Source of the DNA: Planctomycetota bacterium
GTDB taxonomy: Bacteria > Planctomycetota > UBA1135 > UBA2386
NCBI GenBank assembly: GCA_046349595.1
Contig: JAXMCA010000002.1
Coordinates: 102,827 to 166,826 of the forward strand
Direction of reading: 5' to 3'
Length of the DNA stretch: 64,000 nt
Below are positions 1-64,000 of the stretch, in pieces (position 1 is the first letter of the stretch; every line of letters begins with the position of its first letter). Made by a program: the position numbers and the translations under genes. The notes beneath the pieces were generated by a model. It worked only from the letters and a program-made list of their open reading frames with translations. It was not told where the DNA came from and made no database searches.

Positions 1-180
1 CTCGCGATTCCCAGGCTCGTGGGGCCGAGCGGTGCCGTCAGCTACGACATTCCCGTCGTGGACGACATCTCGCTGTGCGGAGCCGAGTTGTTCATGCAGT
101 GGTTCGTGGTGGATCCGACAGCGCCGTCGGGCTTCGTCAGTCAGACGACCGCCGTCGACGTGCGCCTCGGCGGACTGTGA
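1..180 (+). CDS. 3' end of an upstream gene (partial; product unknown)
   Basis: Open frame from the window edge, ends at TGA 178-180. The translation (…AIPRLVGPSGAVSYDIPVVDDISLCGAELFMQWFVVDPTAPSGFVSQTTAVDVRLGGL*) is not Arg-rich artefact-like. Confidence 0.3.
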   Translation, partial: LAIPRLVGPSGAVSYDIPVVDDISLCGAELFMQWFVVDPTAPSGFVSQTTAVDVRLGGL

Positions 181-363
181 ACCCTCGTAGCCAGTCGCGG
201 ATGCATCGAGCTCCGTGGATCTCGCGCCCCGACTGGCGAGAGTGCGCAGGAACCAAGACCCCGCGCCAAGCAGAACGGCACCCACCATCATGCGATCGGA
301 CATCGGGGATCTCGCCCCGAACGAGGTGAGAGCGGATCGGTGCGTGCGCTGCGACGCGAAGTC

Positions 364-1224
364 CTACGAACCGAGCAGACGCCGATAGTCGGCGGGCCCC
401 GCGGTGTAGCGCGTGCGGCAGTAGTCGCAGCTCACCGACAGCTCCTCGCCGCGCGCGAGCAGGTCGCGCAGTTCCTGCTCGCCCAGCGTGGCGACGCTCG
501 CGACGACGCGCTCGGAGTTGCAGGTGCAGCCGAAGCGGATCGGCGAGTCGGCGAGCTCGGTGTGTACCTCGCCTTCGACCAGCAGCTCCATCAGGCGACG
601 TGGGTCGGCATCGGTCGACTCGAGGAGGTCGTCGAAGTCACCGAGTGCTTCGACGCGGGCACGCATGCGGGCGAGCGGTGGTTCGCTGACCTCGGGCAGG
701 AGCTGCACGATGAAACCGCCGGCGGCGAGCACGCGGGGCTGCGGGCCGTCGTCGAGCACGACGCCGAGGCGCAGGAAGGTCGTCACCTGCTCGGATCGGG
801 CGAAGTAGCGCGCGAGCGCAGAGTCGAGGCCGTCGTCGTCGGCGGTCTCGACGACGCCCTGATGCCCCTTGCCGGCGCGCAGGATGCGGAACACCTCGAG
901 CAGACCGCCGCTGCGCACCACGGCGCCGAGCGCCGGATCGCCGACCTGGGCGAGCCCGCGGGTGCGGCCCTCGGGGTGCGCGTCACCGATGACGCGTCCG
1001 CCGCCCGGATCGGTGTAGTGCACCTGCACGCGGTGGGCCGGCGCCATGGTCTCGCGCACCAGCACGGCGGCCGTCACGACCTCGCCCAGCGTGAACGCGG
1101 TCGCGCCGCTGACCTGCTGCGCCTCGATCACCGCCTGCACGGTGTCGGTCGTCCGCAGGGTGAGGACGCGGAACGCGCCGTCATCGGTCATCTCGCGGAT
1201 GACGTGGTCGTCGGAGTTCGCCAT
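364..1224 (-). CDS. hslO: Hsp33 redox-regulated chaperone (HslO)
   Basis: 286 aa. Hsp33 architecture with the C-terminal zinc centre CXC…CXXC (…FGCTCNSERV…VSCDYCRTRY). Confidence 0.85.
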   Translation of the reverse strand: MANSDDHVIREMTDDGAFRVLTLRTTDTVQAVIEAQQVSGATAFTLGEVVTAAVLVRETMAPAHRVQVHYTDPGGGRVIGDAHPEGRTRGLAQVGDPALGAVVRSGGLLEVFRILRAGKGHQGVVETADDDGLDSALARYFARSEQVTTFLRLGVVLDDGPQPRVLAAGGFIVQLLPEVSEPPLARMRARVEALGDFDDLLESTDADPRRLMELLVEGEVHTELADSPIRFGCTCNSERVVASVATLGEQELRDLLARGEELSVSCDYCRTRYTAGPADYRRLLGS

Positions 1225-1243
1225 GCGGTGTGCCCGGCCCCTT

Positions 1244-2566
1244 CTACAGCAGAACCCGGACCAGCCAAGGCCACAGGATCACGATCAGCAACGCGAGGAT
1301 CTGGATGCCGATGAACGGCACCACCCCCCGGTAGATCGTGGAGGTCGGGATCGACGGCGGCGTGACGCCGCGCAGGTAGAACAGGGCGAAGCCGAAGGGC
1401 GGGGTGAGGAAGCTGGTCTGCAGGTTCATCCCCAGCATCACACCGAACCAGACCATCTCGTCGCCCTGGATGCCGAGCTTGCGCGCCGCTGGCACGAGCA
1501 TCGGCAGCACGATGAAGGCGATCTCGAAGAAGTCGATGAAGAAGCCGAGGACGAACACGGCCAGGTTCGCGACCAGCAGCAGACCGATCCGTCCGCCCGG
1601 CAGGTTGGTGAGGAGGTGCTCGATCCACAGGTCGCCGTTCAGGCCGCGGAAGACCATCGTGAAGGCCGTCGACCCGATCAGCAGGAACATCACCATGCTG
1701 CTGATGCGCAGGGTGGCGGAGAGCGTGTCGGCGACGGTGCGGCGGTTCAGGCGTCGCGCGAAGCCGGCGAGCGCGGTCGCGCCGAGCGTGCCGAGAGCGC
1801 CGGCCTCGGTGGGCGTGGCGATACCCCAGAAGATGCTGCCGAGCACGATCACCACCAGCGACAGCGGCGGCACCAGCACGCGGAGCACCTCACGCCGCAG
1901 GTTCGCCACCTGCACACGCTCGGCGTGCGGGATCGCCGGCGCGAGAGCCGGCCGCCGCCACGCGACGATCAGGATCCACACCGCGTAGAGCAGCGCGAGC
2001 ATCACGCCGGGGAGCAGGGATCCCTTGAACAGGTCGCCAACGCTCACGGTGAGCTGATCGGCGAGCACCACCAGCACCACGCTCGGCGGAATGATCTGGC
2101 CGAGCGTTCCCGCCGCGCAGATGGTGCCCGTCGACAGCGCAGGGCAGTAGCCGTAGCGCTGCATGATCGGCAGGGAGATCAGTCCCATCGCGACGACCGA
2201 CGCACCCACCACACCGGTCGCGGCGGCGAGCAGCGTGCCGACGAACACCACCGCCAGCGCGAGTCCGCCGCGCATCGGTCCGAACAGCAGCCCGATGGTG
2301 CGCAGCAGGTCCTCGGCGAGCTTGCTGCGCTCGAGCATGGTGCCCATGCAGACGAAGAAGGGCACCGCGAGCAGCACCTCGTTCTTCATGACCCCGAACA
2401 CGCGCTCGGGGAACAGGCTGAGGTACTCGCCGGAGAACCAGCCGCCGGCGACACCCAGCGCGGCGAAGACCAGCGCCACGCCGCCGAGGGTGAAGGCGAC
2501 CGGGAAGCCGACGAAGATCAGCAGGAAGACCGTGACGAACATCAACGGTCCGAGCGGATCAGTCAT
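1244..2566 (-). CDS. dctM: TRAP transporter large permease subunit (DctM family)
   Basis: 440 aa polytopic membrane protein with DctM-family conserved segments (…LSLPIMQRYGY…FLTPPFG…). Confidence 0.85.
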   Translation of the reverse strand: MTDPLGPLMFVTVFLLIFVGFPVAFTLGGVALVFAALGVAGGWFSGEYLSLFPERVFGVMKNEVLLAVPFFVCMGTMLERSKLAEDLLRTIGLLFGPMRGGLALAVVFVGTLLAAATGVVGASVVAMGLISLPIMQRYGYCPALSTGTICAAGTLGQIIPPSVVLVVLADQLTVSVGDLFKGSLLPGVMLALLYAVWILIVAWRRPALAPAIPHAERVQVANLRREVLRVLVPPLSLVVIVLGSIFWGIATPTEAGALGTLGATALAGFARRLNRRTVADTLSATLRISSMVMFLLIGSTAFTMVFRGLNGDLWIEHLLTNLPGGRIGLLLVANLAVFVLGFFIDFFEIAFIVLPMLVPAARKLGIQGDEMVWFGVMLGMNLQTSFLTPPFGFALFYLRGVTPPSIPTSTIYRGVVPFIGIQILALLIVILWPWLVRVLL

Positions 2567-3104
2567 CGCGCCCCTCGTCGCCGGTGGCGACGCCGCGCAG
2601 GGCGGCGAGGTGGCGGATGCCGTCGGCGAGTCCCTGCAACGCGATCAGCGCGAAGGCGACGGGCAGGGCGATCTTCAGCGGCCAGCGCGGCAGGCCACCG
2701 GGGTCCGAGCTGGACTCGCGCATCAGGAACGACTCGAGCGCGAAGGGGATCGAGGTCCACACCCCGAACACACAGAAGGGCACGACCAGGAGGAAGGAGC
2801 CGAGGCAGTCGATCCAGCGCCGTCCCCGTGTGGGCAGTCCGCCGGACAGGACGTCGACGCGGACGTGCTCACCGCGGCGCAGGGTGTGGGCGGCGCCGAG
2901 CAGGAACACCAGCGCGAAGAGGTACCACTGCAGTTCGAGGAGACCGCCCGTGGTCAGGGTCACTCCGACACGGCGCTCGAGCTGCCGCGCGATCGCGTTG
3001 TACGAGCCGACCAGCACCATCACGCCGATCAGCACGGCGACGGACCGCGCGATCGCCGCGTTCAGCCGATCGACGGCCCGCGAGAAGCGGAGCAGGGAAC
3101 CCAT
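2559..3104 (-). CDS. dctQ: TRAP transporter small permease subunit (DctQ family)
   Basis: 181 aa 4-TM protein immediately upstream of dctM, overlapping it by 8 nt. Confidence 0.8.
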   Translation of the reverse strand: MGSLLRFSRAVDRLNAAIARSVAVLIGVMVLVGSYNAIARQLERRVGVTLTTGGLLELQWYLFALVFLLGAAHTLRRGEHVRVDVLSGGLPTRGRRWIDCLGSFLLVVPFCVFGVWTSIPFALESFLMRESSSDPGGLPRWPLKIALPVAFALIALQGLADGIRHLAALRGVATGDEGRDD

Positions 3105-3168
3105 CGCGCGCGGAACATAGCGGGCGACAGCACGGGTTCGCCTCCCGGGCTCAGGCTAGATTCCGGCG

Positions 3169-3663
3169 ATGCACGCGCCCGGTCCGCTCGAGCGAGTCCT
3201 GATGCCCTTGCACGAGGGGCTCGACGCGCTGTTCTTCGCGCACCAGGTCGCCCTGCTCGACCGCGACGGCGCACGCGCACAGCGCTGCTTCCTCGCCTTC
3301 CGCGACGCGATCGAGACGCACGCCGCCGACGAGGAGTCCCACGTGCTGCCGCTGTATGCGCGGAGCGGCGGTGACGCGACCGACAGCCCGTCGGCGCAGT
3401 TCCGTCTCGAGCACGACAAGATCCGCCGCTTCCTCACCGAGCTCGCGCCGCGCATCGCGGCCCTCGCCGGAGCGACGTCGATCGACGACCGCGAGCTGCT
3501 CGGCATCCTGGACCGCGAGAGCTGGTTCAAGAACCTGTTCACGCACCACGACCTGCGCGAGCGCAACGTCCTCTATCCCTGGCTCTCGCGGCACTGCGAT
3601 GCGGCGTCGCAGGAGCAGGCGCTCGCGCGCCTTCGCTTGCGCGCGATCACGCCTTGCGGATGA
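3169..3663 (+). CDS. Hemerythrin HHE cation-binding domain protein
   Basis: Spaced H/E ligand pattern (PLHEGLD…FFAHQ…IETHAADEESHVLP…LEHDKIRRF…FTHHDLRERNVLYPWL). Divergent from dctQM. Confidence 0.6.
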   Translation: MHAPGPLERVLMPLHEGLDALFFAHQVALLDRDGARAQRCFLAFRDAIETHAADEESHVLPLYARSGGDATDSPSAQFRLEHDKIRRFLTELAPRIAALAGATSIDDRELLGILDRESWFKNLFTHHDLRERNVLYPWLSRHCDAASQEQALARLRLRAITPCG

Positions 3664-4579
3664 CGACAGCTCCGTCGGTGCGGACCACCCAGCTCAGGCG
3701 CAGCGACCTCGTGGTGATCTCGAGTGCGTCGCGCAGATCGCGCACCCGGACGTCGTAGGGCACCTCGGCATCACGCCAGGCCTTCCGCTCGTCGGGCACC
3801 GACTTGCCGAACTCGACCTTCACGCCCGGCAGCTCGGCGATGCGGTCGAGCAGCGCACCGAAGGTCGGCGGGATCTCCTTCACGCGGGTGTCGGTGAGGC
3901 GATCGAAGGTGACCTCGGAGGCGGCTTCGCTCACGCGCAGGCAGTAATCGAGCCCGCCGCGGCGCTTCAGCACCTGCACGAAGGACCGCAGCTTCTTCTG
4001 GAGGTCCTTGTCCACCATCAGGCCGGGCGAGCTACGCAGGCCGTTGTCGTCGAAGGCGATCCAGGCGATGCGCGTGCTGTCGCCCTTCTTGTGTGCGTCC
4101 ACGCGGAACAGCGCGAAGCGGTCGGTCTCGCCGTCCATGGTGTGCACCGCGTAGAGGTGCCCGAGCGCGCAGGGCACGGTCTCGAGGACCACCGCCCCCT
4201 CCGCCATCGCCGGCGTGAGACCTTCGAAGTCGACGACGCCGAGGTCGGCGATGGTCGAGATGTCGTCGCGCACCATGCGCACGTCGAACTGGTCCGGAGT
4301 GCCCCTGCCGTTGTTGCCGAACAGCAGCTCCCAGTCGTTGCAGGTGACCTCGAGCTCGGGATCGTCGCGCAGGCCGAACTCGAAGCTGAAGGTCGCCTTC
4401 TGGTAGTCGTCGTACTTGGTACGCGACAGCAGCCACTCCTGGATCGCGAGGTCGGGCGCTCCCTCGGTCGGCGTGTCCTTGGGCGCCGGCTCCTGTCCGC
4501 GTTCGCGCTCCTGCGCCACGAGGGTTCCACACAGGGCCAGCGACAGCGCGAACATCGACACGGACAGGCGGTGGGTCAT
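3647..4579 (-). CDS. Secreted hypothetical protein
   Basis: Internal Met (MTHRLSVSMFALSLALCGTLVAQ…) gives a signal peptide; the ORF-track N-terminal extension is Arg-rich artefact. Its start overlaps the upstream ROK gene stop (ATGA). Confidence 0.5.
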   Translation of the reverse strand: MTHRLSVSMFALSLALCGTLVAQERERGQEPAPKDTPTEGAPDLAIQEWLLSRTKYDDYQKATFSFEFGLRDDPELEVTCNDWELLFGNNGRGTPDQFDVRMVRDDISTIADLGVVDFEGLTPAMAEGAVVLETVPCALGHLYAVHTMDGETDRFALFRVDAHKKGDSTRIAWIAFDDNGLRSSPGLMVDKDLQKKLRSFVQVLKRRGGLDYCLRVSEAASEVTFDRLTDTRVKEIPPTFGALLDRIAELPGVKVEFGKSVPDERKAWRDAEVPYDVRVRDLRDALEITTRSLRLSWVVRTDGAVVIRKA

Positions 4580-5634
4580 GCGTCTCCTCGGGAGGGCGCG
4601 CCGTCGAGCAAGCGACGTGCCACCGCCAACGCGGTCTGGTTGCCGCGATCCTCGAGTCCCGACGGCCGCACGCTCACGCGCGCGTTCGCGCCGCGGATCG
4701 CATCGCGTTCGATGCCGTCGCGCACGAAGGGCTCCCACAGATCGAAGAAGGCGGTGCCGATCGTGCCGAGCACGATCACCTCGGGATCGAGGATGTCGGT
4801 CAGGATCGCGCACAACCGACCGAGCTCACGACCGCAGCGGCGTACCACCGCCAGCGCAGCGGTGTCCCCCGCGCGCGCCAGCTCGCACACGCGACGTGGG
4901 GTGAGTTCGCCCGGATCGAGCAGGGCGGTGGGCGTTCCGCCCTGTCGGGCCGCGAGACGCTCCGCCTCCGCCACCTGCACGATGCCCGGACCGCTGCAAT
5001 AGCCCTCGACGCTGCCGCGGACACCGAAGCCGACCGGCCCGTCGTCGCGGAGGCGCAGGTGCCCGATCTCTCCTGCCAGCGCGTTCGGTCCCTCGTAGAC
5101 GCGACCGTCGAGCCAGAAGCCGGCACCCATCCCGGTGCTCATGGTGAGGAAGATTGCGCTGCTGCTGCCACGCGCGGCGCCGAACAGCGCCTCGGCGAGC
5201 ACGCCGGCGTTGGCGTCGTTCATGAAGGTCGCCGGGACCCGCAGCTCGCGCGCGAGCCAGTCGCGCAGCGCGAAGTGGTGCCAGCGCGGCATGTTCGGCA
5301 CCTCGAGCAGACAGCCGAGGCTGTAGCTCAGGGGGCCGGGCACCGCGAGGCCGACGGCGCCCAGCGTTCCGCCCGCGACCGCGGCCAGGCGCTCCAACTC
5401 GAGGGCGGCCTGGCCGAGGAGATCGGCCGGCGCGCGGTCGGGATCGGTCGGGATGCGGGTGCGGCCGAGGACGTGCCCGTCGCGATCGCCGACGCTCACC
5501 CCGATCTTGGTGCCGCCGACGTCGATCCCCGCGAGCAGGCATCGCGATGAAGGGTCCGGGCTCACGTGCGGCGACGGATCATGCCAAATACCATCCCGCC
5601 ATGCTCGCCTGCTCCGGGCGGCGCTCCGCCGCAC
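4576..5634 (-). CDS. ROK family sugar kinase/regulator (glucokinase-like)
   Basis: N-terminal ATP-binding motif LLAGIDVGGTKIGVSVGD… plus ROK signature region and GxGxGxG-like segments. Start codon uncertain. Confidence 0.75.
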   Translation of the reverse strand: MRRSAARSRRAWRDGIWHDPSPHVSPDPSSRCLLAGIDVGGTKIGVSVGDRDGHVLGRTRIPTDPDRAPADLLGQAALELERLAAVAGGTLGAVGLAVPGPLSYSLGCLLEVPNMPRWHHFALRDWLARELRVPATFMNDANAGVLAEALFGAARGSSSAIFLTMSTGMGAGFWLDGRVYEGPNALAGEIGHLRLRDDGPVGFGVRGSVEGYCSGPGIVQVAEAERLAARQGGTPTALLDPGELTPRRVCELARAGDTAALAVVRRCGRELGRLCAILTDILDPEVIVLGTIGTAFFDLWEPFVRDGIERDAIRGANARVSVRPSGLEDRGNQTALAVARRLLDGAPSRGDA

Positions 5635-5966
5635 TGCTCGCCCTCGTCTTCCCCGTCGCCTCCTGCACGACCGACGTCCCGGTCGGATTCGGCTCCGGAA
5701 CCACGCTCCAGTCCCGCGACGTCATCGCCGAAGCCGCACAGGTCGTCGACGCCGCGCGCCTCGCCCTCTACGAACTCGGCGATGCCGTCGAGACTTCGCA
5801 GGACGGACCGAACACCGTGCTCCGCACCGGGCGCTCCAGGATCGTCGTCCACGACCTCGGTTCGGGTGTGACTCGCCTCGAGGTCTACATGGCGCAGTAC
5901 GTCGGGCCAGACCATCGCCAGCGCGCCGAGAGCCTGTTGCAGCAGGTGGTCGATCACCTGCGCTGA
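5601..5966 (+). CDS. Small lipoprotein, hypothetical
   Basis: Signal peptide with lipobox (…LALVFPVASC-TTD). 122 aa from the internal Met. Located upstream of the Ser/Thr kinase gene. Confidence 0.45.
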   Translation: MLACSGRRSAALLALVFPVASCTTDVPVGFGSGTTLQSRDVIAEAAQVVDAARLALYELGDAVETSQDGPNTVLRTGRSRIVVHDLGSGVTRLEVYMAQYVGPDHRQRAESLLQQVVDHLR

Positions 5967-6036
5967 GCCGGGCGACCAGGCGTCGAATCCCGGTGCGCTG
6001 GCCGTCGGCCCCGACGCTCACCTGGGGGCCCCCTGC

Positions 6037-9000
6037 ATGGACACGCGAAACCCTCCCTCGCGCGACGACCTCGTCACCCAGGCCGAGGAACTCCTGGCAC
6101 AGATCGTCGACCTCGCGGTCGATCTGCAGCAGACGGCACTCGAGGAGCTGTGCCGCGAGCACCCGTCGCTCGCCTTGGAACTGAGGGAACTGTGGAGCCT
6201 GCACCGCAAGCTCCTCGGCCCGCCGGATCCGACCAACTCGGCGGACGGCGAACCCTTCGGTCCCTTCCAGCTGCTGCGTCCGCTGGGCAGCGGCGGCATG
6301 GGAACGGTGTGGCTCGCACGCCAGCGGATGCAGGGCGTCGACCGTCTGGTCGCGGTCAAGACGGTGCGTTCCGCCGGCCTGTTCTCCAAGGAATCGCGCG
6401 AGCGCTTCCGCCGCGAGGCGCGCGCCCTGTTCCGCGTCGACCACCCGGGGATCTGCCCGATCTACGACGTCGGCGACGTCGAAGGCACGCCCTACCTCGC
6501 GATGCGCTACGTGCCGGGGCAATCGCTCGCGGAGATCATCGCGGACGCGCGGGCGTCGAAGACCGCGGTGCAGTTCGAGTCGCGTGACGGATCCACGATC
6601 GGTTCGTCGTCGCGGGCCGAATCGCGCGGACGCTTCGACGGCGTCCTCTCCGTGCTGGAGTCGATCGCGCGCGCACTCCACGCCGCGCACGAGACCGGCC
6701 TCGTGCACCGCGACGTCAAGCCGGGCAACGTGATCATCACACCGACGGGTGAGCCGGTGCTCCTCGACTTCGGCCTCGCCAGGACCCACGGTGAGGACAG
6801 CGACCTCACCGTGAGCGGCGCCCCGGTCGGCACGCCGGCCTACATGTCGCCGGAGCAGGTCTCCGGGAAGCACTCGCAGATCGATCGGACCACCGACGTC
6901 TGGTCGCTCGCAGTCACCGCCTACGAGTGCCTGACGCTGGAGACCCCGTTCCGGGCCGAGACCCGCGAGGCGGTGTACCGCCGCATCCTCACCGACGATC
7001 CGGCGCCGCTGCGTCGATTCGACCGATCCTGGCCCCGCGACCTCGACGTCGTGATCTCCACGGCGCTGCGCAAGGAGCCCGATCGCCGCTACCGCACCGC
7101 GCTCGAGTTCGCCGAGGATCTCGCCGCCGTGCGGCGCATGCTGCCCACGCGCGCGCGCCACACCGGCATGGTCGAGCGGACGCGGCTGTGGATGCGTCGC
7201 AATCCGGTGGTGAGCGCCCTGCTGGTGCTGCTCGCCCTGGCGCTCGGGACCGCGGTGGTGTTCGCGGTGCAGGCGAGCGATCGTGCCGCCGAGGCGGAGC
7301 GCTCACGCAAGCTCGCGGAGGACAGCTTCGCCGCGGCGCGGACCTCGATCGAGCAGGTCACCGACATCACGCGCACCAAGCTCGACGAGGTCCCCGGCTT
7401 CGCCAGCCAGCTCACCGTGATGCTGCAGAGCTGCGTCGACTTCTACACGAAGTTCGCGGAGCTGCGCGAATCGGACCCGCGGCTCGGGATCGACGTCGCA
7501 CGTGCATGGCAGTCGATCGGCGAGATCGAGAACGCGGTCGGACGATTCGCGGAGTCCGAGGCGGCGTTCCGGCTGTCGCGCCAGCACCTCGAGAAGGCGG
7601 AAGCCGACGGTTTCGCGATCCGCGACAGCGCAACGATGGTGTTCCTGGTGACCAGGCTCGGTGCCCTCGCGGCGCGACAGGGTCGGATCGAAGAGGGGAA
7701 GACGAGACTCGCGGAGGCCGTCGCGATCGCTGCACGCGGACTCGCCACGTCGCCGCGCGATCTCGGACGCCTCAATCACGCGCTGAATGCACGCACGGTG
7801 CTCTGCAATCTGCTGATCGACTCCGGCGAGGACGACGCGGCGCTGAAGACCAGCGAGGAGGCGATCCGCATGATCGAAGCGCTCCCCGCCGATCTGGAGA
7901 AGAGCACGGATCTCCCGGTCTCGATCGCGCGCACCTACGATCTGGCTGCCAAGCTCGAGACCCGCTTCGGTCGGGCCGAATCCGCCGATCAACACTTCGC
8001 GAACGCGATCACCTGGTTGGAGAACCTGCCCGCCGCAATGAAGGAGGAGCTCAGCGCCAAGGCGCTCCTCTCGATCGTGCACGCCGATCGCGGGGAGCTG
8101 CGCAAGAACAGCGACCGACTCCAGGACGCGCTCGAGGACACCGATCGGTCCATCACGCTCAACGAGCAGATCGTCGCCAGCCATCCCGATCACTACCAGT
8201 ACACGGTCAATCTCGGCGGTGCGTATGCCAACCGCGGCGGCGTGCTCGTCGATCTGGGCAAGTTCGACGACGCGGCGAAGTCGCTGGAGCGCGGGCGTGA
8301 ACTCCTGCGCAAGGTCCTGGAGACACATCCGCGCGACCAGTTCATCACGCTGCAGCTCGCGATCGCGACGTTGGGTCTCGGCGATCTCGGGACACGACGT
8401 CGCGAGATGGAGGAAGCCGCCGAGCACTACCGCGAGGTACTTCGCGTCCTGGATGCCCTCGATGAATCGACTCGCGGCGGGTTCGACGAACTGCGCCTGC
8501 GTGCCCGCGCCGCCAGTTCGCTGGGCACCTGCCTGATCTCCGCTCTCGAGTTCGAAGCGGCCGAACAGTCCCTCGCGGCCGCAGCGACGGTGCTCGACGC
8601 GCTGATCGCCAGATCACCGGCGACCGTGCGCCTGCTCGTCGACAAGGCGACCTTGCTGCACAACCGCGCACTCGCTGCGGCCGGACTCGATCGGCAGGAC
8701 GCCGCCGCCGGATGGTTCCAGGCTGCGGCCGAGACCTGGTTGAAAGCGCTGCCGCAGCATCCGCAGCCGCCCGCGGCGCTCCTGCAGACCTCCCGCGACC
8801 TCGCACGCGAGTGTCTCGCGCGGATGTTCGAGGACACCACCGTCGCGCATCAGGCCGCGCTCGAAGCGCGCAGACAGATCGACGCGGTCGACGAGAAGAC
8901 CCGTTCCGCCGTCGTCAAGCTAGCGGCCTATCAACGCGATCTCTGGACGCTCCGCTTCGTCGCCGCGGTCGGCGACATCGGCACCGCGCCACAGGAGGCA

Positions 9001-9339
9001 CGGAAGACGCTCCTCCAATGCGCCGGCGCCTTCGACCGGATGCCCCGCGAACGCGACAAGGACTGGATGTTCCTGCTCGCTGCGCTGTGCCGCGTGAGCG
9101 CGTTGCGTTGCGAGGCCGCTGCCGATCCTTCGAACGCGGAGATCGCCGTGGCTCTGACCTCGAACCTGCAGGACCTCGCGACCGGCGAGCTGCCGCCCTT
9201 CCCCGACCTCGCGCATCTGTGCGAGAAGGCGCTCGCCGGCGCGCGAGCGATCGCCGCGACACTGGAACCTGCCGACGCCGCTCCGCTCGTCCGTTCGGCC
9301 GACGCGGTGCAGAAGCGCCTGGACGGCCAGGATCACTGA
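6037..9339 (+). CDS. Serine/threonine protein kinase with C-terminal TPR-like repeat region
   Basis: Hanks kinase motifs: GSGGMGTVWLA (P-loop), VAVK, HRDVKPGNVII, DFGLA, GTPAYMSPEQ. A TM segment follows the kinase domain, then about 650 aa of TPR-like helical repeats. Confidence 0.9.
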   Translation: MDTRNPPSRDDLVTQAEELLAQIVDLAVDLQQTALEELCREHPSLALELRELWSLHRKLLGPPDPTNSADGEPFGPFQLLRPLGSGGMGTVWLARQRMQGVDRLVAVKTVRSAGLFSKESRERFRREARALFRVDHPGICPIYDVGDVEGTPYLAMRYVPGQSLAEIIADARASKTAVQFESRDGSTIGSSSRAESRGRFDGVLSVLESIARALHAAHETGLVHRDVKPGNVIITPTGEPVLLDFGLARTHGEDSDLTVSGAPVGTPAYMSPEQVSGKHSQIDRTTDVWSLAVTAYECLTLETPFRAETREAVYRRILTDDPAPLRRFDRSWPRDLDVVISTALRKEPDRRYRTALEFAEDLAAVRRMLPTRARHTGMVERTRLWMRRNPVVSALLVLLALALGTAVVFAVQASDRAAEAERSRKLAEDSFAAARTSIEQVTDITRTKLDEVPGFASQLTVMLQSCVDFYTKFAELRESDPRLGIDVARAWQSIGEIENAVGRFAESEAAFRLSRQHLEKAEADGFAIRDSATMVFLVTRLGALAARQGRIEEGKTRLAEAVAIAARGLATSPRDLGRLNHALNARTVLCNLLIDSGEDDAALKTSEEAIRMIEALPADLEKSTDLPVSIARTYDLAAKLETRFGRAESADQHFANAITWLENLPAAMKEELSAKALLSIVHADRGELRKNSDRLQDALEDTDRSITLNEQIVASHPDHYQYTVNLGGAYANRGGVLVDLGKFDDAAKSLERGRELLRKVLETHPRDQFITLQLAIATLGLGDLGTRRREMEEAAEHYREVLRVLDALDESTRGGFDELRLRARAASSLGTCLISALEFEAAEQSLAAAATVLDALIARSPATVRLLVDKATLLHNRALAAAGLDRQDAAAGWFQAAAETWLKALPQHPQPPAALLQTSRDLARECLARMFEDTTVAHQAALEARRQIDAVDEKTRSAVVKLAAYQRDLWTLRFVAAVGDIGTAPQEARKTLLQCAGAFDRMPRERDKDWMFLLAALCRVSALRCEAAADPSNAEIAVALTSNLQDLATGELPPFPDLAHLCEKALAGARAIAATLEPADAAPLVRSADAVQKRLDGQDH

Positions 9340-9998
9340 GCGTCGTCGGGCTCGGACTTCGCCTCGCGTTCGGCGAGGAGCGCGTCGAGTCCGCCCGATT
9401 GCAGCCGCCGCACGATCCCGGCGAGTCGCAGCACGGCGCGATTGCAGCGCATGCGCACGGTGTTCGGCTCGATCCCGAGTTCGGTGCCGATCTCCACGAA
9501 GGTGCGGCCGTCGAGGCGGTGCGCGTGCACGACGAAGCGCTCGTCGTCGTCGAGGAACTCGAGGCCGATGCGCAGCCAGTCGAGCTCCTCCTTCTGCGAC
9601 GCGACCTCGTGCGGCGAGTCGCTCAGCCGAAGGCTCGGGTCGAGCGACACGTAGCTCTCGCGTGCGAGAAGCGATTCCGGGGTCGCGGCCTTCGCCGGAC
9701 GCCGCGCGATGCGCCGCGCGCCGTCGATCAACATGTTGTCGATCATGCGTGCGACGAGCGCGCGGAACTGGGCACGGCTGGCGACCAGGAAGCGCGGCGC
9801 ATACTCGAGCACGTCGAGCATCAGATCCTGCACGTGGTCGACGGTCTCGGCCATCTCCCGCAGGCGGGCACCGCGTCGCCGACGGATGCGACCGAAGACC
9901 CACTCGCGGTCGCGATCGACCAGCGCGAGCAGCGCGTTGCGATCCCCGGCATGCCAGGCACGCAGGAGGTCGACGGTCTCATGGCCGGAGTTGGTCAC
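9333..9998 (-). CDS. ECF-type RNA polymerase sigma factor (sigma-70 regions 2 and 4)
   Basis: 221 aa. The region-4 HTH is at the C-terminus. Convergent with the kinase, with 7-nt overlapping 3' ends. Confidence 0.7.
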   Translation of the reverse strand: MTNSGHETVDLLRAWHAGDRNALLALVDRDREWVFGRIRRRRGARLREMAETVDHVQDLMLDVLEYAPRFLVASRAQFRALVARMIDNMLIDGARRIARRPAKAATPESLLARESYVSLDPSLRLSDSPHEVASQKEELDWLRIGLEFLDDDERFVVHAHRLDGRTFVEIGTELGIEPNTVRMRCNRAVLRLAGIVRRLQSGGLDALLAEREAKSEPDDAQ

Positions 9999-10120
9999 GG
10001 GTCGGCAGTGTGCATCACGATCGGGAATCCCTCAACTCGCCCGTCCCGGATGCCGTCCCGGTCGACGGCGTCGCCGATGCGGAGGGACCTGCGACGCGGA
10101 GCCGCGCAACCGGTCGACGG

Positions 10121-11230
10121 TCAGTCCGTGTCCGCCTCGCGAACGTGACGCCTGGGTCGAGCGGGTGCCTTGGTGCGCGCCCCCGGCGGCGTGTCGACCT
10201 TTCGCACGACGACACGATCCCGACCGGCGCGCTTGGCGGCGTAGAGCGCCTGGTCGGCGACCTCCTGCAACGCGCGACCGTCGTAGCCGGGAGGCGGGAG
10301 GACCGTGGCGCAGCCGACGCTCACCGTCACCACTCCCGCACGCCGAGGCGATGGATGGGCGATGCGCTGGGCCACGACCGCGTCGCGGATCCGTTGCGCG
10401 ACCAGGGCCGCACCCTTGTCGTCGGTGCCCGGCAGGAGCACGACGAACTCCTCACCGCCGTAGCGCGCGCAGTGGTCGGCCGGTCGATGCACGACCTGCG
10501 ACAGCGCCTCCCCCACCGCAGCGAGAGCCTGGTCCCCGGCGGCGTGACCGAAGGTGTCGTTGAGCGACTTGAAGTCGTCGACGTCGATCATCAACAACGA
10601 GAGGGCGATCCGTTCGCGGGCGGCACGCGCCGTCTCGACCTCGAGCACGCGCTCGTACTCGCGACGGTTCCACAGCCCGGTCAGCGGGTCGTGTCGCACC
10701 AACGTGAGCAGATCGCGGTTGACGCGTGCCAGCAGCTCGCGTTCGCCGCGCAGATCCCGGATGTCCTCGCACAGCACCATGCCCGCGACGGTCGGGTCGC
10801 CGGAGGGCACCGGCATCAGGATCGACGGATTCGCGCGTGATCCTCCGTCCGTCCCCCACAGGATCCGTTCGACGCGGCGGATCACACGTCCCTGCGCGCA
10901 ATGGCGGATCAGGATCTCGCAGCGTCGTCGACGATCGTGCGGCACCAGATCGTGCAGCGGCCGGTCGACGAGTCGCGAGCGGGCCACGCCGCAGAGTCTC
11001 TCCGCCTCGGGATTGGCGTCGACGATGGTGCCGTCGGCATCCAGCACGAGCACGCCGACCGGCGCCTGCGCCACCACCGCCGCGAAACCACGCAGCGCGG
11101 CCTCGGCACCCTCGCGCCGCAGCCGCTCGGCCGCGAGCCGAGCGCGTTCCTCGACGACCTGCGCTTCGAGCTCCGCGACACGGGCAAGAGCAGCATCGAG
11201 TGCGGGATCCGGATCCGCCATCGGCGCCAA
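10121..11230 (-). CDS. PAS-domain diguanylate cyclase (GGDEF)
   Basis: N-terminal coiled-coil/PAS region followed by a GGDEF domain with active-site motif RYGGEEF and the I-site context. Confidence 0.85.
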   Translation of the reverse strand: MAPMADPDPALDAALARVAELEAQVVEERARLAAERLRREGAEAALRGFAAVVAQAPVGVLVLDADGTIVDANPEAERLCGVARSRLVDRPLHDLVPHDRRRRCEILIRHCAQGRVIRRVERILWGTDGGSRANPSILMPVPSGDPTVAGMVLCEDIRDLRGERELLARVNRDLLTLVRHDPLTGLWNRREYERVLEVETARAARERIALSLLMIDVDDFKSLNDTFGHAAGDQALAAVGEALSQVVHRPADHCARYGGEEFVVLLPGTDDKGAALVAQRIRDAVVAQRIAHPSPRRAGVVTVSVGCATVLPPPGYDGRALQEVADQALYAAKRAGRDRVVVRKVDTPPGARTKAPARPRRHVREADTD

Positions 11231-11271
11231 GGATGGCGCGGCGGGCCGTCAGGCGCAAACCGCGTCGGCGC

Positions 11272-12723
11272 TCAGGCGAGGATGTCCCACAGCGGATCGG
11301 CACCCTGCACACCGACGAGCTTGCGATCGAGCCCGGCGTAGAAGTAGCTCAACCGGTTCGGGTCGAGACCCATCAGGTAGAGCGCCGTCGCGTGCAGGTG
11401 CTTCACGTGCGTCGGGTCGTCGACCGCCGCATTGCCCAGTTCGTCGGTGGTGCCGTACGAGGTGCCGCCGCGGATGCCGCCGCCGGCGAGCCACATCGTG
11501 AAGCCCGCCGAGTCGTGGTCGCGCCCGGTGCCCTCGGCGTACTCCGCGGTGGGTTGACGACCGAATTCGCCGCCCCAGATCACCAGCGTCTCGTCGAGCA
11601 GTCCGCGCTGCTCGAGGTCCTTCAGCAGACCCGCGATCGGCCGATCGGTCGCGCCCGCATGCCGCGTGTGGTTGAAGACCAGATCGCCGTGCGCATCCCA
11701 GTTGTTGTCGTTGTGGTTGCCGCCGGAGTAGATCTGCACGAAGCGCACGCCGCGTTCGACGAGACGCCGAGCGAGCAGGCACTTGCGCCCGAAGCCCGCG
11801 GTGCGCGGGTCGTCCAGCCCGTACAGCGCCTGCGTTGCCGGTGATTCGCGCGCGAGGTCGACGGCCTCCGGCGCGTGCTCCTGCATCCGATAGGCGAGTT
11901 CGTAGCTGGCGATGCGCGCGGCGAGCTCACTGTCCCCCGGGCGCGTCGCCTCGTGCGCGGTGTTCATCTCGCCAATCGTGTCGAGCAGGCGGCGCTGCAT
12001 CCTGCGAGTGATCCCCTCGGGCGAGGCGAGGTCGAGGATCGGCACGCCCTTCGGACGCAGCACGACGCCCTGGAACGCGGCGGGCATGTATCCGGAACTC
12101 CAGTTCTTCGCACCCGAGATCGGTCCACCGGTGTCGTCGAGCATCACCACGAAGCCCGGCAGGTTCTCGTTGACGGTGCCGAGTCCGTAGTTGGTCCAGC
12201 TCCCGAGGCAGGGCGCGCCGCTGAGCAGGCTGCCCGAGTTCATCATCAGCATCGCCGAGCCGTGCAACGGCGACTCCGCGTACATCGAATGCACGAAGGC
12301 CATGCGGTCGACGCACTGCGCGAGGTTCGGGAACAGGTCCGACACCCACTTCCCGCTCTGTCCGTACTGCTTGAACTTCCACTTCGGGCCGACCACGCGC
12401 CCCTGCGACTTGCTCCCGCCACGACCCTTGGTGCGGATGTCGATGGTCTTGCCGTCGAGCGGGTAGAGCTTCGGCTTGTAGTCGAAGGTGTCCACCTGGC
12501 TCGGGCCGCCGTACATGAACAGGAAGATGCAGGCCTTCGCCTTGGGACGGTGATGCGGCTCCTTCGCGCGCAGCGGGTTGCCGTCGGGTCCGCCGTGACT
12601 CGAGAAGAAGCCGTCGCGGCCGAGCAGTTCGACCAGCGGCAGGCTGGCGAATCCTCCTCCGGCCTGCCACAGGAACTCGCGTCGCGTGCGTCCACAGAAG
12701 TTCTTGCGTGGTGTGTCGCTCAT
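11272..12723 (-). CDS. DUF1501 domain protein (sulfatase-like, Tat-secreted)
   Basis: A twin-arginine-like N-terminus (RTRREFLWQAGGGFA) and DUF1501 conserved blocks. Canonical partner of the upstream DUF1553 protein. Confidence 0.8.
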   Translation of the reverse strand: MSDTPRKNFCGRTRREFLWQAGGGFASLPLVELLGRDGFFSSHGGPDGNPLRAKEPHHRPKAKACIFLFMYGGPSQVDTFDYKPKLYPLDGKTIDIRTKGRGGSKSQGRVVGPKWKFKQYGQSGKWVSDLFPNLAQCVDRMAFVHSMYAESPLHGSAMLMMNSGSLLSGAPCLGSWTNYGLGTVNENLPGFVVMLDDTGGPISGAKNWSSGYMPAAFQGVVLRPKGVPILDLASPEGITRRMQRRLLDTIGEMNTAHEATRPGDSELAARIASYELAYRMQEHAPEAVDLARESPATQALYGLDDPRTAGFGRKCLLARRLVERGVRFVQIYSGGNHNDNNWDAHGDLVFNHTRHAGATDRPIAGLLKDLEQRGLLDETLVIWGGEFGRQPTAEYAEGTGRDHDSAGFTMWLAGGGIRGGTSYGTTDELGNAAVDDPTHVKHLHATALYLMGLDPNRLSYFYAGLDRKLVGVQGADPLWDILA

Positions 12724-12736
12724 CGCTGCGGCCCGA

Positions 12737-15463
12737 TCAGTCGAGGTAGACGAATTCGCTCAGGTTCAGCATCGCGAGGCAGCACAGGCGCAGCGCCTCG
12801 TCGTCCGGAGTGCGGTGCTCCTGCACCAGGTCGCCGTGCAACCGCGTGAGCGACGCGAGGTCGTGCTCGGTCGCCGGCCGCTGCGTGACCAGTTCGACAC
12901 CGCGTGCCAGTCGCGAGCGCAGATCGCCGCGCTCGGACGCGATCCGCTTCGCGAAACGCTCGGCCGTCGCATTGACGATCTCGCTGTTGAGCATGGTCAA
13001 CGCCTGCGTCGGCAGGGTCGTGACGAAGCGCACCGGACAGGTCGCGTCGGTGTCGGCGAGGTCGAAGGTCTGCAGCAGCGGCATCAGCAGCGACCGCTTC
13101 GCGTGCACGTAGATCGAACGACGCGCCGCCTGCTCCGGGGTCGAACGCCCCCACGCCTCGTCGGGCCGCGACGACGTCGCGAGCACCTCCGCGGGCATCG
13201 GCGGATAGACACCGGGCCCGCCCTTCTCGAGGTTCAGCGAACCGTCGACGGCGAGCATCGAGTCCCGAAGCTCCTCGGCGGTGAGGCGCCGCCGCTCGAA
13301 GCGCCAGAACAGGTCGTTGCGCGGGTCCTTCTCGAAGGCCGCCTCGTGCCAGTCCGACGCCATGCGGTACGTGCTCGACGTCATCAGCAACCGGTGGACG
13401 TCCTTGAGCCGTCCCCCGCGCGCCACGATCTCGCTGGCGAGCCAGTCGAGCAGTTCGGGATGCGTGGGTTCGTCGCCGAGCTTCCCGAAGTCGTTCGGCG
13501 AGCGCACGATCCCGCGGCCGAAGTGGTACTGCCACAGGCGGTTCGCCAGCACGCGCCAGGTGCGCGGATGGTCCGGCGCGAGCAGCCAGTTCGCGAAGGC
13601 GAGGCGTCGGCCGGAGGTCGCCGCTCCCTGCGGGGCGAGGATCGCGGCGTCACCACCACCGAGCACGTCGGGGAAGCCGCACACCACGGCATCGCCGTTC
13701 TGGTGCGCATTGCCACGCGGATGCACGAAGCTCGGCGCGATCTGCGATCCCAGCTCCTGCGCGCACAGCACCTCGACCTTCTGCTGCGTCGGTTGGGCGA
13801 GTTGCATCACGCGGGCGACCGCCGCGCGGTAGCGCTCCGCCTCGGGTCGCCCGACCTTCGCCTCGACCACCGCGTCGAGTCCCGGGCCGAAGCCCTCGCC
13901 CTCGTAGAGTTCGAGCACCTCGCGCGGCGACAGGACACGGTCGTAGACGCGCGGGTCGTCGAGATCGCCGCGGTAGACGCCGCGACCGATCTGGATGCGA
14001 CCGAGGGTGAGGCTCTTCGGGGCGGTCAGCGCCTGCTTGCCGCCCTCGGCCTGCGCGACGAGGACGCCATCGACGTAGAGCGCGAGGTGGCCGCTGTGTC
14101 GCTCGCGCGTGAATGCGGTGTGATGCCATCGCCCATCGGCGTTGCCGTCCCCGGAGGCGACGAAGGTGTCGGGATTGCCGACTCCCGCCGCGACGTGTCC
14201 GCCGATCAGCGACAGCCCGAAGTCGTCGACGACTCCTTCGACCTCGCCGTCGATGAGGCCGCTGCCGAGGTACCACTGCAGCGCGTTCGGGTCGCCCATG
14301 CCTGGCTTGTCGGTACGGAACCACACGGCGAGCGTGAAGTCGTCCTGCACGGCACGCGCGACGCGAAGCTCCGGCTTGCGCGGGCCGAAGGCTGCCGCAC
14401 GACCGACCTGTCCGTCGGCGACCTCACCCTCGTCGAAGGTCTCGTGCAGCACGAGACCGCGCGCCGACTCCGCCGACAGTTCCTCACGCGCGGTCGTGCC
14501 AAGACGCGAAAGCGCTTCCCGCGCGAGGTTGCGGGCTTCGTCGACCGCGGCACCGCGCGCGGTCCGCCACGCCTCCATCTCCTTCTGGAAATCGGCATGG
14601 CCGAGGTCGGTCGGCAACAACCTCACGTAGTTGGACTGCGCCGGCGCATTGCCGCCGCCGACCTTGTAGGGCGACAGGCCCTCGAAGAAGGCGAGCAGGC
14701 GGTAGTAGTCGCGCGTCGGGATCGGGTCCTTCTTGTGATCGTGGCAGCGCGCGCAGCCCATCGACATGCCGAGGAACACACGCGAGGTGGTGTCGAGGAC
14801 GTTGTCGTAGTCGTCGTAGACGGCCTGCAGCGGATCGGTCGGCTCATCGTCCCAGATGCCGAGGCGGTAGTAGCCGGTCGCGACCATCGTCTCGAAGGTC
14901 GGATGCTCCACCTCGTCACCGGCGAGCTGCTCGCGCGCGAACTCCGCGAAGGGCTTGTCGGCGTTGAGCGCTTCGACGACCCAGTCGCGGTAGCGCCACG
15001 CGCCGGGCTTCAGACGGTCGCGCTCGAAGCTGTCGGTCTCGGCGAAGCGCACGAGGTCGAGCCAATGGCGACCCCAGGCCTCGCCGTACTGCGGCGACGC
15101 GAGCAGGCGATCGACCAGCCGCTCGTACTTGTCGGCCGCGGTGTCGGCGACGTAGGCCGCGACCTCCTCCGGTGACGGCGGCAGACCCGTCAGGTCATAG
15201 GTCGCCCGGCGGATGAGCACGGCGTCGCCGGCCGTCGCGTTCGGCTGCAGTCCCGCCGCTTCGAGACGCGCGAGGACATAGGCATCGATCGGATTGCGCA
15301 CCCAGCTCGCGTCATGCACCGCGGGGACCGCGGGCCGGGTCAGCCGCGAGTAGGACCACTCGTCGCCGATTCGGGGAGCCGCCCCCGGTGCGAGGAGTGC
15401 CCCTGCACAGGGCAGCAGCAACGCGGCCAGGATCGCGGGGCGCACGAGGTTGTGGGCGAACAC
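12737..15463 (-). CDS. DUF1549/DUF1553/PSD1 domain protein with central LamG-like domain
   Basis: 908 aa with a signal peptide. DUF1549 N-terminus, GCARCHDHKKDPI (DUF1553 signature), a concanavalin/LamG-like insert, and a PSD1 C-terminus. Confidence 0.8.
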   Translation of the reverse strand: MFAHNLVRPAILAALLLPCAGALLAPGAAPRIGDEWSYSRLTRPAVPAVHDASWVRNPIDAYVLARLEAAGLQPNATAGDAVLIRRATYDLTGLPPSPEEVAAYVADTAADKYERLVDRLLASPQYGEAWGRHWLDLVRFAETDSFERDRLKPGAWRYRDWVVEALNADKPFAEFAREQLAGDEVEHPTFETMVATGYYRLGIWDDEPTDPLQAVYDDYDNVLDTTSRVFLGMSMGCARCHDHKKDPIPTRDYYRLLAFFEGLSPYKVGGGNAPAQSNYVRLLPTDLGHADFQKEMEAWRTARGAAVDEARNLAREALSRLGTTAREELSAESARGLVLHETFDEGEVADGQVGRAAAFGPRKPELRVARAVQDDFTLAVWFRTDKPGMGDPNALQWYLGSGLIDGEVEGVVDDFGLSLIGGHVAAGVGNPDTFVASGDGNADGRWHHTAFTRERHSGHLALYVDGVLVAQAEGGKQALTAPKSLTLGRIQIGRGVYRGDLDDPRVYDRVLSPREVLELYEGEGFGPGLDAVVEAKVGRPEAERYRAAVARVMQLAQPTQQKVEVLCAQELGSQIAPSFVHPRGNAHQNGDAVVCGFPDVLGGGDAAILAPQGAATSGRRLAFANWLLAPDHPRTWRVLANRLWQYHFGRGIVRSPNDFGKLGDEPTHPELLDWLASEIVARGGRLKDVHRLLMTSSTYRMASDWHEAAFEKDPRNDLFWRFERRRLTAEELRDSMLAVDGSLNLEKGGPGVYPPMPAEVLATSSRPDEAWGRSTPEQAARRSIYVHAKRSLLMPLLQTFDLADTDATCPVRFVTTLPTQALTMLNSEIVNATAERFAKRIASERGDLRSRLARGVELVTQRPATEHDLASLTRLHGDLVQEHRTPDDEALRLCCLAMLNLSEFVYLD

Positions 15464-15529
15464 GGCGCGAGAGGGTAGCGGCTGCGGGCAGGGCGGTGAA
15501 CCCGAGACGTCGGCGGTCGCCTGCGTCGC

Positions 15530-16222
15530 TCAGTCCTCGGTCGCCGCGCGCTCGAGCAGATCGGCCACCAGGACCGGTCGCACCACCTGCGGGCAATGCC
15601 CGCTGTCGACGAGATGCGGTTCGACGTGCAGCAGCCTGCGCGCGGCACCGGCGCACCAATCCGCCGTGAGGGTGCGGTCACGGGCAGCGACGATCACCGT
15701 GGACGGCACGCGAGGGAGCGCGTCGAGCGGGCAGGGTTCGACCACCACGGCACGCGTGTCCATCGGTTCCATCGTCGCGAGTGCGAAGGGCAGGGTCGCA
15801 GCGGCCGCATCGTGGAACAGGAAGTCGCGGGCGAGCGCCTCACGCTGCACCGGATCCCTCCACCGGGCACCTGCGGCGATCCACTGCGCATGGAACATGC
15901 CGGCGTCTGCGGCGAACTGTTCACGCACGCTGCGTCCGGGCTCGGGGATCACCGCGGCGACGAACACCATGCGCGCGATCTTGGAACGCGCAGCGACGAG
16001 CGGCACGAACACGCCGCACAGCGAATGCGCGACCAGCACCGCACGATGGGTGGTCAGGTGGTCGGTGATCGCCGCGGCGTGGTGTTCGAGCCCGAGTGCG
16101 CCGTCGTCCTTGACGAGCTCCGGCGTGACCACGCGATGCCCGCGCAGACGGAGGATGGCAGCGACGCGCGCCCAGCTCCGTGCGTTCTGCCCGGAACCGT
16201 GGACGAGGACGAACTCGGTCAT
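15530..16222 (-). CDS. Alpha/beta hydrolase fold protein
   Basis: Internal Met (MTEFVLVHGSGQNARSW…) gives 230 aa with the nucleophile elbow HSLCG. The longer ORF-track N-terminus is artefactual. Confidence 0.6.
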   Translation of the reverse strand: MTEFVLVHGSGQNARSWARVAAILRLRGHRVVTPELVKDDGALGLEHHAAAITDHLTTHRAVLVAHSLCGVFVPLVAARSKIARMVFVAAVIPEPGRSVREQFAADAGMFHAQWIAAGARWRDPVQREALARDFLFHDAAAATLPFALATMEPMDTRAVVVEPCPLDALPRVPSTVIVAARDRTLTADWCAGAARRLLHVEPHLVDSGHCPQVVRPVLVADLLERAATED

Positions 16223-16315
16223 GGTGTGGTCCGATGCGGTGGCCGAGCGTCTCGCCCCGCTCCCACCGGCGGAAGGGCGTCGCAAGGGTTCCGCGGTCGA
16301 GTCGCCTCCGGAGGG

Positions 16316-16756
16316 ATGCCGAAGAGGCGTCGCATGCGCGTCCTCGTCACGCTCGCCGTCCTCGCCGTGCTCGGCATGGTCGGCATGGTCGTCCAGCACC
16401 AGTGCACCAAGGTCCGCTCACACGTCGGCAGCGGAGCCGCCGGGCCGAAGATCGAGACGATTTCCGAAGGGGAGCGTGTCGAGGTCGAGAACCACCTCGT
16501 CGACGGCCAATGGACCGTGTTCGAGTTCGGCGCCGACTGGTGAGGCGCCTGCGTCGAACTGGGTCCGCAGTTGGCGGACCTGATCCAGAGCCTGAACGGG
16601 GTCCGACTCCGCCGCATCGAAGTGCCCGACTGGGACTGCCCGGTCGCCGCACAGTGCAACATCCACGCGCTGCCCACGCTGTGGCTCTACGACGGACGCA
16701 ACAAGGTCAGCGCCGACACCGGCGAGGTGCTGCAGCGGCTCGCCGAGCGGCGCTGA
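16316..16756 (+). CDS. Membrane-anchored thioredoxin-fold protein with in-frame UGA (putative selenoprotein, UxxC)
   Basis: ORFs 15596..16543 and 16571..16756 are in the same frame, separated only by TGA 16541-16543. Joint translation gives a complete thioredoxin fold: …WTVFEFGADW-[UGA]-GACVELGPQLADL…IHALPTLWLYDG…. The UGA sits exactly at the first Cys of the WCxxC motif. There is an N-terminal TM anchor (MPKRRRMRVLVTLAVLAVLGMV) and a SECIS-like hairpin 19 nt downstream. Confidence 0.6.
16562..16580 (+). ncRNA. Candidate bacterial SECIS stem-loop (cis element within the CDS)
   Basis: A perfect 7-bp stem (GGUCCGC/GCGGACC) with apical loop AGUUG that contains G-U. The loop lies about 26 nt 3' of the UGA, within the 16-37 nt window typical of bacterial SECIS elements. 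Confidence 0.4.
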
Positions 16757-16780
16757 CGCCGACGGTCATCGCACGGCGGA

Positions 16781-17233
16781 TCACGACGGGATCTCGGCCT
16801 CGACCAGCGAGGCCAGCAGCTCCAGCGACTGCTGCCAGCCCATGTAGCACATCTCGACCGGGATCACTGCAGGCAGTCCTTCCTGCGTGATGCTCACGTC
16901 GGTGCCGCCGATCACCTCGCGCAGCACCACGGTGGTCATCATCGTGCCCGGCAGGTTCGGATCGTCGAACACGTCGGTGTAGCGCAGCTTCAGATTCGGC
17001 ACGAGCTCGACGAACTTGCCGCCGAAGGAGTGCTCCTGCCCGTTGCCGAAGTTGACGAAGGACATGCGGTAGACGCCACCGACACGCGCGTCCATCTCGT
17101 GCATCTGCCCGACGAAGCCGTGGGGCGGCAGCCACTTGCACATCGCCAGCGGATCGAGGAAGGCCCGGTAGATGCGCTCGGCGGGAGCGCGCAGCACGCG
17201 GTGGAGGCGGACGGTGTTGGTGGTCTCTTTCAT
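16781..17233 (-). CDS. SRPBCC / AHSA1-like (activator of Hsp90 ATPase homolog) domain protein
   Basis: 150 aa from the internal Met (MKETTNTVRLHRVLRAPAERIYRAFLDP…). AHSA1/START-like pattern. The upstream part of the track ORF is Arg-rich artefact. Confidence 0.6.
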   Translation of the reverse strand: MKETTNTVRLHRVLRAPAERIYRAFLDPLAMCKWLPPHGFVGQMHEMDARVGGVYRMSFVNFGNGQEHSFGGKFVELVPNLKLRYTDVFDDPNLPGTMMTTVVLREVIGGTDVSITQEGLPAVIPVEMCYMGWQQSLELLASLVEAEIPS

Positions 17234-17291
17234 GGGCGGCTCTCGCGAGGAGGTCCGGCGATCGTCGATCTGCGGCCGGTCGGAGTCGAGC

Positions 17292-17329
17292 GTCTCGAGG
17301 TCCGAGCGGCACGAATCGGACCTCGAGAC
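17292..17329 (-). terminator. Perfect 14-bp stem hairpin (loop 10 nt) downstream of the DUF2071 gene; candidate intrinsic terminator or regulatory palindrome
   Basis: gtctcgaggtccga…tcggacctcgagac. No U-tract, which is common in high-GC genomes. Confidence 0.3.
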
Positions 17330-17397
17330 GAAGTCGTAGGCGTGCTGGCCCGCGTCGGTGACGGCGGCGATCAACGCGACTGGCCGCAATCGGCGTG

Positions 17398-18177
17398 TCA
17401 AGGTCGTCGAGCCGCTGTCGACCACAAGCCGCGATACGCCCAGATGTACTTCGCGCCCTTGGCGCGCACCGCGCTGTCGAGTTCGAGGCCTCCGTCGCGC
17501 CAGGTCTCGTCGACCAGCTCGCTGTACTCGATCGACGGCACGAGCGGCTCGTAGGCGACGTCCTCCTTCACGAGGTCGACCTTGGTGAGCACGCCGGGCT
17601 GCAGGGAAGGTCCGTAGCTGGACACGCCCGCCTTGATGAATGCGGCGAAGTCGTCGACCGATCCGAAGACCTTCGAGTCCATGCGTCCGTCGGCACGCGG
17701 GCGACAGGACGCCGAGAACAACGCGGAGCCGTCGGCGTACGACATCTGCACGTGGGTCTCCCCGTCGGGTTCGTGGCCGATGGCCGCCTTGATGACCGGA
17801 ATGGTGTCGTGCAGCACCCAGGGTCCGAGGATCGAGATCAGCGGAAGATCGGCCCAGCGGTCGGTGACGTAGACCGAGGGCTCCGGCGGATCGACCGAGG
17901 TGTCGAGCACGCCGATGCGGTACGCACAGGAGATCGTGCTGAAGCGCAGCAGCGGCGGGATCGGAGCGATCGTCAGGCGATCCAGCCAGAGGATGCAGAA
18001 CGAGACCGCGCTCCACCCATTGACCACCTGAGGCTCGAGCCAGGGCGCCGGCAGGCGCTTCTTCAGCTCCGCCGGTGGCATGCGGTAGTTGAAGATGTAG
18101 CGCTCGACCATCTGCGCCTTCACGGTGCGGAACCAGGGGAAGCTGCGGACCTTGGACTTGTCACTCGCGCTCGCCAT
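17398..18177 (-). CDS. DUF2071 family protein (acetoacetate decarboxylase-like fold)
   Basis: Internal Met (MASASDKSKVRSFPWFRTVKAQMVERYIFNYRMPPAELKKRLP…). Pattern typical of DUF2071. Confidence 0.5.
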   Translation of the reverse strand: MASASDKSKVRSFPWFRTVKAQMVERYIFNYRMPPAELKKRLPAPWLEPQVVNGWSAVSFCILWLDRLTIAPIPPLLRFSTISCAYRIGVLDTSVDPPEPSVYVTDRWADLPLISILGPWVLHDTIPVIKAAIGHEPDGETHVQMSYADGSALFSASCRPRADGRMDSKVFGSVDDFAAFIKAGVSSYGPSLQPGVLTKVDLVKEDVAYEPLVPSIEYSELVDETWRDGGLELDSAVRAKGAKYIWAYRGLWSTAARRP

Positions 18178-18387
18178 CGGCGGACTCCTTCTCTTCTCCT
18201 TCTTCGGATGCGCCGCGACGGCGACGCTCCGGATCGGCGCGCAGAGGCTATCGCCGAGCGCGGTGGTACACCCGAGGCATGCCTCCCCAGACCAAGGTTC
18301 GCTGCCCCACCCGCGCCGCGCGAACCCGGAATCCCACGTCAGGTCGAGCTGCGACGACACCACGAATCGGGCGCCCGCAGGCCGACG

Positions 18388-19140
18388 TCAGCGCGCTGCC
18401 GCCCGCGGACCCACCGCGGAACGACGGGGAGCCGAAGCGCCCGCGATGGCCGGGCCTCGCTGCGCATACAGCTCCGCGACGACCGGGCGAACCTGCGCCG
18501 TCCAGCGCGCATAACCGTCGGCATTGAGGTGGAGACCGTCGGCGCCGAACCAGCGCGGGTCCGGCCGACCCGAGCGGTCGAGCAGGCCGCTCGCGGTGTC
18601 GACGAAATGAAGGCTCGGGTCCGCAGCGCAACGCGCGGCGATGCGCGCGTTGGCGTCCTCAACGATCGCGAGATGTCGCGCGCGGCTGGGCGTGGGACTG
18701 ATCGCGACGTAGACCAGCGGTGCATCGCAGCCGAGGGCGCGCAGTCGCGTCACCAATTCGTCGAAGCGCTGCGCCACCCACTCGCCCGAGCGCGGTGCAT
18801 CGCCGGCGATGTCATTGGTGCCGGCGAAGACGACCATGACCGACGGCTCACGGCAGGTGACCAGACGATCGAGCCAGTAGAGGCTGTCGAAGATGCGCGA
18901 GCCGCCGAAGCCGCAGTTCAGCACCGGCATCGGCGCCATGTCGCTGGCGAGTGTGGACCACAGTCGGATGCTCGAGCTGCCGACGAAGACGATCGGATGC
19001 GCGGCGGGCGAGGGCTGTCGTGCCAGGGCGTCGACGTCCTTCTGCCACTGCAAGGGGTTCTCGCCGGCAGGGATGGCGAGCGGCTCCGGAGCAGCGGCGC
19101 AGGCGGCGAGCAGGGCGAGCGGAAGGAGGGCGACACGCAT
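18388..19140 (-). CDS. SGNH/GDSL-family hydrolase, secreted
   Basis: Signal peptide, block I (VFVGSSSI, a variant of GDSxx), and DGLHLNADGY (block V, DxxH). Confidence 0.65.
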   Translation of the reverse strand: MRVALLPLALLAACAAAPEPLAIPAGENPLQWQKDVDALARQPSPAAHPIVFVGSSSIRLWSTLASDMAPMPVLNCGFGGSRIFDSLYWLDRLVTCREPSVMVVFAGTNDIAGDAPRSGEWVAQRFDELVTRLRALGCDAPLVYVAISPTPSRARHLAIVEDANARIAARCAADPSLHFVDTASGLLDRSGRPDPRWFGADGLHLNADGYARWTAQVRPVVAELYAQRGPAIAGASAPRRSAVGPRAAAR

Positions 19141-19150
19141 CGAATGCACC

Positions 19151-19723
19151 CTATCGGGGACCCGCGCGCGTCGGCATCGCAGAGTCGGGTTCGCCGGATC
19201 CGACGCTGCGATTCGATCGGGCGACGCGCTCCCTGGAACGGGCGACGAGCACGACGAGGACGAGACCGCCGACGAACCCCGCGAGGTAGCTGGCGTTGTG
19301 CGCCCACAGGTCGGCGATGAAGCCGGCGTGACGACCCTCGGGAATGGCGGTCAGCCACGAGCCGGTCAGCGCCACCTTGCCGGACCGCGCCAGTGCGTAG
19401 CCGAGGAGCCCCGCGGCGAGTGCAAGTGCAGCCATGCATCCGAGGAGGATCGCGATCGGCCGCAGCAGCGACCGGACCGTGCGTCGCGGGCCGCGACCGC
19501 ATCGCGCCGCGATCGCGAGCAGCACGCCGAGCGGCAGGCCCACCCACCAGGTCGCCACGATGCCCCAGCCGATGCCGAGCAGCGTGGGCGACTCGGTCGC
19601 GAAGATCCGCGGGTGGCCGATCGTGAAGTACTCGACGCAGACGCGCGCCGTCACCTGGTCGTGAACGATGCCGTAGACGATCGCCGCGAGGATGCAGGTG
19701 ACGACGATCTTCACGGCTTCCAT
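19151..19723 (-). CDS. Hypothetical integral membrane protein (4 TM)
   Basis: Hydrophobic helices. Its stop abuts the start of the downstream GDSL hydrolase gene, suggesting an operon. Confidence 0.45.
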   Translation of the reverse strand: MEAVKIVVTCILAAIVYGIVHDQVTARVCVEYFTIGHPRIFATESPTLLGIGWGIVATWWVGLPLGVLLAIAARCGRGPRRTVRSLLRPIAILLGCMAALALAAGLLGYALARSGKVALTGSWLTAIPEGRHAGFIADLWAHNASYLAGFVGGLVLVVLVARSRERVARSNRSVGSGEPDSAMPTRAGPR

Positions 19724-19741
19724 GCCGAAGACGCCCCCCGC

Positions 19742-21148
19742 TCAGCGCACGCGCGCCATCCGACTTCGCACCGAAGCATCCACCGCATCGAGCACCTTCG
19801 CGTCGCTCCCCTGCGCCCGCAGTTCGGCGATGCGCTGCAGCACCGCTTCCGCGCCGGACAGCCGTTCGCGACAGTGCTGCATCCAGCGCGCGTGCTCGGT
19901 GGCGCCGAGCGTCTCCGGGTGGTTGCGCGCACGCATGCGGAACAGCAGCTCACCGAGACGCTCGTCCTCGAAGCTGCGCTCGAAGTCGCGCCAGCGATCC
20001 GGGGACGTGGCGTGGATCTCGCGGCAGATGGCGGCATCCTCGTCCTCGACGAAACCCGAGTAGAGCGCCTCGTCGACGTCCACCTGGTTGAGCGGCTCCT
20101 CGTCGAAGACCTCGGCGAGCTTCATCTCCAGCGCGGCGCGGTTCTTCGTGATGGACTCGGCGTGGCGCTCGCACTCGGCCACGTCGAGCCGGATGCGCTG
20201 GATCGAGGCCTCGTCGAGCAGCTTGCGCGGCGCCACGACGGGGCAACGCCCGAAGTGGATGCCCTTGATGCCGAGCGGCTCCTCGTCGGGGTCCTCGCGC
20301 TCCGCTCGAGGCGTGAAGAGACGCGCGCGGAGCTCCTGGACGTCGAGGTCGAGGATGCGCTGCGGATCACGACGCAGGTCGAGACAGAGGATCTGGTTGC
20401 GGAACCGCGGGTGGTCGGTGACGCGCACCACGAGGCTGGTGCAGTAGTCGCTCGCGGGGAAGCGCTGCGTGACGTGGACGAAGGGCTCGCGCTTGAAGGC
20501 GTAGATGCGATCCTGCACCACCGAGCGGTGACGCGCGCCGAGCAGGTAGTCGAACATCGTCTCGCGCGCGCCGCGCAGCTTGCGGGCGAGCGCGTGCGTG
20601 GCACGCACGTCGCCGAGCGCCTCGTGGGCGTCGTGCGGGACGTCGTTGGCGGTCGCGAGCGCCTCCAGCTTGAAGGTCGGCACGCCCGGCTCGACCTTTG
20701 GCCACTCCATGCCCTCGGGCCGCAGGGCGCAGGCGGCACGCAGCACGTCGATCAGGTCGAAACGCGAGTTGCCGTTGCGCGACTCGCGCTCGTAGGGCGG
20801 CAGGAGGTTGCGCCACAGCATGAAGCGCGTGAGCTCGTCGTCGAAGCGCATGCTGTTGAAGCCGGCCGAGCAGGTGCGCGGCTCCGACATCACCTCGAGC
20901 ACGCGGCGTGCGCCCAGGAGCTCGCTGACGGTGCCGGGCCGCTCGGGGTCGAGGCCGGTGACGAGGCAGGCGTCGGGCGACGGCAAGACGTCGGCGGCGA
21001 GCGCGAACTCGACCTGGATCGGATCGCCGATCGGCTCCAGCGCGAGCGTGGTGCGCTGCGCGGCGAAGGACATCGGCCGGTCGCGACGCGGTTCGACGCC
21101 CGTCGTCTCGTAGTCGTGCCAGAGGATGGTCTCTTCCTGGTTCGCCAT
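19742..21148 (-). CDS. sbcB: Exodeoxyribonuclease I (ExoI)
   Basis: N-terminal DnaQ-like exonuclease motif ILWHDYETTGVEPRRDRPMSFAA plus full-length collinearity with ExoI (468 aa from the internal Met). Confidence 0.8.
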   Translation of the reverse strand: MANQEETILWHDYETTGVEPRRDRPMSFAAQRTTLALEPIGDPIQVEFALAADVLPSPDACLVTGLDPERPGTVSELLGARRVLEVMSEPRTCSAGFNSMRFDDELTRFMLWRNLLPPYERESRNGNSRFDLIDVLRAACALRPEGMEWPKVEPGVPTFKLEALATANDVPHDAHEALGDVRATHALARKLRGARETMFDYLLGARHRSVVQDRIYAFKREPFVHVTQRFPASDYCTSLVVRVTDHPRFRNQILCLDLRRDPQRILDLDVQELRARLFTPRAEREDPDEEPLGIKGIHFGRCPVVAPRKLLDEASIQRIRLDVAECERHAESITKNRAALEMKLAEVFDEEPLNQVDVDEALYSGFVEDEDAAICREIHATSPDRWRDFERSFEDERLGELLFRMRARNHPETLGATEHARWMQHCRERLSGAEAVLQRIAELRAQGSDAKVLDAVDASVRSRMARVR

Positions 21149-21255
21149 GACGTGCTCTGCCGGTTTCAGGGGGGTCGGGCAAGGAAAAGGATTTCGGTCG
21201 CCGGCGCAATGCGGCTCTCGATTCCCGCACCGACGGATGCAAGAGTCCCCCGCCC

Positions 21256-23433
21256 ATGCGTCGCGCGGCGACAGCCCTGGTTCCGTTCCTCTGCGCCCCC
21301 CTGTCGCTCCCGAGCCAGGACGTCGCGCACGAGCATCCACGGCCCGAGGTGGCGATCCGCTGCATCGCGAACGACCAGGCCCCGCGCCTCGACGGCTGGC
21401 TCACCGACCCCTGCTGGGCCGACGCGCCGGTGATCGGCGAGCTGCGCCAGTTCGAACCGGTGGACGGTGCGCCGCCCACGCAACGCACCGTGGTGCGCAT
21501 CCTGCACGATGCGACGGCGATCTACCTCGCCATCGAGTGCTTCGACACGTCACCGGGCACCATCCGCGCCACCCAGCGCGCGCGCGACGCGCAGCTCGAC
21601 CCCGACGATCGCGTGGAGTGGTACTTCGACACCTTCCTCAGCCGTCGCAACGCCTACTGGTTCCAGATCGGCGCCGCCGGCTCGCGCGGCGATGCGCTGA
21701 TCGGCGACAACGGTGCACGGTTCACCAAGACCTGGGACTGCATCTGGGACGGGCACTCCCACGTCACCGAACAGGGCTGGCAGGCCGAGGTCGCGATCCC
21801 CTTCCAGAGCCTCGCCTTCGCTCCCGATGAGACCTCCTGGGGCTTCAACCTCCGCCGCGAGCACCGCGCGCTCAACGAGACCGACCAGTGGGCGAACATC
21901 GACCGCAGCTCGAGCTTCTTCCGGATCGGCGAGGCCGGCACCATCACCGGCTTCGGTCCCCGGCGCGGCGGCATCGGACTGGATGTGAAGCCGTACGCCG
22001 CGGCCGGCGCGAGTCGTGAGCGCGCGTCGCCGAGCCGGACGTCGACCGACACCGACGCCGGCCTCGACGTGACCTGGCGCGCCACACCCGGGCTGACCTT
22101 CACCGCCACGACCTTCACCGACTTCGCGGAGACCGAGGTCGACGACCGGCAGATCAACCTCACACGCTTCCCGCTGTTCTTCCCGGAGAAGCGCGACTTC
22201 TTCCTCGCCGATGCGTCGCGCTTCGACTTCGGACCGAGTTCGAACAGCAGCCAGCTCCTGCCGTATTTCTCCAGACGCATCGGTCGCACCGGCGACGGCC
22301 GCGCGATCCCGATCCAGGCCGGGCTCAAGCTGACGGGGCGCGAAGGGCCGTACGGCGTCGGCCTGATGGACGTCCAGCTCGACGGCGTCGACGGTGGCCC
22401 CGATGCACGCAATCTCTCGGTCGCGCGCATCACGCGAGACATCGGGTCGCAGGGCACGATCGGTCTCGTCGCGACGCACGGCGATCCGGTCGGCGACCGC
22501 GAGAACGCGCTGCTCGGCTTCGACTGGAGCCAGAGGTTCACCCACGTGCTGGGCGGCGACCTGCGCACCTCGACCTATGCGATGAAGACCTTCACCTCCG
22601 GCGACGGCGGCGACGGCAACGCGTTCGGCCTCGACCTGGCCGGCAAGAACCGCGACTGGCAATACACGATCGGCGGACGGCGCGTCGACGAGGGCTTCGC
22701 ACCGGCGCTCGGCTTCGCGCAGCGCACCGGCGTGTGGCAGGAGTACAGCTCGATCGACTGGCGGCCGCGTCCCGGCGGCGACGTGCTGCGCAACTTCCGC
22801 TTCGGCACCAGCACCCGCGTCGACGTCCCGATCGGCGAGCAGCCCGACGACCTGCGCTATTCGCTGATCCCGCTCGGCTTCGAGTTCGAGAGCGGCGACA
22901 TGATCCGCTTCATCGTGACGCGCAAGTACGCGCGGCTGCCGGATCCCTTCGAGATCGTCGACGGACTCGTACTCGCACCCGGCGAGTTCTGGACCAACAC
23001 CTTCGACATCGATTCGGCCAGCTCCGTCGGCCGCGACCTCTCGGTGAACGCGCGCTACCGCTGGGGTGGTCTGTACGGCGGCGACGAGCGCGTGCTGACG
23101 CTCGGGATGGACTGGCGCACCGGGCCGCTGCTGATCCTCGGCGCGAAGTACGAGGAGTCGCGCGGCTGCCTCCCCGAGGGCGACTTCGTGACGCGCAATG
23201 CGGAGGCGCGCGTCGATCTGCACTTCTCGCCGGACCTGAGCTGGCGCAACCTCGCGCAGTACGACACCGAGTCGCGCGACCTCGGCGTGCAGAGCCGCCT
23301 GCGATGGACGGTCACACCCGGCTCCGACCTGTTCGTCGTGCTCGGCGCCGGATGGCTGCGGACCGACGACGGCTCACTCCGTCCCACCTCCCAGGACGCG
23401 ACCTTGAAGTTCGCGTGGACCTTCCGCTTCTGA
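21256..23433 (+). CDS. CBM9-like + DUF5916 domain protein, probable outer-membrane beta-barrel
   Basis: 725 aa with a signal peptide. N-terminal carbohydrate-binding family 9-like region followed by a DUF5916-like body. Beta-barrel-like C-terminus ending …WTFRF (terminal Phe). Confidence 0.6.
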
Positions 23434-23447
23434 CTACGCTGCCGCGC

Positions 23448-23873
23448 ATGGCGCGCCTGTCGCTCGAGATCCCCGCGATCCTGCCCTTCGCCACCGTGAT
23501 CGAGGTGCGCGTGACCGACCTCAACTACGGCGCGCACCTCGGCAACGACGCGATGGTCAGCCTGATCCACGAAGCGCGCTTCCGCTTCCTGGTCAGCCAG
23601 GGCATGTCGGAGGCCGACTGCGGCGGCGCAGCCCTGGTCCTCGGCGACCTCGCCGTGGTCTACCGCGCCGAGTGTTTCGCCGGCGACCGACTGCGCTTCG
23701 AGGTCGGCGTGACCGACGTCGCGCGCGTCGGCTGCGACTTCGTCTACCGCGCGGTGCGCGAACGCGATGCGCGGCTCGTGGTCGAGGCGAAGACCGGGAT
23801 CGTGTTCCTCGATCCGCTGTCGCGCCGCCCCTGCGCCGTGCCCGAGGCGATCCGCGCGCAGGCCGTGGTCTGA
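23448..23873 (+). CDS. Acyl-CoA thioesterase (4HBT/hotdog fold, YbgC-like)
   Basis: 141 aa from the internal Met. Hotdog-fold thioesterase pattern (…[18 protein letters not shown]…). Confidence 0.6.
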
Positions 23874-23947
23874 CGCCGGCAGTGTCCCGACGCCAGCAAC
23901 GCACTGCACTCGAACCGCGATCGGCACGCGCTACGCTCGCGCGCTCC

Positions 23948-25561
<1,614 letters not shown>

Positions 25562-25577
25562 CAGCGGAGGGTGTGCG

Positions 25578-26384
25578 ATGCTGCGGAAGACGGTGCATCG
25601 TCTGCTCGAGATCGCCGAGGATGGCGATCGCGCCAGTCGCGTGGTCGATGTGGCGCTGGGGATCCTGATCCTCGCCAACGTCGCGGCGCTGATCGTCGAG
25701 TCGATGGAGCCGGACGAGGCGGTGCATCCGCACTTCTACGCCGTCTTCGAGACCTTCAGCGTGGTGGTCTTCGCGGTGGAGTACGCGCTGCGCCTCTGGT
25801 CCGCGCCGGAGGATCCGCGCTTCGTCGGCGCGGGCGGGCGTCTGCGCTACGTGTTCACTCCGACCGCGCTGGTCGACCTGATCGCCATCGCCCCGACCAT
25901 GCTGAGCTGGTTCCTGCCGATGCAGGGCGACCTGCGCGTGGTGCGTGCCCTGCGGCTGTTCCGCATCGCGCGCCTCGCCAAGCTCGGGCGCTACTCGAGC
26001 GCGATGCAGGCGATCGGCGGCGCGATCCGCGAGAAGGCGAGCGAGCTGGCCTCGGTGGTCTTCGTGCTGCTGGTGCTGCTCACCGTCTGCTCGACGATGA
26101 TGTACCACGTCGAACACGAGGCGAACCCGCAGGCCTTCCCGAGCATCCCCGCCGCGATGTGGTGGGGCATCGCCACCCTGACCACCGTCGGTTACGGCGA
26201 CGTGGTCCCCAGCACCGGCTTCGGCAAGGTGCTCGGCGCATCGATCGCCATCCTCGGCATCGGCGTGTTCGCGCTGCCGGCCGCGATCCTGAGCGCGAGC
26301 TTCAGCGACCGCCTGCGCAGCAAGCGCGAGGCGGCGGCACCACGATGCTGCCCGCACTGCGGCGAGCGCATCGATGCCGACTGA
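25578..26384 (+). CDS. Voltage-gated-type potassium channel (6TM, Kv-like)
   Basis: S4 voltage sensor with periodic Arg (LRVVRALRLFRIARLAKLGR). Pore helix plus selectivity filter TTVGYGD. Confidence 0.8.
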   Translation: MLRKTVHRLLEIAEDGDRASRVVDVALGILILANVAALIVESMEPDEAVHPHFYAVFETFSVVVFAVEYALRLWSAPEDPRFVGAGGRLRYVFTPTALVDLIAIAPTMLSWFLPMQGDLRVVRALRLFRIARLAKLGRYSSAMQAIGGAIREKASELASVVFVLLVLLTVCSTMMYHVEHEANPQAFPSIPAAMWWGIATLTTVGYGDVVPSTGFGKVLGASIAILGIGVFALPAAILSASFSDRLRSKREAAAPRCCPHCGERIDAD

Positions 26385-26390
26385 GCGCGC

Positions 26391-27002
26391 TCACCTCACG
26401 AACCACAGCCACACCAGCACCGGCAGCACCGTGCCCGCCGCTGCCGTGAGCAGACCGGCGAGGCGACGCTTCTTCAGGTAGCAGAGCAGCCAGATCCCGG
26501 TCAGGCCCGACAGGGTCACGACAACGGCGGAGACGTCCACGACGATCGACCACGGTCCACCGGTGTCGCGTCCCTTGTGCAGGTCGTCGATGAGGGCGAA
26601 GGTGCCCTTGCGCGTCTCGGTGACCTCGAAGGAGCCGTTGCGACGATCGATCAGCGCATCGGCGGTGTAGCCCGGGCCCTTGAACAGGACGGCGCACTCC
26701 TCGCCGTCGATGCGGAACTCGCTGAGCATCCCGCGCACGCCGGCCTGTGCACGCAGGTGCTCGACGATCGCGAGCTTGTCGACTTCTCTGCCATCGTCGT
26801 CGGGAGTGCCGAGCCACCTGGTCTCGAGCGAGCCCGTCGCCTCGCGTGTGACCTCCGCTCCGCCCTCGAAGTAGTCGGCGTGGTTGAGCGTGAGCCCCGT
26901 GATCCCGAAGAACACGATGACGAGGAAGCCCGCCATCGAGAGGTAGGTGTGCAGCCACCGCACGATCCACGGCAGGCTGCGGCGCGGAGCGCGCTCGCTC
27001 AC
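26391..27002 (-). CDS. PepSY-associated TM helix protein
   Basis: GTG start overlapping the upstream gene's stop (GTGA). PepSY_TM-like N-terminal helix (…WLHTYLSMAGFLVIVFFGITGLTLNH) and a C-terminal TM. Confidence 0.6.
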   Translation of the reverse strand: MSERAPRRSLPWIVRWLHTYLSMAGFLVIVFFGITGLTLNHADYFEGGAEVTREATGSLETRWLGTPDDDGREVDKLAIVEHLRAQAGVRGMLSEFRIDGEECAVLFKGPGYTADALIDRRNGSFEVTETRKGTFALIDDLHKGRDTGGPWSIVVDVSAVVVTLSGLTGIWLLCYLKKRRLAGLLTAAAGTVLPVLVWLWFVR

Positions 27003-28567
27003 TTCGACTTCCTCTCCCCGAAGCTCACGCTGGCGCCGGCGATCTCCTCGTTGCCCTCGATGGCGTGCTGGAACGACGCCTTCGCCACGTGCACGCGCTG
27101 CCGCATGCTCTGGTAGGTGCCGTGCTCGCGCGCCGCCTCGATGCACACCACGTAGTCACCGGGCTTCACCGCCTTGCCGGCGTCGTCGAGGCCGTCCCAG
27201 CCCACCTCGTAGCTGCCCGGCTTGCGCGTGGCGCGGCTCATCGCATCGATGAAGTCCTCGTTGCCGCGATACAGCTTGTACCAACGGCGCAGGTCGGACA
27301 GCCAACGCGGCCGTTCGGCCCACAGCGCGAGCGTGCGCACCGCTTCACCGGATGCGGTCTCGACCCAGATCGCGACATAGGGACGGCGATATCCACCGCG
27401 ACGACCGTTCGACTGCCCCGCGGTCGGATCGCGGATCTCGAGGCCGACGGTGAACTCGAATCCCTGCGGCCACGGCGAAGGATCCTTCGGTCCGCTGGCG
27501 ATCCCCGACGGTCCGCCCTCCTCGGTCGGGTCCGTCGGCCGGGCGAGGAACTCCTTCCAGCCCTTGCTCTCGGTGACCTTGCCGTCGCGCGTGACGACGA
27601 TGCCGGCCGCACCGGTCTCGGCCTCGACGATCGGCAGGCCGTCCTTCGGTCCGAGCACGGCGAGGATCGTGGCGAGCGCGTCGGCGGTGGTCGCATCGGC
27701 CGCGATCACCGTGGCGCCGGCGATGTCGTCGGAGGACCGACCGGTGCGCGGGTCGAGTAGATGCGAGTGATGGACGCCGGACACGTCGAAGCCGCGCGCG
27801 TAGCCGCCGCTGCTGGCGATGGCGCGGTCCTTCAGCCACACGATCGCGAGCGGCGTGGCGTTGTCGGCGGGATGACGCGGATCGGCGACGCCGATCTGGT
27901 GCGGCTCGGCACCGCGCACGCGCAGGTCGCCGCCGATGTCGAGCACGCGCACCGAGGCGTAGCGGCCACGCTTGACCGCGCTGGCCTTCTCGATCACCCA
28001 GCCCTTGGCGAGTGCGTCGACGGTGACCGTCGCTCCCTCCCGCACCTGGAAGCGGCGCGTCGACGGATCGAAGCTCCACGGCGGGTTCTCGAAGTTCGCG
28101 ACGACGGCGCGCAGTCGCTCCGCATCGGGTTCCTTGCCGGACTTCGCCGCATCCTGCCAGAGCGCGGTCAGTGCCGCGACGCCGGGTTCGAAGGCACCCT
28201 TGCTGGCACCGCGCCAGTGTTCACACGCGGTGATCACCTCGGCGAGTGGCTCGGAGACGACCACCGGTGCGTGCGAGTCGATCGCCTTGCGCAACTCGCT
28301 GTCGGCATCCCACGAGTTCACCACCTGTGACAACCGCTCGACCTCCGCGAGCACGTCGGCCTCGAGCTTGTGGGCCTCCGACTCGGTGCGCGCGCGCAGC
28401 GACATCGTCAACGAGGTCCCGAGGATGTTCTCGTGGGAGAACACGTACTCGTCGCTCCCCGGCGACTGGGTCATCACCCGACCGCACAGCGCGAGCGAGA
28501 CGGTCAGCAGCAGTGGCACCGTGCGCAGAGAGTGGAACAGGACGGCGGAGACGCTGGATCCGGACAT
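26999..28567 (-). CDS. apbE: FAD:protein FMN transferase (ApbE) fused to C-terminal DUF2271 domain
   Basis: Signal peptide. ApbE motifs (…TVDALAKGWVIEKA…DIGGDLRVRG…). The C-terminal 150 aa match DUF2271 (RRGGYRRPYVAIWVE…KPGDYVVCIEAAREHGTYQ). It also contains an NqrC/RnfG-like candidate flavinylation motif, DAMSRAT. Confidence 0.75.
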   Translation of the reverse strand: MSGSSVSAVLFHSLRTVPLLLTVSLALCGRVMTQSPGSDEYVFSHENILGTSLTMSLRARTESEAHKLEADVLAEVERLSQVVNSWDADSELRKAIDSHAPVVVSEPLAEVITACEHWRGASKGAFEPGVAALTALWQDAAKSGKEPDAERLRAVVANFENPPWSFDPSTRRFQVREGATVTVDALAKGWVIEKASAVKRGRYASVRVLDIGGDLRVRGAEPHQIGVADPRHPADNATPLAIVWLKDRAIASSGGYARGFDVSGVHHSHLLDPRTGRSSDDIAGATVIAADATTADALATILAVLGPKDGLPIVEAETGAAGIVVTRDGKVTESKGWKEFLARPTDPTEEGGPSGIASGPKDPSPWPQGFEFTVGLEIRDPTAGQSNGRRGGYRRPYVAIWVETASGEAVRTLALWAERPRWLSDLRRWYKLYRGNEDFIDAMSRATRKPGSYEVGWDGLDDAGKAVKPGDYVVCIEAAREHGTYQSMRQRVHVAKASFQHAIEGNEEIAGASVSFGERKSK

Positions 28568-28725
28568 CAGGGCCCGCGAGTGAACGCTCCGGGCGATGGC
28601 GACGCCAGAGCCGCGAAGCTCCCGACCAATTCGTTACGGGGTGACACGCGCGGTGTCGGCTCCGCGGGCTCGGCCGAAAAGCGTCGCCCTGCGGGCCGAC
28701 ACATCGGAAGATCCGGTGCGACGTC

Positions 28726-29307
28726 ATGACGCGGTCCCTCCTCCTGCTCCTCGCCATCACCTCCTTCGGACTCTGCTCGTGCGGCAAGGACGGCACCTCC
28801 GCACCGATCGACGAGACCGCCCGGATCGCTGCCGCGAAGAGGCTCGCGCAACAGGTCGGCGCCAATCTGCTCGCCGAACTCAACCGGGCACTCGAACTGA
28901 AGGACGCGACGACGACGACGGCCCTCGGCGTCTGCAACACCCGAGCGCCGGCGATCGTGCAGACCTCGACCCTCGACGGCCTGCACGTGCGACGCATCGG
29001 CACGCGGGTACGCAACAAGCTGCTCGGCTCCCCCGACGCGCAGGACAAGGAGGCCCTGGCGACCTTCGAGAGCATGCCGCCCGACGCGCTGCTCACCGCG
29101 CAGGAGGTCCGCAGGCCGGACGGCCAATGGCGCCTGTACCTGCCGATCGTGATCCAGACTCCGCTGTGTCTCCGCTGCCACGGCCCCGTCGACCAGATCG
29201 AGCAGGCCGTCAAGGACAAGCTCCTGGAGCTGTATCCGGGTGACGAGGCGACCGGCTACTCGATCGGCGACCTGCGCGGCGCGTTCGTCGTCGAGACGAA
29301 GCAGTGA
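28726..29307 (+). CDS. DUF3365 (Tll0287-like) heme-binding lipoprotein
   Basis: Lipoprotein signal (…FGLCSC). A single CxxCH motif (CLRCHG) near the C-terminus, as in DUF3365 PAS-like heme domains. Confidence 0.55.
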   Translation: MTRSLLLLLAITSFGLCSCGKDGTSAPIDETARIAAAKRLAQQVGANLLAELNRALELKDATTTTALGVCNTRAPAIVQTSTLDGLHVRRIGTRVRNKLLGSPDAQDKEALATFESMPPDALLTAQEVRRPDGQWRLYLPIVIQTPLCLRCHGPVDQIEQAVKDKLLELYPGDEATGYSIGDLRGAFVVETKQ

Positions 29308-29328
29308 AGCCCGCTTGACGACCGGACT

Positions 29329-29952
29329 TTGCCTCGTAAAGTCCGCGCCATGCACCTCGACGACGCGCTCGACAAGCTCGAGGCGATCCATGCGCAGGTC
29401 CTGCGCAGCGAGACCTACCGGGGTTTCCGCGCCCTCCCCACCGCGCTCACCGGAGCGATCGCCCTGTGCGCCGCGGTCCTGCAATCGCGCTTCGCACCGG
29501 CCGCCGACGCGATCGCCTTCGCCCACTGGTGGATGGGAGTCGCGGTGCTCGCCGGCATGGTCGGGGCCAGCGACCTCGTGCTCCACTGGGTACGCGGTGG
29601 GCCGGACGCGCGCTGGCGATCGCTGCAGGTCCTGCGGCAGATCGGCGCGCCGTTCGGAATCGGCGCGCTGTTCACCTTCGCGCTCCTGCAGGTCGGCGGC
29701 GAGGCCGTGACCCTGCTGCCCGGGGTGTGGGCGGCGTGCTTCGGCGGCGCGATCGTCTCGGCGCGACCCTTCCTGCCGGAACGGATCAGCGCCGCCGCCG
29801 GCTTCTACCTGGTCGCCGCGGTGGCGCTGCTGGTTCGCGACCTGCGCACGCCGGTGCCGGAACCACTCGGCATGGGCATCACCTTCGGTGTCGGTCAGCT
29901 GCTCGCGGCCTTCGCGCTGCGCCGCGGCCGGGAGGTCGACGATGGGACGTGA
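29329..29952 (+). CDS. Hypothetical integral membrane protein
   Basis: 207 aa with multiple TM helices. Overlaps the start of the downstream wHTH regulator gene. Confidence 0.45.
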   Translation: MPRKVRAMHLDDALDKLEAIHAQVLRSETYRGFRALPTALTGAIALCAAVLQSRFAPAADAIAFAHWWMGVAVLAGMVGASDLVLHWVRGGPDARWRSLQVLRQIGAPFGIGALFTFALLQVGGEAVTLLPGVWAACFGGAIVSARPFLPERISAAAGFYLVAAVALLVRDLRTPVPEPLGMGITFGVGQLLAAFALRRGREVDDGT

Positions 29953-30325
29953 GCGCAAGACGGTGCGCCCCACGACCCGCGCACCACACGACTACGTGGG
30001 ACTCGATCGCGTGCTGCACGAGAAGGCGCGCCTGGGGATCCTGATCGCGCTGCTCAACCGCAAGGACGGCATCGCCTTCCCCGAGCTGCGCACGCTGTGC
30101 GAACTGACGGACGGCAATCTCAGCCGCCACCTCACGGTGCTGCAGGAGGCCGGGATCGTCGACGTCGAGAAGTCGAACGAGGGACCCCGGCCGAAGACGA
30201 CGGTCCGCCTGTCGAAGACCGGCCGCAAGCAGTTCCTCGCCTACCTCGAGGAGCTCGAGCGGGTCCTGCGCGACGCGCGCGGGGCCCAGAGCCCGGCGAC
30301 CCGCCCCGGCCTGTCGCCGGGCTGA
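29942..30325 (+). CDS. Winged helix-turn-helix transcriptional regulator (ArsR/HTH_20-like)
   Basis: Internal Met MGRERKTV…. The HTH region is HEKARLGILIALLNRKDGIAFPELRTLCELTDGNLSRHLTVLQEAGIV. Confidence 0.55.
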   Translation: MGRERKTVRPTTRAPHDYVGLDRVLHEKARLGILIALLNRKDGIAFPELRTLCELTDGNLSRHLTVLQEAGIVDVEKSNEGPRPKTTVRLSKTGRKQFLAYLEELERVLRDARGAQSPATRPGLSPG

Positions 30326-30394
30326 ACCAAGAAGTGCTCCGCGGGCCGGCCCCACGCCTAAAGACTTTGTGATACCAAGCCGAAGAGGACGACG

Positions 30395-31279
30395 ATGCAA
30401 GTGATCCGGGCGACCGAGATGGGCATGTGCTTCGGGGTCCGCGACGCCCTGGCCGCAGCACGCACCGTGCACGACCCCGCAGACACCACGATCTACGGCG
30501 AACTCGTCCACAACGAGGTGGTGCAGCGCGAGCTGTCCGCGCGCGGCTTCCGGCATCTCCGTGAGGACGATCGCGACCGCGAGATCGGGACCCCCGCGGT
30601 CCTGATCACGGCGCACGGCGTGTCGGACCGCGAACGCGAAGCCCTGAGGGCACGCGGTCACCGCCTCATCGACACGACCTGCCCGCTGGTGGCGAAGGCC
30701 CACCGCGCTGCACTCGTTCTCGCGGCGCAGGGCCGTCACGTGGTCGTGCTCGGCAAGAAGGGGCACGTGGAGGTCCGAGGGCTGTGCGGCGACCTCCCCT
30801 CGTGGAGCGTGGTGGGACACCTCACCGACGTGGAACGCTGGCCGCACGCGATGCTCGGCGTGTTGTGCCAGACCACCATGCCGGAGAGCGACGCGCGGCG
30901 GCTGCTCGACGCAATCGAGGCCGCCAATCCCCACGCCGACATCGTGTTCGCCGACACCATCTGCGAACCGACCCGTCAGCGGATCCGGGCACTGCGCGAG
31001 TTGCTCGGTCAGGTCGACGTCGTCGTGGTCGTCGGCGGCCAGCACTCCAACAACACGCGCCAGCTCGCACTGGCCGTCACCCGCGCCGGCAAGCGCGCCG
31101 TGCAGGTGACCGGTGCGGACGACGTCGATCCGCACGACTTCGAAGGATGCACGGCGGTCGGACTGACCGCCGGGACCTCGACGCAGGACGCGACCATCGA
31201 CGCCGTCGAGCACGTCCTGCGGGCGCTCACGCCTTCGGTTCGGCCGGCTCCGCCTTCGGCCCGTCGGTCTCCTGCGTGA
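30395..31279 (+). CDS. ispH: 4-hydroxy-3-methylbut-2-enyl diphosphate reductase (IspH/LytB)
   Basis: N-terminal MQVIRATEMGMCFGVRDA… with the three conserved Cys regions (CFGV, TTCPLV, DTICEPT) and the HSNNT motif. Confidence 0.85.
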   Translation: MQVIRATEMGMCFGVRDALAAARTVHDPADTTIYGELVHNEVVQRELSARGFRHLREDDRDREIGTPAVLITAHGVSDREREALRARGHRLIDTTCPLVAKAHRAALVLAAQGRHVVVLGKKGHVEVRGLCGDLPSWSVVGHLTDVERWPHAMLGVLCQTTMPESDARRLLDAIEAANPHADIVFADTICEPTRQRIRALRELLGQVDVVVVVGGQHSNNTRQLALAVTRAGKRAVQVTGADDVDPHDFEGCTAVGLTAGTSTQDATIDAVEHVLRALTPSVRPAPPSARRSPA

Positions 31280-32774
31280 GGTCGCCGAGGAACTCGGGGA
31301 GCTTCACGCCGCCGACGTCGCGCATCATCTGCAGCATCGGCGGAAGGCTGCCGGCGAGTCCCTTGAGGAAGCCAGCCGCCCCGCCGCCCTCCTTGCCGGA
31401 GTCCCACACCACCACCTTGTCGAACTTGACGTTGGCGATCGCCTTCGCCGCGGTCTCCGCGAGTTGCGGCAACTGCTCGAGCATGAGGAGCTGGAACGCC
31501 TCCTGCGCACCACCGCAGCTCTGCACGATGCGGCCGAGACCCTCGGCCTTCTTCGCCAGTCGCTCGAACTCACCGCGCGCCTGGGCTTCGAGCTGCGCGA
31601 AGGTCGCCGCCGCACGCGCCTCGGCCTCGAGCTTCACGCGTTCCGCCGCAGCTTCGGCGTCGACGATCACCTTGGCCTTCTCGGCGCGCGCTCGCGCTTC
31701 GAGCTCGGCACGCTGTTCCTTCTCGATCTTGTGCGCCATCGCCTCGGCGGCGCGCGCCTCGGCCACGTACTGCGCCTCGCGCACCGACGCATCCGCCTCG
31801 CGCTTGCGGCGCTCCGAGGCCTCGTAGGTCTCAGCCTGCTTGATCTTGAGTAGCATGTCGGACTCGGCGACACGTTGCTTCGCCTCGTTCTCGCCGGACA
31901 CCGCCTGCGCATCGGCCTCGGCGACCTGGACGCGCATCGCGCGCTCCGCCGACTTGACCTTCGCGTCCTGCTCGAAGGAAGCCTGACGCTTGCCGATCTC
32001 GGTCTCCTTGTCGAGGTCGGCGAGACGGACCAGCTTCTCGCGCTCCGCCTCCTTGGTTCCGATCTCACGCGACTTCCCGGCCTGTGCGACCGAGATCATC
32101 TGCTCCTTCTCGGCCTCGGCCACGCCGATCGCACCGAGCTTCTGCTGCTCGGCGACATCGATCTCGGCCTGCTGGATCGCCTGGCTCGCCGCCTTCTTGC
32201 CGATCGCCTCGATGTAGCCCGACTCGTCGGTGATGTCGGTGATGTTCACGTTGATCAGCACCAGGCCGATCTTCTCGAGCTCGGGTCCGAGCGAGGCGTG
32301 GATCTTGTCGAGGAACTTCTCGCGGTCGCGATTGATCTCGTCGATCGCCATCGACGCGATCACCTGACGCAACTGACCGAAGATGATGTCCTCGGCCTGC
32401 TTCATCACCTCCTTCGGAAGGAGCCCGAGCAGACGTTCCGCCGCGTTCTGCATCACCGCCGGCTCGGTGCCGACCGCGACGGTGAACACACTGGGCACGT
32501 TGACGCGGATGTTCTCCGCCGACAGCGCCCCGCGCAGCGGGATCTCGATCTGCATCGGATCGAGCGACAGGAACTGGTAGTCCTGGATCAGCGGCCAGAC
32601 GAACGCGCCGCCGCCGTGGAGGCACTTCGCCGAACGGCCGCCCTGAACGCGTCCGAAGATGACGAGCACCCGGTTGGACGGGCAGCGCTTGTAGCGCCGC
32701 GCGACCATCATGAAGAGTCCGAAGAGGAACAGGACGATCGCGGCGATCGTCAGCAGCAGGTACTGATCAGGCAT
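31227..32774 (-). CDS. Flotillin / SPFH (band 7) domain protein (YqiK-like)
   Basis: N-terminal TM, an SPFH domain, then a long EA-rich coiled-coil region typical of flotillins. Confidence 0.8.
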   Translation of the reverse strand: MPDQYLLLTIAAIVLFLFGLFMMVARRYKRCPSNRVLVIFGRVQGGRSAKCLHGGGAFVWPLIQDYQFLSLDPMQIEIPLRGALSAENIRVNVPSVFTVAVGTEPAVMQNAAERLLGLLPKEVMKQAEDIIFGQLRQVIASMAIDEINRDREKFLDKIHASLGPELEKIGLVLINVNITDITDESGYIEAIGKKAASQAIQQAEIDVAEQQKLGAIGVAEAEKEQMISVAQAGKSREIGTKEAEREKLVRLADLDKETEIGKRQASFEQDAKVKSAERAMRVQVAEADAQAVSGENEAKQRVAESDMLLKIKQAETYEASERRKREADASVREAQYVAEARAAEAMAHKIEKEQRAELEARARAEKAKVIVDAEAAAERVKLEAEARAAATFAQLEAQARGEFERLAKKAEGLGRIVQSCGGAQEAFQLLMLEQLPQLAETAAKAIANVKFDKVVVWDSGKEGGGAAGFLKGLAGSLPPMLQMMRDVGGVKLPEFLGDLTQETDGPKAEPAEPKA

Positions 32775-32828
32775 GTCTTTGGGCTCCGCTCCGAAAGGTC
32801 CATTGCGCCGACGGGAGGCGCTCGGCCG

Positions 32829-33407
32829 TCACGGGTTCGGCTCGACGACGAGGCATCCGTCGGGGGCGACGTCGACCACCTTCACCTCTTCTCCGGTTGC
32901 GATCGCTTCCCCCTTCGAGATCGCGCGCAGTTCGATGCGGCGTCCCTGCACGTCGACGTGTACGCGACCCTGGCCCGCGCCGTGCGCGGGGATGCCGAGG
33001 TAGACCCGCGCACGACAACCCTGCGCGTTGCGCAGATCGATCGTTCCGCTCGACTGCAACCGCGCCAGCCATCGCATCGCCTGCGCGATCAGGAACATCG
33101 CGAGCACGCCGGCGCCGGCGGCGAGCAGCAGGACGATCCCGGTGTCCATCCCGGCGGACCGACCGGCGAGACCGATCAGTCCGAAGAAGGTCGCGAAGGC
33201 GACGATCGCGCGCAGGGACAGCGCACCGAGGAAGTGGTGTTGCGCGGCGTCGCTGTGCTCGAGATCGAAGTGGCCGTCGCCGTCGAAGTGGACGTCGCTG
33301 TCGACGTCGCCATGCCCTGCACCGAGGAGGATCAGCAAGGTCTGTCCGACCAGGATCGTGCCACCGATCCATGCGGACCACGTGAAGAGGTCGGCCATGC
33401 AGGACAC
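32829..33407 (-). CDS. NfeD-like (YqiJ family) membrane protein
   Basis: TM helices plus a C-terminal OB-fold NfeD domain. Canonical upstream partner of the flotillin gene. Confidence 0.65.
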   Translation of the reverse strand: MSCMADLFTWSAWIGGTILVGQTLLILLGAGHGDVDSDVHFDGDGHFDLEHSDAAQHHFLGALSLRAIVAFATFFGLIGLAGRSAGMDTGIVLLLAAGAGVLAMFLIAQAMRWLARLQSSGTIDLRNAQGCRARVYLGIPAHGAGQGRVHVDVQGRRIELRAISKGEAIATGEEVKVVDVAPDGCLVVEPNP

Positions 33408-33588
33408 CCGAAGGAAGGGGCCAACCTACACGACCCCAGGGCCAGGATTCACGCGCGGGTCGAATCAGCGGCCGTGCCGTGACAGGACGAGGTCGGATTG
33501 GCGGCGATCTGGGTCGGAGACCGTACCCGGACGACGGGTGATCGCCAGGCCGGCGCACACCTCGTAATCCTCCGCCCACGCCAGCGGA

Positions 33589-34527
33589 TCACGCGCCGAG
33601 GCGGAACCGGCCAGCGGTGGTGATCAACACCGGCACACCGTCGACCAGCGAGCAGTCGCCGAAGGGGCTTCGCCCGTGCAGGACCGCTCCCTGCACGTGG
33701 GTCTCCTGATTGCGCACGCGACCACCCTTCTCCGCGTAGTCGCTCCGAACCTGCACACCGTCGAACTGGTACTCCGCATCACCGCTGCGCAGCAGGCTGT
33801 CGATGCGCGTCGTCGCCGAACTCGCGGCTCCCCGCTGACCGGGCAGCAGGCGGAGACTCGTCGCCGACGCGAATCGGATGGACTGCGTCTCCCTGACCTC
33901 CACCGCGAAGCCGTCGCCCTGCAGGGTGCCGGTGCAGGCGTATTGCGTCGTGCGGTCGGCGCCGTCGAGGTCGCCCACACCTTGGCTCGCACCCTCCGCG
34001 ACGAGATCGATCTCGACCTTGCCGCCGTCGTACGCCGCGTCGCCCGCGACGTGGACCCAGAACCGCGTGCCGTCGAACTGCACGTCGACCTCGGCGCTCG
34101 GTCCTCCCTTCACCTCGTGGTGATAGCTCAACGTGTGCGGGCGCGACAACCATTCGACAGCGGAGCCCTGCGTGTTGTCGCCCTGCGCCGAGCGCAGCAC
34201 GAACTCGTGGTGCGCGCCGCCGAGTTCGACGACCAGCCGGTCGCCCGGCGTCGCGACCCACCGAGGTTCACCCTGCGCGTCGACGGCCAGGGTTCCCGTC
34301 GAAGTGACGGCTCCTCTCGAAGTCGCGCCCGAGAGGGCCGAAGCGCGGTAGACCGCTTCGACCACCATCGATCGCGACGCCATCAGGTCCGCCGCCACGA
34401 TGCGCGGCAGCCCGAAGGCCGCGGTGAGCCCCGGCAGGGTCGCCCCGGCAGCCGGAGCTGCCGCACCTCCGCCACAGGCGCAGGTCAACGCCGGGACCAG
34501 GAGAACCGCCGCATTGCGCAGGACCAT
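33589..34527 (-). CDS. Secreted/lipoprotein-like hypothetical protein
   Basis: Internal Met with a signal peptide (MVLRNAAVLLVPALTCACGG…). Non-artefactual composition, no recognisable domain. Confidence 0.4.
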   Translation of the reverse strand: MVLRNAAVLLVPALTCACGGGAAAPAAGATLPGLTAAFGLPRIVAADLMASRSMVVEAVYRASALSGATSRGAVTSTGTLAVDAQGEPRWVATPGDRLVVELGGAHHEFVLRSAQGDNTQGSAVEWLSRPHTLSYHHEVKGGPSAEVDVQFDGTRFWVHVAGDAAYDGGKVEIDLVAEGASQGVGDLDGADRTTQYACTGTLQGDGFAVEVRETQSIRFASATSLRLLPGQRGAASSATTRIDSLLRSGDAEYQFDGVQVRSDYAEKGGRVRNQETHVQGAVLHGRSPFGDCSLVDGVPVLITTAGRFRLGA

Positions 34528-34588
34528 GGCGGACAGCAGAGTCCCCGCACCCGCGGAAGGCAATCCACGCTCGCGGGAGAGGAGCACG

Positions 34589-35065
34589 ATGGCGAGAGCG
34601 GCTGCGAAGTCCTGGTCGGAGAAGCTGCGCGACCCGCGCAAGCAGGCGCGCGTGGAACCGATCGAGGGCCCCATGCTCGCGCGCTGGGGCCCGGGCACCA
34701 TGCTGATCCCGGCGCCGATCGAGGTCGACGAGCTGATCCGCAGGGTGCGTCGCCGCGAACTGGTGACCATCGATGACCTGCGCGACGCCCTCGCGAAGCG
34801 TCATCGCGTGACGATCACCTGCCCGATCACCACCGGCATCTTCGCGCTGATGTCGGCGCGCGCCGCCGACGAGGAGCGTGGCCTGGGTCGAACGCGTATC
34901 GCCCCGTACTGGCGTGTGCTGCGCAGCGGCGGCGAGATCAACCCGAAGTACCCGGGCGGCCTCGACGCGCAGCGCACCCTCCTCGAAGCCGAGGGGCACG
35001 AGGTGCAGGTGCGCGGCAAGCGCGCCTTCGTGCTCGACTTCGCCGCGCACCGCGCGCGCCTGTGA
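34589..35065 (+). CDS. MGMT-fold DNA-binding protein, alkyltransferase-like (ATL-like; active-site Cys replaced)
   Basis: C-terminal …TCPITTGIFA…RIAPYWRVLRSGGEINPKYPGGLDAQRTLLEAEGHEV resembles the MGMT/ATL helix-turn-helix and PCHRV region, with C→Y and H→W substitutions as seen in non-catalytic ATLs. Confidence 0.35.
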   Translation: MARAAAKSWSEKLRDPRKQARVEPIEGPMLARWGPGTMLIPAPIEVDELIRRVRRRELVTIDDLRDALAKRHRVTITCPITTGIFALMSARAADEERGLGRTRIAPYWRVLRSGGEINPKYPGGLDAQRTLLEAEGHEVQVRGKRAFVLDFAAHRARL

Positions 35066-35083
35066 GGGCGAGGCGCGGCGCCG

Positions 35084-38000
35084 CTACTTGCCGAAGGCCG
35101 GATGGTTCGGGTTGCCGCCCGACTCCAGATAGGCGAACAGGTCGAGCAGCTCGGGCAGCGTCAGCAGATTGAGCAGGCCCTGCGGCATCGGCGAGACCTT
35201 CGACTCCTCGCGCTTGCGCACGTCGGAAGCGCGCAGCGTGCGGGTCGTGCGGCTGATCGGGTCGAGCATGACCTCGATCGCGCCGTCCTTCTCGCTCAGC
35301 AGTCGCCCCATCACCGCGGTGCCGTCGTTCAGAGTGAACACGGTGGCGGAGTACTGGTCCGAGATGTCGCGCGACGGCTCCAGCACGGCGGTGAGGAGAT
35401 CGCGGCGCGAGAGGCGGCTCGACACGGCGGTGAGATCGGGGCCCACGTCGCCACCCTTGCCGTCGACGCGGTGACAGGTCGAACAGATGGCCTTGGCGAA
35501 GGCCATGCGACCGTCCTCGAAGTCGCGGCCGTGGTCGACCAGCGGCAGGTAGGGCGTGACCGACTCCGCGGTCCACGCCTGTGGCGCATTCGCGAGTCCT
35601 TCGAGTGAAGGCATGTGCCGCTCCGGAGCTGCCGCCAGCTTCGCCAATGCGGCACGTTCCGCGCTCGGGACCGACTTCAGCGCGTCCTTCTCCATCGCCT
35701 CGACGTAGCCGACGAAGCTCGCGCCGCCGTTCTCCGCCTTCAAGGCGCCGAGCATCGAGAAGAGGGCCTCGCGATCGGCAGCGCTCCAGTCGCCGTCGTA
35801 GACGCGCAGCGAGTAGGCGAAGTCGATGCGCGGCGCGACGTCGAGTTCGCGCATGCGGGCGACGACGCGCGCCGGGAGACCCGGTGCCCTGAGCGCGACC
35901 AGCAGGCGCAGGAGTTCGCGATCGGTCTCGAGATCCCGGGTCGGGAAGGACTTGTCGAACGCGCCGAGCAGACGGACGCGCAGATCGTCGGCGATCGGCT
36001 GCGCGGTCCGCGCCAGCGCGATCTGCGCGATGCGCAGGATCGCGATGCGGGCGTCGAGATCGAGCGACGACCAGGCGACGCCCGCGAGGCGCTGAAGCAC
36101 GTCACGACGATCGTCGTCGTTGCCGACTCGGCACAGCGACAGCCACGCGGTGCGCGCCGCCTGCGGCTCCTTCTCGGCGAGCGCCCGCGCGCGCCAGCCC
36201 TCGACCGGCTGCGCCTCGAGCGCGACCCGCGCCGCGTGGCGCAGGTAGCGGTCCTCCGAACCGAGCGACGGCCAGGCGCGACCGACGGCACCCTCGTGCG
36301 GACCGTCCTGGTCCTTCTCGAGCGCATGCCGCGCGCGCGCCTGCGCGTTCGGCGACCAGTCGGTGGGTTCACCCGGATCCGCGGCAGGCCCGTTCCAGGT
36401 CACGCGGTAGAGGCCCGATTGCGTACCGCGGCCACCGGTGACGAACCAGAGGGCGCCGTCGGGGCCGGCGGCGATGTCGGTCACGTTCAGCGGCTTGCCG
36501 GTGACGAAGCTCTCGAAGCTGCCGGTGTAGCCGGCGCCCTTGCGATCGAGGTGCACGGCGAGGATGCGACCGTAGGCCCAGTCGCAGGCGAACAAGGCGT
36601 CGCGCATGCCGCGGTGGAAGGCGAGCTTGGTGCCGAACAGCATGCCGGTCGGCGACGACAGTCCGACGTCCACCACCGGCGGCAGCGAGTCCGGATAGCG
36701 CGGCGTCTCCTTCGCGGCGCCGGTGCGCCAGCCGAAGTCGGCGCCGGGCACCGCCTGGCAGACGCGCGTCGGGCGGTACCACGGCAGGCCGATGTCCCAC
36801 TCCATGTCGGAGTCGAAGATGAACAGCTCGCCGTCGGGTGCGAAGGCGATGTCGTAGGGGTTGCGGAAGCCGCAGGCGATCAGCTCGCACTTCGAGCCGT
36901 CGGGTGCGACGCGCAGCACGCGTCCGCCCGGGATGCGCACGCCGTTGGCGTGACCACGCGGATCCTCGAGCCGCGGCAACAGCACGTCCTCCGCCTGCCA
37001 GCGCACCGGCGAGGTCTCCGCGATCTGAGGCGGCAACGACGACATGTTGCCGTTGGACAGCCACAGCCAGCCGTCGGGTCCCGGGACCACCGCGTGCGAG
37101 CCGTGCTCGCCTCCGCCGCCGAAGTGGACCAGCGGGGTGATCTCGTCGAAGCGATCGTCGCCGTTGGAGTCTCGCAGGCGGAACAAGCCGTAGCCGCCGG
37201 GGCCATCACCCTGCATGTAGAGCGCGTCGCCCATCCAGGTGAAGCCCATCGATCCGCGCGGCGTGTTGTCGAGCGGTTCGAACAAGGTCTCGCCGCCGGA
37301 CTCCTTCGGCAGCGTGATGCGCGCCAGCGCGGCGTTCTCACGCGACACCAGCGCGCGGCCCTTGTCGTCGAAGCCGAGCGCGATCCACGAGCCCTCACCG
37401 ACCCCCGAGCTGCGCACGAGTTCGACGCTGAAGCCGTCCATCACCGTCAGCGCGGAGACCGGCGTCGCGGTGCGCGGGGTGAAGGGATCCGCCCACGGCC
37501 CCTTCACCGACGAGGTCGCGCCGAAGGAGTGCACCGGCTTCCACTCGGTCGACTTCGCATCCGCGGCCCAGCGCCATTCGCCGTCGGAGACCAGGGTGCT
37601 GGTCTTGCCGTCCTGCCCGGTGATCTCCGCGCGCAGCACGAAGCCCGCCGGTCCGCCGTGGTTCTGGCAGTCGACGTCGATCACGTGATGCCCCGCGGCG
37701 ATCTCGCCGGGCACGGCGACGGTGGCGAGCGACTCCCAGCCGTCGTCGTGGAGCAGACGCTTGCCGTCGAAACGCAGCGTCATCTCGTTGTCGCAGGTGG
37801 CCAGGATGCGCATCGCGCGCGCCGGCGACGGCAGATCGAACTCGCGCCGCAGCGTGATGCGATCCTCGGTGCCGGGAGACGCGACCGACCAGATCCACTG
37901 CGCCGACGGCCCGCCCTCGGCGACCGGCGCGCGCGCCGGAATGCCGATCTTCGCGTCGAGCGGCATCACGCCGGCATCGGCCGCGAGCTTGCGGATGGTG

Positions 38001-38659
38001 ACCTCCTTGAAGCGGATCTCCATCGGCTCGCCGGCGTGGAGCTGGAAGGCGAGCAGTCCGCTGTCGGAGCGATGCGCCGCGTCCTCGTCGTCGAGGATCG
38101 CGGTGACGAAGCCATTGATCGCGAGCGTGACGTGATGGCCGACCGCGCGCACCACGTAGTCGTTCCATTCGCCGTCGTGGATCACGCCCTGCAGCGCGCC
38201 GTGATCGGCGAAGTCCTCGGCGCGATGCGTGCCGTCGGCGTTCCACGAGCCGTGCTGCCCGCGCGGCACCATGATCCCGCGGCCCCGCTCCTCGTAGATC
38301 ATCCCGGTGTAGTTGGGACCGGCCTCGAGGTCGGCCTGCGGACCGGCGACGACGAAGTCGCCGAGATCGCGGCTGCGGAACTGCAGTCCCGAGTTGCCGC
38401 CGTGGATGCGGAACTTGAAGCGCACCTCGAAGTCGGAGAACTCGCCGTCGTGGATCAGGAAGGTGTTGCGCGTCAGCGGCTGCTGCGGGGTCGAGCGGCC
38501 GACGATGCAGTGGTCGTCGACGCTCCAGAAGCGCGTGTCGCCGCGCCAGCCGTTCAGCGTCGTGCCGTCGAAGAGGGGAACGCGCTCCTCCTGTGCCGTG
38601 ACGGCTCCCGCGAGCAGCGCTAGCGGGGCGAAGGTGCCGAGGAGACGAACCCGCATCAC
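35084..38659 (-). CDS. Multidomain DUF1080 + glucose/sorbosone-dehydrogenase-like beta-propeller + HEAT repeats + C-terminal cytochrome c (PVC-type heme-binding) protein
   Basis: 1191 aa with a signal peptide. DUF1080 N-terminus, a membrane-bound-dehydrogenase-like propeller region, helical repeats, and C-terminal CSTCHRVDGKGGDVGPDLT (CxxCH). Confidence 0.8.
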   Translation of the reverse strand: MMRVRLLGTFAPLALLAGAVTAQEERVPLFDGTTLNGWRGDTRFWSVDDHCIVGRSTPQQPLTRNTFLIHDGEFSDFEVRFKFRIHGGNSGLQFRSRDLGDFVVAGPQADLEAGPNYTGMIYEERGRGIMVPRGQHGSWNADGTHRAEDFADHGALQGVIHDGEWNDYVVRAVGHHVTLAINGFVTAILDDEDAAHRSDSGLLAFQLHAGEPMEIRFKEVTIRKLAADAGVMPLDAKIGIPARAPVAEGGPSAQWIWSVASPGTEDRITLRREFDLPSPARAMRILATCDNEMTLRFDGKRLLHDDGWESLATVAVPGEIAAGHHVIDVDCQNHGGPAGFVLRAEITGQDGKTSTLVSDGEWRWAADAKSTEWKPVHSFGATSSVKGPWADPFTPRTATPVSALTVMDGFSVELVRSSGVGEGSWIALGFDDKGRALVSRENAALARITLPKESGGETLFEPLDNTPRGSMGFTWMGDALYMQGDGPGGYGLFRLRDSNGDDRFDEITPLVHFGGGGEHGSHAVVPGPDGWLWLSNGNMSSLPPQIAETSPVRWQAEDVLLPRLEDPRGHANGVRIPGGRVLRVAPDGSKCELIACGFRNPYDIAFAPDGELFIFDSDMEWDIGLPWYRPTRVCQAVPGADFGWRTGAAKETPRYPDSLPPVVDVGLSSPTGMLFGTKLAFHRGMRDALFACDWAYGRILAVHLDRKGAGYTGSFESFVTGKPLNVTDIAAGPDGALWFVTGGRGTQSGLYRVTWNGPAADPGEPTDWSPNAQARARHALEKDQDGPHEGAVGRAWPSLGSEDRYLRHAARVALEAQPVEGWRARALAEKEPQAARTAWLSLCRVGNDDDRRDVLQRLAGVAWSSLDLDARIAILRIAQIALARTAQPIADDLRVRLLGAFDKSFPTRDLETDRELLRLLVALRAPGLPARVVARMRELDVAPRIDFAYSLRVYDGDWSAADREALFSMLGALKAENGGASFVGYVEAMEKDALKSVPSAERAALAKLAAAPERHMPSLEGLANAPQAWTAESVTPYLPLVDHGRDFEDGRMAFAKAICSTCHRVDGKGGDVGPDLTAVSSRLSRRDLLTAVLEPSRDISDQYSATVFTLNDGTAVMGRLLSEKDGAIEVMLDPISRTTRTLRASDVRKREESKVSPMPQGLLNLLTLPELLDLFAYLESGGNPNHPAFGK

Positions 38660-39684
38660 TTGCCACCTCCGGTCACCGGGGTCGCGACGAGGTGCGTGAG
38701 ACGTCCGACGACGTTCCAGTCCATCACGTAGAGGTCGCCGTTGCGGTCGAAGGTCGCGCCGTGCGGCGAGAGGAACACGCCGTCCTGCCAGCCGTCCTTC
38801 TGCACCTGGTTGGTCGCCCGCTTCTTCTCGTCGGGCTGGTCGCCGAGCTGACCGACCAGCTCGTTGCGCTCGTCGAGGATCGTCACGCGACCGGCCAGGT
38901 CGGCGACGGCGAGATGACGTCCATCGGGATGGACGCAGGTGTCGCAGGGGCGGCGGAAGATGCCGCTGACGATCCCGCGCAGCCCGCCGTCGAGGTCGAA
39001 GATCTGCAGCCGACCGTTCTCACGATCCGCGACGACCAGCCGCGGCTCCTTGCCGCGCGTGTCGAGCGTGATGCCGTGCGGCGTCTTGAACTTGCCGGGT
39101 TCGGCCCCGAGGCCGCCCCACGAGCGCACGTAGTGGCGCTCGCGGTCGAACTGATGAACGAAGCTCTTGCCGTAGCCGTCGGCGACGTAGATCGAGCCGT
39201 CGGGCCCGATGGCCACGTCGGTCGGCTTGAACTCGTCCTGCTTCTGGTAGATGCCGGCCTCCTGCGGCCAGGGGATCGTCGCGAGCACCTTGCCCTCCAG
39301 CGTGGTCTGCACCACCTCGTGCCGGCCGATGTGCGCGATCCACAGCACCTGCTGCCCGTCGGCGCCGGTCACCAGCGTCATGCCGTGCGCACCACCGGCG
39401 AACTCGGCGCCCCAGGTCGCGAGCTGCTCGCCGTCGCGGCCGAAGATGTTGATCGCGTTCTCGGTGTCGGTGCTGAAGAAGATCCGCCCGTCGCGATCGA
39501 CCGCCAGGTTGCCGTGCGTGCTGCCCGGATCCGCCCCGTCGGGCCGCAGGCCGAAGGCGGTCCAAGTGAAGCCGAGGTCACCGGCCTGGAGCTTGGGCGC
39601 AGACCCCTGCGGCGTTTGCGCCGGAAGAGCAGCGAGAGTAACGGTCAGGAGGGCGAGCACGCAGGACGTCGACGGGCGCAACAT
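38656..39684 (-). CDS. NHL-repeat six-bladed beta-propeller protein (PAL-like), secreted
   Basis: Signal peptide and NHL-type repeats (…GSIYVADGYGKSFVHQF…LVVADRENGRLQIFDL…GDLYVMDWN…). Stop overlaps the downstream giant gene start (ATGA). Confidence 0.7.
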   Translation of the reverse strand: MLRPSTSCVLALLTVTLAALPAQTPQGSAPKLQAGDLGFTWTAFGLRPDGADPGSTHGNLAVDRDGRIFFSTDTENAINIFGRDGEQLATWGAEFAGGAHGMTLVTGADGQQVLWIAHIGRHEVVQTTLEGKVLATIPWPQEAGIYQKQDEFKPTDVAIGPDGSIYVADGYGKSFVHQFDRERHYVRSWGGLGAEPGKFKTPHGITLDTRGKEPRLVVADRENGRLQIFDLDGGLRGIVSGIFRRPCDTCVHPDGRHLAVADLAGRVTILDERNELVGQLGDQPDEKKRATNQVQKDGWQDGVFLSPHGATFDRNGDLYVMDWNVVGRLTHLVATPVTGGGK

Positions 39685-39732
39685 GGTCGGCGAACCATAT
39701 CCGCGGGGGAGGGCGCGACGAACAGGCGCAGA

Positions 39733-40566
39733 TCAACGATGCGCATGCGCCGCGCCCGGCCCGAGGCACTCGACGAGACGCTCCTCGGCTTCCGCTGCCA
39801 CGGCGTCGGTGCCCGCCGTGAGGTCCTGCAGGATCGCCTGTGCCGCCTGACGCTCGTCGCGCTCGAGCAGGGCGCGGGCGAGGAGGAGTCGCGAGGGTGC
39901 ATCGGGCGTCGCGGTCGCGCGCACCATCGCGACGACCTCCGCATTGCGGCGTTCCGCCAGCGCGATGCCGGCGCGGAGGGCGAGGGGCGCAGCGGCGGCA
40001 TCGAGGCGATCGATCACCGCGCGAGCGCCGGCGACGTCGCCGGTGGCGAGACGCGCGGCGGCTGACAGGGCCAGGTCGGACGACGACGGTCGTGCGATGC
40101 GCCCGATCTGTCGCAGCGCTCGCTCGGGGAAGCCGAGGCGGAGGTCGCAGCGGGCGCAGGTGCGCAGGGCCTCGTCGCCGTCGGCTGCGGTGCGACGCTG
40201 GCGCGCGGCGTCGGCGGCCCCGGCGAGGAAGGCGAGCATGGCGCGCGACGACGCCACGCCGAGCCAGCGCGCGATGGGCTCGTCGCCGTCGAACACCAGC
40301 GTGCCGACTCCGCGCAGCAATCCGGCATCGGGTGCCGCGGGATCGTCGAACGCGACGCGCCGGAACTCGAAGCGAGCCAGCCACGCGACCACGCGCGCAT
40401 CGCTGAGCACCTCGCGCTCCATGCGATCGCTCGCCTCACGTCCCGGCCACACCACCTGGACCACGCGCAGGCGTGTCGAGGTCGATGCGGACACACCAGG
40501 TTGCGCATCGCACGCGACTCCCCACGGCAGCAGCGCGCAGAGCAACCACGCACGGCGTCGCAGCAT
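39733..40566 (-). CDS. Secreted thioredoxin-like/helical-repeat hypothetical protein
   Basis: Internal Met with a signal peptide (MLRRRAWLLCALLPWGVACDAQ). An N-terminal Trx-like segment is followed by an Ala-rich helical repeat region. Starts 6 nt after the C45 peptidase gene. Confidence 0.4.
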   Translation of the reverse strand: MLRRRAWLLCALLPWGVACDAQPGVSASTSTRLRVVQVVWPGREASDRMEREVLSDARVVAWLARFEFRRVAFDDPAAPDAGLLRGVGTLVFDGDEPIARWLGVASSRAMLAFLAGAADAARQRRTAADGDEALRTCARCDLRLGFPERALRQIGRIARPSSSDLALSAAARLATGDVAGARAVIDRLDAAAAPLALRAGIALAERRNAEVVAMVRATATPDAPSRLLLARALLERDERQAAQAILQDLTAGTDAVAAEAEERLVECLGPGAAHAHR

Positions 40567-40571
40567 GCCGC

Positions 40572-41855
40572 TCAGTTGCCCTTGCCGGCGGCAGCCGGTG
40601 CACCGTGACGCGCCTCTTCGAGCAACTCGGTCACGGACCACACGCCGGATTCGTCCCACTTGCCGTCCTTGCCCCGCGCACCCTTCTCGCGCAGAACGCG
40701 CACCGCGAAGGTGCCGGTGGACAGGTCGGCGCAGATCTGGTGCAAGGTCATGCCGACCTGCGAGCGACGGATCAGCTCGCGCGCGCCGTCGAGATCGAGC
40801 TTCGCCTCGTCGGCGGAGACGCCGTCGAACAGCGCCTTGAAGCGCCAGCAGCCCTCGGGTTCCTCGCGGGAACGGAAGTGGTTGCTGCACGCGATCCAGG
40901 TCTCGTCCTTCGCGGGGCGTCGTGCGGTCACGCCGTCCTCGGTGAAGTCGTCGGGTGCGATCTCGAACACGCAGGCGCCCGGTGCGGTGTCCTTCGCACC
41001 GCGCCACGCGAACATCACGTTCCCGCCCATGCCGTAGCGCCACTGCTGCAGCAGGGTGGTGGCGGCGACGACCGGATCGCCGTGCGGAGTGCAGGTCTCG
41101 AGCAGTTCGAGCAGGGCGACCGTGCGCGGAATGCACTTGTCGCGGCCGATGCGCTTCTTCGGCACGTCGTGGATCGAGACGAACACGCCGCTCGCGGACA
41201 TCCCGGTGACGACGGCCGGCAACCCCGGCCAGCCGAGAGTCACGGTGTCGATCCGGTCCTTGCGACCGGTGCGCACGATCAGCATGTCGTGCTCGAGCAG
41301 CTTCTGCGTGGCGGGGTAGTCGAGGTTGCGGCCGATCAGCGGCCCGTCGCCCTTCGCATGGCTCCCCCACACCGCGAAGGACGAGCACATCAGTCCCACG
41401 AAGTCGGGGAGTGCCGCGGCACCGAGCAGATCGTCGGCCGTGAGCTTGCGCTTCAGCTCGGCGATCTCGAGGGTCGCGGGATCGCGCGCCGTCATCCCGG
41501 CGACGACCTGCTCGCACCATGCGTGCAGACGCTCCGGCACCTCGGTGGTGCGCGCGATCAGGGGCCGCATCGCGAGGTCCCAGGCCGCCGGCGACGGCAC
41601 GAAGGGGTTGTGCAGCGCGAAGTCCTCGAACAGCTCGTGGATCGCGGTCGCGCACAGATAGCCCTCGGTGAAGGCCTGCTGACGGTCGTCGCCGCTCAGG
41701 AACAGGACTTCGATGCCGTCGATGCGTCGCAGGTGACCCGACAGCTCGGGCTCGGTCCGGGTCGCGACCTGCGCGGGCAGCGCGACCGCCCACGCCAAGG
41801 CGAGCAGCAGCGCGAGCGAAGGAACAAGGCGGCCATGAAGGCGGCTTCGACTCAT
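40572..41855 (-). CDS. Peptidase C45 family (acyl-CoA:6-APA acyltransferase-like Ntn-hydrolase)
   Basis: Signal peptide. Candidate autoproteolytic nucleophile motif GLMCSSFAVWG and Ntn-hydrolase-like body. Confidence 0.55.
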   Translation of the reverse strand: MSRSRLHGRLVPSLALLLALAWAVALPAQVATRTEPELSGHLRRIDGIEVLFLSGDDRQQAFTEGYLCATAIHELFEDFALHNPFVPSPAAWDLAMRPLIARTTEVPERLHAWCEQVVAGMTARDPATLEIAELKRKLTADDLLGAAALPDFVGLMCSSFAVWGSHAKGDGPLIGRNLDYPATQKLLEHDMLIVRTGRKDRIDTVTLGWPGLPAVVTGMSASGVFVSIHDVPKKRIGRDKCIPRTVALLELLETCTPHGDPVVAATTLLQQWRYGMGGNVMFAWRGAKDTAPGACVFEIAPDDFTEDGVTARRPAKDETWIACSNHFRSREEPEGCWRFKALFDGVSADEAKLDLDGARELIRRSQVGMTLHQICADLSTGTFAVRVLREKGARGKDGKWDESGVWSVTELLEEARHGAPAAAGKGN

Positions 41856-41904
41856 GGGCGGGAAGTGTGACGCCTCGATCTCCTTCCCGCCAGCCGACCG
41901 CGCA

Positions 41905-43203
41905 TCAGTCGATCTTCACACCGAGTTTCTTCAACGCCGCCTCGACACGCGTGTCGCCGGCCTCGTAGCCGGAGATCGACGCGGCGACCTTGCCATCCTT
42001 GTCGATCACGAAGGTGGCCGGGATGCCACGCACGTTGTAGTCACGGCGCGGGAAACTACCCTCGGCCTGACGGCCGGCCGGATCGCGCGCAAATGTCATG
42101 TGCAGCTCGGCGCGGCGCTCGTTGATCAGGCGGAGATAGGGCTTCTCGTCGTCGTTGACGTTCAGCGCGATGACCTCGACGTCCTGATCCTTCACGGCAT
42201 CGTGGATCTTCGAGAGGTGCGGGAGGCTCGCCATGCACGGCGAACACCAGGTCGCCCACATGTCGACGACCACGATCTTGCGGCCGCGGAAGTCGGAGAG
42301 GCGAAAGGTCTCGGGGTCGCCGCCGTCGACGAAGCGCTGCGCGGTGAAGTCGGGCGCCACGCTGCCGGCCGGGAGCAGCACCGGACCCTCCGCAGGCGGA
42401 GGCGGCGCCTTGAGCACCTTGAAGGTCGGCGCGAGCACGAGGTGTGCGCCGTCGTCGCTCACGTCCGCGAGGTAGTTCATGCCGCGGAACGGGAAGGTGC
42501 CGCGCGCGTCGAATCGATCACCATCCAGGCTCAGCCACACCGGCTTGCCGACCGCGCCGACGACGTCGACGGAGCGATGGTCGAAGCGCTTGTCGAAGCG
42601 CGCATCGCAGTCGTTCTCCATCAGCGTGACGGTCCAGGTCTTGTCGCCGATCGACACCGAACCGACGCGCGCCGCGGCGGTGTGGTAGTTCATGCGATCA
42701 CGGTCGGGCGAGTAGTAGAAGTTGACGCCGTAGTCCCCGCTGCTCGCCTTGCCGTCCGCGGCCTGCCAGCCGACGTGGAACACGAAGGTGCCGCTGTACG
42801 AGGCCGAGGCGCCCTCGCGTTCCGCCTTGGTCGGCCAGGCGCCGTCGCCGTCGTCGCTCAGGTCGCCGTCGCCGTCGAGATCGAGGTAGACCTTCGCATC
42901 GCCGTGCTCCGGTTCGTCGACCGCGATGGCGCGGGTGCTGTGCGCGTCGTTGCCGAGGGTCAGCGTCGCATAGCGCGGCTTGCCCTCGTAGGTCGGCTCC
43001 TTGCGCACACAGGCAGGCCGCTCGGCCTGCAGCATGAGCGAGGCCGGCATGTACATCAGGCCTGCCTTGCGGATGCCCTCCATGTCGAACTTGCGCGGCG
43101 CGAGTTCGAGCGCGCACTCGGCGCGATCGGCGGCGTCCTGCGCGGCGAGGGGAAGGGCGGTCAGCAGAGGGACGAAGAACGCGGTCGGGATCAGCGTGCG
43201 CAT
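41905..43203 (-). CDS. TlpA-like periplasmic thiol:disulfide oxidoreductase with N-terminal extra domain
   Basis: Signal peptide (MRTLIPTAFFVPLLTALPLAAQ). C-terminal Trx fold with active site WATWCSPC and cis-Pro region. Confidence 0.7.
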   Translation of the reverse strand: MRTLIPTAFFVPLLTALPLAAQDAADRAECALELAPRKFDMEGIRKAGLMYMPASLMLQAERPACVRKEPTYEGKPRYATLTLGNDAHSTRAIAVDEPEHGDAKVYLDLDGDGDLSDDGDGAWPTKAEREGASASYSGTFVFHVGWQAADGKASSGDYGVNFYYSPDRDRMNYHTAAARVGSVSIGDKTWTVTLMENDCDARFDKRFDHRSVDVVGAVGKPVWLSLDGDRFDARGTFPFRGMNYLADVSDDGAHLVLAPTFKVLKAPPPPAEGPVLLPAGSVAPDFTAQRFVDGGDPETFRLSDFRGRKIVVVDMWATWCSPCMASLPHLSKIHDAVKDQDVEVIALNVNDDEKPYLRLINERRAELHMTFARDPAGRQAEGSFPRRDYNVRGIPATFVIDKDGKVAASISGYEAGDTRVEAALKKLGVKID

Positions 43204-43303
43204 GGGAGGGGTCACTCGACGCAGATGATGCCCCGCACACTCCGCCGGATCGCAGGCCAATCGGCGATCCACGGCGACGGTGCCCTCCCGGACCCCGGCT
43301 TCT

Positions 43304-45444
<2,141 letters not shown>

Positions 45445-45448
<4 letters not shown>

Positions 45449-47268
45449 GTCCCGTGTCCCTCCTCCACCACGCATTGTGCGCGTGCGGGATCGTCGTCGT
45501 CCTGACCACCGGCTCGATGCCGGCGCAGTCGGTGCGGTGGAACCTGCCCGACGACCACTCGCTCACCTACCGTCGCGAACGCCGTGTCGACACCAAGGGC
45601 ATCGAGCCCGCCGCGCGTCCCGGCGATCCGCGGCCACCCGCGTTCGGCATGGGGAGCCCGTTCGGGGCCGGCGTGCTGCTCGCGGCGGATCTCGAACCCA
45701 AGCGACGCCAACTCGGCCGTGAACCCCTCGACCTCTCCGAGCTGATTCCGTGGCTCGCCTTCGACCTGACCACGTTCCGCTCCGGGAAGTGGAAGGGCGA
45801 CCAGAACTGGGTGAAGCCCTTCGGTCACCTGCAGATCGAGACCGAAGGCGACGCCCCGCTCGACGGCGGCACGCAGACCGTGCGGATCAAGATCCGTCGA
45901 GCCCCGCTCGACGAGTCGCGCATCCCCGGCCCGGCGCGCGAGCGCAAGCAACGTGGTGAGCGTCTGGCCAACAGCTACGACACCGACATCGATGCCCTGC
46001 TCGTGATCCAACGCACCTTCGACGCCGAGCACGGTCGCATCGCGGAGTTCGACGCGCAATTCGACGCCACCGTCTCGCCGCGCAACGACCCGAAGTGGAA
46101 GCACGTCGGCATGACGATCACCGAGAAGTGGCGCTTCGACCGCGAGGACGTCGCCGACTCGACGGTGTTCCGTGAACGCGTCGGCGATGCGATCCGGATG
46201 GGGCGCGAGCATCTGTCCGTCGAGCTGGAGAAGGCGCTCGATCGCGTCGATCGTCACCGGCCGCCGGATGCCGGCGGTGTCGACGTCCCCGTCGGCGAGG
46301 TCGCACTCACCGCGCTGACGCTGATCAAGGCGGACATCAAGCGCGACGACAAGACGCTCCTCGACGCTCTCCAGGTGCTGCGCGAATGCAAGCTGCGGGA
46401 CACCTACACCCTCGGCATCACGTTGATGGCCTTCGAGGCCTTCTACGCGGATCCCAACGAGCGTCAGCATCTCGTCGAGGGGTTGATCGACCGGCCGCAG
46501 AAGCGCAATCCGTCGGACGCGGATCGCAAGCTGATGACGGAGTGGATCCAGCTCCTGCTCGAGAACCGCGACCAGGCGGCCGACCGCAGCAAGCTGAGTC
46601 GATGGACCTACACGCCCGGCTCGGGCTTCGACCACTCCAACTCGCAGTACGCCCTGCTCGGCCTGTACTCCGCTCACCTGTGCGGCATCGATGTGCCGGT
46701 CGAGGTGTGGAACACCTCGGCGCGCCACTGGCTCGACATGCAGTGCCAGAGCGAAGGCAACGGCAACCTGTCGATCTTCACCTACAAGCAGCTCGCGCAG
46801 GCCCGCGGTCGCCCGACCAGCACCGGAGTCGACGTGCGTGGCTGGTCGTATCGCTATCCGGCCGAGGAACCCTACGGGAGCATGACGGCCGCGGGCACCG
46901 CGAGCCTCACCCTCGCTCAATCCGCGATGCGCGATCTCGGCGGACGCAACGACCTGATCGGCGAGGCCGGCAAGGCGATCCGCTCCGGCTACGCGTGGCT
47001 CGCCCGTCACCTCGACGTGCGGAGCAATCCTGGACGGCCACCGGAACACGATGCGTGGCGCTACTACTGGCTCTACGGCCTCGAGCGCGCCTGCGAGATC
47101 GGCCAGGTCGCGCGGCTCAACGAGCGTGACTGGTACTTCGAAGGAGCGTCCCTGTTGCTCGCGATGCAACGCGACGACGGCTCGTTCGAAGCAGGTGGCC
47201 TCGCCGACAACTGCTTCGCGATCTTGTTCCTCAAGAAAGCCCAGGTGCCGGTCGCGACCGGCCGCTGA
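45445..47268 (+). CDS. Prenyltransferase/squalene-oxidase repeat (terpenoid cyclase-like alpha/alpha toroid) protein
   Basis: ATG overlaps the mutase TGA (ATGA). Repeats of the SQYALLGLY… and …[21 protein letters not shown] type characteristic of PF13243/PF13249. N-terminal hydrophobic segment. Confidence 0.6.
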
Positions 47269-47281
47269 GGGCGGGGCTCGG

Positions 47282-47803
47282 TCAGCGGAACACGCGGGAG
47301 CCGACGCGCACGAAGCCGTCCTCGTGCTTGCCCGCGGGATCGTGATGTGTCCAGTGCAGCACGCCGCCCTGGTCGTTGAACTCGTACTCCCCCGCGACGG
47401 TGACGCGGTCGCCGACCTGCATCTCGACGCGCGGCGCGAGGTCGATGTTGTGCGCGACGAGCACGCTGTGCTTCGAGCCGGAGAGTTCGATCACGAAGCG
47501 CTGATGACGGGCTCCGTCGGTGTCGTCGGGCAACGACCGGAGCACCCGACCCTCGACCTCGACCTGCACGTCGGAGCGGTGCGCACGGAACGCCTCGAGC
47601 ACGAGATTCGTGCCGGACGCTTGTTCCGTCGTCGTGCTCGGTGCGTCGGCTGATCGTGTCGATTCGGAGCCTGCGGACAGGCCGAGTTCACGCAGGACGC
47701 GACCCGGGTCGGTCAGCAGCCCGAGGAGGAGCACCACGACACCGAGCAGACCGGCGATCAGACCACGCTTGCCCGTCGACTTCTTCGGCTCGCTGTCTCG
47801 CAT
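47282..47803 (-). CDS. DUF3465 domain protein
   Basis: Internal Met followed by a TM anchor. Conserved HWTHHDP motif. Confidence 0.45.
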   Translation of the reverse strand: MRDSEPKKSTGKRGLIAGLLGVVVLLLGLLTDPGRVLRELGLSAGSESTRSADAPSTTTEQASGTNLVLEAFRAHRSDVQVEVEGRVLRSLPDDTDGARHQRFVIELSGSKHSVLVAHNIDLAPRVEMQVGDRVTVAGEYEFNDQGGVLHWTHHDPAGKHEDGFVRVGSRVFR

Positions 47804-47862
47804 CACCAGCGGTGGTATCCACGACCGCTCGCCGCGGGTCAACGCCGAGCCGGGGTGGCCGA

Positions 47863-48648
47863 TCAGCGCGGCTTTGCGGCACGACGGCGCAGACAGAGCC
47901 CGGACCAGTCGGCGTCGATCGCGCAGACCTTGACGTCGACCAGGCCGACGGCGAAGGCGCACTCACGCACGCCGTCCTCGGCGAGATCGAGGGCCAAGGG
48001 CGAGGTCTTCTTCGGCCAGGCCACCCACAGCGCGCCCTTGTCGGCGAGCGAACGCAGCGCGACGGGTAGTCGCTTCTCCAACTCGGACCGGCTGCGCACG
48101 AACTGCACCACGACCTGTGCCGGAGTGCCCGCGCGACGGCGCACCACGACGTCCTTCGGCAAGGTGCCGAGAGTCGAGGCGAAGCCCTCGGGTTCACCGA
48201 GGAGGAGCAGGGCGGTCGACGGCTTCACGCCGAGCTTGTCCACGAGCGGCTTGCCGGAGTAGCCGCTGGTCGAGCGTGGCACCACGGGAGCGGCGACGGG
48301 CTGCGCGATCGCGGTGCGGAGCGCGGTGCCGATCCGCGCCCAGGGCGTGAAGGTCGCGTCGTGGAACTCCTCGCGAATGCGCGCGGTCTTCCCCTCGTCA
48401 CCTTCGACGAAGACCAGCGGCACGCTGCGAGTCGCCACACGATTGCGCAGGGACATCGCCAGCGTCCGTCCGTGCGACGGCAGGCGCCGGAGATCGATCA
48501 CGATCGCCTCCGGCTCCGCGGCGTCGATGTCCTTCATGCTGAGTTTCATCCCGTCGCTGAAGACGGTGACGAGGTGCTTCGCGGCCTGCAGCGACGCCGC
48601 GCGTTCGCGAGCCTCTGCGGTGTTCCAATGGAAGAGCACGATCCTCAT
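47863..48648 (-). CDS. DUF3052 domain protein with N-terminal receiver-like extension
   Basis: C-terminal SGYSGKPLVDKLGVKP…GALWVAWPKK…GLVDVKVCAIDADWSGL matches the DUF3052 pattern. Confidence 0.45.
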   Translation of the reverse strand: MRIVLFHWNTAEARERAASLQAAKHLVTVFSDGMKLSMKDIDAAEPEAIVIDLRRLPSHGRTLAMSLRNRVATRSVPLVFVEGDEGKTARIREEFHDATFTPWARIGTALRTAIAQPVAAPVVPRSTSGYSGKPLVDKLGVKPSTALLLLGEPEGFASTLGTLPKDVVVRRRAGTPAQVVVQFVRSRSELEKRLPVALRSLADKGALWVAWPKKTSPLALDLAEDGVRECAFAVGLVDVKVCAIDADWSGLCLRRRAAKPR

Positions 48649-48795
48649 GGTCGCCCTTCACCCGTCGCCCGCGACCGCCATGGCATCGAGGCCGCACTGG
48701 CACATGCACCCGACCGCATTCGCGGTGCCTCGCCCTCGTTCACGCGATTCACGGACCAAGAGCTACGCTTCGGGGTCCGGAGGAACGCATTCCGC

Positions 48796-50052
48796 ATGTT
48801 CAGACCATCCCAGATCATCGTCACATCCTCTCTCTGGATCGCGTGCCTGGCCAGTTCGACGACGGCGCAGATCATCGAGCCCCCGTTCAACGCATCCTAT
48901 TCCTACAGGACCATCGGGGCGGTCCCCGGGGTGCCGACGCCGTACGGCGGTTGCTGCTTCAAGTACGACGACCCAGATGCGCTCGTGATCGGCGGTGGCG
49001 CGAATGGCCCCGCGGGTGCGATCTACACGATTCGCGTGGTGCGCAACGCCTCCAATCTGATCACCGGGTTCCAGGGCACCGCGACGCTGCTGGCGACGGC
49101 TGCGAACATCGACGGCGGGTTGCAGTACGGACCGAACAACGTGCTGTTCTTCACCACCTACTCGAACAACACGCTCGGACAGGTGCGCCCCGGCAGCACG
49201 ACGCCGGACAAGGTCATCTCACTCAGCTCCACGCCGGGCTGGGTCGGTGGCTCGACCGGCGCGCTCTCCTTCGTCCCTCCGGGGTACCCTGGTGCGGGAA
49301 GGTTCAAGATCGCGTCGTACTCGAGTTCCACATGGCACTCCTGCACGCTGACGCCGGATGGTGCAGGCACCTTCGACCTCAGCAACCTGCAACAGACCGC
49401 GATGGTGCAGGGCGGACCCGAGGGCATCCTCTACGTTCCCCCGGGCTCACCGCTGTTCCCGAACTACTCGCGCATGCTGCTCACGCAGTTCGGCTCGTCC
49501 GCGATCTACTCCTATGACCTCGACGCCAACGGTGATCCCGTCCTCGCCACGGCGACGCCGTTCATGACCGGCCTGGCCGGTGCCGAAGGAGCGACCATCG
49601 ACGCAATCTCCGGATCCTTCGTGTTCTCCACCTACGGAGGTTCCGGCGTGGTGATCGTCGACGGCTTCGGCAGTTGCGGCACCTTCACCAACTACGGCTC
49701 GGGCATCCCCGGTGCTGGCGGTCGCCGACCGACGATCCGCGGCGTCGGCTGTGCCACGATCAGCCAGGCGATCGGCTACCAGATCGGCAACGGTCCCGCC
49801 TCGGGGCTCGGGGCGCTCAACATCGGCTTCCAGCAGCTCTCGATCCCGATCTTCGGCGGCTTCGTCCTGACCGAACCGTCGGTCCCGATCGGCCACGTGC
49901 TGGACTCCTTCGGAGCCTTCAGCACCACGCTCAACACGCCGAACAATCCCGCCCTGGTCGGCGCCCACATCTTCTTCCAGGGCGTCTACATCGACCCCGG
50001 TGCACCCTTCGGCGTCACCGCGAGCGACGGGCTCGACATGCTCGTGCAGTGA
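48796..50052 (+). CDS. Secreted Gly/Ser/Thr-rich hypothetical protein with C-terminal domain ending LVQ
   Basis: Signal peptide (MFRPSQIIVTSSLWIACLASSTTAQ). Locally lower GC. The C-terminal ~100 aa are similar to the C-terminus of the ASST-like protein at 51653..53284. Confidence 0.55.
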   Translation: MFRPSQIIVTSSLWIACLASSTTAQIIEPPFNASYSYRTIGAVPGVPTPYGGCCFKYDDPDALVIGGGANGPAGAIYTIRVVRNASNLITGFQGTATLLATAANIDGGLQYGPNNVLFFTTYSNNTLGQVRPGSTTPDKVISLSSTPGWVGGSTGALSFVPPGYPGAGRFKIASYSSSTWHSCTLTPDGAGTFDLSNLQQTAMVQGGPEGILYVPPGSPLFPNYSRMLLTQFGSSAIYSYDLDANGDPVLATATPFMTGLAGAEGATIDAISGSFVFSTYGGSGVVIVDGFGSCGTFTNYGSGIPGAGGRRPTIRGVGCATISQAIGYQIGNGPASGLGALNIGFQQLSIPIFGGFVLTEPSVPIGHVLDSFGAFSTTLNTPNNPALVGAHIFFQGVYIDPGAPFGVTASDGLDMLVQ

Positions 50053-50061
50053 CGCAGGCGC

Positions 50062-50472
50062 TCAGCCGGCGACGCAGAACTTGCGTCGCTGGCGTTCGCC
50101 GAGCGCAGCACCTTCGAGTCGTGAGTCGCTGACGACGACGCCGGCCACACGCACGTCGGTGAGGTCGGCGTGGCGCAGGTCGACGGCCTGCAGATAGGCC
50201 CCGCGCAGATTCGCACCGCGGAGATTCGCGTCCCTGAGGTCGGCGTCGTGGATCCGCGCTCCCTGGAGGTTGGCGCCCTGGAGCTGCGCGCCCCGCAGGT
50301 TGCCGTGGCTGAGATCGCAACGACTCAGGTCGGCGTGCCGCAGCAGCGCACCCGAGAGGTCCACGCCGCGCAGATCGAGACCCGAGAGGTCGGCACCGTT
50401 GAGCACCAGGCTCTGGTTGCCGTGGGGACAGGCGAGAAGGCGCAGCAGTTCTTCGCGCGCATGACCATTCAT
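50062..50472 (-). CDS. Pentapeptide repeat protein
   Basis: Tandem A(D/N)LXX repeats (…ADLSGLDLRGVDLSGALLRHADLSRCDLSHGNLRGAQLQGANLQGA…). Confidence 0.7.
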   Translation of the reverse strand: MNGHAREELLRLLACPHGNQSLVLNGADLSGLDLRGVDLSGALLRHADLSRCDLSHGNLRGAQLQGANLQGARIHDADLRDANLRGANLRGAYLQAVDLRHADLTDVRVAGVVVSDSRLEGAALGERQRRKFCVAG

Positions 50473-50589
50473 GGGAAACCTCCGATTCGAGAGAGCGCGC
50501 CCTGGTCGTCCCGCCAGGGCCATTCCGCATGCTACCGACCCGAAGCGACCTCGGGCAGTCGCGGCATCCCGGCTTGAAGCACGCTGCCG

Positions 50590-51627
50590 GTGGCTTCCAA
50601 TGCCGTCCCGATGTCGAGTCTCGCCCGACGGCTCCGCGCCTTCCTGCTCCTCCCCGTCCCCGTGATCGCCCTGGGCGGCTGCACGAGCTTCGCCACGGAT
50701 GCGTCGAGGACCGGCCCGCGCGTTCTCTGCGTCGTTGCCCATCCCGACGACGAAACGGCGTTCGCCGGCACCCTCTACAAGATCAGCTCCTGGCTGAACG
50801 GCACCTGCGACATCGTCGTGATCACCAACGGTGAGGCGGGCTACAAGTACTCGACCCTCGCCGAGCCGCTCTACGGTCTGCACCTCACCGACCCCACGGT
50901 CGGACGACGCGAGCTGCCGGTGATCCGTCAGAAGGAGATGCGCGCGGCGGCCCGGGTCCTCGGCGTGCACCACGTCGAGTTCCTCTCGCAGCTCGACAAC
51001 CACTACACGAAGGATCCGGCGGAGGTGCTCGGGGCCGAGGCCACGGTCTGGGATCTCGATCGGGTCCGCTCCGTGCTGCGCCGGACGATCGACGACGGTC
51101 GCTACGACTTCGTCTTCGTGCATCGACCCGTCCCCGACACGCACGGTCACCACAAGGCTGCGACCATCCTCGCCCTCGAAGCCGTCGCAGCGACTCCGCT
51201 CGAACGTCGGCCGATCGCGCTGTGCGCGTACCACGAGTCGAAGCCGAAGCCGGTGCAGGAGGGGACCCCGGCGACCAACACGGAACCGCCGCCGATCGTC
51301 CCCTTCGCACTCGACGGCTGGCCGATCACGAGGCAGCGCGAGGACGTCGGCCCGTGGTCTTTCGACCGCACGCAGACCTTCGGCTTCCAGGCCAAGCTCG
51401 ACTACCGCATCGTCACGTCGTGGGCGGTGGCGGAACACAAGTCGCAGGGCACCTACCAGGGCTTGCTCGGCAAGGGCGAACTCGAGTCCTTCCGGATGTT
51501 CGCACTCGACGCGCCCGAAGCGGTGGCGCGCACCGCGCAGCTCTTCGCGAGACTCGCCGAACCGCAGTTCGCCACGCCGAACTACGACGGTGACGGCAAT
51601 CTCGTGGAGGGCGAACCCGGGCGCTGA
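50590..51627 (+). CDS. PIG-L/LmbE family deacetylase, lipoprotein
   Basis: Lipobox (…ALGGC) and the HPDDE zinc-binding motif (CVVAHPDDETAF). Confidence 0.7.
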   Translation: MASNAVPMSSLARRLRAFLLLPVPVIALGGCTSFATDASRTGPRVLCVVAHPDDETAFAGTLYKISSWLNGTCDIVVITNGEAGYKYSTLAEPLYGLHLTDPTVGRRELPVIRQKEMRAAARVLGVHHVEFLSQLDNHYTKDPAEVLGAEATVWDLDRVRSVLRRTIDDGRYDFVFVHRPVPDTHGHHKAATILALEAVAATPLERRPIALCAYHESKPKPVQEGTPATNTEPPPIVPFALDGWPITRQREDVGPWSFDRTQTFGFQAKLDYRIVTSWAVAEHKSQGTYQGLLGKGELESFRMFALDAPEAVARTAQLFARLAEPQFATPNYDGDGNLVEGEPGR

Positions 51628-51652
51628 ACGCCCGCGCCGGGTCGCACGCCCC

Positions 51653-53284
51653 TCACTGCACCAGCACGATCGGCACCGGGTTGCTCATGCGGAGCGGTGC
51701 CGCGCTCGCCGAGTCGAGCACGGCGCAGGCGAAGTCCATGGTCAGGTTCGGCGGCAACACGCCGGGCGGCAACACGAACGAGGTGTGCACGACTCCACCC
51801 GGCGGGACGAAGCCGAGCGAGTTGGGGAGGACGGGAGAGTTGATCGCCGTCGCCGTGAGCACGAGGAAGGGATCGACGTTGAGCGGGATGGTCATCCCCA
51901 TGTAGCCGAGACCGGGTGAGGTCCCGCTCATCGAGCCGAGCAGGAGATAGGTGCTGCCCGCGTACTGGGAGCCGAGCACCAGGTCGAGGTTCGCCGTCCC
52001 ACCGGCGCTCACCGACAGGGTCGACTGGCTCGACCACAGGCTGCGCTCCGTGTAGTGGGCGTGGAACACCAGGGAACCGGCACCGGGGACGATCTGGCTC
52101 CACACGATCTGGCCGAGCGGCGTGACCTCGAACAGCCACTGCTGGGCGCCACTGCAGATCAGCGTGTTGCCGTTCGACAGGCGCTGTGCGCTCGAGATGA
52201 AGGAGGAGAAGAAGACCGGCGAGGTGTAGCTCCAGATCGGCGCGCCCGGACCGAAACGGCCGCCCGGACCGAGGAGGAAGTTCCCCGCCGCATCGATCGG
52301 CAGCGTGATCTCGTGCACGGCCGATTGATTGGGGAGGTACAGGTTGTTGAACACCGTGATGTGACCGGCGCCGGGATAGCCGGTCGGGATGAAGCGCGGA
52401 TCGTGCTGCAGGTTCAGGATCTGGTCGGCCGCGGTGCCGGCGCGATAAGCCTGCGGATTGCCCCAGCGGTAGAGCAGATCGCCGCCCTTGCCCCGTCGCC
52501 CGCCGCCATGGCCAGCCGCCTCCGCGATGGTCGTGCCGTGGTCGATGATCCAGATCTCGCTCTGATGGCGCGCGCTGATCACCACCCAGTCGTGGATCGG
52601 GTCGTAGTCGATGCCGTTGCTGTGGTTCCAGTCGTTGTCGATCGTCGCGTCGGCCGGGAAGTTGATGTCGACCAGTTCGGGGTGGCTGCCGACCGGTCCG
52701 TAGTTCGACTTCGTGTTGTCGAAGTCCTGGATCAGGTGATCCCAGACGTGCCACTCCCACACCACGCGACCCGAGGTCGGTCCGGTGGGTTCGATCTCCA
52801 GGAGGTAGTCCGGACGGAACACACCGTGCGACATCAGGGCGGGGTTGCGACCGGCCGCGATCGCCTGGGCCTGGGTCCGCTCCTCCCAGACGATGACCAG
52901 CACGTTTCCGTTCGGCATGGCCTCGACGTCGTGGTGCTGTGTGAACCCGACCCCGTTGACGAGGTACTGCCAGAGCACGGTGCCGTCCCACGCCACCTTC
53001 TGGACGGCCCCTCCGGCGCCCGGGGTGACGATCGTGGGGAAGTAGTTGATGGCGCGGAACAGCGTCCCGTCGGGCGCGAGGTCGACGCCGGCGCCGGGGA
53101 GACGCGCGCTCGGCCAGGTGTGGAGCTGATTGCCGAGCGCGTCGACGATCCAGGTGTCGGTGCTGTTGAGTGCACCGAAGTAGCGCAGCCCGGGCGCGGG
53201 CGTCCCCTGAGCCACGGCGAAGGTCGAGGCGAACAGGAGAGCGACCAGGACTCGACCGCGAAGCGAACCAGGGGTGGGTGTCAT
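51653..53284 (-). CDS. Arylsulfotransferase (ASST)-like beta-propeller protein, secreted
   Basis: Internal Met with a signal peptide. Arylsulfotran_2-like blocks (…HHDVEAMPNGNVLVIVWEE…WNHSNGIDYDPIHDWVVISARHQSEIWIIDH…). C-terminal ~100-aa domain ending …IVLVQ. Confidence 0.5.
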   Translation of the reverse strand: MTPTPGSLRGRVLVALLFASTFAVAQGTPAPGLRYFGALNSTDTWIVDALGNQLHTWPSARLPGAGVDLAPDGTLFRAINYFPTIVTPGAGGAVQKVAWDGTVLWQYLVNGVGFTQHHDVEAMPNGNVLVIVWEERTQAQAIAAGRNPALMSHGVFRPDYLLEIEPTGPTSGRVVWEWHVWDHLIQDFDNTKSNYGPVGSHPELVDINFPADATIDNDWNHSNGIDYDPIHDWVVISARHQSEIWIIDHGTTIAEAAGHGGGRRGKGGDLLYRWGNPQAYRAGTAADQILNLQHDPRFIPTGYPGAGHITVFNNLYLPNQSAVHEITLPIDAAGNFLLGPGGRFGPGAPIWSYTSPVFFSSFISSAQRLSNGNTLICSGAQQWLFEVTPLGQIVWSQIVPGAGSLVFHAHYTERSLWSSQSTLSVSAGGTANLDLVLGSQYAGSTYLLLGSMSGTSPGLGYMGMTIPLNVDPFLVLTATAINSPVLPNSLGFVPPGGVVHTSFVLPPGVLPPNLTMDFACAVLDSASAAPLRMSNPVPIVLVQ

Positions 53285-53576
53285 CAGAGGTGGCGTCTGC
53301 AGCCGGCGGGAGCAGCGCAGTCGGATACGCGAGCGAGGCGCGTCGGGGGTGGCTCGGGGCGGGTCAAAGCCTAGCACCGGCCAAGGGCCTCGGGCCGACG
53401 CCCATGGGTGCCGTCGCCGTGCCCCATCCCTGGCCCCCGTGGCATCGGGCCCGTCGCCGCGGCGCTGTCTCGCGATCGACCCATCGCGGCCAGGGCAGCA
53501 ACCCATTCGGGTAGCCGCGTCGTCGCGGCGCGCCGACCAGGATGGCCCAGGCCGCTTGGTCGGCTGGGGTCGCTCC

Positions 53577-53615
53577 GGCCCTCGAATCGTCGCTTCGCGC
53601 GACGATTCGAAGGCC
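53577..53615. other. 17-bp near-perfect inverted repeat (one mismatch, 5-nt loop) in the 637-bp non-coding region upstream of the nos cluster
   Basis: ggccCtcgaatcgtcgc-ttcgc-gcgacgattcgaAggcc. Either a strong RNA hairpin or a palindromic operator. Confidence 0.4.
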
Positions 53616-53920
53616 TACGGACCCAGGAGGTCGAACGGAGACGACGCGCGCCGCGCCGGCCGCCGCCGACGGCCGGGGGCCACACCCAGCGGGCCTCTGC
53701 GCGGGACGAGTCGCAACCCGAGGCGGGTGACCCGCGGAAACCCCGACGCGGCTGGAATTCCCCACTTCTCCGGAGCTTTGTATCCCTTGATGCTGGTCCA
53801 TCGCTCAGCGCTAGCCCCATTGCCGTGGCTCTCCGGGCCATTCCTGGGCGTCGCGACCCGTCGTTGAGTCACCATCACAAGACTCTTCCATCCGCGAAGT
53901 CGAGATCCTGAGGACCCATC

Positions 53921-54307
53921 ATGCGCCGCGCGTTCCGAACCACAGCCCTCTGCCTGCTCACGACCCTGGTTGCCTGCGGCAGCAAGTCGTCGACGGGCGG
54001 CCCCGCGGTCTCCGCCGCGGCGCGTCAGGAAGCCGAGGCCTTCTTCACCCAGACCTGCGTTCCGTGCCACGGCTCGACCGGTCACGGCGACGGCCCCGGA
54101 TCCGGTGCGCTCCAACCCAAGCCGCGCTCGTTCGCCGACGCGTCCTGGCAAGACCAGGTCAGCGACGAGCAGATCGTGAAGACCATCACTCTCGGTGGCG
54201 CTGCGGTGGGAAAGAGCCCGGTGATGCCGGCGCAACCGCAGCTCAAGGAGAAGACCGAGTTGCTCGCCGCGCTCGTCGCGAAGATCCGCGCCTATCGCGG
54301 CAAATGA
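53921..54307 (+). CDS. Class I c-type cytochrome (lipoprotein), likely electron donor to NosZ
   Basis: Lipobox (LVAC), a single CVPCHG heme motif, and the distal Met region (…SPVMPAQ…). Confidence 0.75.
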   Translation: MRRAFRTTALCLLTTLVACGSKSSTGGPAVSAAARQEAEAFFTQTCVPCHGSTGHGDGPGSGALQPKPRSFADASWQDQVSDEQIVKTITLGGAAVGKSPVMPAQPQLKEKTELLAALVAKIRAYRGK

Positions 54308-54361
54308 ACGTCCCCGCCGCGTGAGCGGCACCCACGTCCCCGTTCCCGAGGTGTCCTGACC

Positions 54362-56311
54362 ATGAACATGAGCCCTTCGCCCAAGGGACTTCTCTTCACC
54401 GTCGTCGCCGCGAGCCTGGTCGGCTGCGGCGGCGGAAGCCCCGGTGGCGCGACCTCCAATGAGATCGTCGCACTGATGAACGCTCGCGGCCTGAAGGAGG
54501 CCGACGTCACCGCAGCCCTCAAGACCTACACGCCCACTGGCAAGCACGACGAGTACTACACCTTCGCGTCGGGCGGACACGCCGGAAACCTGATCGTGAT
54601 CGGCGTGCCGAGCATGCGGATCCTGAAGTACGTCGCGGTCTTTACTCCCGAGCCCTGGCAGGGCTACGGGTACGGCGACCAGAGCGGCGAGGTGTTGACC
54701 CAGGGAACGCGCCACCACAAGCGCCTCACCTGGGCCGACATGCACCACCCGGCCCTGAGCGAGACCAATGGCGACTACGACGGCAAGTTCGTGTTCGTCA
54801 ACGACAAGGCCAATCCGCGGATCGCGGTGGTCGACCTCCACGACTTCGTCACCAAGCAGATCGTGACGAGCGAACTGATCGAGTGCGATCACGGCGCGGC
54901 GTTCGTGACCCCGAACACCGAATACGTGATCGAGACCTCGCAGTACCCCGCCCCGCTGGGCGGACGCTACGCGCCGATCGAGAAGTTCAACGACGAGTAC
55001 CGCGGCGCGATCCTGTTCTGGAAGTTCGACCGCGAGACGGGGCGGATCGTCCCGGAGCAGTCGTTCGCGGTGGAACTGCCACCCTACATGCAGGACCTCG
55101 CCGACGCCGGCAAGCGCGTGTCGGAGGGTTGGGTGTTCTGCAACTCGATCGACACCGAACGGTCCTACGGAGGCACCGCGGAGGGACGTCCCCCGCTCGA
55201 AGCAGGCGCCTCGCAGAACGACATGGACTACCTGCACGTCTTCGACCTGAAGAAGGCCGAGCAGGTGGTCGCGGCCGGCAAGACCGAGACCATCGCCAAG
55301 ATGCGGGTCATCCGCCTGCAGACGGCGATCGACGAGGGTCTGGTGCACTTCATCCCCGAGCCGAAGAGCCCGCACGGCCTCGACATCACGCCGGACGGCG
55401 CCGAACTCGTGGTCGGTGGCAAGCTCGACACGCACTGCACCGTCTACTCCTTCGCGAAGATCAAGGACCTGATCGCGCAGAAGAAGTACGCGGGCAAGGA
55501 TCCCTACGGCGTGCCGATCCTCGACTTCGCGTCGGCGATCCGCGGTCAATGCGAGATCGGGCTCGGCCCGCTCCACACTCAGTTCGACGACAAGGGCTTC
55601 GCCTACACGTCGGTGTTCATCGAGTCGACCGTCGCCAAGTGGTCGGTCAAGGACCTCAAGGTCGTCGACAAGGTGAACGTCCACTTCAACATCGGTCACC
55701 TGGTCGCGGCGGAAGGCGACACCGTCTCCCCCGACGGTCGCTTCCTGATCGCGATGGACAAGTGGGCGATCGATCGCTTCGCCGGAGTCGGCCCGCTGCT
55801 CCCGCAGAACTTCCAGCTGATCGACATCTCGGGCGACAAGATGCAGTTGCTCTACGACATGCCTCTGCCGCTCGGTGAGCCGCACTACGCGCAGATGGTC
55901 AAGGCGGACAAGCTGCACCCCGTCGATGTGTACTCGCCGATCGGAATCGATCCGTTCACCATGAAGGTCGATCCGAACGCGACCGTCTCGGGCAAGGAGC
56001 GCATCGAACGCAAGGCCGACGGCGTCCACGTGTTCATGACTGCGGTGCGCAGCCACTTCACGCCGGACACGATCCGTGTGAAGCAGGGTGAGCGGGTCCA
56101 TCTGCACCTGACCAACGTCGAGCAGGCGCACGATGCGACGCACGGCTTCTGCATCGGCTCCTACAACGTCAACGTCAGCCTCGAGCCCGGCAAGCACACC
56201 AACATCGACTTCGTCGCCGACGAGGCCGGCGTGTTCCCGATGTACTGCACCGAGTTCTGCTCGGCCCTGCACCTCGAGATGGCCGGCTACTTCCTGGTCG
56301 AGCCGCAATGA
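54362..56311 (+). CDS. nosZ: Nitrous-oxide reductase, clade II (Sec/lipoprotein-type NosZ)
   Basis: 649 aa. Sec lipoprotein signal (…ASLVGCGGG) rather than Tat. Seven-bladed propeller with CuZ His ligands, and a C-terminal cupredoxin CuA site (…HGFCIGSYN…MYCTEFCSALHLEMAGYF). Confidence 0.9.
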   Translation: MNMSPSPKGLLFTVVAASLVGCGGGSPGGATSNEIVALMNARGLKEADVTAALKTYTPTGKHDEYYTFASGGHAGNLIVIGVPSMRILKYVAVFTPEPWQGYGYGDQSGEVLTQGTRHHKRLTWADMHHPALSETNGDYDGKFVFVNDKANPRIAVVDLHDFVTKQIVTSELIECDHGAAFVTPNTEYVIETSQYPAPLGGRYAPIEKFNDEYRGAILFWKFDRETGRIVPEQSFAVELPPYMQDLADAGKRVSEGWVFCNSIDTERSYGGTAEGRPPLEAGASQNDMDYLHVFDLKKAEQVVAAGKTETIAKMRVIRLQTAIDEGLVHFIPEPKSPHGLDITPDGAELVVGGKLDTHCTVYSFAKIKDLIAQKKYAGKDPYGVPILDFASAIRGQCEIGLGPLHTQFDDKGFAYTSVFIESTVAKWSVKDLKVVDKVNVHFNIGHLVAAEGDTVSPDGRFLIAMDKWAIDRFAGVGPLLPQNFQLIDISGDKMQLLYDMPLPLGEPHYAQMVKADKLHPVDVYSPIGIDPFTMKVDPNATVSGKERIERKADGVHVFMTAVRSHFTPDTIRVKQGERVHLHLTNVEQAHDATHGFCIGSYNVNVSLEPGKHTNIDFVADEAGVFPMYCTEFCSALHLEMAGYFLVEPQ

Positions 56312-57618
56312 ACTCCGCTCCCGCGATCATCCTCTGCGCCGCACTCGCCGCCGTGACGGCGTGTGCGGATGGTCGCGGCGCGGGAGCGCCGGCGCCCCAG
56401 CCGCTGCCGGCGCCCGCGGGAGGCAGGTCCGTTCCACCGGGAGGGTTGCAGGACGCTCTGACCGAGGCAGCAGCCGGGGCGGTGCTGCTCCTCGAACCGG
56501 GTCTGCACCCGGGGCCGATCCGCATCACGAGACCCGTGACGATCTGGGGGCCGCCGACGGCGATCCTCCGCTCGACGGGCGAAGGCACCACGCTGTCGGT
56601 CGAAGCGGCCGGAACGAAGCTGTCCGGATTCACGGTCGACGGCAGCGGTTCGCGCTTCGACACCACCGACGCCGCCGTCCGCGTGCGGGCCGACGACGTC
56701 GAGGTGCGCGGACTGAGCGTGGTCCACTCCCTGTTCGGCATCCTGGTCGAACTCAGCAAGCGCGCCGAGATCCGCGACAACCTGGTGGAAGGGACCGGAC
56801 AACCCGCGCACGGTCTGCGCGGCGACGGCATCCGTCTGTGGGAGACCACCGATTCCGTGGTCAGCGGCAATCGCGTGCGCGATGCGCGCGACGTCGTGGT
56901 TTGGTACTCGTCGCACAACCGGGTCGTCGGCAACGACGTCCGCGGCTGCCGCTACGGCACGCACTTCATGTACAGCCACGAGAACCTCGTGGCGGACAAT
57001 CGCTATCGCGACAACGTCGTCGGCATCTTCGTGATGTACAGCCACGACGTGTCGATCGAGCGCAACCTCATCGCGCATTGCTCGGGTGCGGCCGGTGTCG
57101 GACTCGGGGTCAAGGAATCCGGCAACCTCACGGTCGCCGCCAACGCCTTCCTCGCCAACACCACGAGCATCTACCTCGACACCTCTCCCCTGGATCGCAA
57201 CCAGACCAACCGCTTCCGGGGCAACCACATCCGCATGAGTGACACCGGCGTGGTGTTCCACGCCAGCCCCGAGCGCAACGAATTCGAGGACAACAGCCTG
57301 CGCGACAACACGCATCAGGTGCAGGTCGGCGGCGGTGGGGACGCCATGCGGACCAGCTGGCGCGGCAACTGCTGGGACGACTACCAGGGCTACGACCTCG
57401 ACGGCGACGGCCGCGGCGACGTCGCCTACGAACTCCGCAGCCTGTCCAGCGATCTGCTCGGCAAGCAGCCCGAGCTGGCCTTGCTGCGCGGAACTCCTGC
57501 CCTCGCGATGGTCGACCTCGTCGGCGAGGTGCTGCCCCTGTTCGCGCCGCAGCAACTGCTCGTCGACGAGTCGCCGCGACTCGTCTCCTCACCTCTGGAG
57601 TGGTTCGATGCGCATTGA
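56308..57618 (+). CDS. nosD: NosD, periplasmic parallel beta-helix Cu-centre assembly protein
   Basis: Signal peptide and right-handed beta-helix repeats (…VVGNDVRGCRYGTHFMYSHENLVADNRYRDNVVGIFVMYSH…). ATGA overlap with nosZ. Confidence 0.8.
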   Translation: MNSAPAIILCAALAAVTACADGRGAGAPAPQPLPAPAGGRSVPPGGLQDALTEAAAGAVLLLEPGLHPGPIRITRPVTIWGPPTAILRSTGEGTTLSVEAAGTKLSGFTVDGSGSRFDTTDAAVRVRADDVEVRGLSVVHSLFGILVELSKRAEIRDNLVEGTGQPAHGLRGDGIRLWETTDSVVSGNRVRDARDVVVWYSSHNRVVGNDVRGCRYGTHFMYSHENLVADNRYRDNVVGIFVMYSHDVSIERNLIAHCSGAAGVGLGVKESGNLTVAANAFLANTTSIYLDTSPLDRNQTNRFRGNHIRMSDTGVVFHASPERNEFEDNSLRDNTHQVQVGGGGDAMRTSWRGNCWDDYQGYDLDGDGRGDVAYELRSLSSDLLGKQPELALLRGTPALAMVDLVGEVLPLFAPQQLLVDESPRLVSSPLEWFDAH

Positions 57619-58489
57619 ACTGGAATCCGTGCGCCGTCGCTTCGGGTCCGTCGTCGCGCTCGACGGCATCGATCTGTGCCTCGCGTCCGGCTCGCGGACC
57701 GCGCTGGTCGGCCCGAACGGTTCCGGAAAGTCGACGCTGATCCGCATCGTGTGCGGCCTGATCGGCCACGAGGGTCGCGTCGCGATCGACGGCCTCGATC
57801 CGCTCACCGACCGTGCGAAGCTCGCCCCCCGCGTCGCCTACGTGCCGCAGGTGGCGCCGCGCCTCTCGGCGACGGTCGGCGAACTCACCGCGGCGGTGTG
57901 CCGTCTGCGCCGGTCGCCGCAGGAGCCGATCCTCGACGCCGCACGCGGCATCGGCCTCGACCCGGTGGCCCTGCGCGGCAAGCCGCTGCGCTCGCTCTCG
58001 GGCGGCACGCGCCAGAAGCTGCTCGCCGCCTTCGCGCTCGGCTCCGGTGCCGAGCTGCTCGTGCTCGACGAACCCACCGCGAGCATGGATGCGATGAGCC
58101 GCACGCGGTTCTTCGACCTCGTGCAGTTGCTCGACCCACGCCCCACGCTGCTGCTGTGCTCGCACCGTCTCGACGAGATCCGCAATCTCGTCGATCGCGT
58201 CGTCGCACTCGAGGAAGGGAAGGTCGACCACGACGGTCCGGCCACGCAGTACTTCGCGGCCACCGGACGCTCGGTGGTCGAACTGCGCACGCACAACGGC
58301 CGAGCCTCCACGTTCCTGCTCGAGCACGGTTTCCAGCAGAGCGGCACCGGCTGGTGGCGGACGACCATCGGCACCGCGTCGCGCGGTGAGCTGGTGCGCG
58401 AGGTGTCGGATCGACTCGGCACCGAGCTCGAGGACATCGTCGTCCGCGACGTCGAGGAGTCCCGATCGGGACCGGAGACACGCCGATGA
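57608..58489 (+). CDS. nosF: NosF, ABC transporter ATP-binding protein
   Basis: Walker A GPNGSGKST, signature LSGGTRQK, Walker B LLVLDEPT. Overlaps the nosD 3' end. Confidence 0.8.
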   Translation: MRIELESVRRRFGSVVALDGIDLCLASGSRTALVGPNGSGKSTLIRIVCGLIGHEGRVAIDGLDPLTDRAKLAPRVAYVPQVAPRLSATVGELTAAVCRLRRSPQEPILDAARGIGLDPVALRGKPLRSLSGGTRQKLLAAFALGSGAELLVLDEPTASMDAMSRTRFFDLVQLLDPRPTLLLCSHRLDEIRNLVDRVVALEEGKVDHDGPATQYFAATGRSVVELRTHNGRASTFLLEHGFQQSGTGWWRTTIGTASRGELVREVSDRLGTELEDIVVRDVEESRSGPETRR

Positions 58490-58938
58490 ACGGCAGCCGC
58501 TCGCTCACCTGGATCCTCGGCGCCCTGGTTCTCGTGGGTCTGTCGGTCGTCGCCCGCACCGTGATCGGCGCCGGCCGACCGCCGGCCGGTCCCGTGGAGC
58601 CGGTCTGGGACCGCGAGGCCTGCGCGTTCTGCGCGATGCACGTCGGAGAACGCGGTTTCGCTTGTCAGCTGCAATCGAGCCGCGGCGACGTCCGCTTCTT
58701 CGACGATCCCGGCTGCCTGCTCGAGGATCTCGACGCGACCAAGCCCGAGATCCACGCGATCTACTTCCACGCGCACGATTCCGATCGCTGGCTGTCACGC
58801 GAGGAGGTCCGTTTCGTCGCCCTGACCCCCACACCGATGGGCTACGGGCTCGCCGCGGTGTCCGCCGACACGCCCGGTTCGATGTCCCTCGAACAAGCAG
58901 AGGAGCGCGTCCGTGCCCGACGCGAATCACGCCGATGA
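58486..58938 (+). CDS. nosL: NosL copper chaperone-like lipoprotein
   Basis: 150 aa with a signal/anchor. NosL-like …CAFCAMHV…YFHAHDS…. ATGA overlap with nosF. Confidence 0.65.
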   Translation: MNGSRSLTWILGALVLVGLSVVARTVIGAGRPPAGPVEPVWDREACAFCAMHVGERGFACQLQSSRGDVRFFDDPGCLLEDLDATKPEIHAIYFHAHDSDRWLSREEVRFVALTPTPMGYGLAAVSADTPGSMSLEQAEERVRARRESRR

Positions 58939-59774
58939 TCGCCCGTCACGAGTTCGCCGCGATCGCGCGGCTGGAGATCGCCGAGGTGCTGCGGTCCCGC
59001 TGGCTGGTGTTCTGCATCGCCGTCTATGCGGTGCTGACCGGGATCTTCGTGCTGGTCGGTCTGCGCGAGTCGACGGTGATGGGCTTCACCGGCATGGGCC
59101 GCGTGCTGATGTCGTTCAGCCACGCACTGGTGTTCCTGCTGCCGCTGCTCGGACTCGGCGCGAGCGGCCAGATCGTCAACGGCGCTCGTGACGACGGCAC
59201 GCTCGAACTCCTGTTCGGTCACCCGCTGGGTCGTTCGGGCTGGTTCGGCTCCGTGTCGCTGGTGCGCTTCGTGGCGCTCGCCGCGCCGCTCGTCCTGCTG
59301 CTCCCGATCATGGCGATCGCCGGGAGCCTGATGTTCGGACAGATCGTGCCGTGGGGTTTCCTGCTGCGTGTGACCGCGGTCAGCACCGCGCTCCTGTGGT
59401 GTTCGGTCGCCCTCGGCTTCGCCATCTCCACCTTCGTCCGTGGCCAGGCCAAGGCCCTGATGCTGCTGCTCTTCGCATGGGCCGCGCAGGTCGCGCTGAT
59501 CGACTTCGGCCTGATCGGGCTGATGCTGCAATGGCACCTGCCGGCGGAGGCGGTCTTCGCGCTGGCCGCCCTGAATCCCGTGCAGGACGCACGGCTCGCC
59601 CTGCTCTCCGCCGCCGATCCCGAACTCGCCACCTTGGGCCCCGTCGGCTTCTACCTCGCCAATCACCTCGGCAGCGGTGCGCTGCTCGCGCTCGGCATCG
59701 GCTGGCCACTCCTGCTCGGCTCGACCGTCTGGCTCCTGAGCGCGCGCCACTTCGAGTCCGGCGACCTCGTGTGA
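58935..59774 (+). CDS. nosY: NosY, ABC-2 type permease
   Basis: 279 aa from the internal Met (MIARHEF…) with six TM helices. ATGA overlap with nosL. Confidence 0.7.
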   Translation: MIARHEFAAIARLEIAEVLRSRWLVFCIAVYAVLTGIFVLVGLRESTVMGFTGMGRVLMSFSHALVFLLPLLGLGASGQIVNGARDDGTLELLFGHPLGRSGWFGSVSLVRFVALAAPLVLLLPIMAIAGSLMFGQIVPWGFLLRVTAVSTALLWCSVALGFAISTFVRGQAKALMLLLFAWAAQVALIDFGLIGLMLQWHLPAEAVFALAALNPVQDARLALLSAADPELATLGPVGFYLANHLGSGALLALGIGWPLLLGSTVWLLSARHFESGDLV

Positions 59775-59781
59775 GGACATC

Positions 59782-60426
59782 GTGAAGACCACCGCACCCA
59801 GCTTCTTCGAGTTCCTCGACCTTCCCCTGCGCGGACGCGGACGCCTCGTCCTGTGCGCGCTGGTGATCCCGCTCCTGCTGAGCTTCGCGTTCCCCCTCTG
59901 GAACATCAACATGATCGCCCCCCAGTACCCGAAGGGTCTGCAGATGGACATCTGGAGCTACCAGCTCGTCGGCGGCAACAACGGCAACGACATCCAGGAG
60001 ATCAACACCCTCAATCACTACATCGGGATGAAGACGATCACCCGCGACGAGCTGCGCGACCTCGACTGGTTGCCCTTCGGGCTCATCGCGATGGCCCTGC
60101 TCGCCCTGCGTGTGGCCCTGCTCGGCAACGTGCGTGCGCTGATCGATCTCTCCGCCATCGCCGCCTACATCTCGGCGATCGCCTTCGGGCGCTTCGTGTT
60201 CATGCTGTGGGACTTCGGTCACCACCTGAAACCCGAGGCGCCGGTCAAGGTCGAGCCCTTCATGCCGGTTGTCTTCGGTTCGAAGAAGATCGCGAACTTC
60301 TGGACCTACTCGTATCCGCAATGGGGAGCGATCCTGGTCGGGATCTTCACGGTCGGCATCTGGGGGATGACCGTCTTCTACCTGGTTCGCGGTCGTCGCG
60401 AGAGCCGGCTGCACCCGGAGGGATGA
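59782..60426 (+). CDS. Integral membrane protein at the end of the nos cluster (possible clade II accessory, NosB-like?)
   Basis: 214 aa with 4-5 TM helices. Starts 8 nt after nosY. The NosB assignment is positional only. Confidence 0.35.
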   Translation: MKTTAPSFFEFLDLPLRGRGRLVLCALVIPLLLSFAFPLWNINMIAPQYPKGLQMDIWSYQLVGGNNGNDIQEINTLNHYIGMKTITRDELRDLDWLPFGLIAMALLALRVALLGNVRALIDLSAIAAYISAIAFGRFVFMLWDFGHHLKPEAPVKVEPFMPVVFGSKKIANFWTYSYPQWGAILVGIFTVGIWGMTVFYLVRGRRESRLHPEG

Positions 60427-60511
60427 CGACGGCGCACGCGGATCGGTCGCGTGCTGGACGGCCGATCCCGCACTGCCGACATTGACGACGAGGTCCATCA
60501 ACCCGCCGTCC

Positions 60512-61168
60512 ATGCAAGTCGATCGCGAAGCCTCTGCAGCGCCGTCCGAGATCATCCCTCTCGAGCGCACACGGGGCGTGCGTCGCGCGATGCTGCTGAA
60601 CGACATGCTGCCCGGGTTCGCGGTCCTGTTCGGCGGCCTGTCGCTCCTCTCGATCGAGGGCCGTCGCGCCTACGCGATCATCAGCCTCCTCACGGGTGGT
60701 GCGCTGTGCGCGGCCGGTGTGCGCGAATGGCGATCCTCGAGCGAATCGACCTCGCGCTTTTGCTGGGTGGACGTCTGTGGCGGCGTGGTCGCGTTGCTCA
60801 CGGCGCTCATGACCTACAAGCCGCAGAAGGCCTTCCAGCCGGCGACGCTCGCAATCCTCGTCGGCGTCCTGCTGCTCGTGCGCGGCCTGTTCCCGCACCT
60901 GTTCCCGCGCCTGCGCAAGCTGCGACTCGACGAGGACGGCTTCAGCCTGCGCCTCTCGCCCCTGCGCTCCTGTCGTCGCACCTGGCCGGAACTGGAACGG
61001 ATCGAGACGCGGCCGCGTGCGGTGACGCTCCACCATCGCGATGGCCGGATCCGCACCGTGTCGCTGCGCAGCGTGGCCAATGCCGAGGTCGTGGTCGCCG
61101 CGCTGCTCCGCTCCGCAAGCGCCCACGGTGTCTCCGTGCCGGAGCGCGCCGACGCCCCGACGGGTTGA
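60512..61168 (+). CDS. Membrane-anchored hypothetical protein with bacterial PH-like C-terminal domain
   Basis: Two N-terminal TM helices, then a C-terminal bPH-like region (…GFSLRLSPLRSCRRTWPELERIETRPRAVTLHHRDGRIRTVSLRS…). Confidence 0.35.
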   Translation: MQVDREASAAPSEIIPLERTRGVRRAMLLNDMLPGFAVLFGGLSLLSIEGRRAYAIISLLTGGALCAAGVREWRSSSESTSRFCWVDVCGGVVALLTALMTYKPQKAFQPATLAILVGVLLLVRGLFPHLFPRLRKLRLDEDGFSLRLSPLRSCRRTWPELERIETRPRAVTLHHRDGRIRTVSLRSVANAEVVVAALLRSASAHGVSVPERADAPTG

Positions 61169-61222
61169 GGCCGGTTTCCCTTCGCATCGGGTACGGAACC
61201 GACCTATCCTCCGCGCCCACCC

Positions 61223-61750
61223 GTGACGTCCCTCCGCTCCCTCGCCGTCGGTATCGCCTGGATCGCCTGCGCGATCCTCGTGGGACTGCCGGTGCACGGC
61301 GTCACGCTGTGCATCCACGACGCGGGGGACATCTCGGTGGGGGTCGACTCCCACGACGGCTGCCCCTGTGCGCCCGCGGCATCGGGCGCGGAGTCTCCGG
61401 AGGGAACCGTCGACAGCGACTGCGAGCCCTGCGGATCCGGCTGCCTCGACGTCGCGATCCGCGGCGACTTCGACCTCGGACTCCCCCACGAGCGCACGAG
61501 GTTGCCGGGTCGGGCCCCCACCGCCCGCGCCGAAGCGGACCGGCAGGGTGACGTCGCGAGGCGCCACGACCCGGTCCGGCATCGCGAGGGGTCGCGCGCA
61601 CCGACTCCCTGCATCGCAGCACCACCGCGCACCGCACCACCATTCGACGACGAGTGCTTCGATCCGCGCGCCGTCGTCCCCGGGGACGAGGGTGCGATCG
61701 CATTGCGGCGTGCCCTCGCTGCACGTCGCTGCGTCGTGCTGCTGATCTGA
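61223..61750 (+). CDS. Cys/His/Asp-rich secreted hypothetical protein (possible metal-binding), GTG start
   Basis: Signal/TM (LAVGIAWIACAILVGL) followed by HDAGDISVGVDSHDGCPCAPAA…DSDCEPCGSGC. Sits directly upstream of an efflux OMF-MFP locus. Confidence 0.3.
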   Translation: MTSLRSLAVGIAWIACAILVGLPVHGVTLCIHDAGDISVGVDSHDGCPCAPAASGAESPEGTVDSDCEPCGSGCLDVAIRGDFDLGLPHERTRLPGRAPTARAEADRQGDVARRHDPVRHREGSRAPTPCIAAPPRTAPPFDDECFDPRAVVPGDEGAIALRRALAARRCVVLLI

Positions 61751-61826
61751 GCCGCGGGACCGGCGTCCCGTCCCACCCTCGCCCGCACCGGCCGCGACCA
61801 CGATCGCCCGCTGCGCCGACCCCACC

Positions 61827-63260
61827 GTGGCTCCGATGTCCCCTGTCTGCCGATCGCTCGTCTTCTGCTGTTCCGCCGCGTTGTTCGCGTGCACGAGCTA
61901 CCGACCCTCGCCGCTCGACACCGATGCGCTGCTCGCCGGGATCCGCGCCGTGCGACCGAGCCCCGAGCCTCAGGACGGCCTCGACCTCGCGACCGCCGCG
62001 ATCTGGCTGAGCGACAGCTCACCGATCGTGCGCGAGAGCATCGCGCGTTTCCGGTCGCGGGCCGCACGTGCGAAGGTGTCCGCCGCGTGGCCCGATCCCG
62101 AGATCCGCTTCGGTCCGCAGTGGGCATCGGGTTCGGCGCTCGACGGCGCGAAGCTGACCGCCTTCGCCGACCTCTCCCTGCGCATTCCGCTCGGCGCACG
62201 GATCGCCGCGGCTCAGGACCTCGACTCCGCCCGTGCGGAGGTCGCACGCCTCGATGCGATCCTGGCGCTTCGCGAGGAGCAGCTCCTGCTGCGATCCGAC
62301 TGGACCCTCGCCGCGCTCGCGCGTCAGCGCAGCGGACTCGCGCACGACCTCGAGACGCTGGCCCAGCGCTCCGTGCAGCTCGGCGAGGCCATGGTGCAGG
62401 CCGGTGGATTCGCCGCGGGCGAGCTCGAGGCGCTCCGCGTCGAAGCCGCCACACGTTCGGCCGACGTGTACGGCGAAGAGCTCGCGCAGGTCGAGCGGGA
62501 TCGCGCCCTCGCACTGCGCCTCGGGGTCGATGTCGCAAGGGTCGAGCGCCTGCGCGGCGATCTGCCGCAGGCGCCTTCGGAGACTCCCGACGCGGCGTCG
62601 CTCGCCGGCCTCGCCGCAGCCCATCGCCCCGCGTTGATCCGCCTGCGCGGCGAGTACCAGCTCGCCGAACGTCGCCTCCGTCTCGAGATCGAGAAGCAGT
62701 GGCCGGATCTCGTGCTCGCGCCCTCGTTGAGCGACGAGCCCGGCGAGGACAAGAGCGTCTTCGCGCTCGGCATCGGCCTGTCGCTCCCGTTGTTCGACCG
62801 CAACGCGAAGGGCGTCGCCGAGGCCGATGCCGAACGCGACGAGTACCGCGAGCGCTACGCGACGGAGCTGCGGCGCACGCTGACCGTGCTCGACGGCGAC
62901 CTGGCCGCGATCGCATCCGCACGCCGGCGGCAGGCGTCGATCGAGGATGGCCTTCTTCCCGCCGCGACCCGCGCGGTCGAACTCGCGCGACGCACGGCCG
63001 ATGCCGGATCGGGTGACGCGCTGCACCTGCTCGACGCGATGCGCTCGCTGGCCCGCGCACGCTTCGCCGCCCTCGACGCCCGGACCGCGACGCTGCGCGC
63101 ATGGTTCGCGCTGGAGCAGGACGTCGGAGTGCCGCTGCTGGTCTTCGATCCGTCACCGCCGCCCGCCGCCCTGCCCGTGGTCCTGCAAACACCCGTCTCC
63201 GACCACACCGCCCGCGCCGTCGCACCTGCGACCGTCCCCGCCGCCGAGGAACGCCGATGA
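61827..63260 (+). CDS. TolC-like outer-membrane efflux protein (OEP family), lipoprotein
   Basis: Lipobox (LFACTS) and two OEP-type helical/coiled-coil repeats. Confidence 0.7.
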   Translation: MAPMSPVCRSLVFCCSAALFACTSYRPSPLDTDALLAGIRAVRPSPEPQDGLDLATAAIWLSDSSPIVRESIARFRSRAARAKVSAAWPDPEIRFGPQWASGSALDGAKLTAFADLSLRIPLGARIAAAQDLDSARAEVARLDAILALREEQLLLRSDWTLAALARQRSGLAHDLETLAQRSVQLGEAMVQAGGFAAGELEALRVEAATRSADVYGEELAQVERDRALALRLGVDVARVERLRGDLPQAPSETPDAASLAGLAAAHRPALIRLRGEYQLAERRLRLEIEKQWPDLVLAPSLSDEPGEDKSVFALGIGLSLPLFDRNAKGVAEADAERDEYRERYATELRRTLTVLDGDLAAIASARRRQASIEDGLLPAATRAVELARRTADAGSGDALHLLDAMRSLARARFAALDARTATLRAWFALEQDVGVPLLVFDPSPPPAALPVVLQTPVSDHTARAVAPATVPAAEERR

Positions 63261-64000
63261 AACTGCACGTCGCACCACTGCTTCTCGCCCTGTCCTGTTC
63301 GGCGCTCGGACTCGCCACCGGGCTCTGGTTGATCCCTCATCACGAGCACACGCCCCCGACCGGAGCCGCGGCGGATCCGAACGAGGAGACGCACTACGAC
63401 GCCGCGACCGTGGAGAGCCTCGGCATCGCGACCACCTCGCTGGTGCGCGGGACCTTCCGCATCGAGCGAGCCATCGCGGCGACCGTCGACGACCTGCCGA
63501 CCGCGCGACGCGAACTGCACGCTCCGATCGGCGGGATCGTGCTCGAGGTCGCCGCGCACGCCGGCACCACCGTGCCGCCGGGCAGCGTGCTGTTGCGCAT
63601 GCAGCGCGCCGCGATCCCACCGGTGCGACTGGAACTCACGCGCGAACACGTCTTCCCGAACCACGACGAGATCCACGCCGCCTTCGGTGCGCTGCGCAGC
63701 GCCGAGATCGCACTCGCCACCGATCGCGACGAAGTCGAACGACTGCGCGCGCTGGAGAGCGCGACCGAGGACGCGCCGCTGCTCCCGCGCCAACGGGCGA
63801 TCGAGCTCGGCTACGCGATGAGGCGCAACGAGGCCGCTGCGCAGCAGGCACGTCACGAGCTCGAACGCCACGGCTTCACCGAGGAGCAGATCGAAGCGGT
63901 GCTCTCCGACCGCGAGGCGGCGCTGTTCGACGGCGCGCACGCACGCCGCGCACTCCAGCACGCCGGGATGTGGAGCGACGCGGCGCAGGCGCTGCTCGAT
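63257..64000 (+). CDS. Efflux periplasmic adaptor (membrane fusion protein, HlyD/RND family), 5' partial
   Basis: ATG overlaps the TolC-like TGA (ATGA). N-terminal TM (MKLHVAPLLLALSCSALGLATGLWLI), a biotinyl/lipoyl-like segment (…LHAPIGGIVLEV…VPPGSVLLRMQ) and coiled-coil. Runs off the window end. Confidence 0.6.
   Translation, partial: MKLHVAPLLLALSCSALGLATGLWLIPHHEHTPPTGAAADPNEETHYDAATVESLGIATTSLVRGTFRIERAIAATVDDLPTARRELHAPIGGIVLEVAAHAGTTVPPGSVLLRMQRAAIPPVRLELTREHVFPNHDEIHAAFGALRSAEIALATDRDEVERLRALESATEDAPLLPRQRAIELGYAMRRNEAAAQQARHELERHGFTEEQIEAVLSDREAALFDGAHARRALQHAGMWSDAAQALLD

What the first reader, a model, noticed from the sequence alone, without database searches (positions are those of the whole stretch)
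16316..16756. Thioredoxin-fold membrane protein with UGA at the first active-site cysteine: predicted UxxC selenoprotein with SECIS-like hairpin
Two adjacent same-frame ORFs are separated by a single TGA (16541-16543). Read together they form one complete thioredoxin domain (βαβ–W-x-x-C–α…cis-Pro loop IHALPTLWLYDG). The stop falls precisely where the WCxxC nucleophilic Cys belongs (GADW-U-GAC). A perfect 7-bp hairpin with a G/U-containing apical loop starts 19 nt downstream (16562-16580), so the loop is about 26 nt from the UGA, inside the usual bacterial SECIS window. No selA/selB/selD genes are in this window, so they would have to lie elsewhere in the genome.
Basis: partly seen in the sequence, partly recalled or inferred. 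Interest (0 to 1): 0.8.

Follow-up and report, generated by a model that had tools for sequence, protein, structure and literature searches.

The report
Selenocysteine thioredoxin-like membrane protein gene
What is annotated as two small hypothetical genes in a Planctomycetota genome is almost certainly one gene for a membrane-anchored thioredoxin-like enzyme whose active-site cysteine is replaced by selenocysteine (encoded by UGA), which is a well-known kind of bacterial selenoprotein that annotation pipelines routinely miss.

Summary
Window 16334 (or 16316)–16756 (+) is one reading frame with a single in-frame TGA at 16541-16543. It encodes a TM anchor plus a complete thioredoxin domain, and the TGA sits exactly at the first Cys of WCxxC.

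- Nine distinct homologues (39-55% identical, from soil, marine and other metagenomes) carry TGA in the same column, with a conserved open frame on both sides.
- Cys-type homologues are single ORFs with Cys in that column.
- dN/dS downstream of the TGA is 0.12-0.39, the same as upstream.
- A hairpin (stem, loop AGUUG, stem) lies 25 nt after the UGA. It meets all four published bacterial SECIS constraints, occurs in all 12 Sec-type genes with compensatory pair changes, and is absent from the Cys-type genes examined.
- One related gene has three modules. Its two UGA modules have the hairpin and its Cys module does not.
- UGA is the normal stop for 44 of 48 window genes, so the code is not reassigned.

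Not shown: selA/B/C/D in the source genome. They are absent from the window and the rest of the MAG was unreachable. UxxC thioredoxin-fold selenoproteins are well known, so this is a new or unannotated member of a known kind. Interest is modest.

The parts
16334..16756 (+). Complete selenoprotein gene (140 codons including Sec). An alternative start at ATG 16316 would add MPKRRR. It is currently annotated as two hypothetical proteins, U1F36_13885 (69 aa) and U1F36_13890 (61 aa).
   Evidence: Homologues start M[RQK] followed by a hydrophobic stretch, which favours 16334.
16340..16396 (+). N-terminal hydrophobic signal-anchor (VLVTLAVLAVLGMVGMVVQ). Positive charges precede it, so the thioredoxin domain is predicted to face the periplasm.
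   Evidence: mean Kyte-Doolittle 2.47 over 19 residues. The same anchor is present in Sec- and Cys-type homologues. The topology is an inference.
16541..16543 (+). In-frame UGA, predicted selenocysteine codon, at the first position of the UxxC (U-G-A-C) redox motif.
16550..16552 (+). TGC codon for the resolving Cys of UxxC.
   Evidence: The column is invariant in the family alignment.
16560..16582 (+). SECIS-like hairpin. The 5' arm is 16560-16568, the loop is 16569-16573 (AGUUG) and the 3' arm is 16574-16582. It has seven Watson-Crick and two wobble pairs and starts 25 nt after the UGA (to the loop). It is embedded in the codons for L-G-P-Q-L-A-D-L.
16673..16675 (+). Codon for the cis-Pro of the thioredoxin fold (HALPTLWLYDG). 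It is invariant in the family.
16571..16756 (+). Artefactual 61-aa ORF called by gene finders. Its TTG 'start' is the UUG of the hairpin loop.
   Evidence: Many homologous fragments start at the same LEAL/MGPQ position.
16754..16756 (+). True stop codon (TGA).

Best explanation
One gene encodes a roughly 140-aa membrane-anchored, probably periplasm-facing, thioredoxin-fold thiol:disulfide oxidoreductase with a U-G-A-C active site.

Proposed mechanism: during translation, the hairpin 25 nt downstream of UGA 16541 acts as a bacterial SECIS. SelB·GTP·Sec-tRNA(Sec) binds its apical loop (A-G-U-U-G) and delivers selenocysteine to the UGA instead of release factor 2. Translation then continues through the rest of the thioredoxin domain.

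In the protein, Sec replaces the nucleophilic Cys at the N-terminus of helix alpha-1. It attacks substrate disulfides to form a selenenylsulfide, which the downstream Cys resolves.

Shown here:
- the single frame, the thioredoxin domain and the Cys/Sec column;
- conservation of the UGA and of both halves across homologues;
- purifying selection downstream of the UGA;
- a conserved, co-varying hairpin that is specific to the UGA-type genes.

Inferred: SelB dependence, actual Se incorporation, periplasmic topology, and the redox substrate or partner.
For: 1. Domain and motif. PF00085 spans the TGA. PDB thioredoxins align U with the first Cys of WCGPC and align the cis-Pro.

2. Homologues. A full HMMER search with the downstream 70 aa gave 73 hits. 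They include full-length Cys-type proteins of 134-162 aa (…[FY]xAxWC..C…). They also include about 30 clusters of 47-83-aa ORFs that begin just after the CxxC position.

3. DNA of the short-ORF hits. Five of these clusters (P0005, P0021, P0034, P0050, P0043) were traced to DNA. All are downstream halves of TGA-interrupted genes.

4. Conserved UGA. L018, L020, L021/22, L023, L024, L025, L026, L027 and L028/29 all read TM anchor – ISxGE – T[VI]xEFxAx[WF] – TGA – xxC – ..GPQLEA…, with both sides in frame.

5. Strain variant. L014 differs at 12 of 423 nt. It has a different downstream neighbour but keeps the TGA and the hairpin.

6. Selection. dN/dS downstream of the TGA is 0.20 (window/L014) and 0.12-0.39 (L025/26/27), similar to upstream.

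7. Hairpin and the bSECIS model. The published constraints are a loop of 3-9 nt, a stem of 4-16 bp, G in the first two loop positions, 16-37 nt spacing and MFE <= -7.5 (PMC13188914). Here the loop is 5 nt (AGUUG), the stem 7-9 bp, the spacing 25 nt and the energy -15.5 kcal/mol.

8. Hairpin conservation. RNAalifold recovers it independently. Compensatory changes occur at three pairs. 82% of cells are paired, against 73±2% in shuffles (0/500) and 31-58% in slid registers.

9. Hairpin specificity. It is present in all 12 Sec-type sequences and absent at that register in Cys-type L032 and L033 and in DsbD-like L001-3. In the three-module gene of L036, the two UGA modules have it. The Cys module has the same GPQVEE peptide but lacks the hairpin.

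10. Genetic code. TGA terminates 44 of 48 predicted window genes. Only this site looks like an intragenic TGA.
Against: - No selA, selB, selD or tRNA-Sec is in the 64-kb window or in any fetched flank. The rest of the 2.4-Mb MAG contig could not be read.
- The Sec trait is patchy in Planctomycetes (PMC4807772), so the phylum does not guarantee it.
- The hairpin alone is only about a 3% event in this 70% GC sequence.
- The hairpin lies in codons for a conserved peptide, so part of its conservation could be protein-level.
- No Rfam family matched.
- There is no expression or selenium-incorporation data.
Confidence: 0.85

Rival explanations
1. Pseudogene. A Cys codon (TGC/TGT) mutated to TGA, so the gene is dead and only a 69-aa stub is made.
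For: TGC to TGA is a single-base change. NCBI annotates two hypothetical ORFs. No sel genes are in the window.
Against: - The same TGA occurs in nine distinct homologues only 39-55% identical, with the downstream frame intact and conserved.
- dN/dS downstream is 0.12-0.39.
- The TGA is retained in a diverged strain with a rearranged neighbourhood.
- The hairpin co-occurs with the UGA.
Confidence: 0.04
2. The UGA is read through without selenocysteine, for example by near-cognate Cys- or Trp-tRNA, possibly helped by the hairpin. This would be because this organism has lost, or never had, the Sec machinery.
For: The Sec machinery is unverified for this MAG, and the Sec trait is patchy in Planctomycetes. 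From general knowledge of selenoprotein biology, low-level Cys or Trp insertion at Sec-UGA under selenium limitation is documented.
Against: - UGA is the standard stop in the window (44 of 48 genes).
- The hairpin fits the SelB-type bSECIS consensus, including G-[G/U] in the loop, in all family members.
- A UGA maintained precisely at a catalytic Cys column across many lineages is the signature of Sec (PMC1088965 and PMC2398784).
Confidence: 0.07
3. Two independent small genes: a 69-aa membrane peptide and a 61-aa soluble protein starting at TTG 16571.
For: Gene callers call both ORFs on every contig.
Against: - The split would cut a thioredoxin fold in the middle of its active site, and the downstream ORF would lack the CxxC.
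- Cys-type homologues are single ORFs.
- The 'starts' of the downstream ORFs differ among homologues (ATG, GTG or TTG at various positions). In the window, the start is the UUG of the hairpin loop.
- Conservation is continuous across the junction (xxC..L between the UGA and the called start).
Confidence: 0.02
4. Sequencing or assembly error creating a false stop.
For: None beyond the prior probability.
Against: The DNA is identical on contigs from at least 10 independent samples and assemblers. The same TGA is present in unrelated metagenomes.
Confidence: 0

Closest known systems
Bacterial Sec-containing thioredoxin and Trx-like proteins with a UxxC motif. These are 'Thioredoxin (Trx) PF00085 UxxC' in the prokaryotic selenoprotein inventory (PMC13188914) and 'Trx-like 1/2/3' in the GOS selenoproteome (PMC2398784).
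   Same: Thioredoxin fold, Sec at the first position of CxxC, abundant Cys-containing homologues, and an in-ORF SECIS hairpin just downstream of the UGA.
   Different: This subfamily has its own architecture and signature: an N-terminal membrane anchor, an ISxGE strand, …[WF]UxxC..[LV]GPQLEA…, and LRxIDIxxWxSPVAxQxxIxxLPxLWLY. No NCBIfam model reaches its cutoff, and PGAP leaves the gene split. I could not establish whether it was among the sequences pooled under 'Trx-like 1/2' in the earlier surveys.
C-terminal (gamma) thioredoxin domain of DsbD, that is 'thiol:disulfide interchange protein' (cd02953, Trx-like 2 of PMC2398784).
   Same: The active-site block is nearly identical: ADW[C/U]GACVEL in L001-L003 and in the window. 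Both are predicted to be periplasmic.
   Different: There is no DsbD membrane core or alpha domain. NF001419 scores 17 bits against a cutoff of 330. The protein is a stand-alone, single-TM-anchored domain.
Membrane-anchored periplasmic thioredoxin-like reductases TlpA, ResA, CcmG and StoA.
   Same: An N-terminal anchor plus a periplasmic Trx-fold CxxC domain, so it probably works similarly, as a reductant or isomerase receiving electrons from a DsbD/CcdA-type protein.
   Different: It lacks the central insert of the redoxin-type fold. The Pfam AhpC-TSA match (the redoxin-type fold family) and the NCBIfam ResA and StoA matches are far below their cutoffs. There are no cytochrome-c maturation genes nearby.
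E. coli fdhF / Moorella-type bacterial SECIS recognised by SelB.
   Same: A hairpin inside the ORF immediately 3' of the UGA, with G-U/G-G exposed in a small apical loop, and spacing within the consensus 16-37 nt.
   Different: The sequence is unrelated to fdhF. Here the stem-loop is built from the codons of a conserved helix (G-P-Q-L-E-x-L). SelB binding was not tested.

Membership tests
Bacterial selenoprotein gene (Sec-UGA with bSECIS) | An in-frame UGA that aligns with a (catalytic) Cys in homologues | tested here: met
   The U column equals the first Cys of WCxxC in nine Cys-type family members and in PDB thioredoxins.
Bacterial selenoprotein gene (Sec-UGA with bSECIS) | The UGA and the coding sequence on both sides are conserved in diverged homologues, with purifying selection downstream | tested here: met
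   (nine distinct loci, 39-55% identity). (dN/dS 0.12-0.39 downstream).
Bacterial selenoprotein gene (Sec-UGA with bSECIS) | The bSECIS consensus: apical loop 3-9 nt, upper stem 4-16 bp, G in the first two loop positions, 16-37 nt from UGA to loop, MFE <= -7.5 kcal/mol (PMC13188914) | tested here: met
   The loop is AGUUG (5 nt), the stem 7-9 bp, the spacing 25 nt and the energy -15.5 kcal/mol. It is conserved with covariation.
Bacterial selenoprotein gene (Sec-UGA with bSECIS) | selA, selB, selC (tRNA-Sec) and selD present in the same genome | not testable with these tools
   They are absent from the window and all fetched flanks. The rest of the MAG (a 2.4-Mb contig) could not be fetched. 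A SelA search returned only enterobacterial rows.
Bacterial selenoprotein gene (Sec-UGA with bSECIS) | Demonstrated selenium incorporation or Se-dependent read-through | not testable with these tools
   This needs 75Se labelling, mass spectrometry or reporter assays.
Thioredoxin fold family (Pfam PF00085) | A domain match above the gathering threshold | tested here: met
   40.8 bits against 23.5, residues 64-137, spanning the UGA.
Thioredoxin fold family (Pfam PF00085) | W-C/U-x-x-C at the start of alpha-1, and a cis-Pro loop | tested here: met
Canonical thioredoxin TrxA/TrxC (NCBIfam TIGR01068, NF008229) | An equivalog score above the curated cutoff | tested here: not met
   37.3 bits against 96.8, and 27.7 against 125. 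It has the thioredoxin fold but is not a canonical cytoplasmic thioredoxin.
DsbD (NF001419) | A full DsbD architecture or a score above cutoff | tested here: not met
   17 bits against 330. Only the gamma-domain-like motif is shared.
TlpA/ResA/redoxin family | A match to the redoxin-type fold family (AhpC-TSA) or to ResA above cutoff | tested here: not met
   AhpC-TSA 15.2 bits against 26; ResA 17.3 against 170.
Curated selenoprotein Trx-like families (SaoT NF040730, PDO_seleno_TRX TIGR02187) | A match above cutoff | tested here: not met
   SaoT gave no hit at E<=0.01. TIGR02187 scored 15.7 bits against 185, and only for one homologue.

The most novel reading that the evidence does not exclude
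This may be the first recognised representative of a distinct, widespread and so far unannotated subfamily of membrane-anchored periplasmic seleno-thioredoxins.
- About 30 clusters at 50% identity are present in soil, rhizosphere, marine and engineered-system metagenomes.
- The subfamily has its own conserved SECIS (GGNCCUC-AGUUG-GAGGNCC), written into the codons of the G-P-Q-L-E-A helix.
- It includes multi-module proteins with two or more Sec residues in one chain (L036).
Probability: 0.3. Interest if true: 0.5.

Novelty: new member of a known kind. Interest (0 to 1): 0.35.

Why it matters
- Annotation. The gene is deposited as two hypothetical proteins, and dozens of homologous fragments in public protein sets are halves of selenoprotein genes. 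Merging them would correct the records.
- Inference about the organism. It implies that this Planctomycetota lineage, which also carries clade-II nosZ, decodes selenocysteine.
- SECIS biology. The family offers a compact, well-conserved SECIS with natural compensatory variants and built-in Cys-module controls. This is useful for training bacterial SECIS and selenoprotein predictors and for SelB-binding studies.
- Limits. It does not change what is known about selenoprotein biology, because UxxC thioredoxin-fold selenoproteins are the commonest class.

Tried and rejected
- Rfam evalue scan of 16200-16900. Only sub-threshold chance hits appeared, and no SECIS family.
- The search for homologous proteins with the Cys-substituted full protein. 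No hit at E<=1e-3, and it did not even return the identical 69-aa fragment, so that index seems to miss these short ORFs.
- Submitting the joined protein, or the DNA with its internal stop, to the representative search. The downstream 70 aa were used instead.
- Genome-contig scan. It found only distant DsbD-gamma-like Cys proteins. The source genome is not a GTDB representative.
- First metagenome scan, with the single protein. Nothing found. A 31-sequence alignment was too diverse to give a search pattern. A 10-sequence alignment worked.
- Reaching the 2.4-Mb MAG contig through the look-up of encoding contigs. Only short ENA and Logan contigs are indexed.
- Looking for the MAG's SelA through the search for homologous proteins with E. 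coli SelA. Only the best 120 rows were shown, all Enterobacteria, so it was uninformative.
- P0022, P0046, P0049, P0054 and P0066 are long repetitive proteins. P0022 was inspected and is an unrelated repeat protein, so these were treated as false positives.
- Genome-wide UGA reassignment was rejected.
- dN/dS for distant pairs (window/L018, L020/L023, L023/L024) is saturated or misaligned by indels, so it was not used.

Full report
**1. Observation**

The window has about 70% GC. On the + strand, the frame that starts at ATG 16316 or ATG 16334 runs to TGA 16754-16756. It has one internal stop, TGA 16541-16543.

The translation reads M(PKRRRM)RVLVTLAVLAVLGMVGMVVQ…DGQWTVFEFGADW*GACVELGPQLADLIQ…IHALPTLWLYDG…. 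With Cys substituted for the stop:
- Pfam Thioredoxin (PF00085) matches residues 64-137, across the junction (E=2.4e-10, 40.8 bits against a cutoff of 23.5).
- Solved thioredoxins align the stop with the first Cys of WCGPC, and ALPTL with the cis-Pro loop.

Third-position GC is 0.83 upstream and 0.92 downstream of the TGA in the same frame. The N-terminus is a 19-residue hydrophobic anchor preceded by basic residues.

Seven Watson-Crick pairs join 16562-16568 to 16574-16580. Two wobble pairs (16561:16581 and 16560:16582) extend the stem. The loop is AGUUG (16569-16573), and 25 nt separate the UGA from the loop. A hairpin with this geometry and at least this length occurs at 2.7% of codon positions in the window's own genes. 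The 60-nt fold has z=-2.1. Taken alone, the hairpin is therefore suggestive, not proof.

**2. Source and reproducibility**

The 69-aa product that ends at the TGA is on record on 20 contigs from at least 10 independent samples (ENA, Logan and NCBI). The whole 423-nt gene is identical in the ten contigs fetched, although one is cut off after 303 nt.

The exact sequences carry NCBI names: 'MAG: hypothetical protein U1F36_13885 / U1F36_13890 [Planctomycetota bacterium]'. They sit on a 2,415,146-bp contig. The gene is therefore deposited as two hypothetical proteins.

One strain variant, L014, differs at 12 of 423 nt (7 synonymous, 5 non-synonymous). It has a different gene immediately downstream, yet it keeps the TGA and an unchanged hairpin.

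**3. Comparative evidence (the decisive part)**

A word-indexed protein search found nothing. A full HMMER search of 1.84 billion representatives with the 70 residues downstream of the TGA gave 73 hits. They fall into two classes:
- Full-length proteins of 134-162 aa with the same architecture and a Cys motif, such as FTASWCPGC, FTAEWCPAC, FEAEWCGAC and FYADWCGPC.
- About 30 clusters of 47-83-aa ORFs that begin just after the CxxC position (MGPQLEAL…, VGPQVEA…, LEALV…).

I fetched DNA for the closest of these (L018) and for 12 metagenome loci found with an alignment-derived pattern. L018, L020, L021/L022, L023, L024, L025, L026, L027 and L028/L029 all read the same way: TM anchor – ISxGExV – T[VI]xEFxAx[W/F] – TGA – xxC – ..[LV]GPQLEA – LRxIDIxxWxSxVAxQxxIxxLPTLWLY. 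They are only 39-55% identical to the window protein, and the frame is open and conserved on both sides of the TGA.

Several of the short database ORFs (P0021, P0034, P0050, P0043, P0005) are demonstrably the downstream halves of such genes. In a joint alignment the U column coincides with the first Cys of the Cys-type members.

For pairs close enough to align without gaps, dN/dS downstream of the TGA is:
- 0.20 for window/L014;
- 0.12-0.39 among L025, L026 and L027.

These values match those upstream, so the downstream half is translated. A nonsense mutation cannot explain a TGA kept in one column across this much divergence.

**4. The hairpin behaves as a SECIS**

The published bacterial SECIS model requires four things (PMC13188914): an apical loop of 3-9 nt, an upper stem of 4-16 bp, a G in the first two loop positions (usually G followed by G or U), 16-37 nt between the UGA and the loop, and MFE <= -7.5 kcal/mol. 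The window element meets all four: loop AGUUG, stem 7-9 bp, spacing 25 nt, -15.5 kcal/mol.

All 12 Sec-type sequences have a stem-loop in exactly this register, with a loop of AGUUG or AGGUC. RNAalifold recovers it without guidance.

On the alignment, three pairs show changes on both sides:
- G:C to U:A at columns 42/50;
- U:A to G:C at columns 39/53;
- G:U to C:G at columns 36/56.

82% of cells are paired, against 73±2% in shuffles (0 of 500 reach the observed value) and 31-58% in slid registers. Some compensations pair a synonymous change with a non-synonymous one (Pro CCG to CCU with Ala GCG to Glu GAG). This points to selection on the RNA.

The Cys-type genes L032 and L033 and the DsbD-like L001-L003 have no hairpin at that position.

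L036 gives a within-gene control. It encodes a signal peptide and three tandem modules in one frame. Modules 1 and 3 have TGA followed by the hairpin. Module 2 has TGT and the same GPQVEE peptide, but a disrupted stem. The hairpin therefore follows the UGA, not the peptide.

**5. Alternatives**

- UGA is not reassigned. It terminates 44 of 48 predicted window genes, and no other intragenic TGA candidate exists in the window.
- Two independent small genes is not tenable. The split falls inside the active site, and the Cys forms are single ORFs. The 'starts' of the downstream ORFs vary, and in the window the start is the UUG of the hairpin loop.
- Assembly error is excluded.

The remaining uncertainty is whether this particular organism has the Sec machinery. 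The window has no tRNA. It has no SelA, SelB or SelD domains among about 45 predicted proteins, and no tblastn match to E. coli SelA/B/D.

I could not reach the rest of the MAG. The genome is not a GTDB representative. Its long contig is not in the look-up index. A SelA search showed only enterobacterial rows. The Sec trait is patchy among Planctomycetes (PMC4807772). I therefore put 0.85 on functional Sec decoding here, and about 0.07 on Sec-independent read-through.

**6. What it is like, and whether it is new**

UxxC thioredoxin-fold proteins are the most common class of bacterial selenoproteins. Examples:
- 'Thioredoxin UxxC' and 'thiol-disulfide isomerase-like' in the Sargasso Sea (PMC1088965);
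- 'Trx-like 1/2/3' in GOS (PMC2398784);
- 'Thioredoxin (Trx) PF00085 UxxC' in the 2026 inventory (PMC13188914).

The active-site block ADW[U/C]GACVEL resembles the DsbD gamma domain. The overall design, an anchor plus a periplasmic Trx domain, resembles TlpA, ResA and CcmG. However, no curated NCBIfam model reaches its cutoff for thioredoxin, TrxC, DsbD, ResA, StoA, PDO_seleno_TRX or SaoT. The protein works like these families without being a member of any tested one.

I file it as a new, or at least unannotated, member of a known kind. The gene neighbourhood is not conserved among homologues, so no partner or substrate can be inferred. Periplasmic thiol:disulfide reduction or isomerisation is the most likely role, and that is an inference.

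**7. Verdict**

Interest is modest at 0.35. This is a solid, well-controlled selenoprotein prediction and an annotation fix, and it comes with a neat family-specific SECIS. It is not a new mechanism.

Noticed in passing
L036:981-2042 (Logan ERR14790946 contig): One reading frame encodes a signal peptide plus three tandem modules of this thioredoxin-like family. Modules 1 and 3 have in-frame TGA (EFYADW-TGA-GGC and EFYADW-TGA-GAC), each followed by the hairpin. Module 2 has Cys (TGT) and no hairpin. This is a predicted two-Sec, three-module secreted protein that gene callers split into three ORFs. P0019, P0027, P0041 and P0059 look like fragments of similar multi-module genes, and some of their modules have degenerate, Cys-less motifs.
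   Followed up: partly
window 16571 and homologous loci: Gene callers systematically start a spurious downstream ORF at the UUG, or a nearby AUG or GUG, inside or next to the SECIS loop. About 30 clusters of 47-83-aa 'proteins' in public sets are therefore really C-terminal halves of selenoproteins.
   Followed up: partly
L019:168-413 (ENA ERZ27321363, 580-bp contig, coverage 0.9): This relative is 58% identical over the downstream half and keeps the hairpin with two compensatory pair changes. It lacks the whole N-terminal half and the W-U motif; upstream it reads MNRYARTFTALAAAC. It may be a truncated relic or a chimeric low-coverage assembly.
   Followed up: no
L030:~1038 (Ga0316626_10090961): A family relative with neither Cys nor Sec at the active site (…LVLFASSQTAEERTLARQLE…). 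It appears to be a redox-dead paralogue that keeps the anchor and the LPTLWLYEG loop.
   Followed up: no
window 54368-59771 (+): A nosZ gene (nos_propeller plus cupredoxin/COX2 domains, 647 aa) is followed by nosD-like, ABC ATPase and ABC-2 permease genes. This is a nitrous-oxide reductase cluster in a Planctomycetota MAG.
   Followed up: no
window 11272-15463 (-): A PSCyt2/Laminin_G_3/PSD1 protein (908 aa) next to a DUF1501 protein (483 aa), the typical Planctomycetes gene pair. It lies immediately upstream of the alpha/beta hydrolase that diverges from the selenoprotein gene.
   Followed up: no
window 41908-43215 (-): A second exported thiol-disulfide oxidoreductase: 436 aa with a C-terminal Redoxin/AhpC-TSA (TlpA-like) domain of the ordinary Cys type.
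   Followed up: no
window 16200-16800 versus L004-L013, L014, L015: The locus is 100% identical at the DNA level in contigs from at least 10 unrelated sequencing runs, so one clone is very widely sampled. A roughly 3%-diverged strain (L014) has a glyoxalase gene instead of the AHSA1/SRPBCC gene directly after the stop codon, so a rearrangement breakpoint lies right at the gene's 3' end.
   Followed up: partly
one search hits P0022, P0046, P0049, P0054, P0066: Long repetitive proteins (for example P0022, 2246 aa, about 55-aa repeats 'MNLNDSELSVDVLRLLISAVS…') scored E<1e-4 through many weak repeated matches. They are unrelated to thioredoxins and show how repeats can produce false positives in the representative search.
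   Followed up: yes
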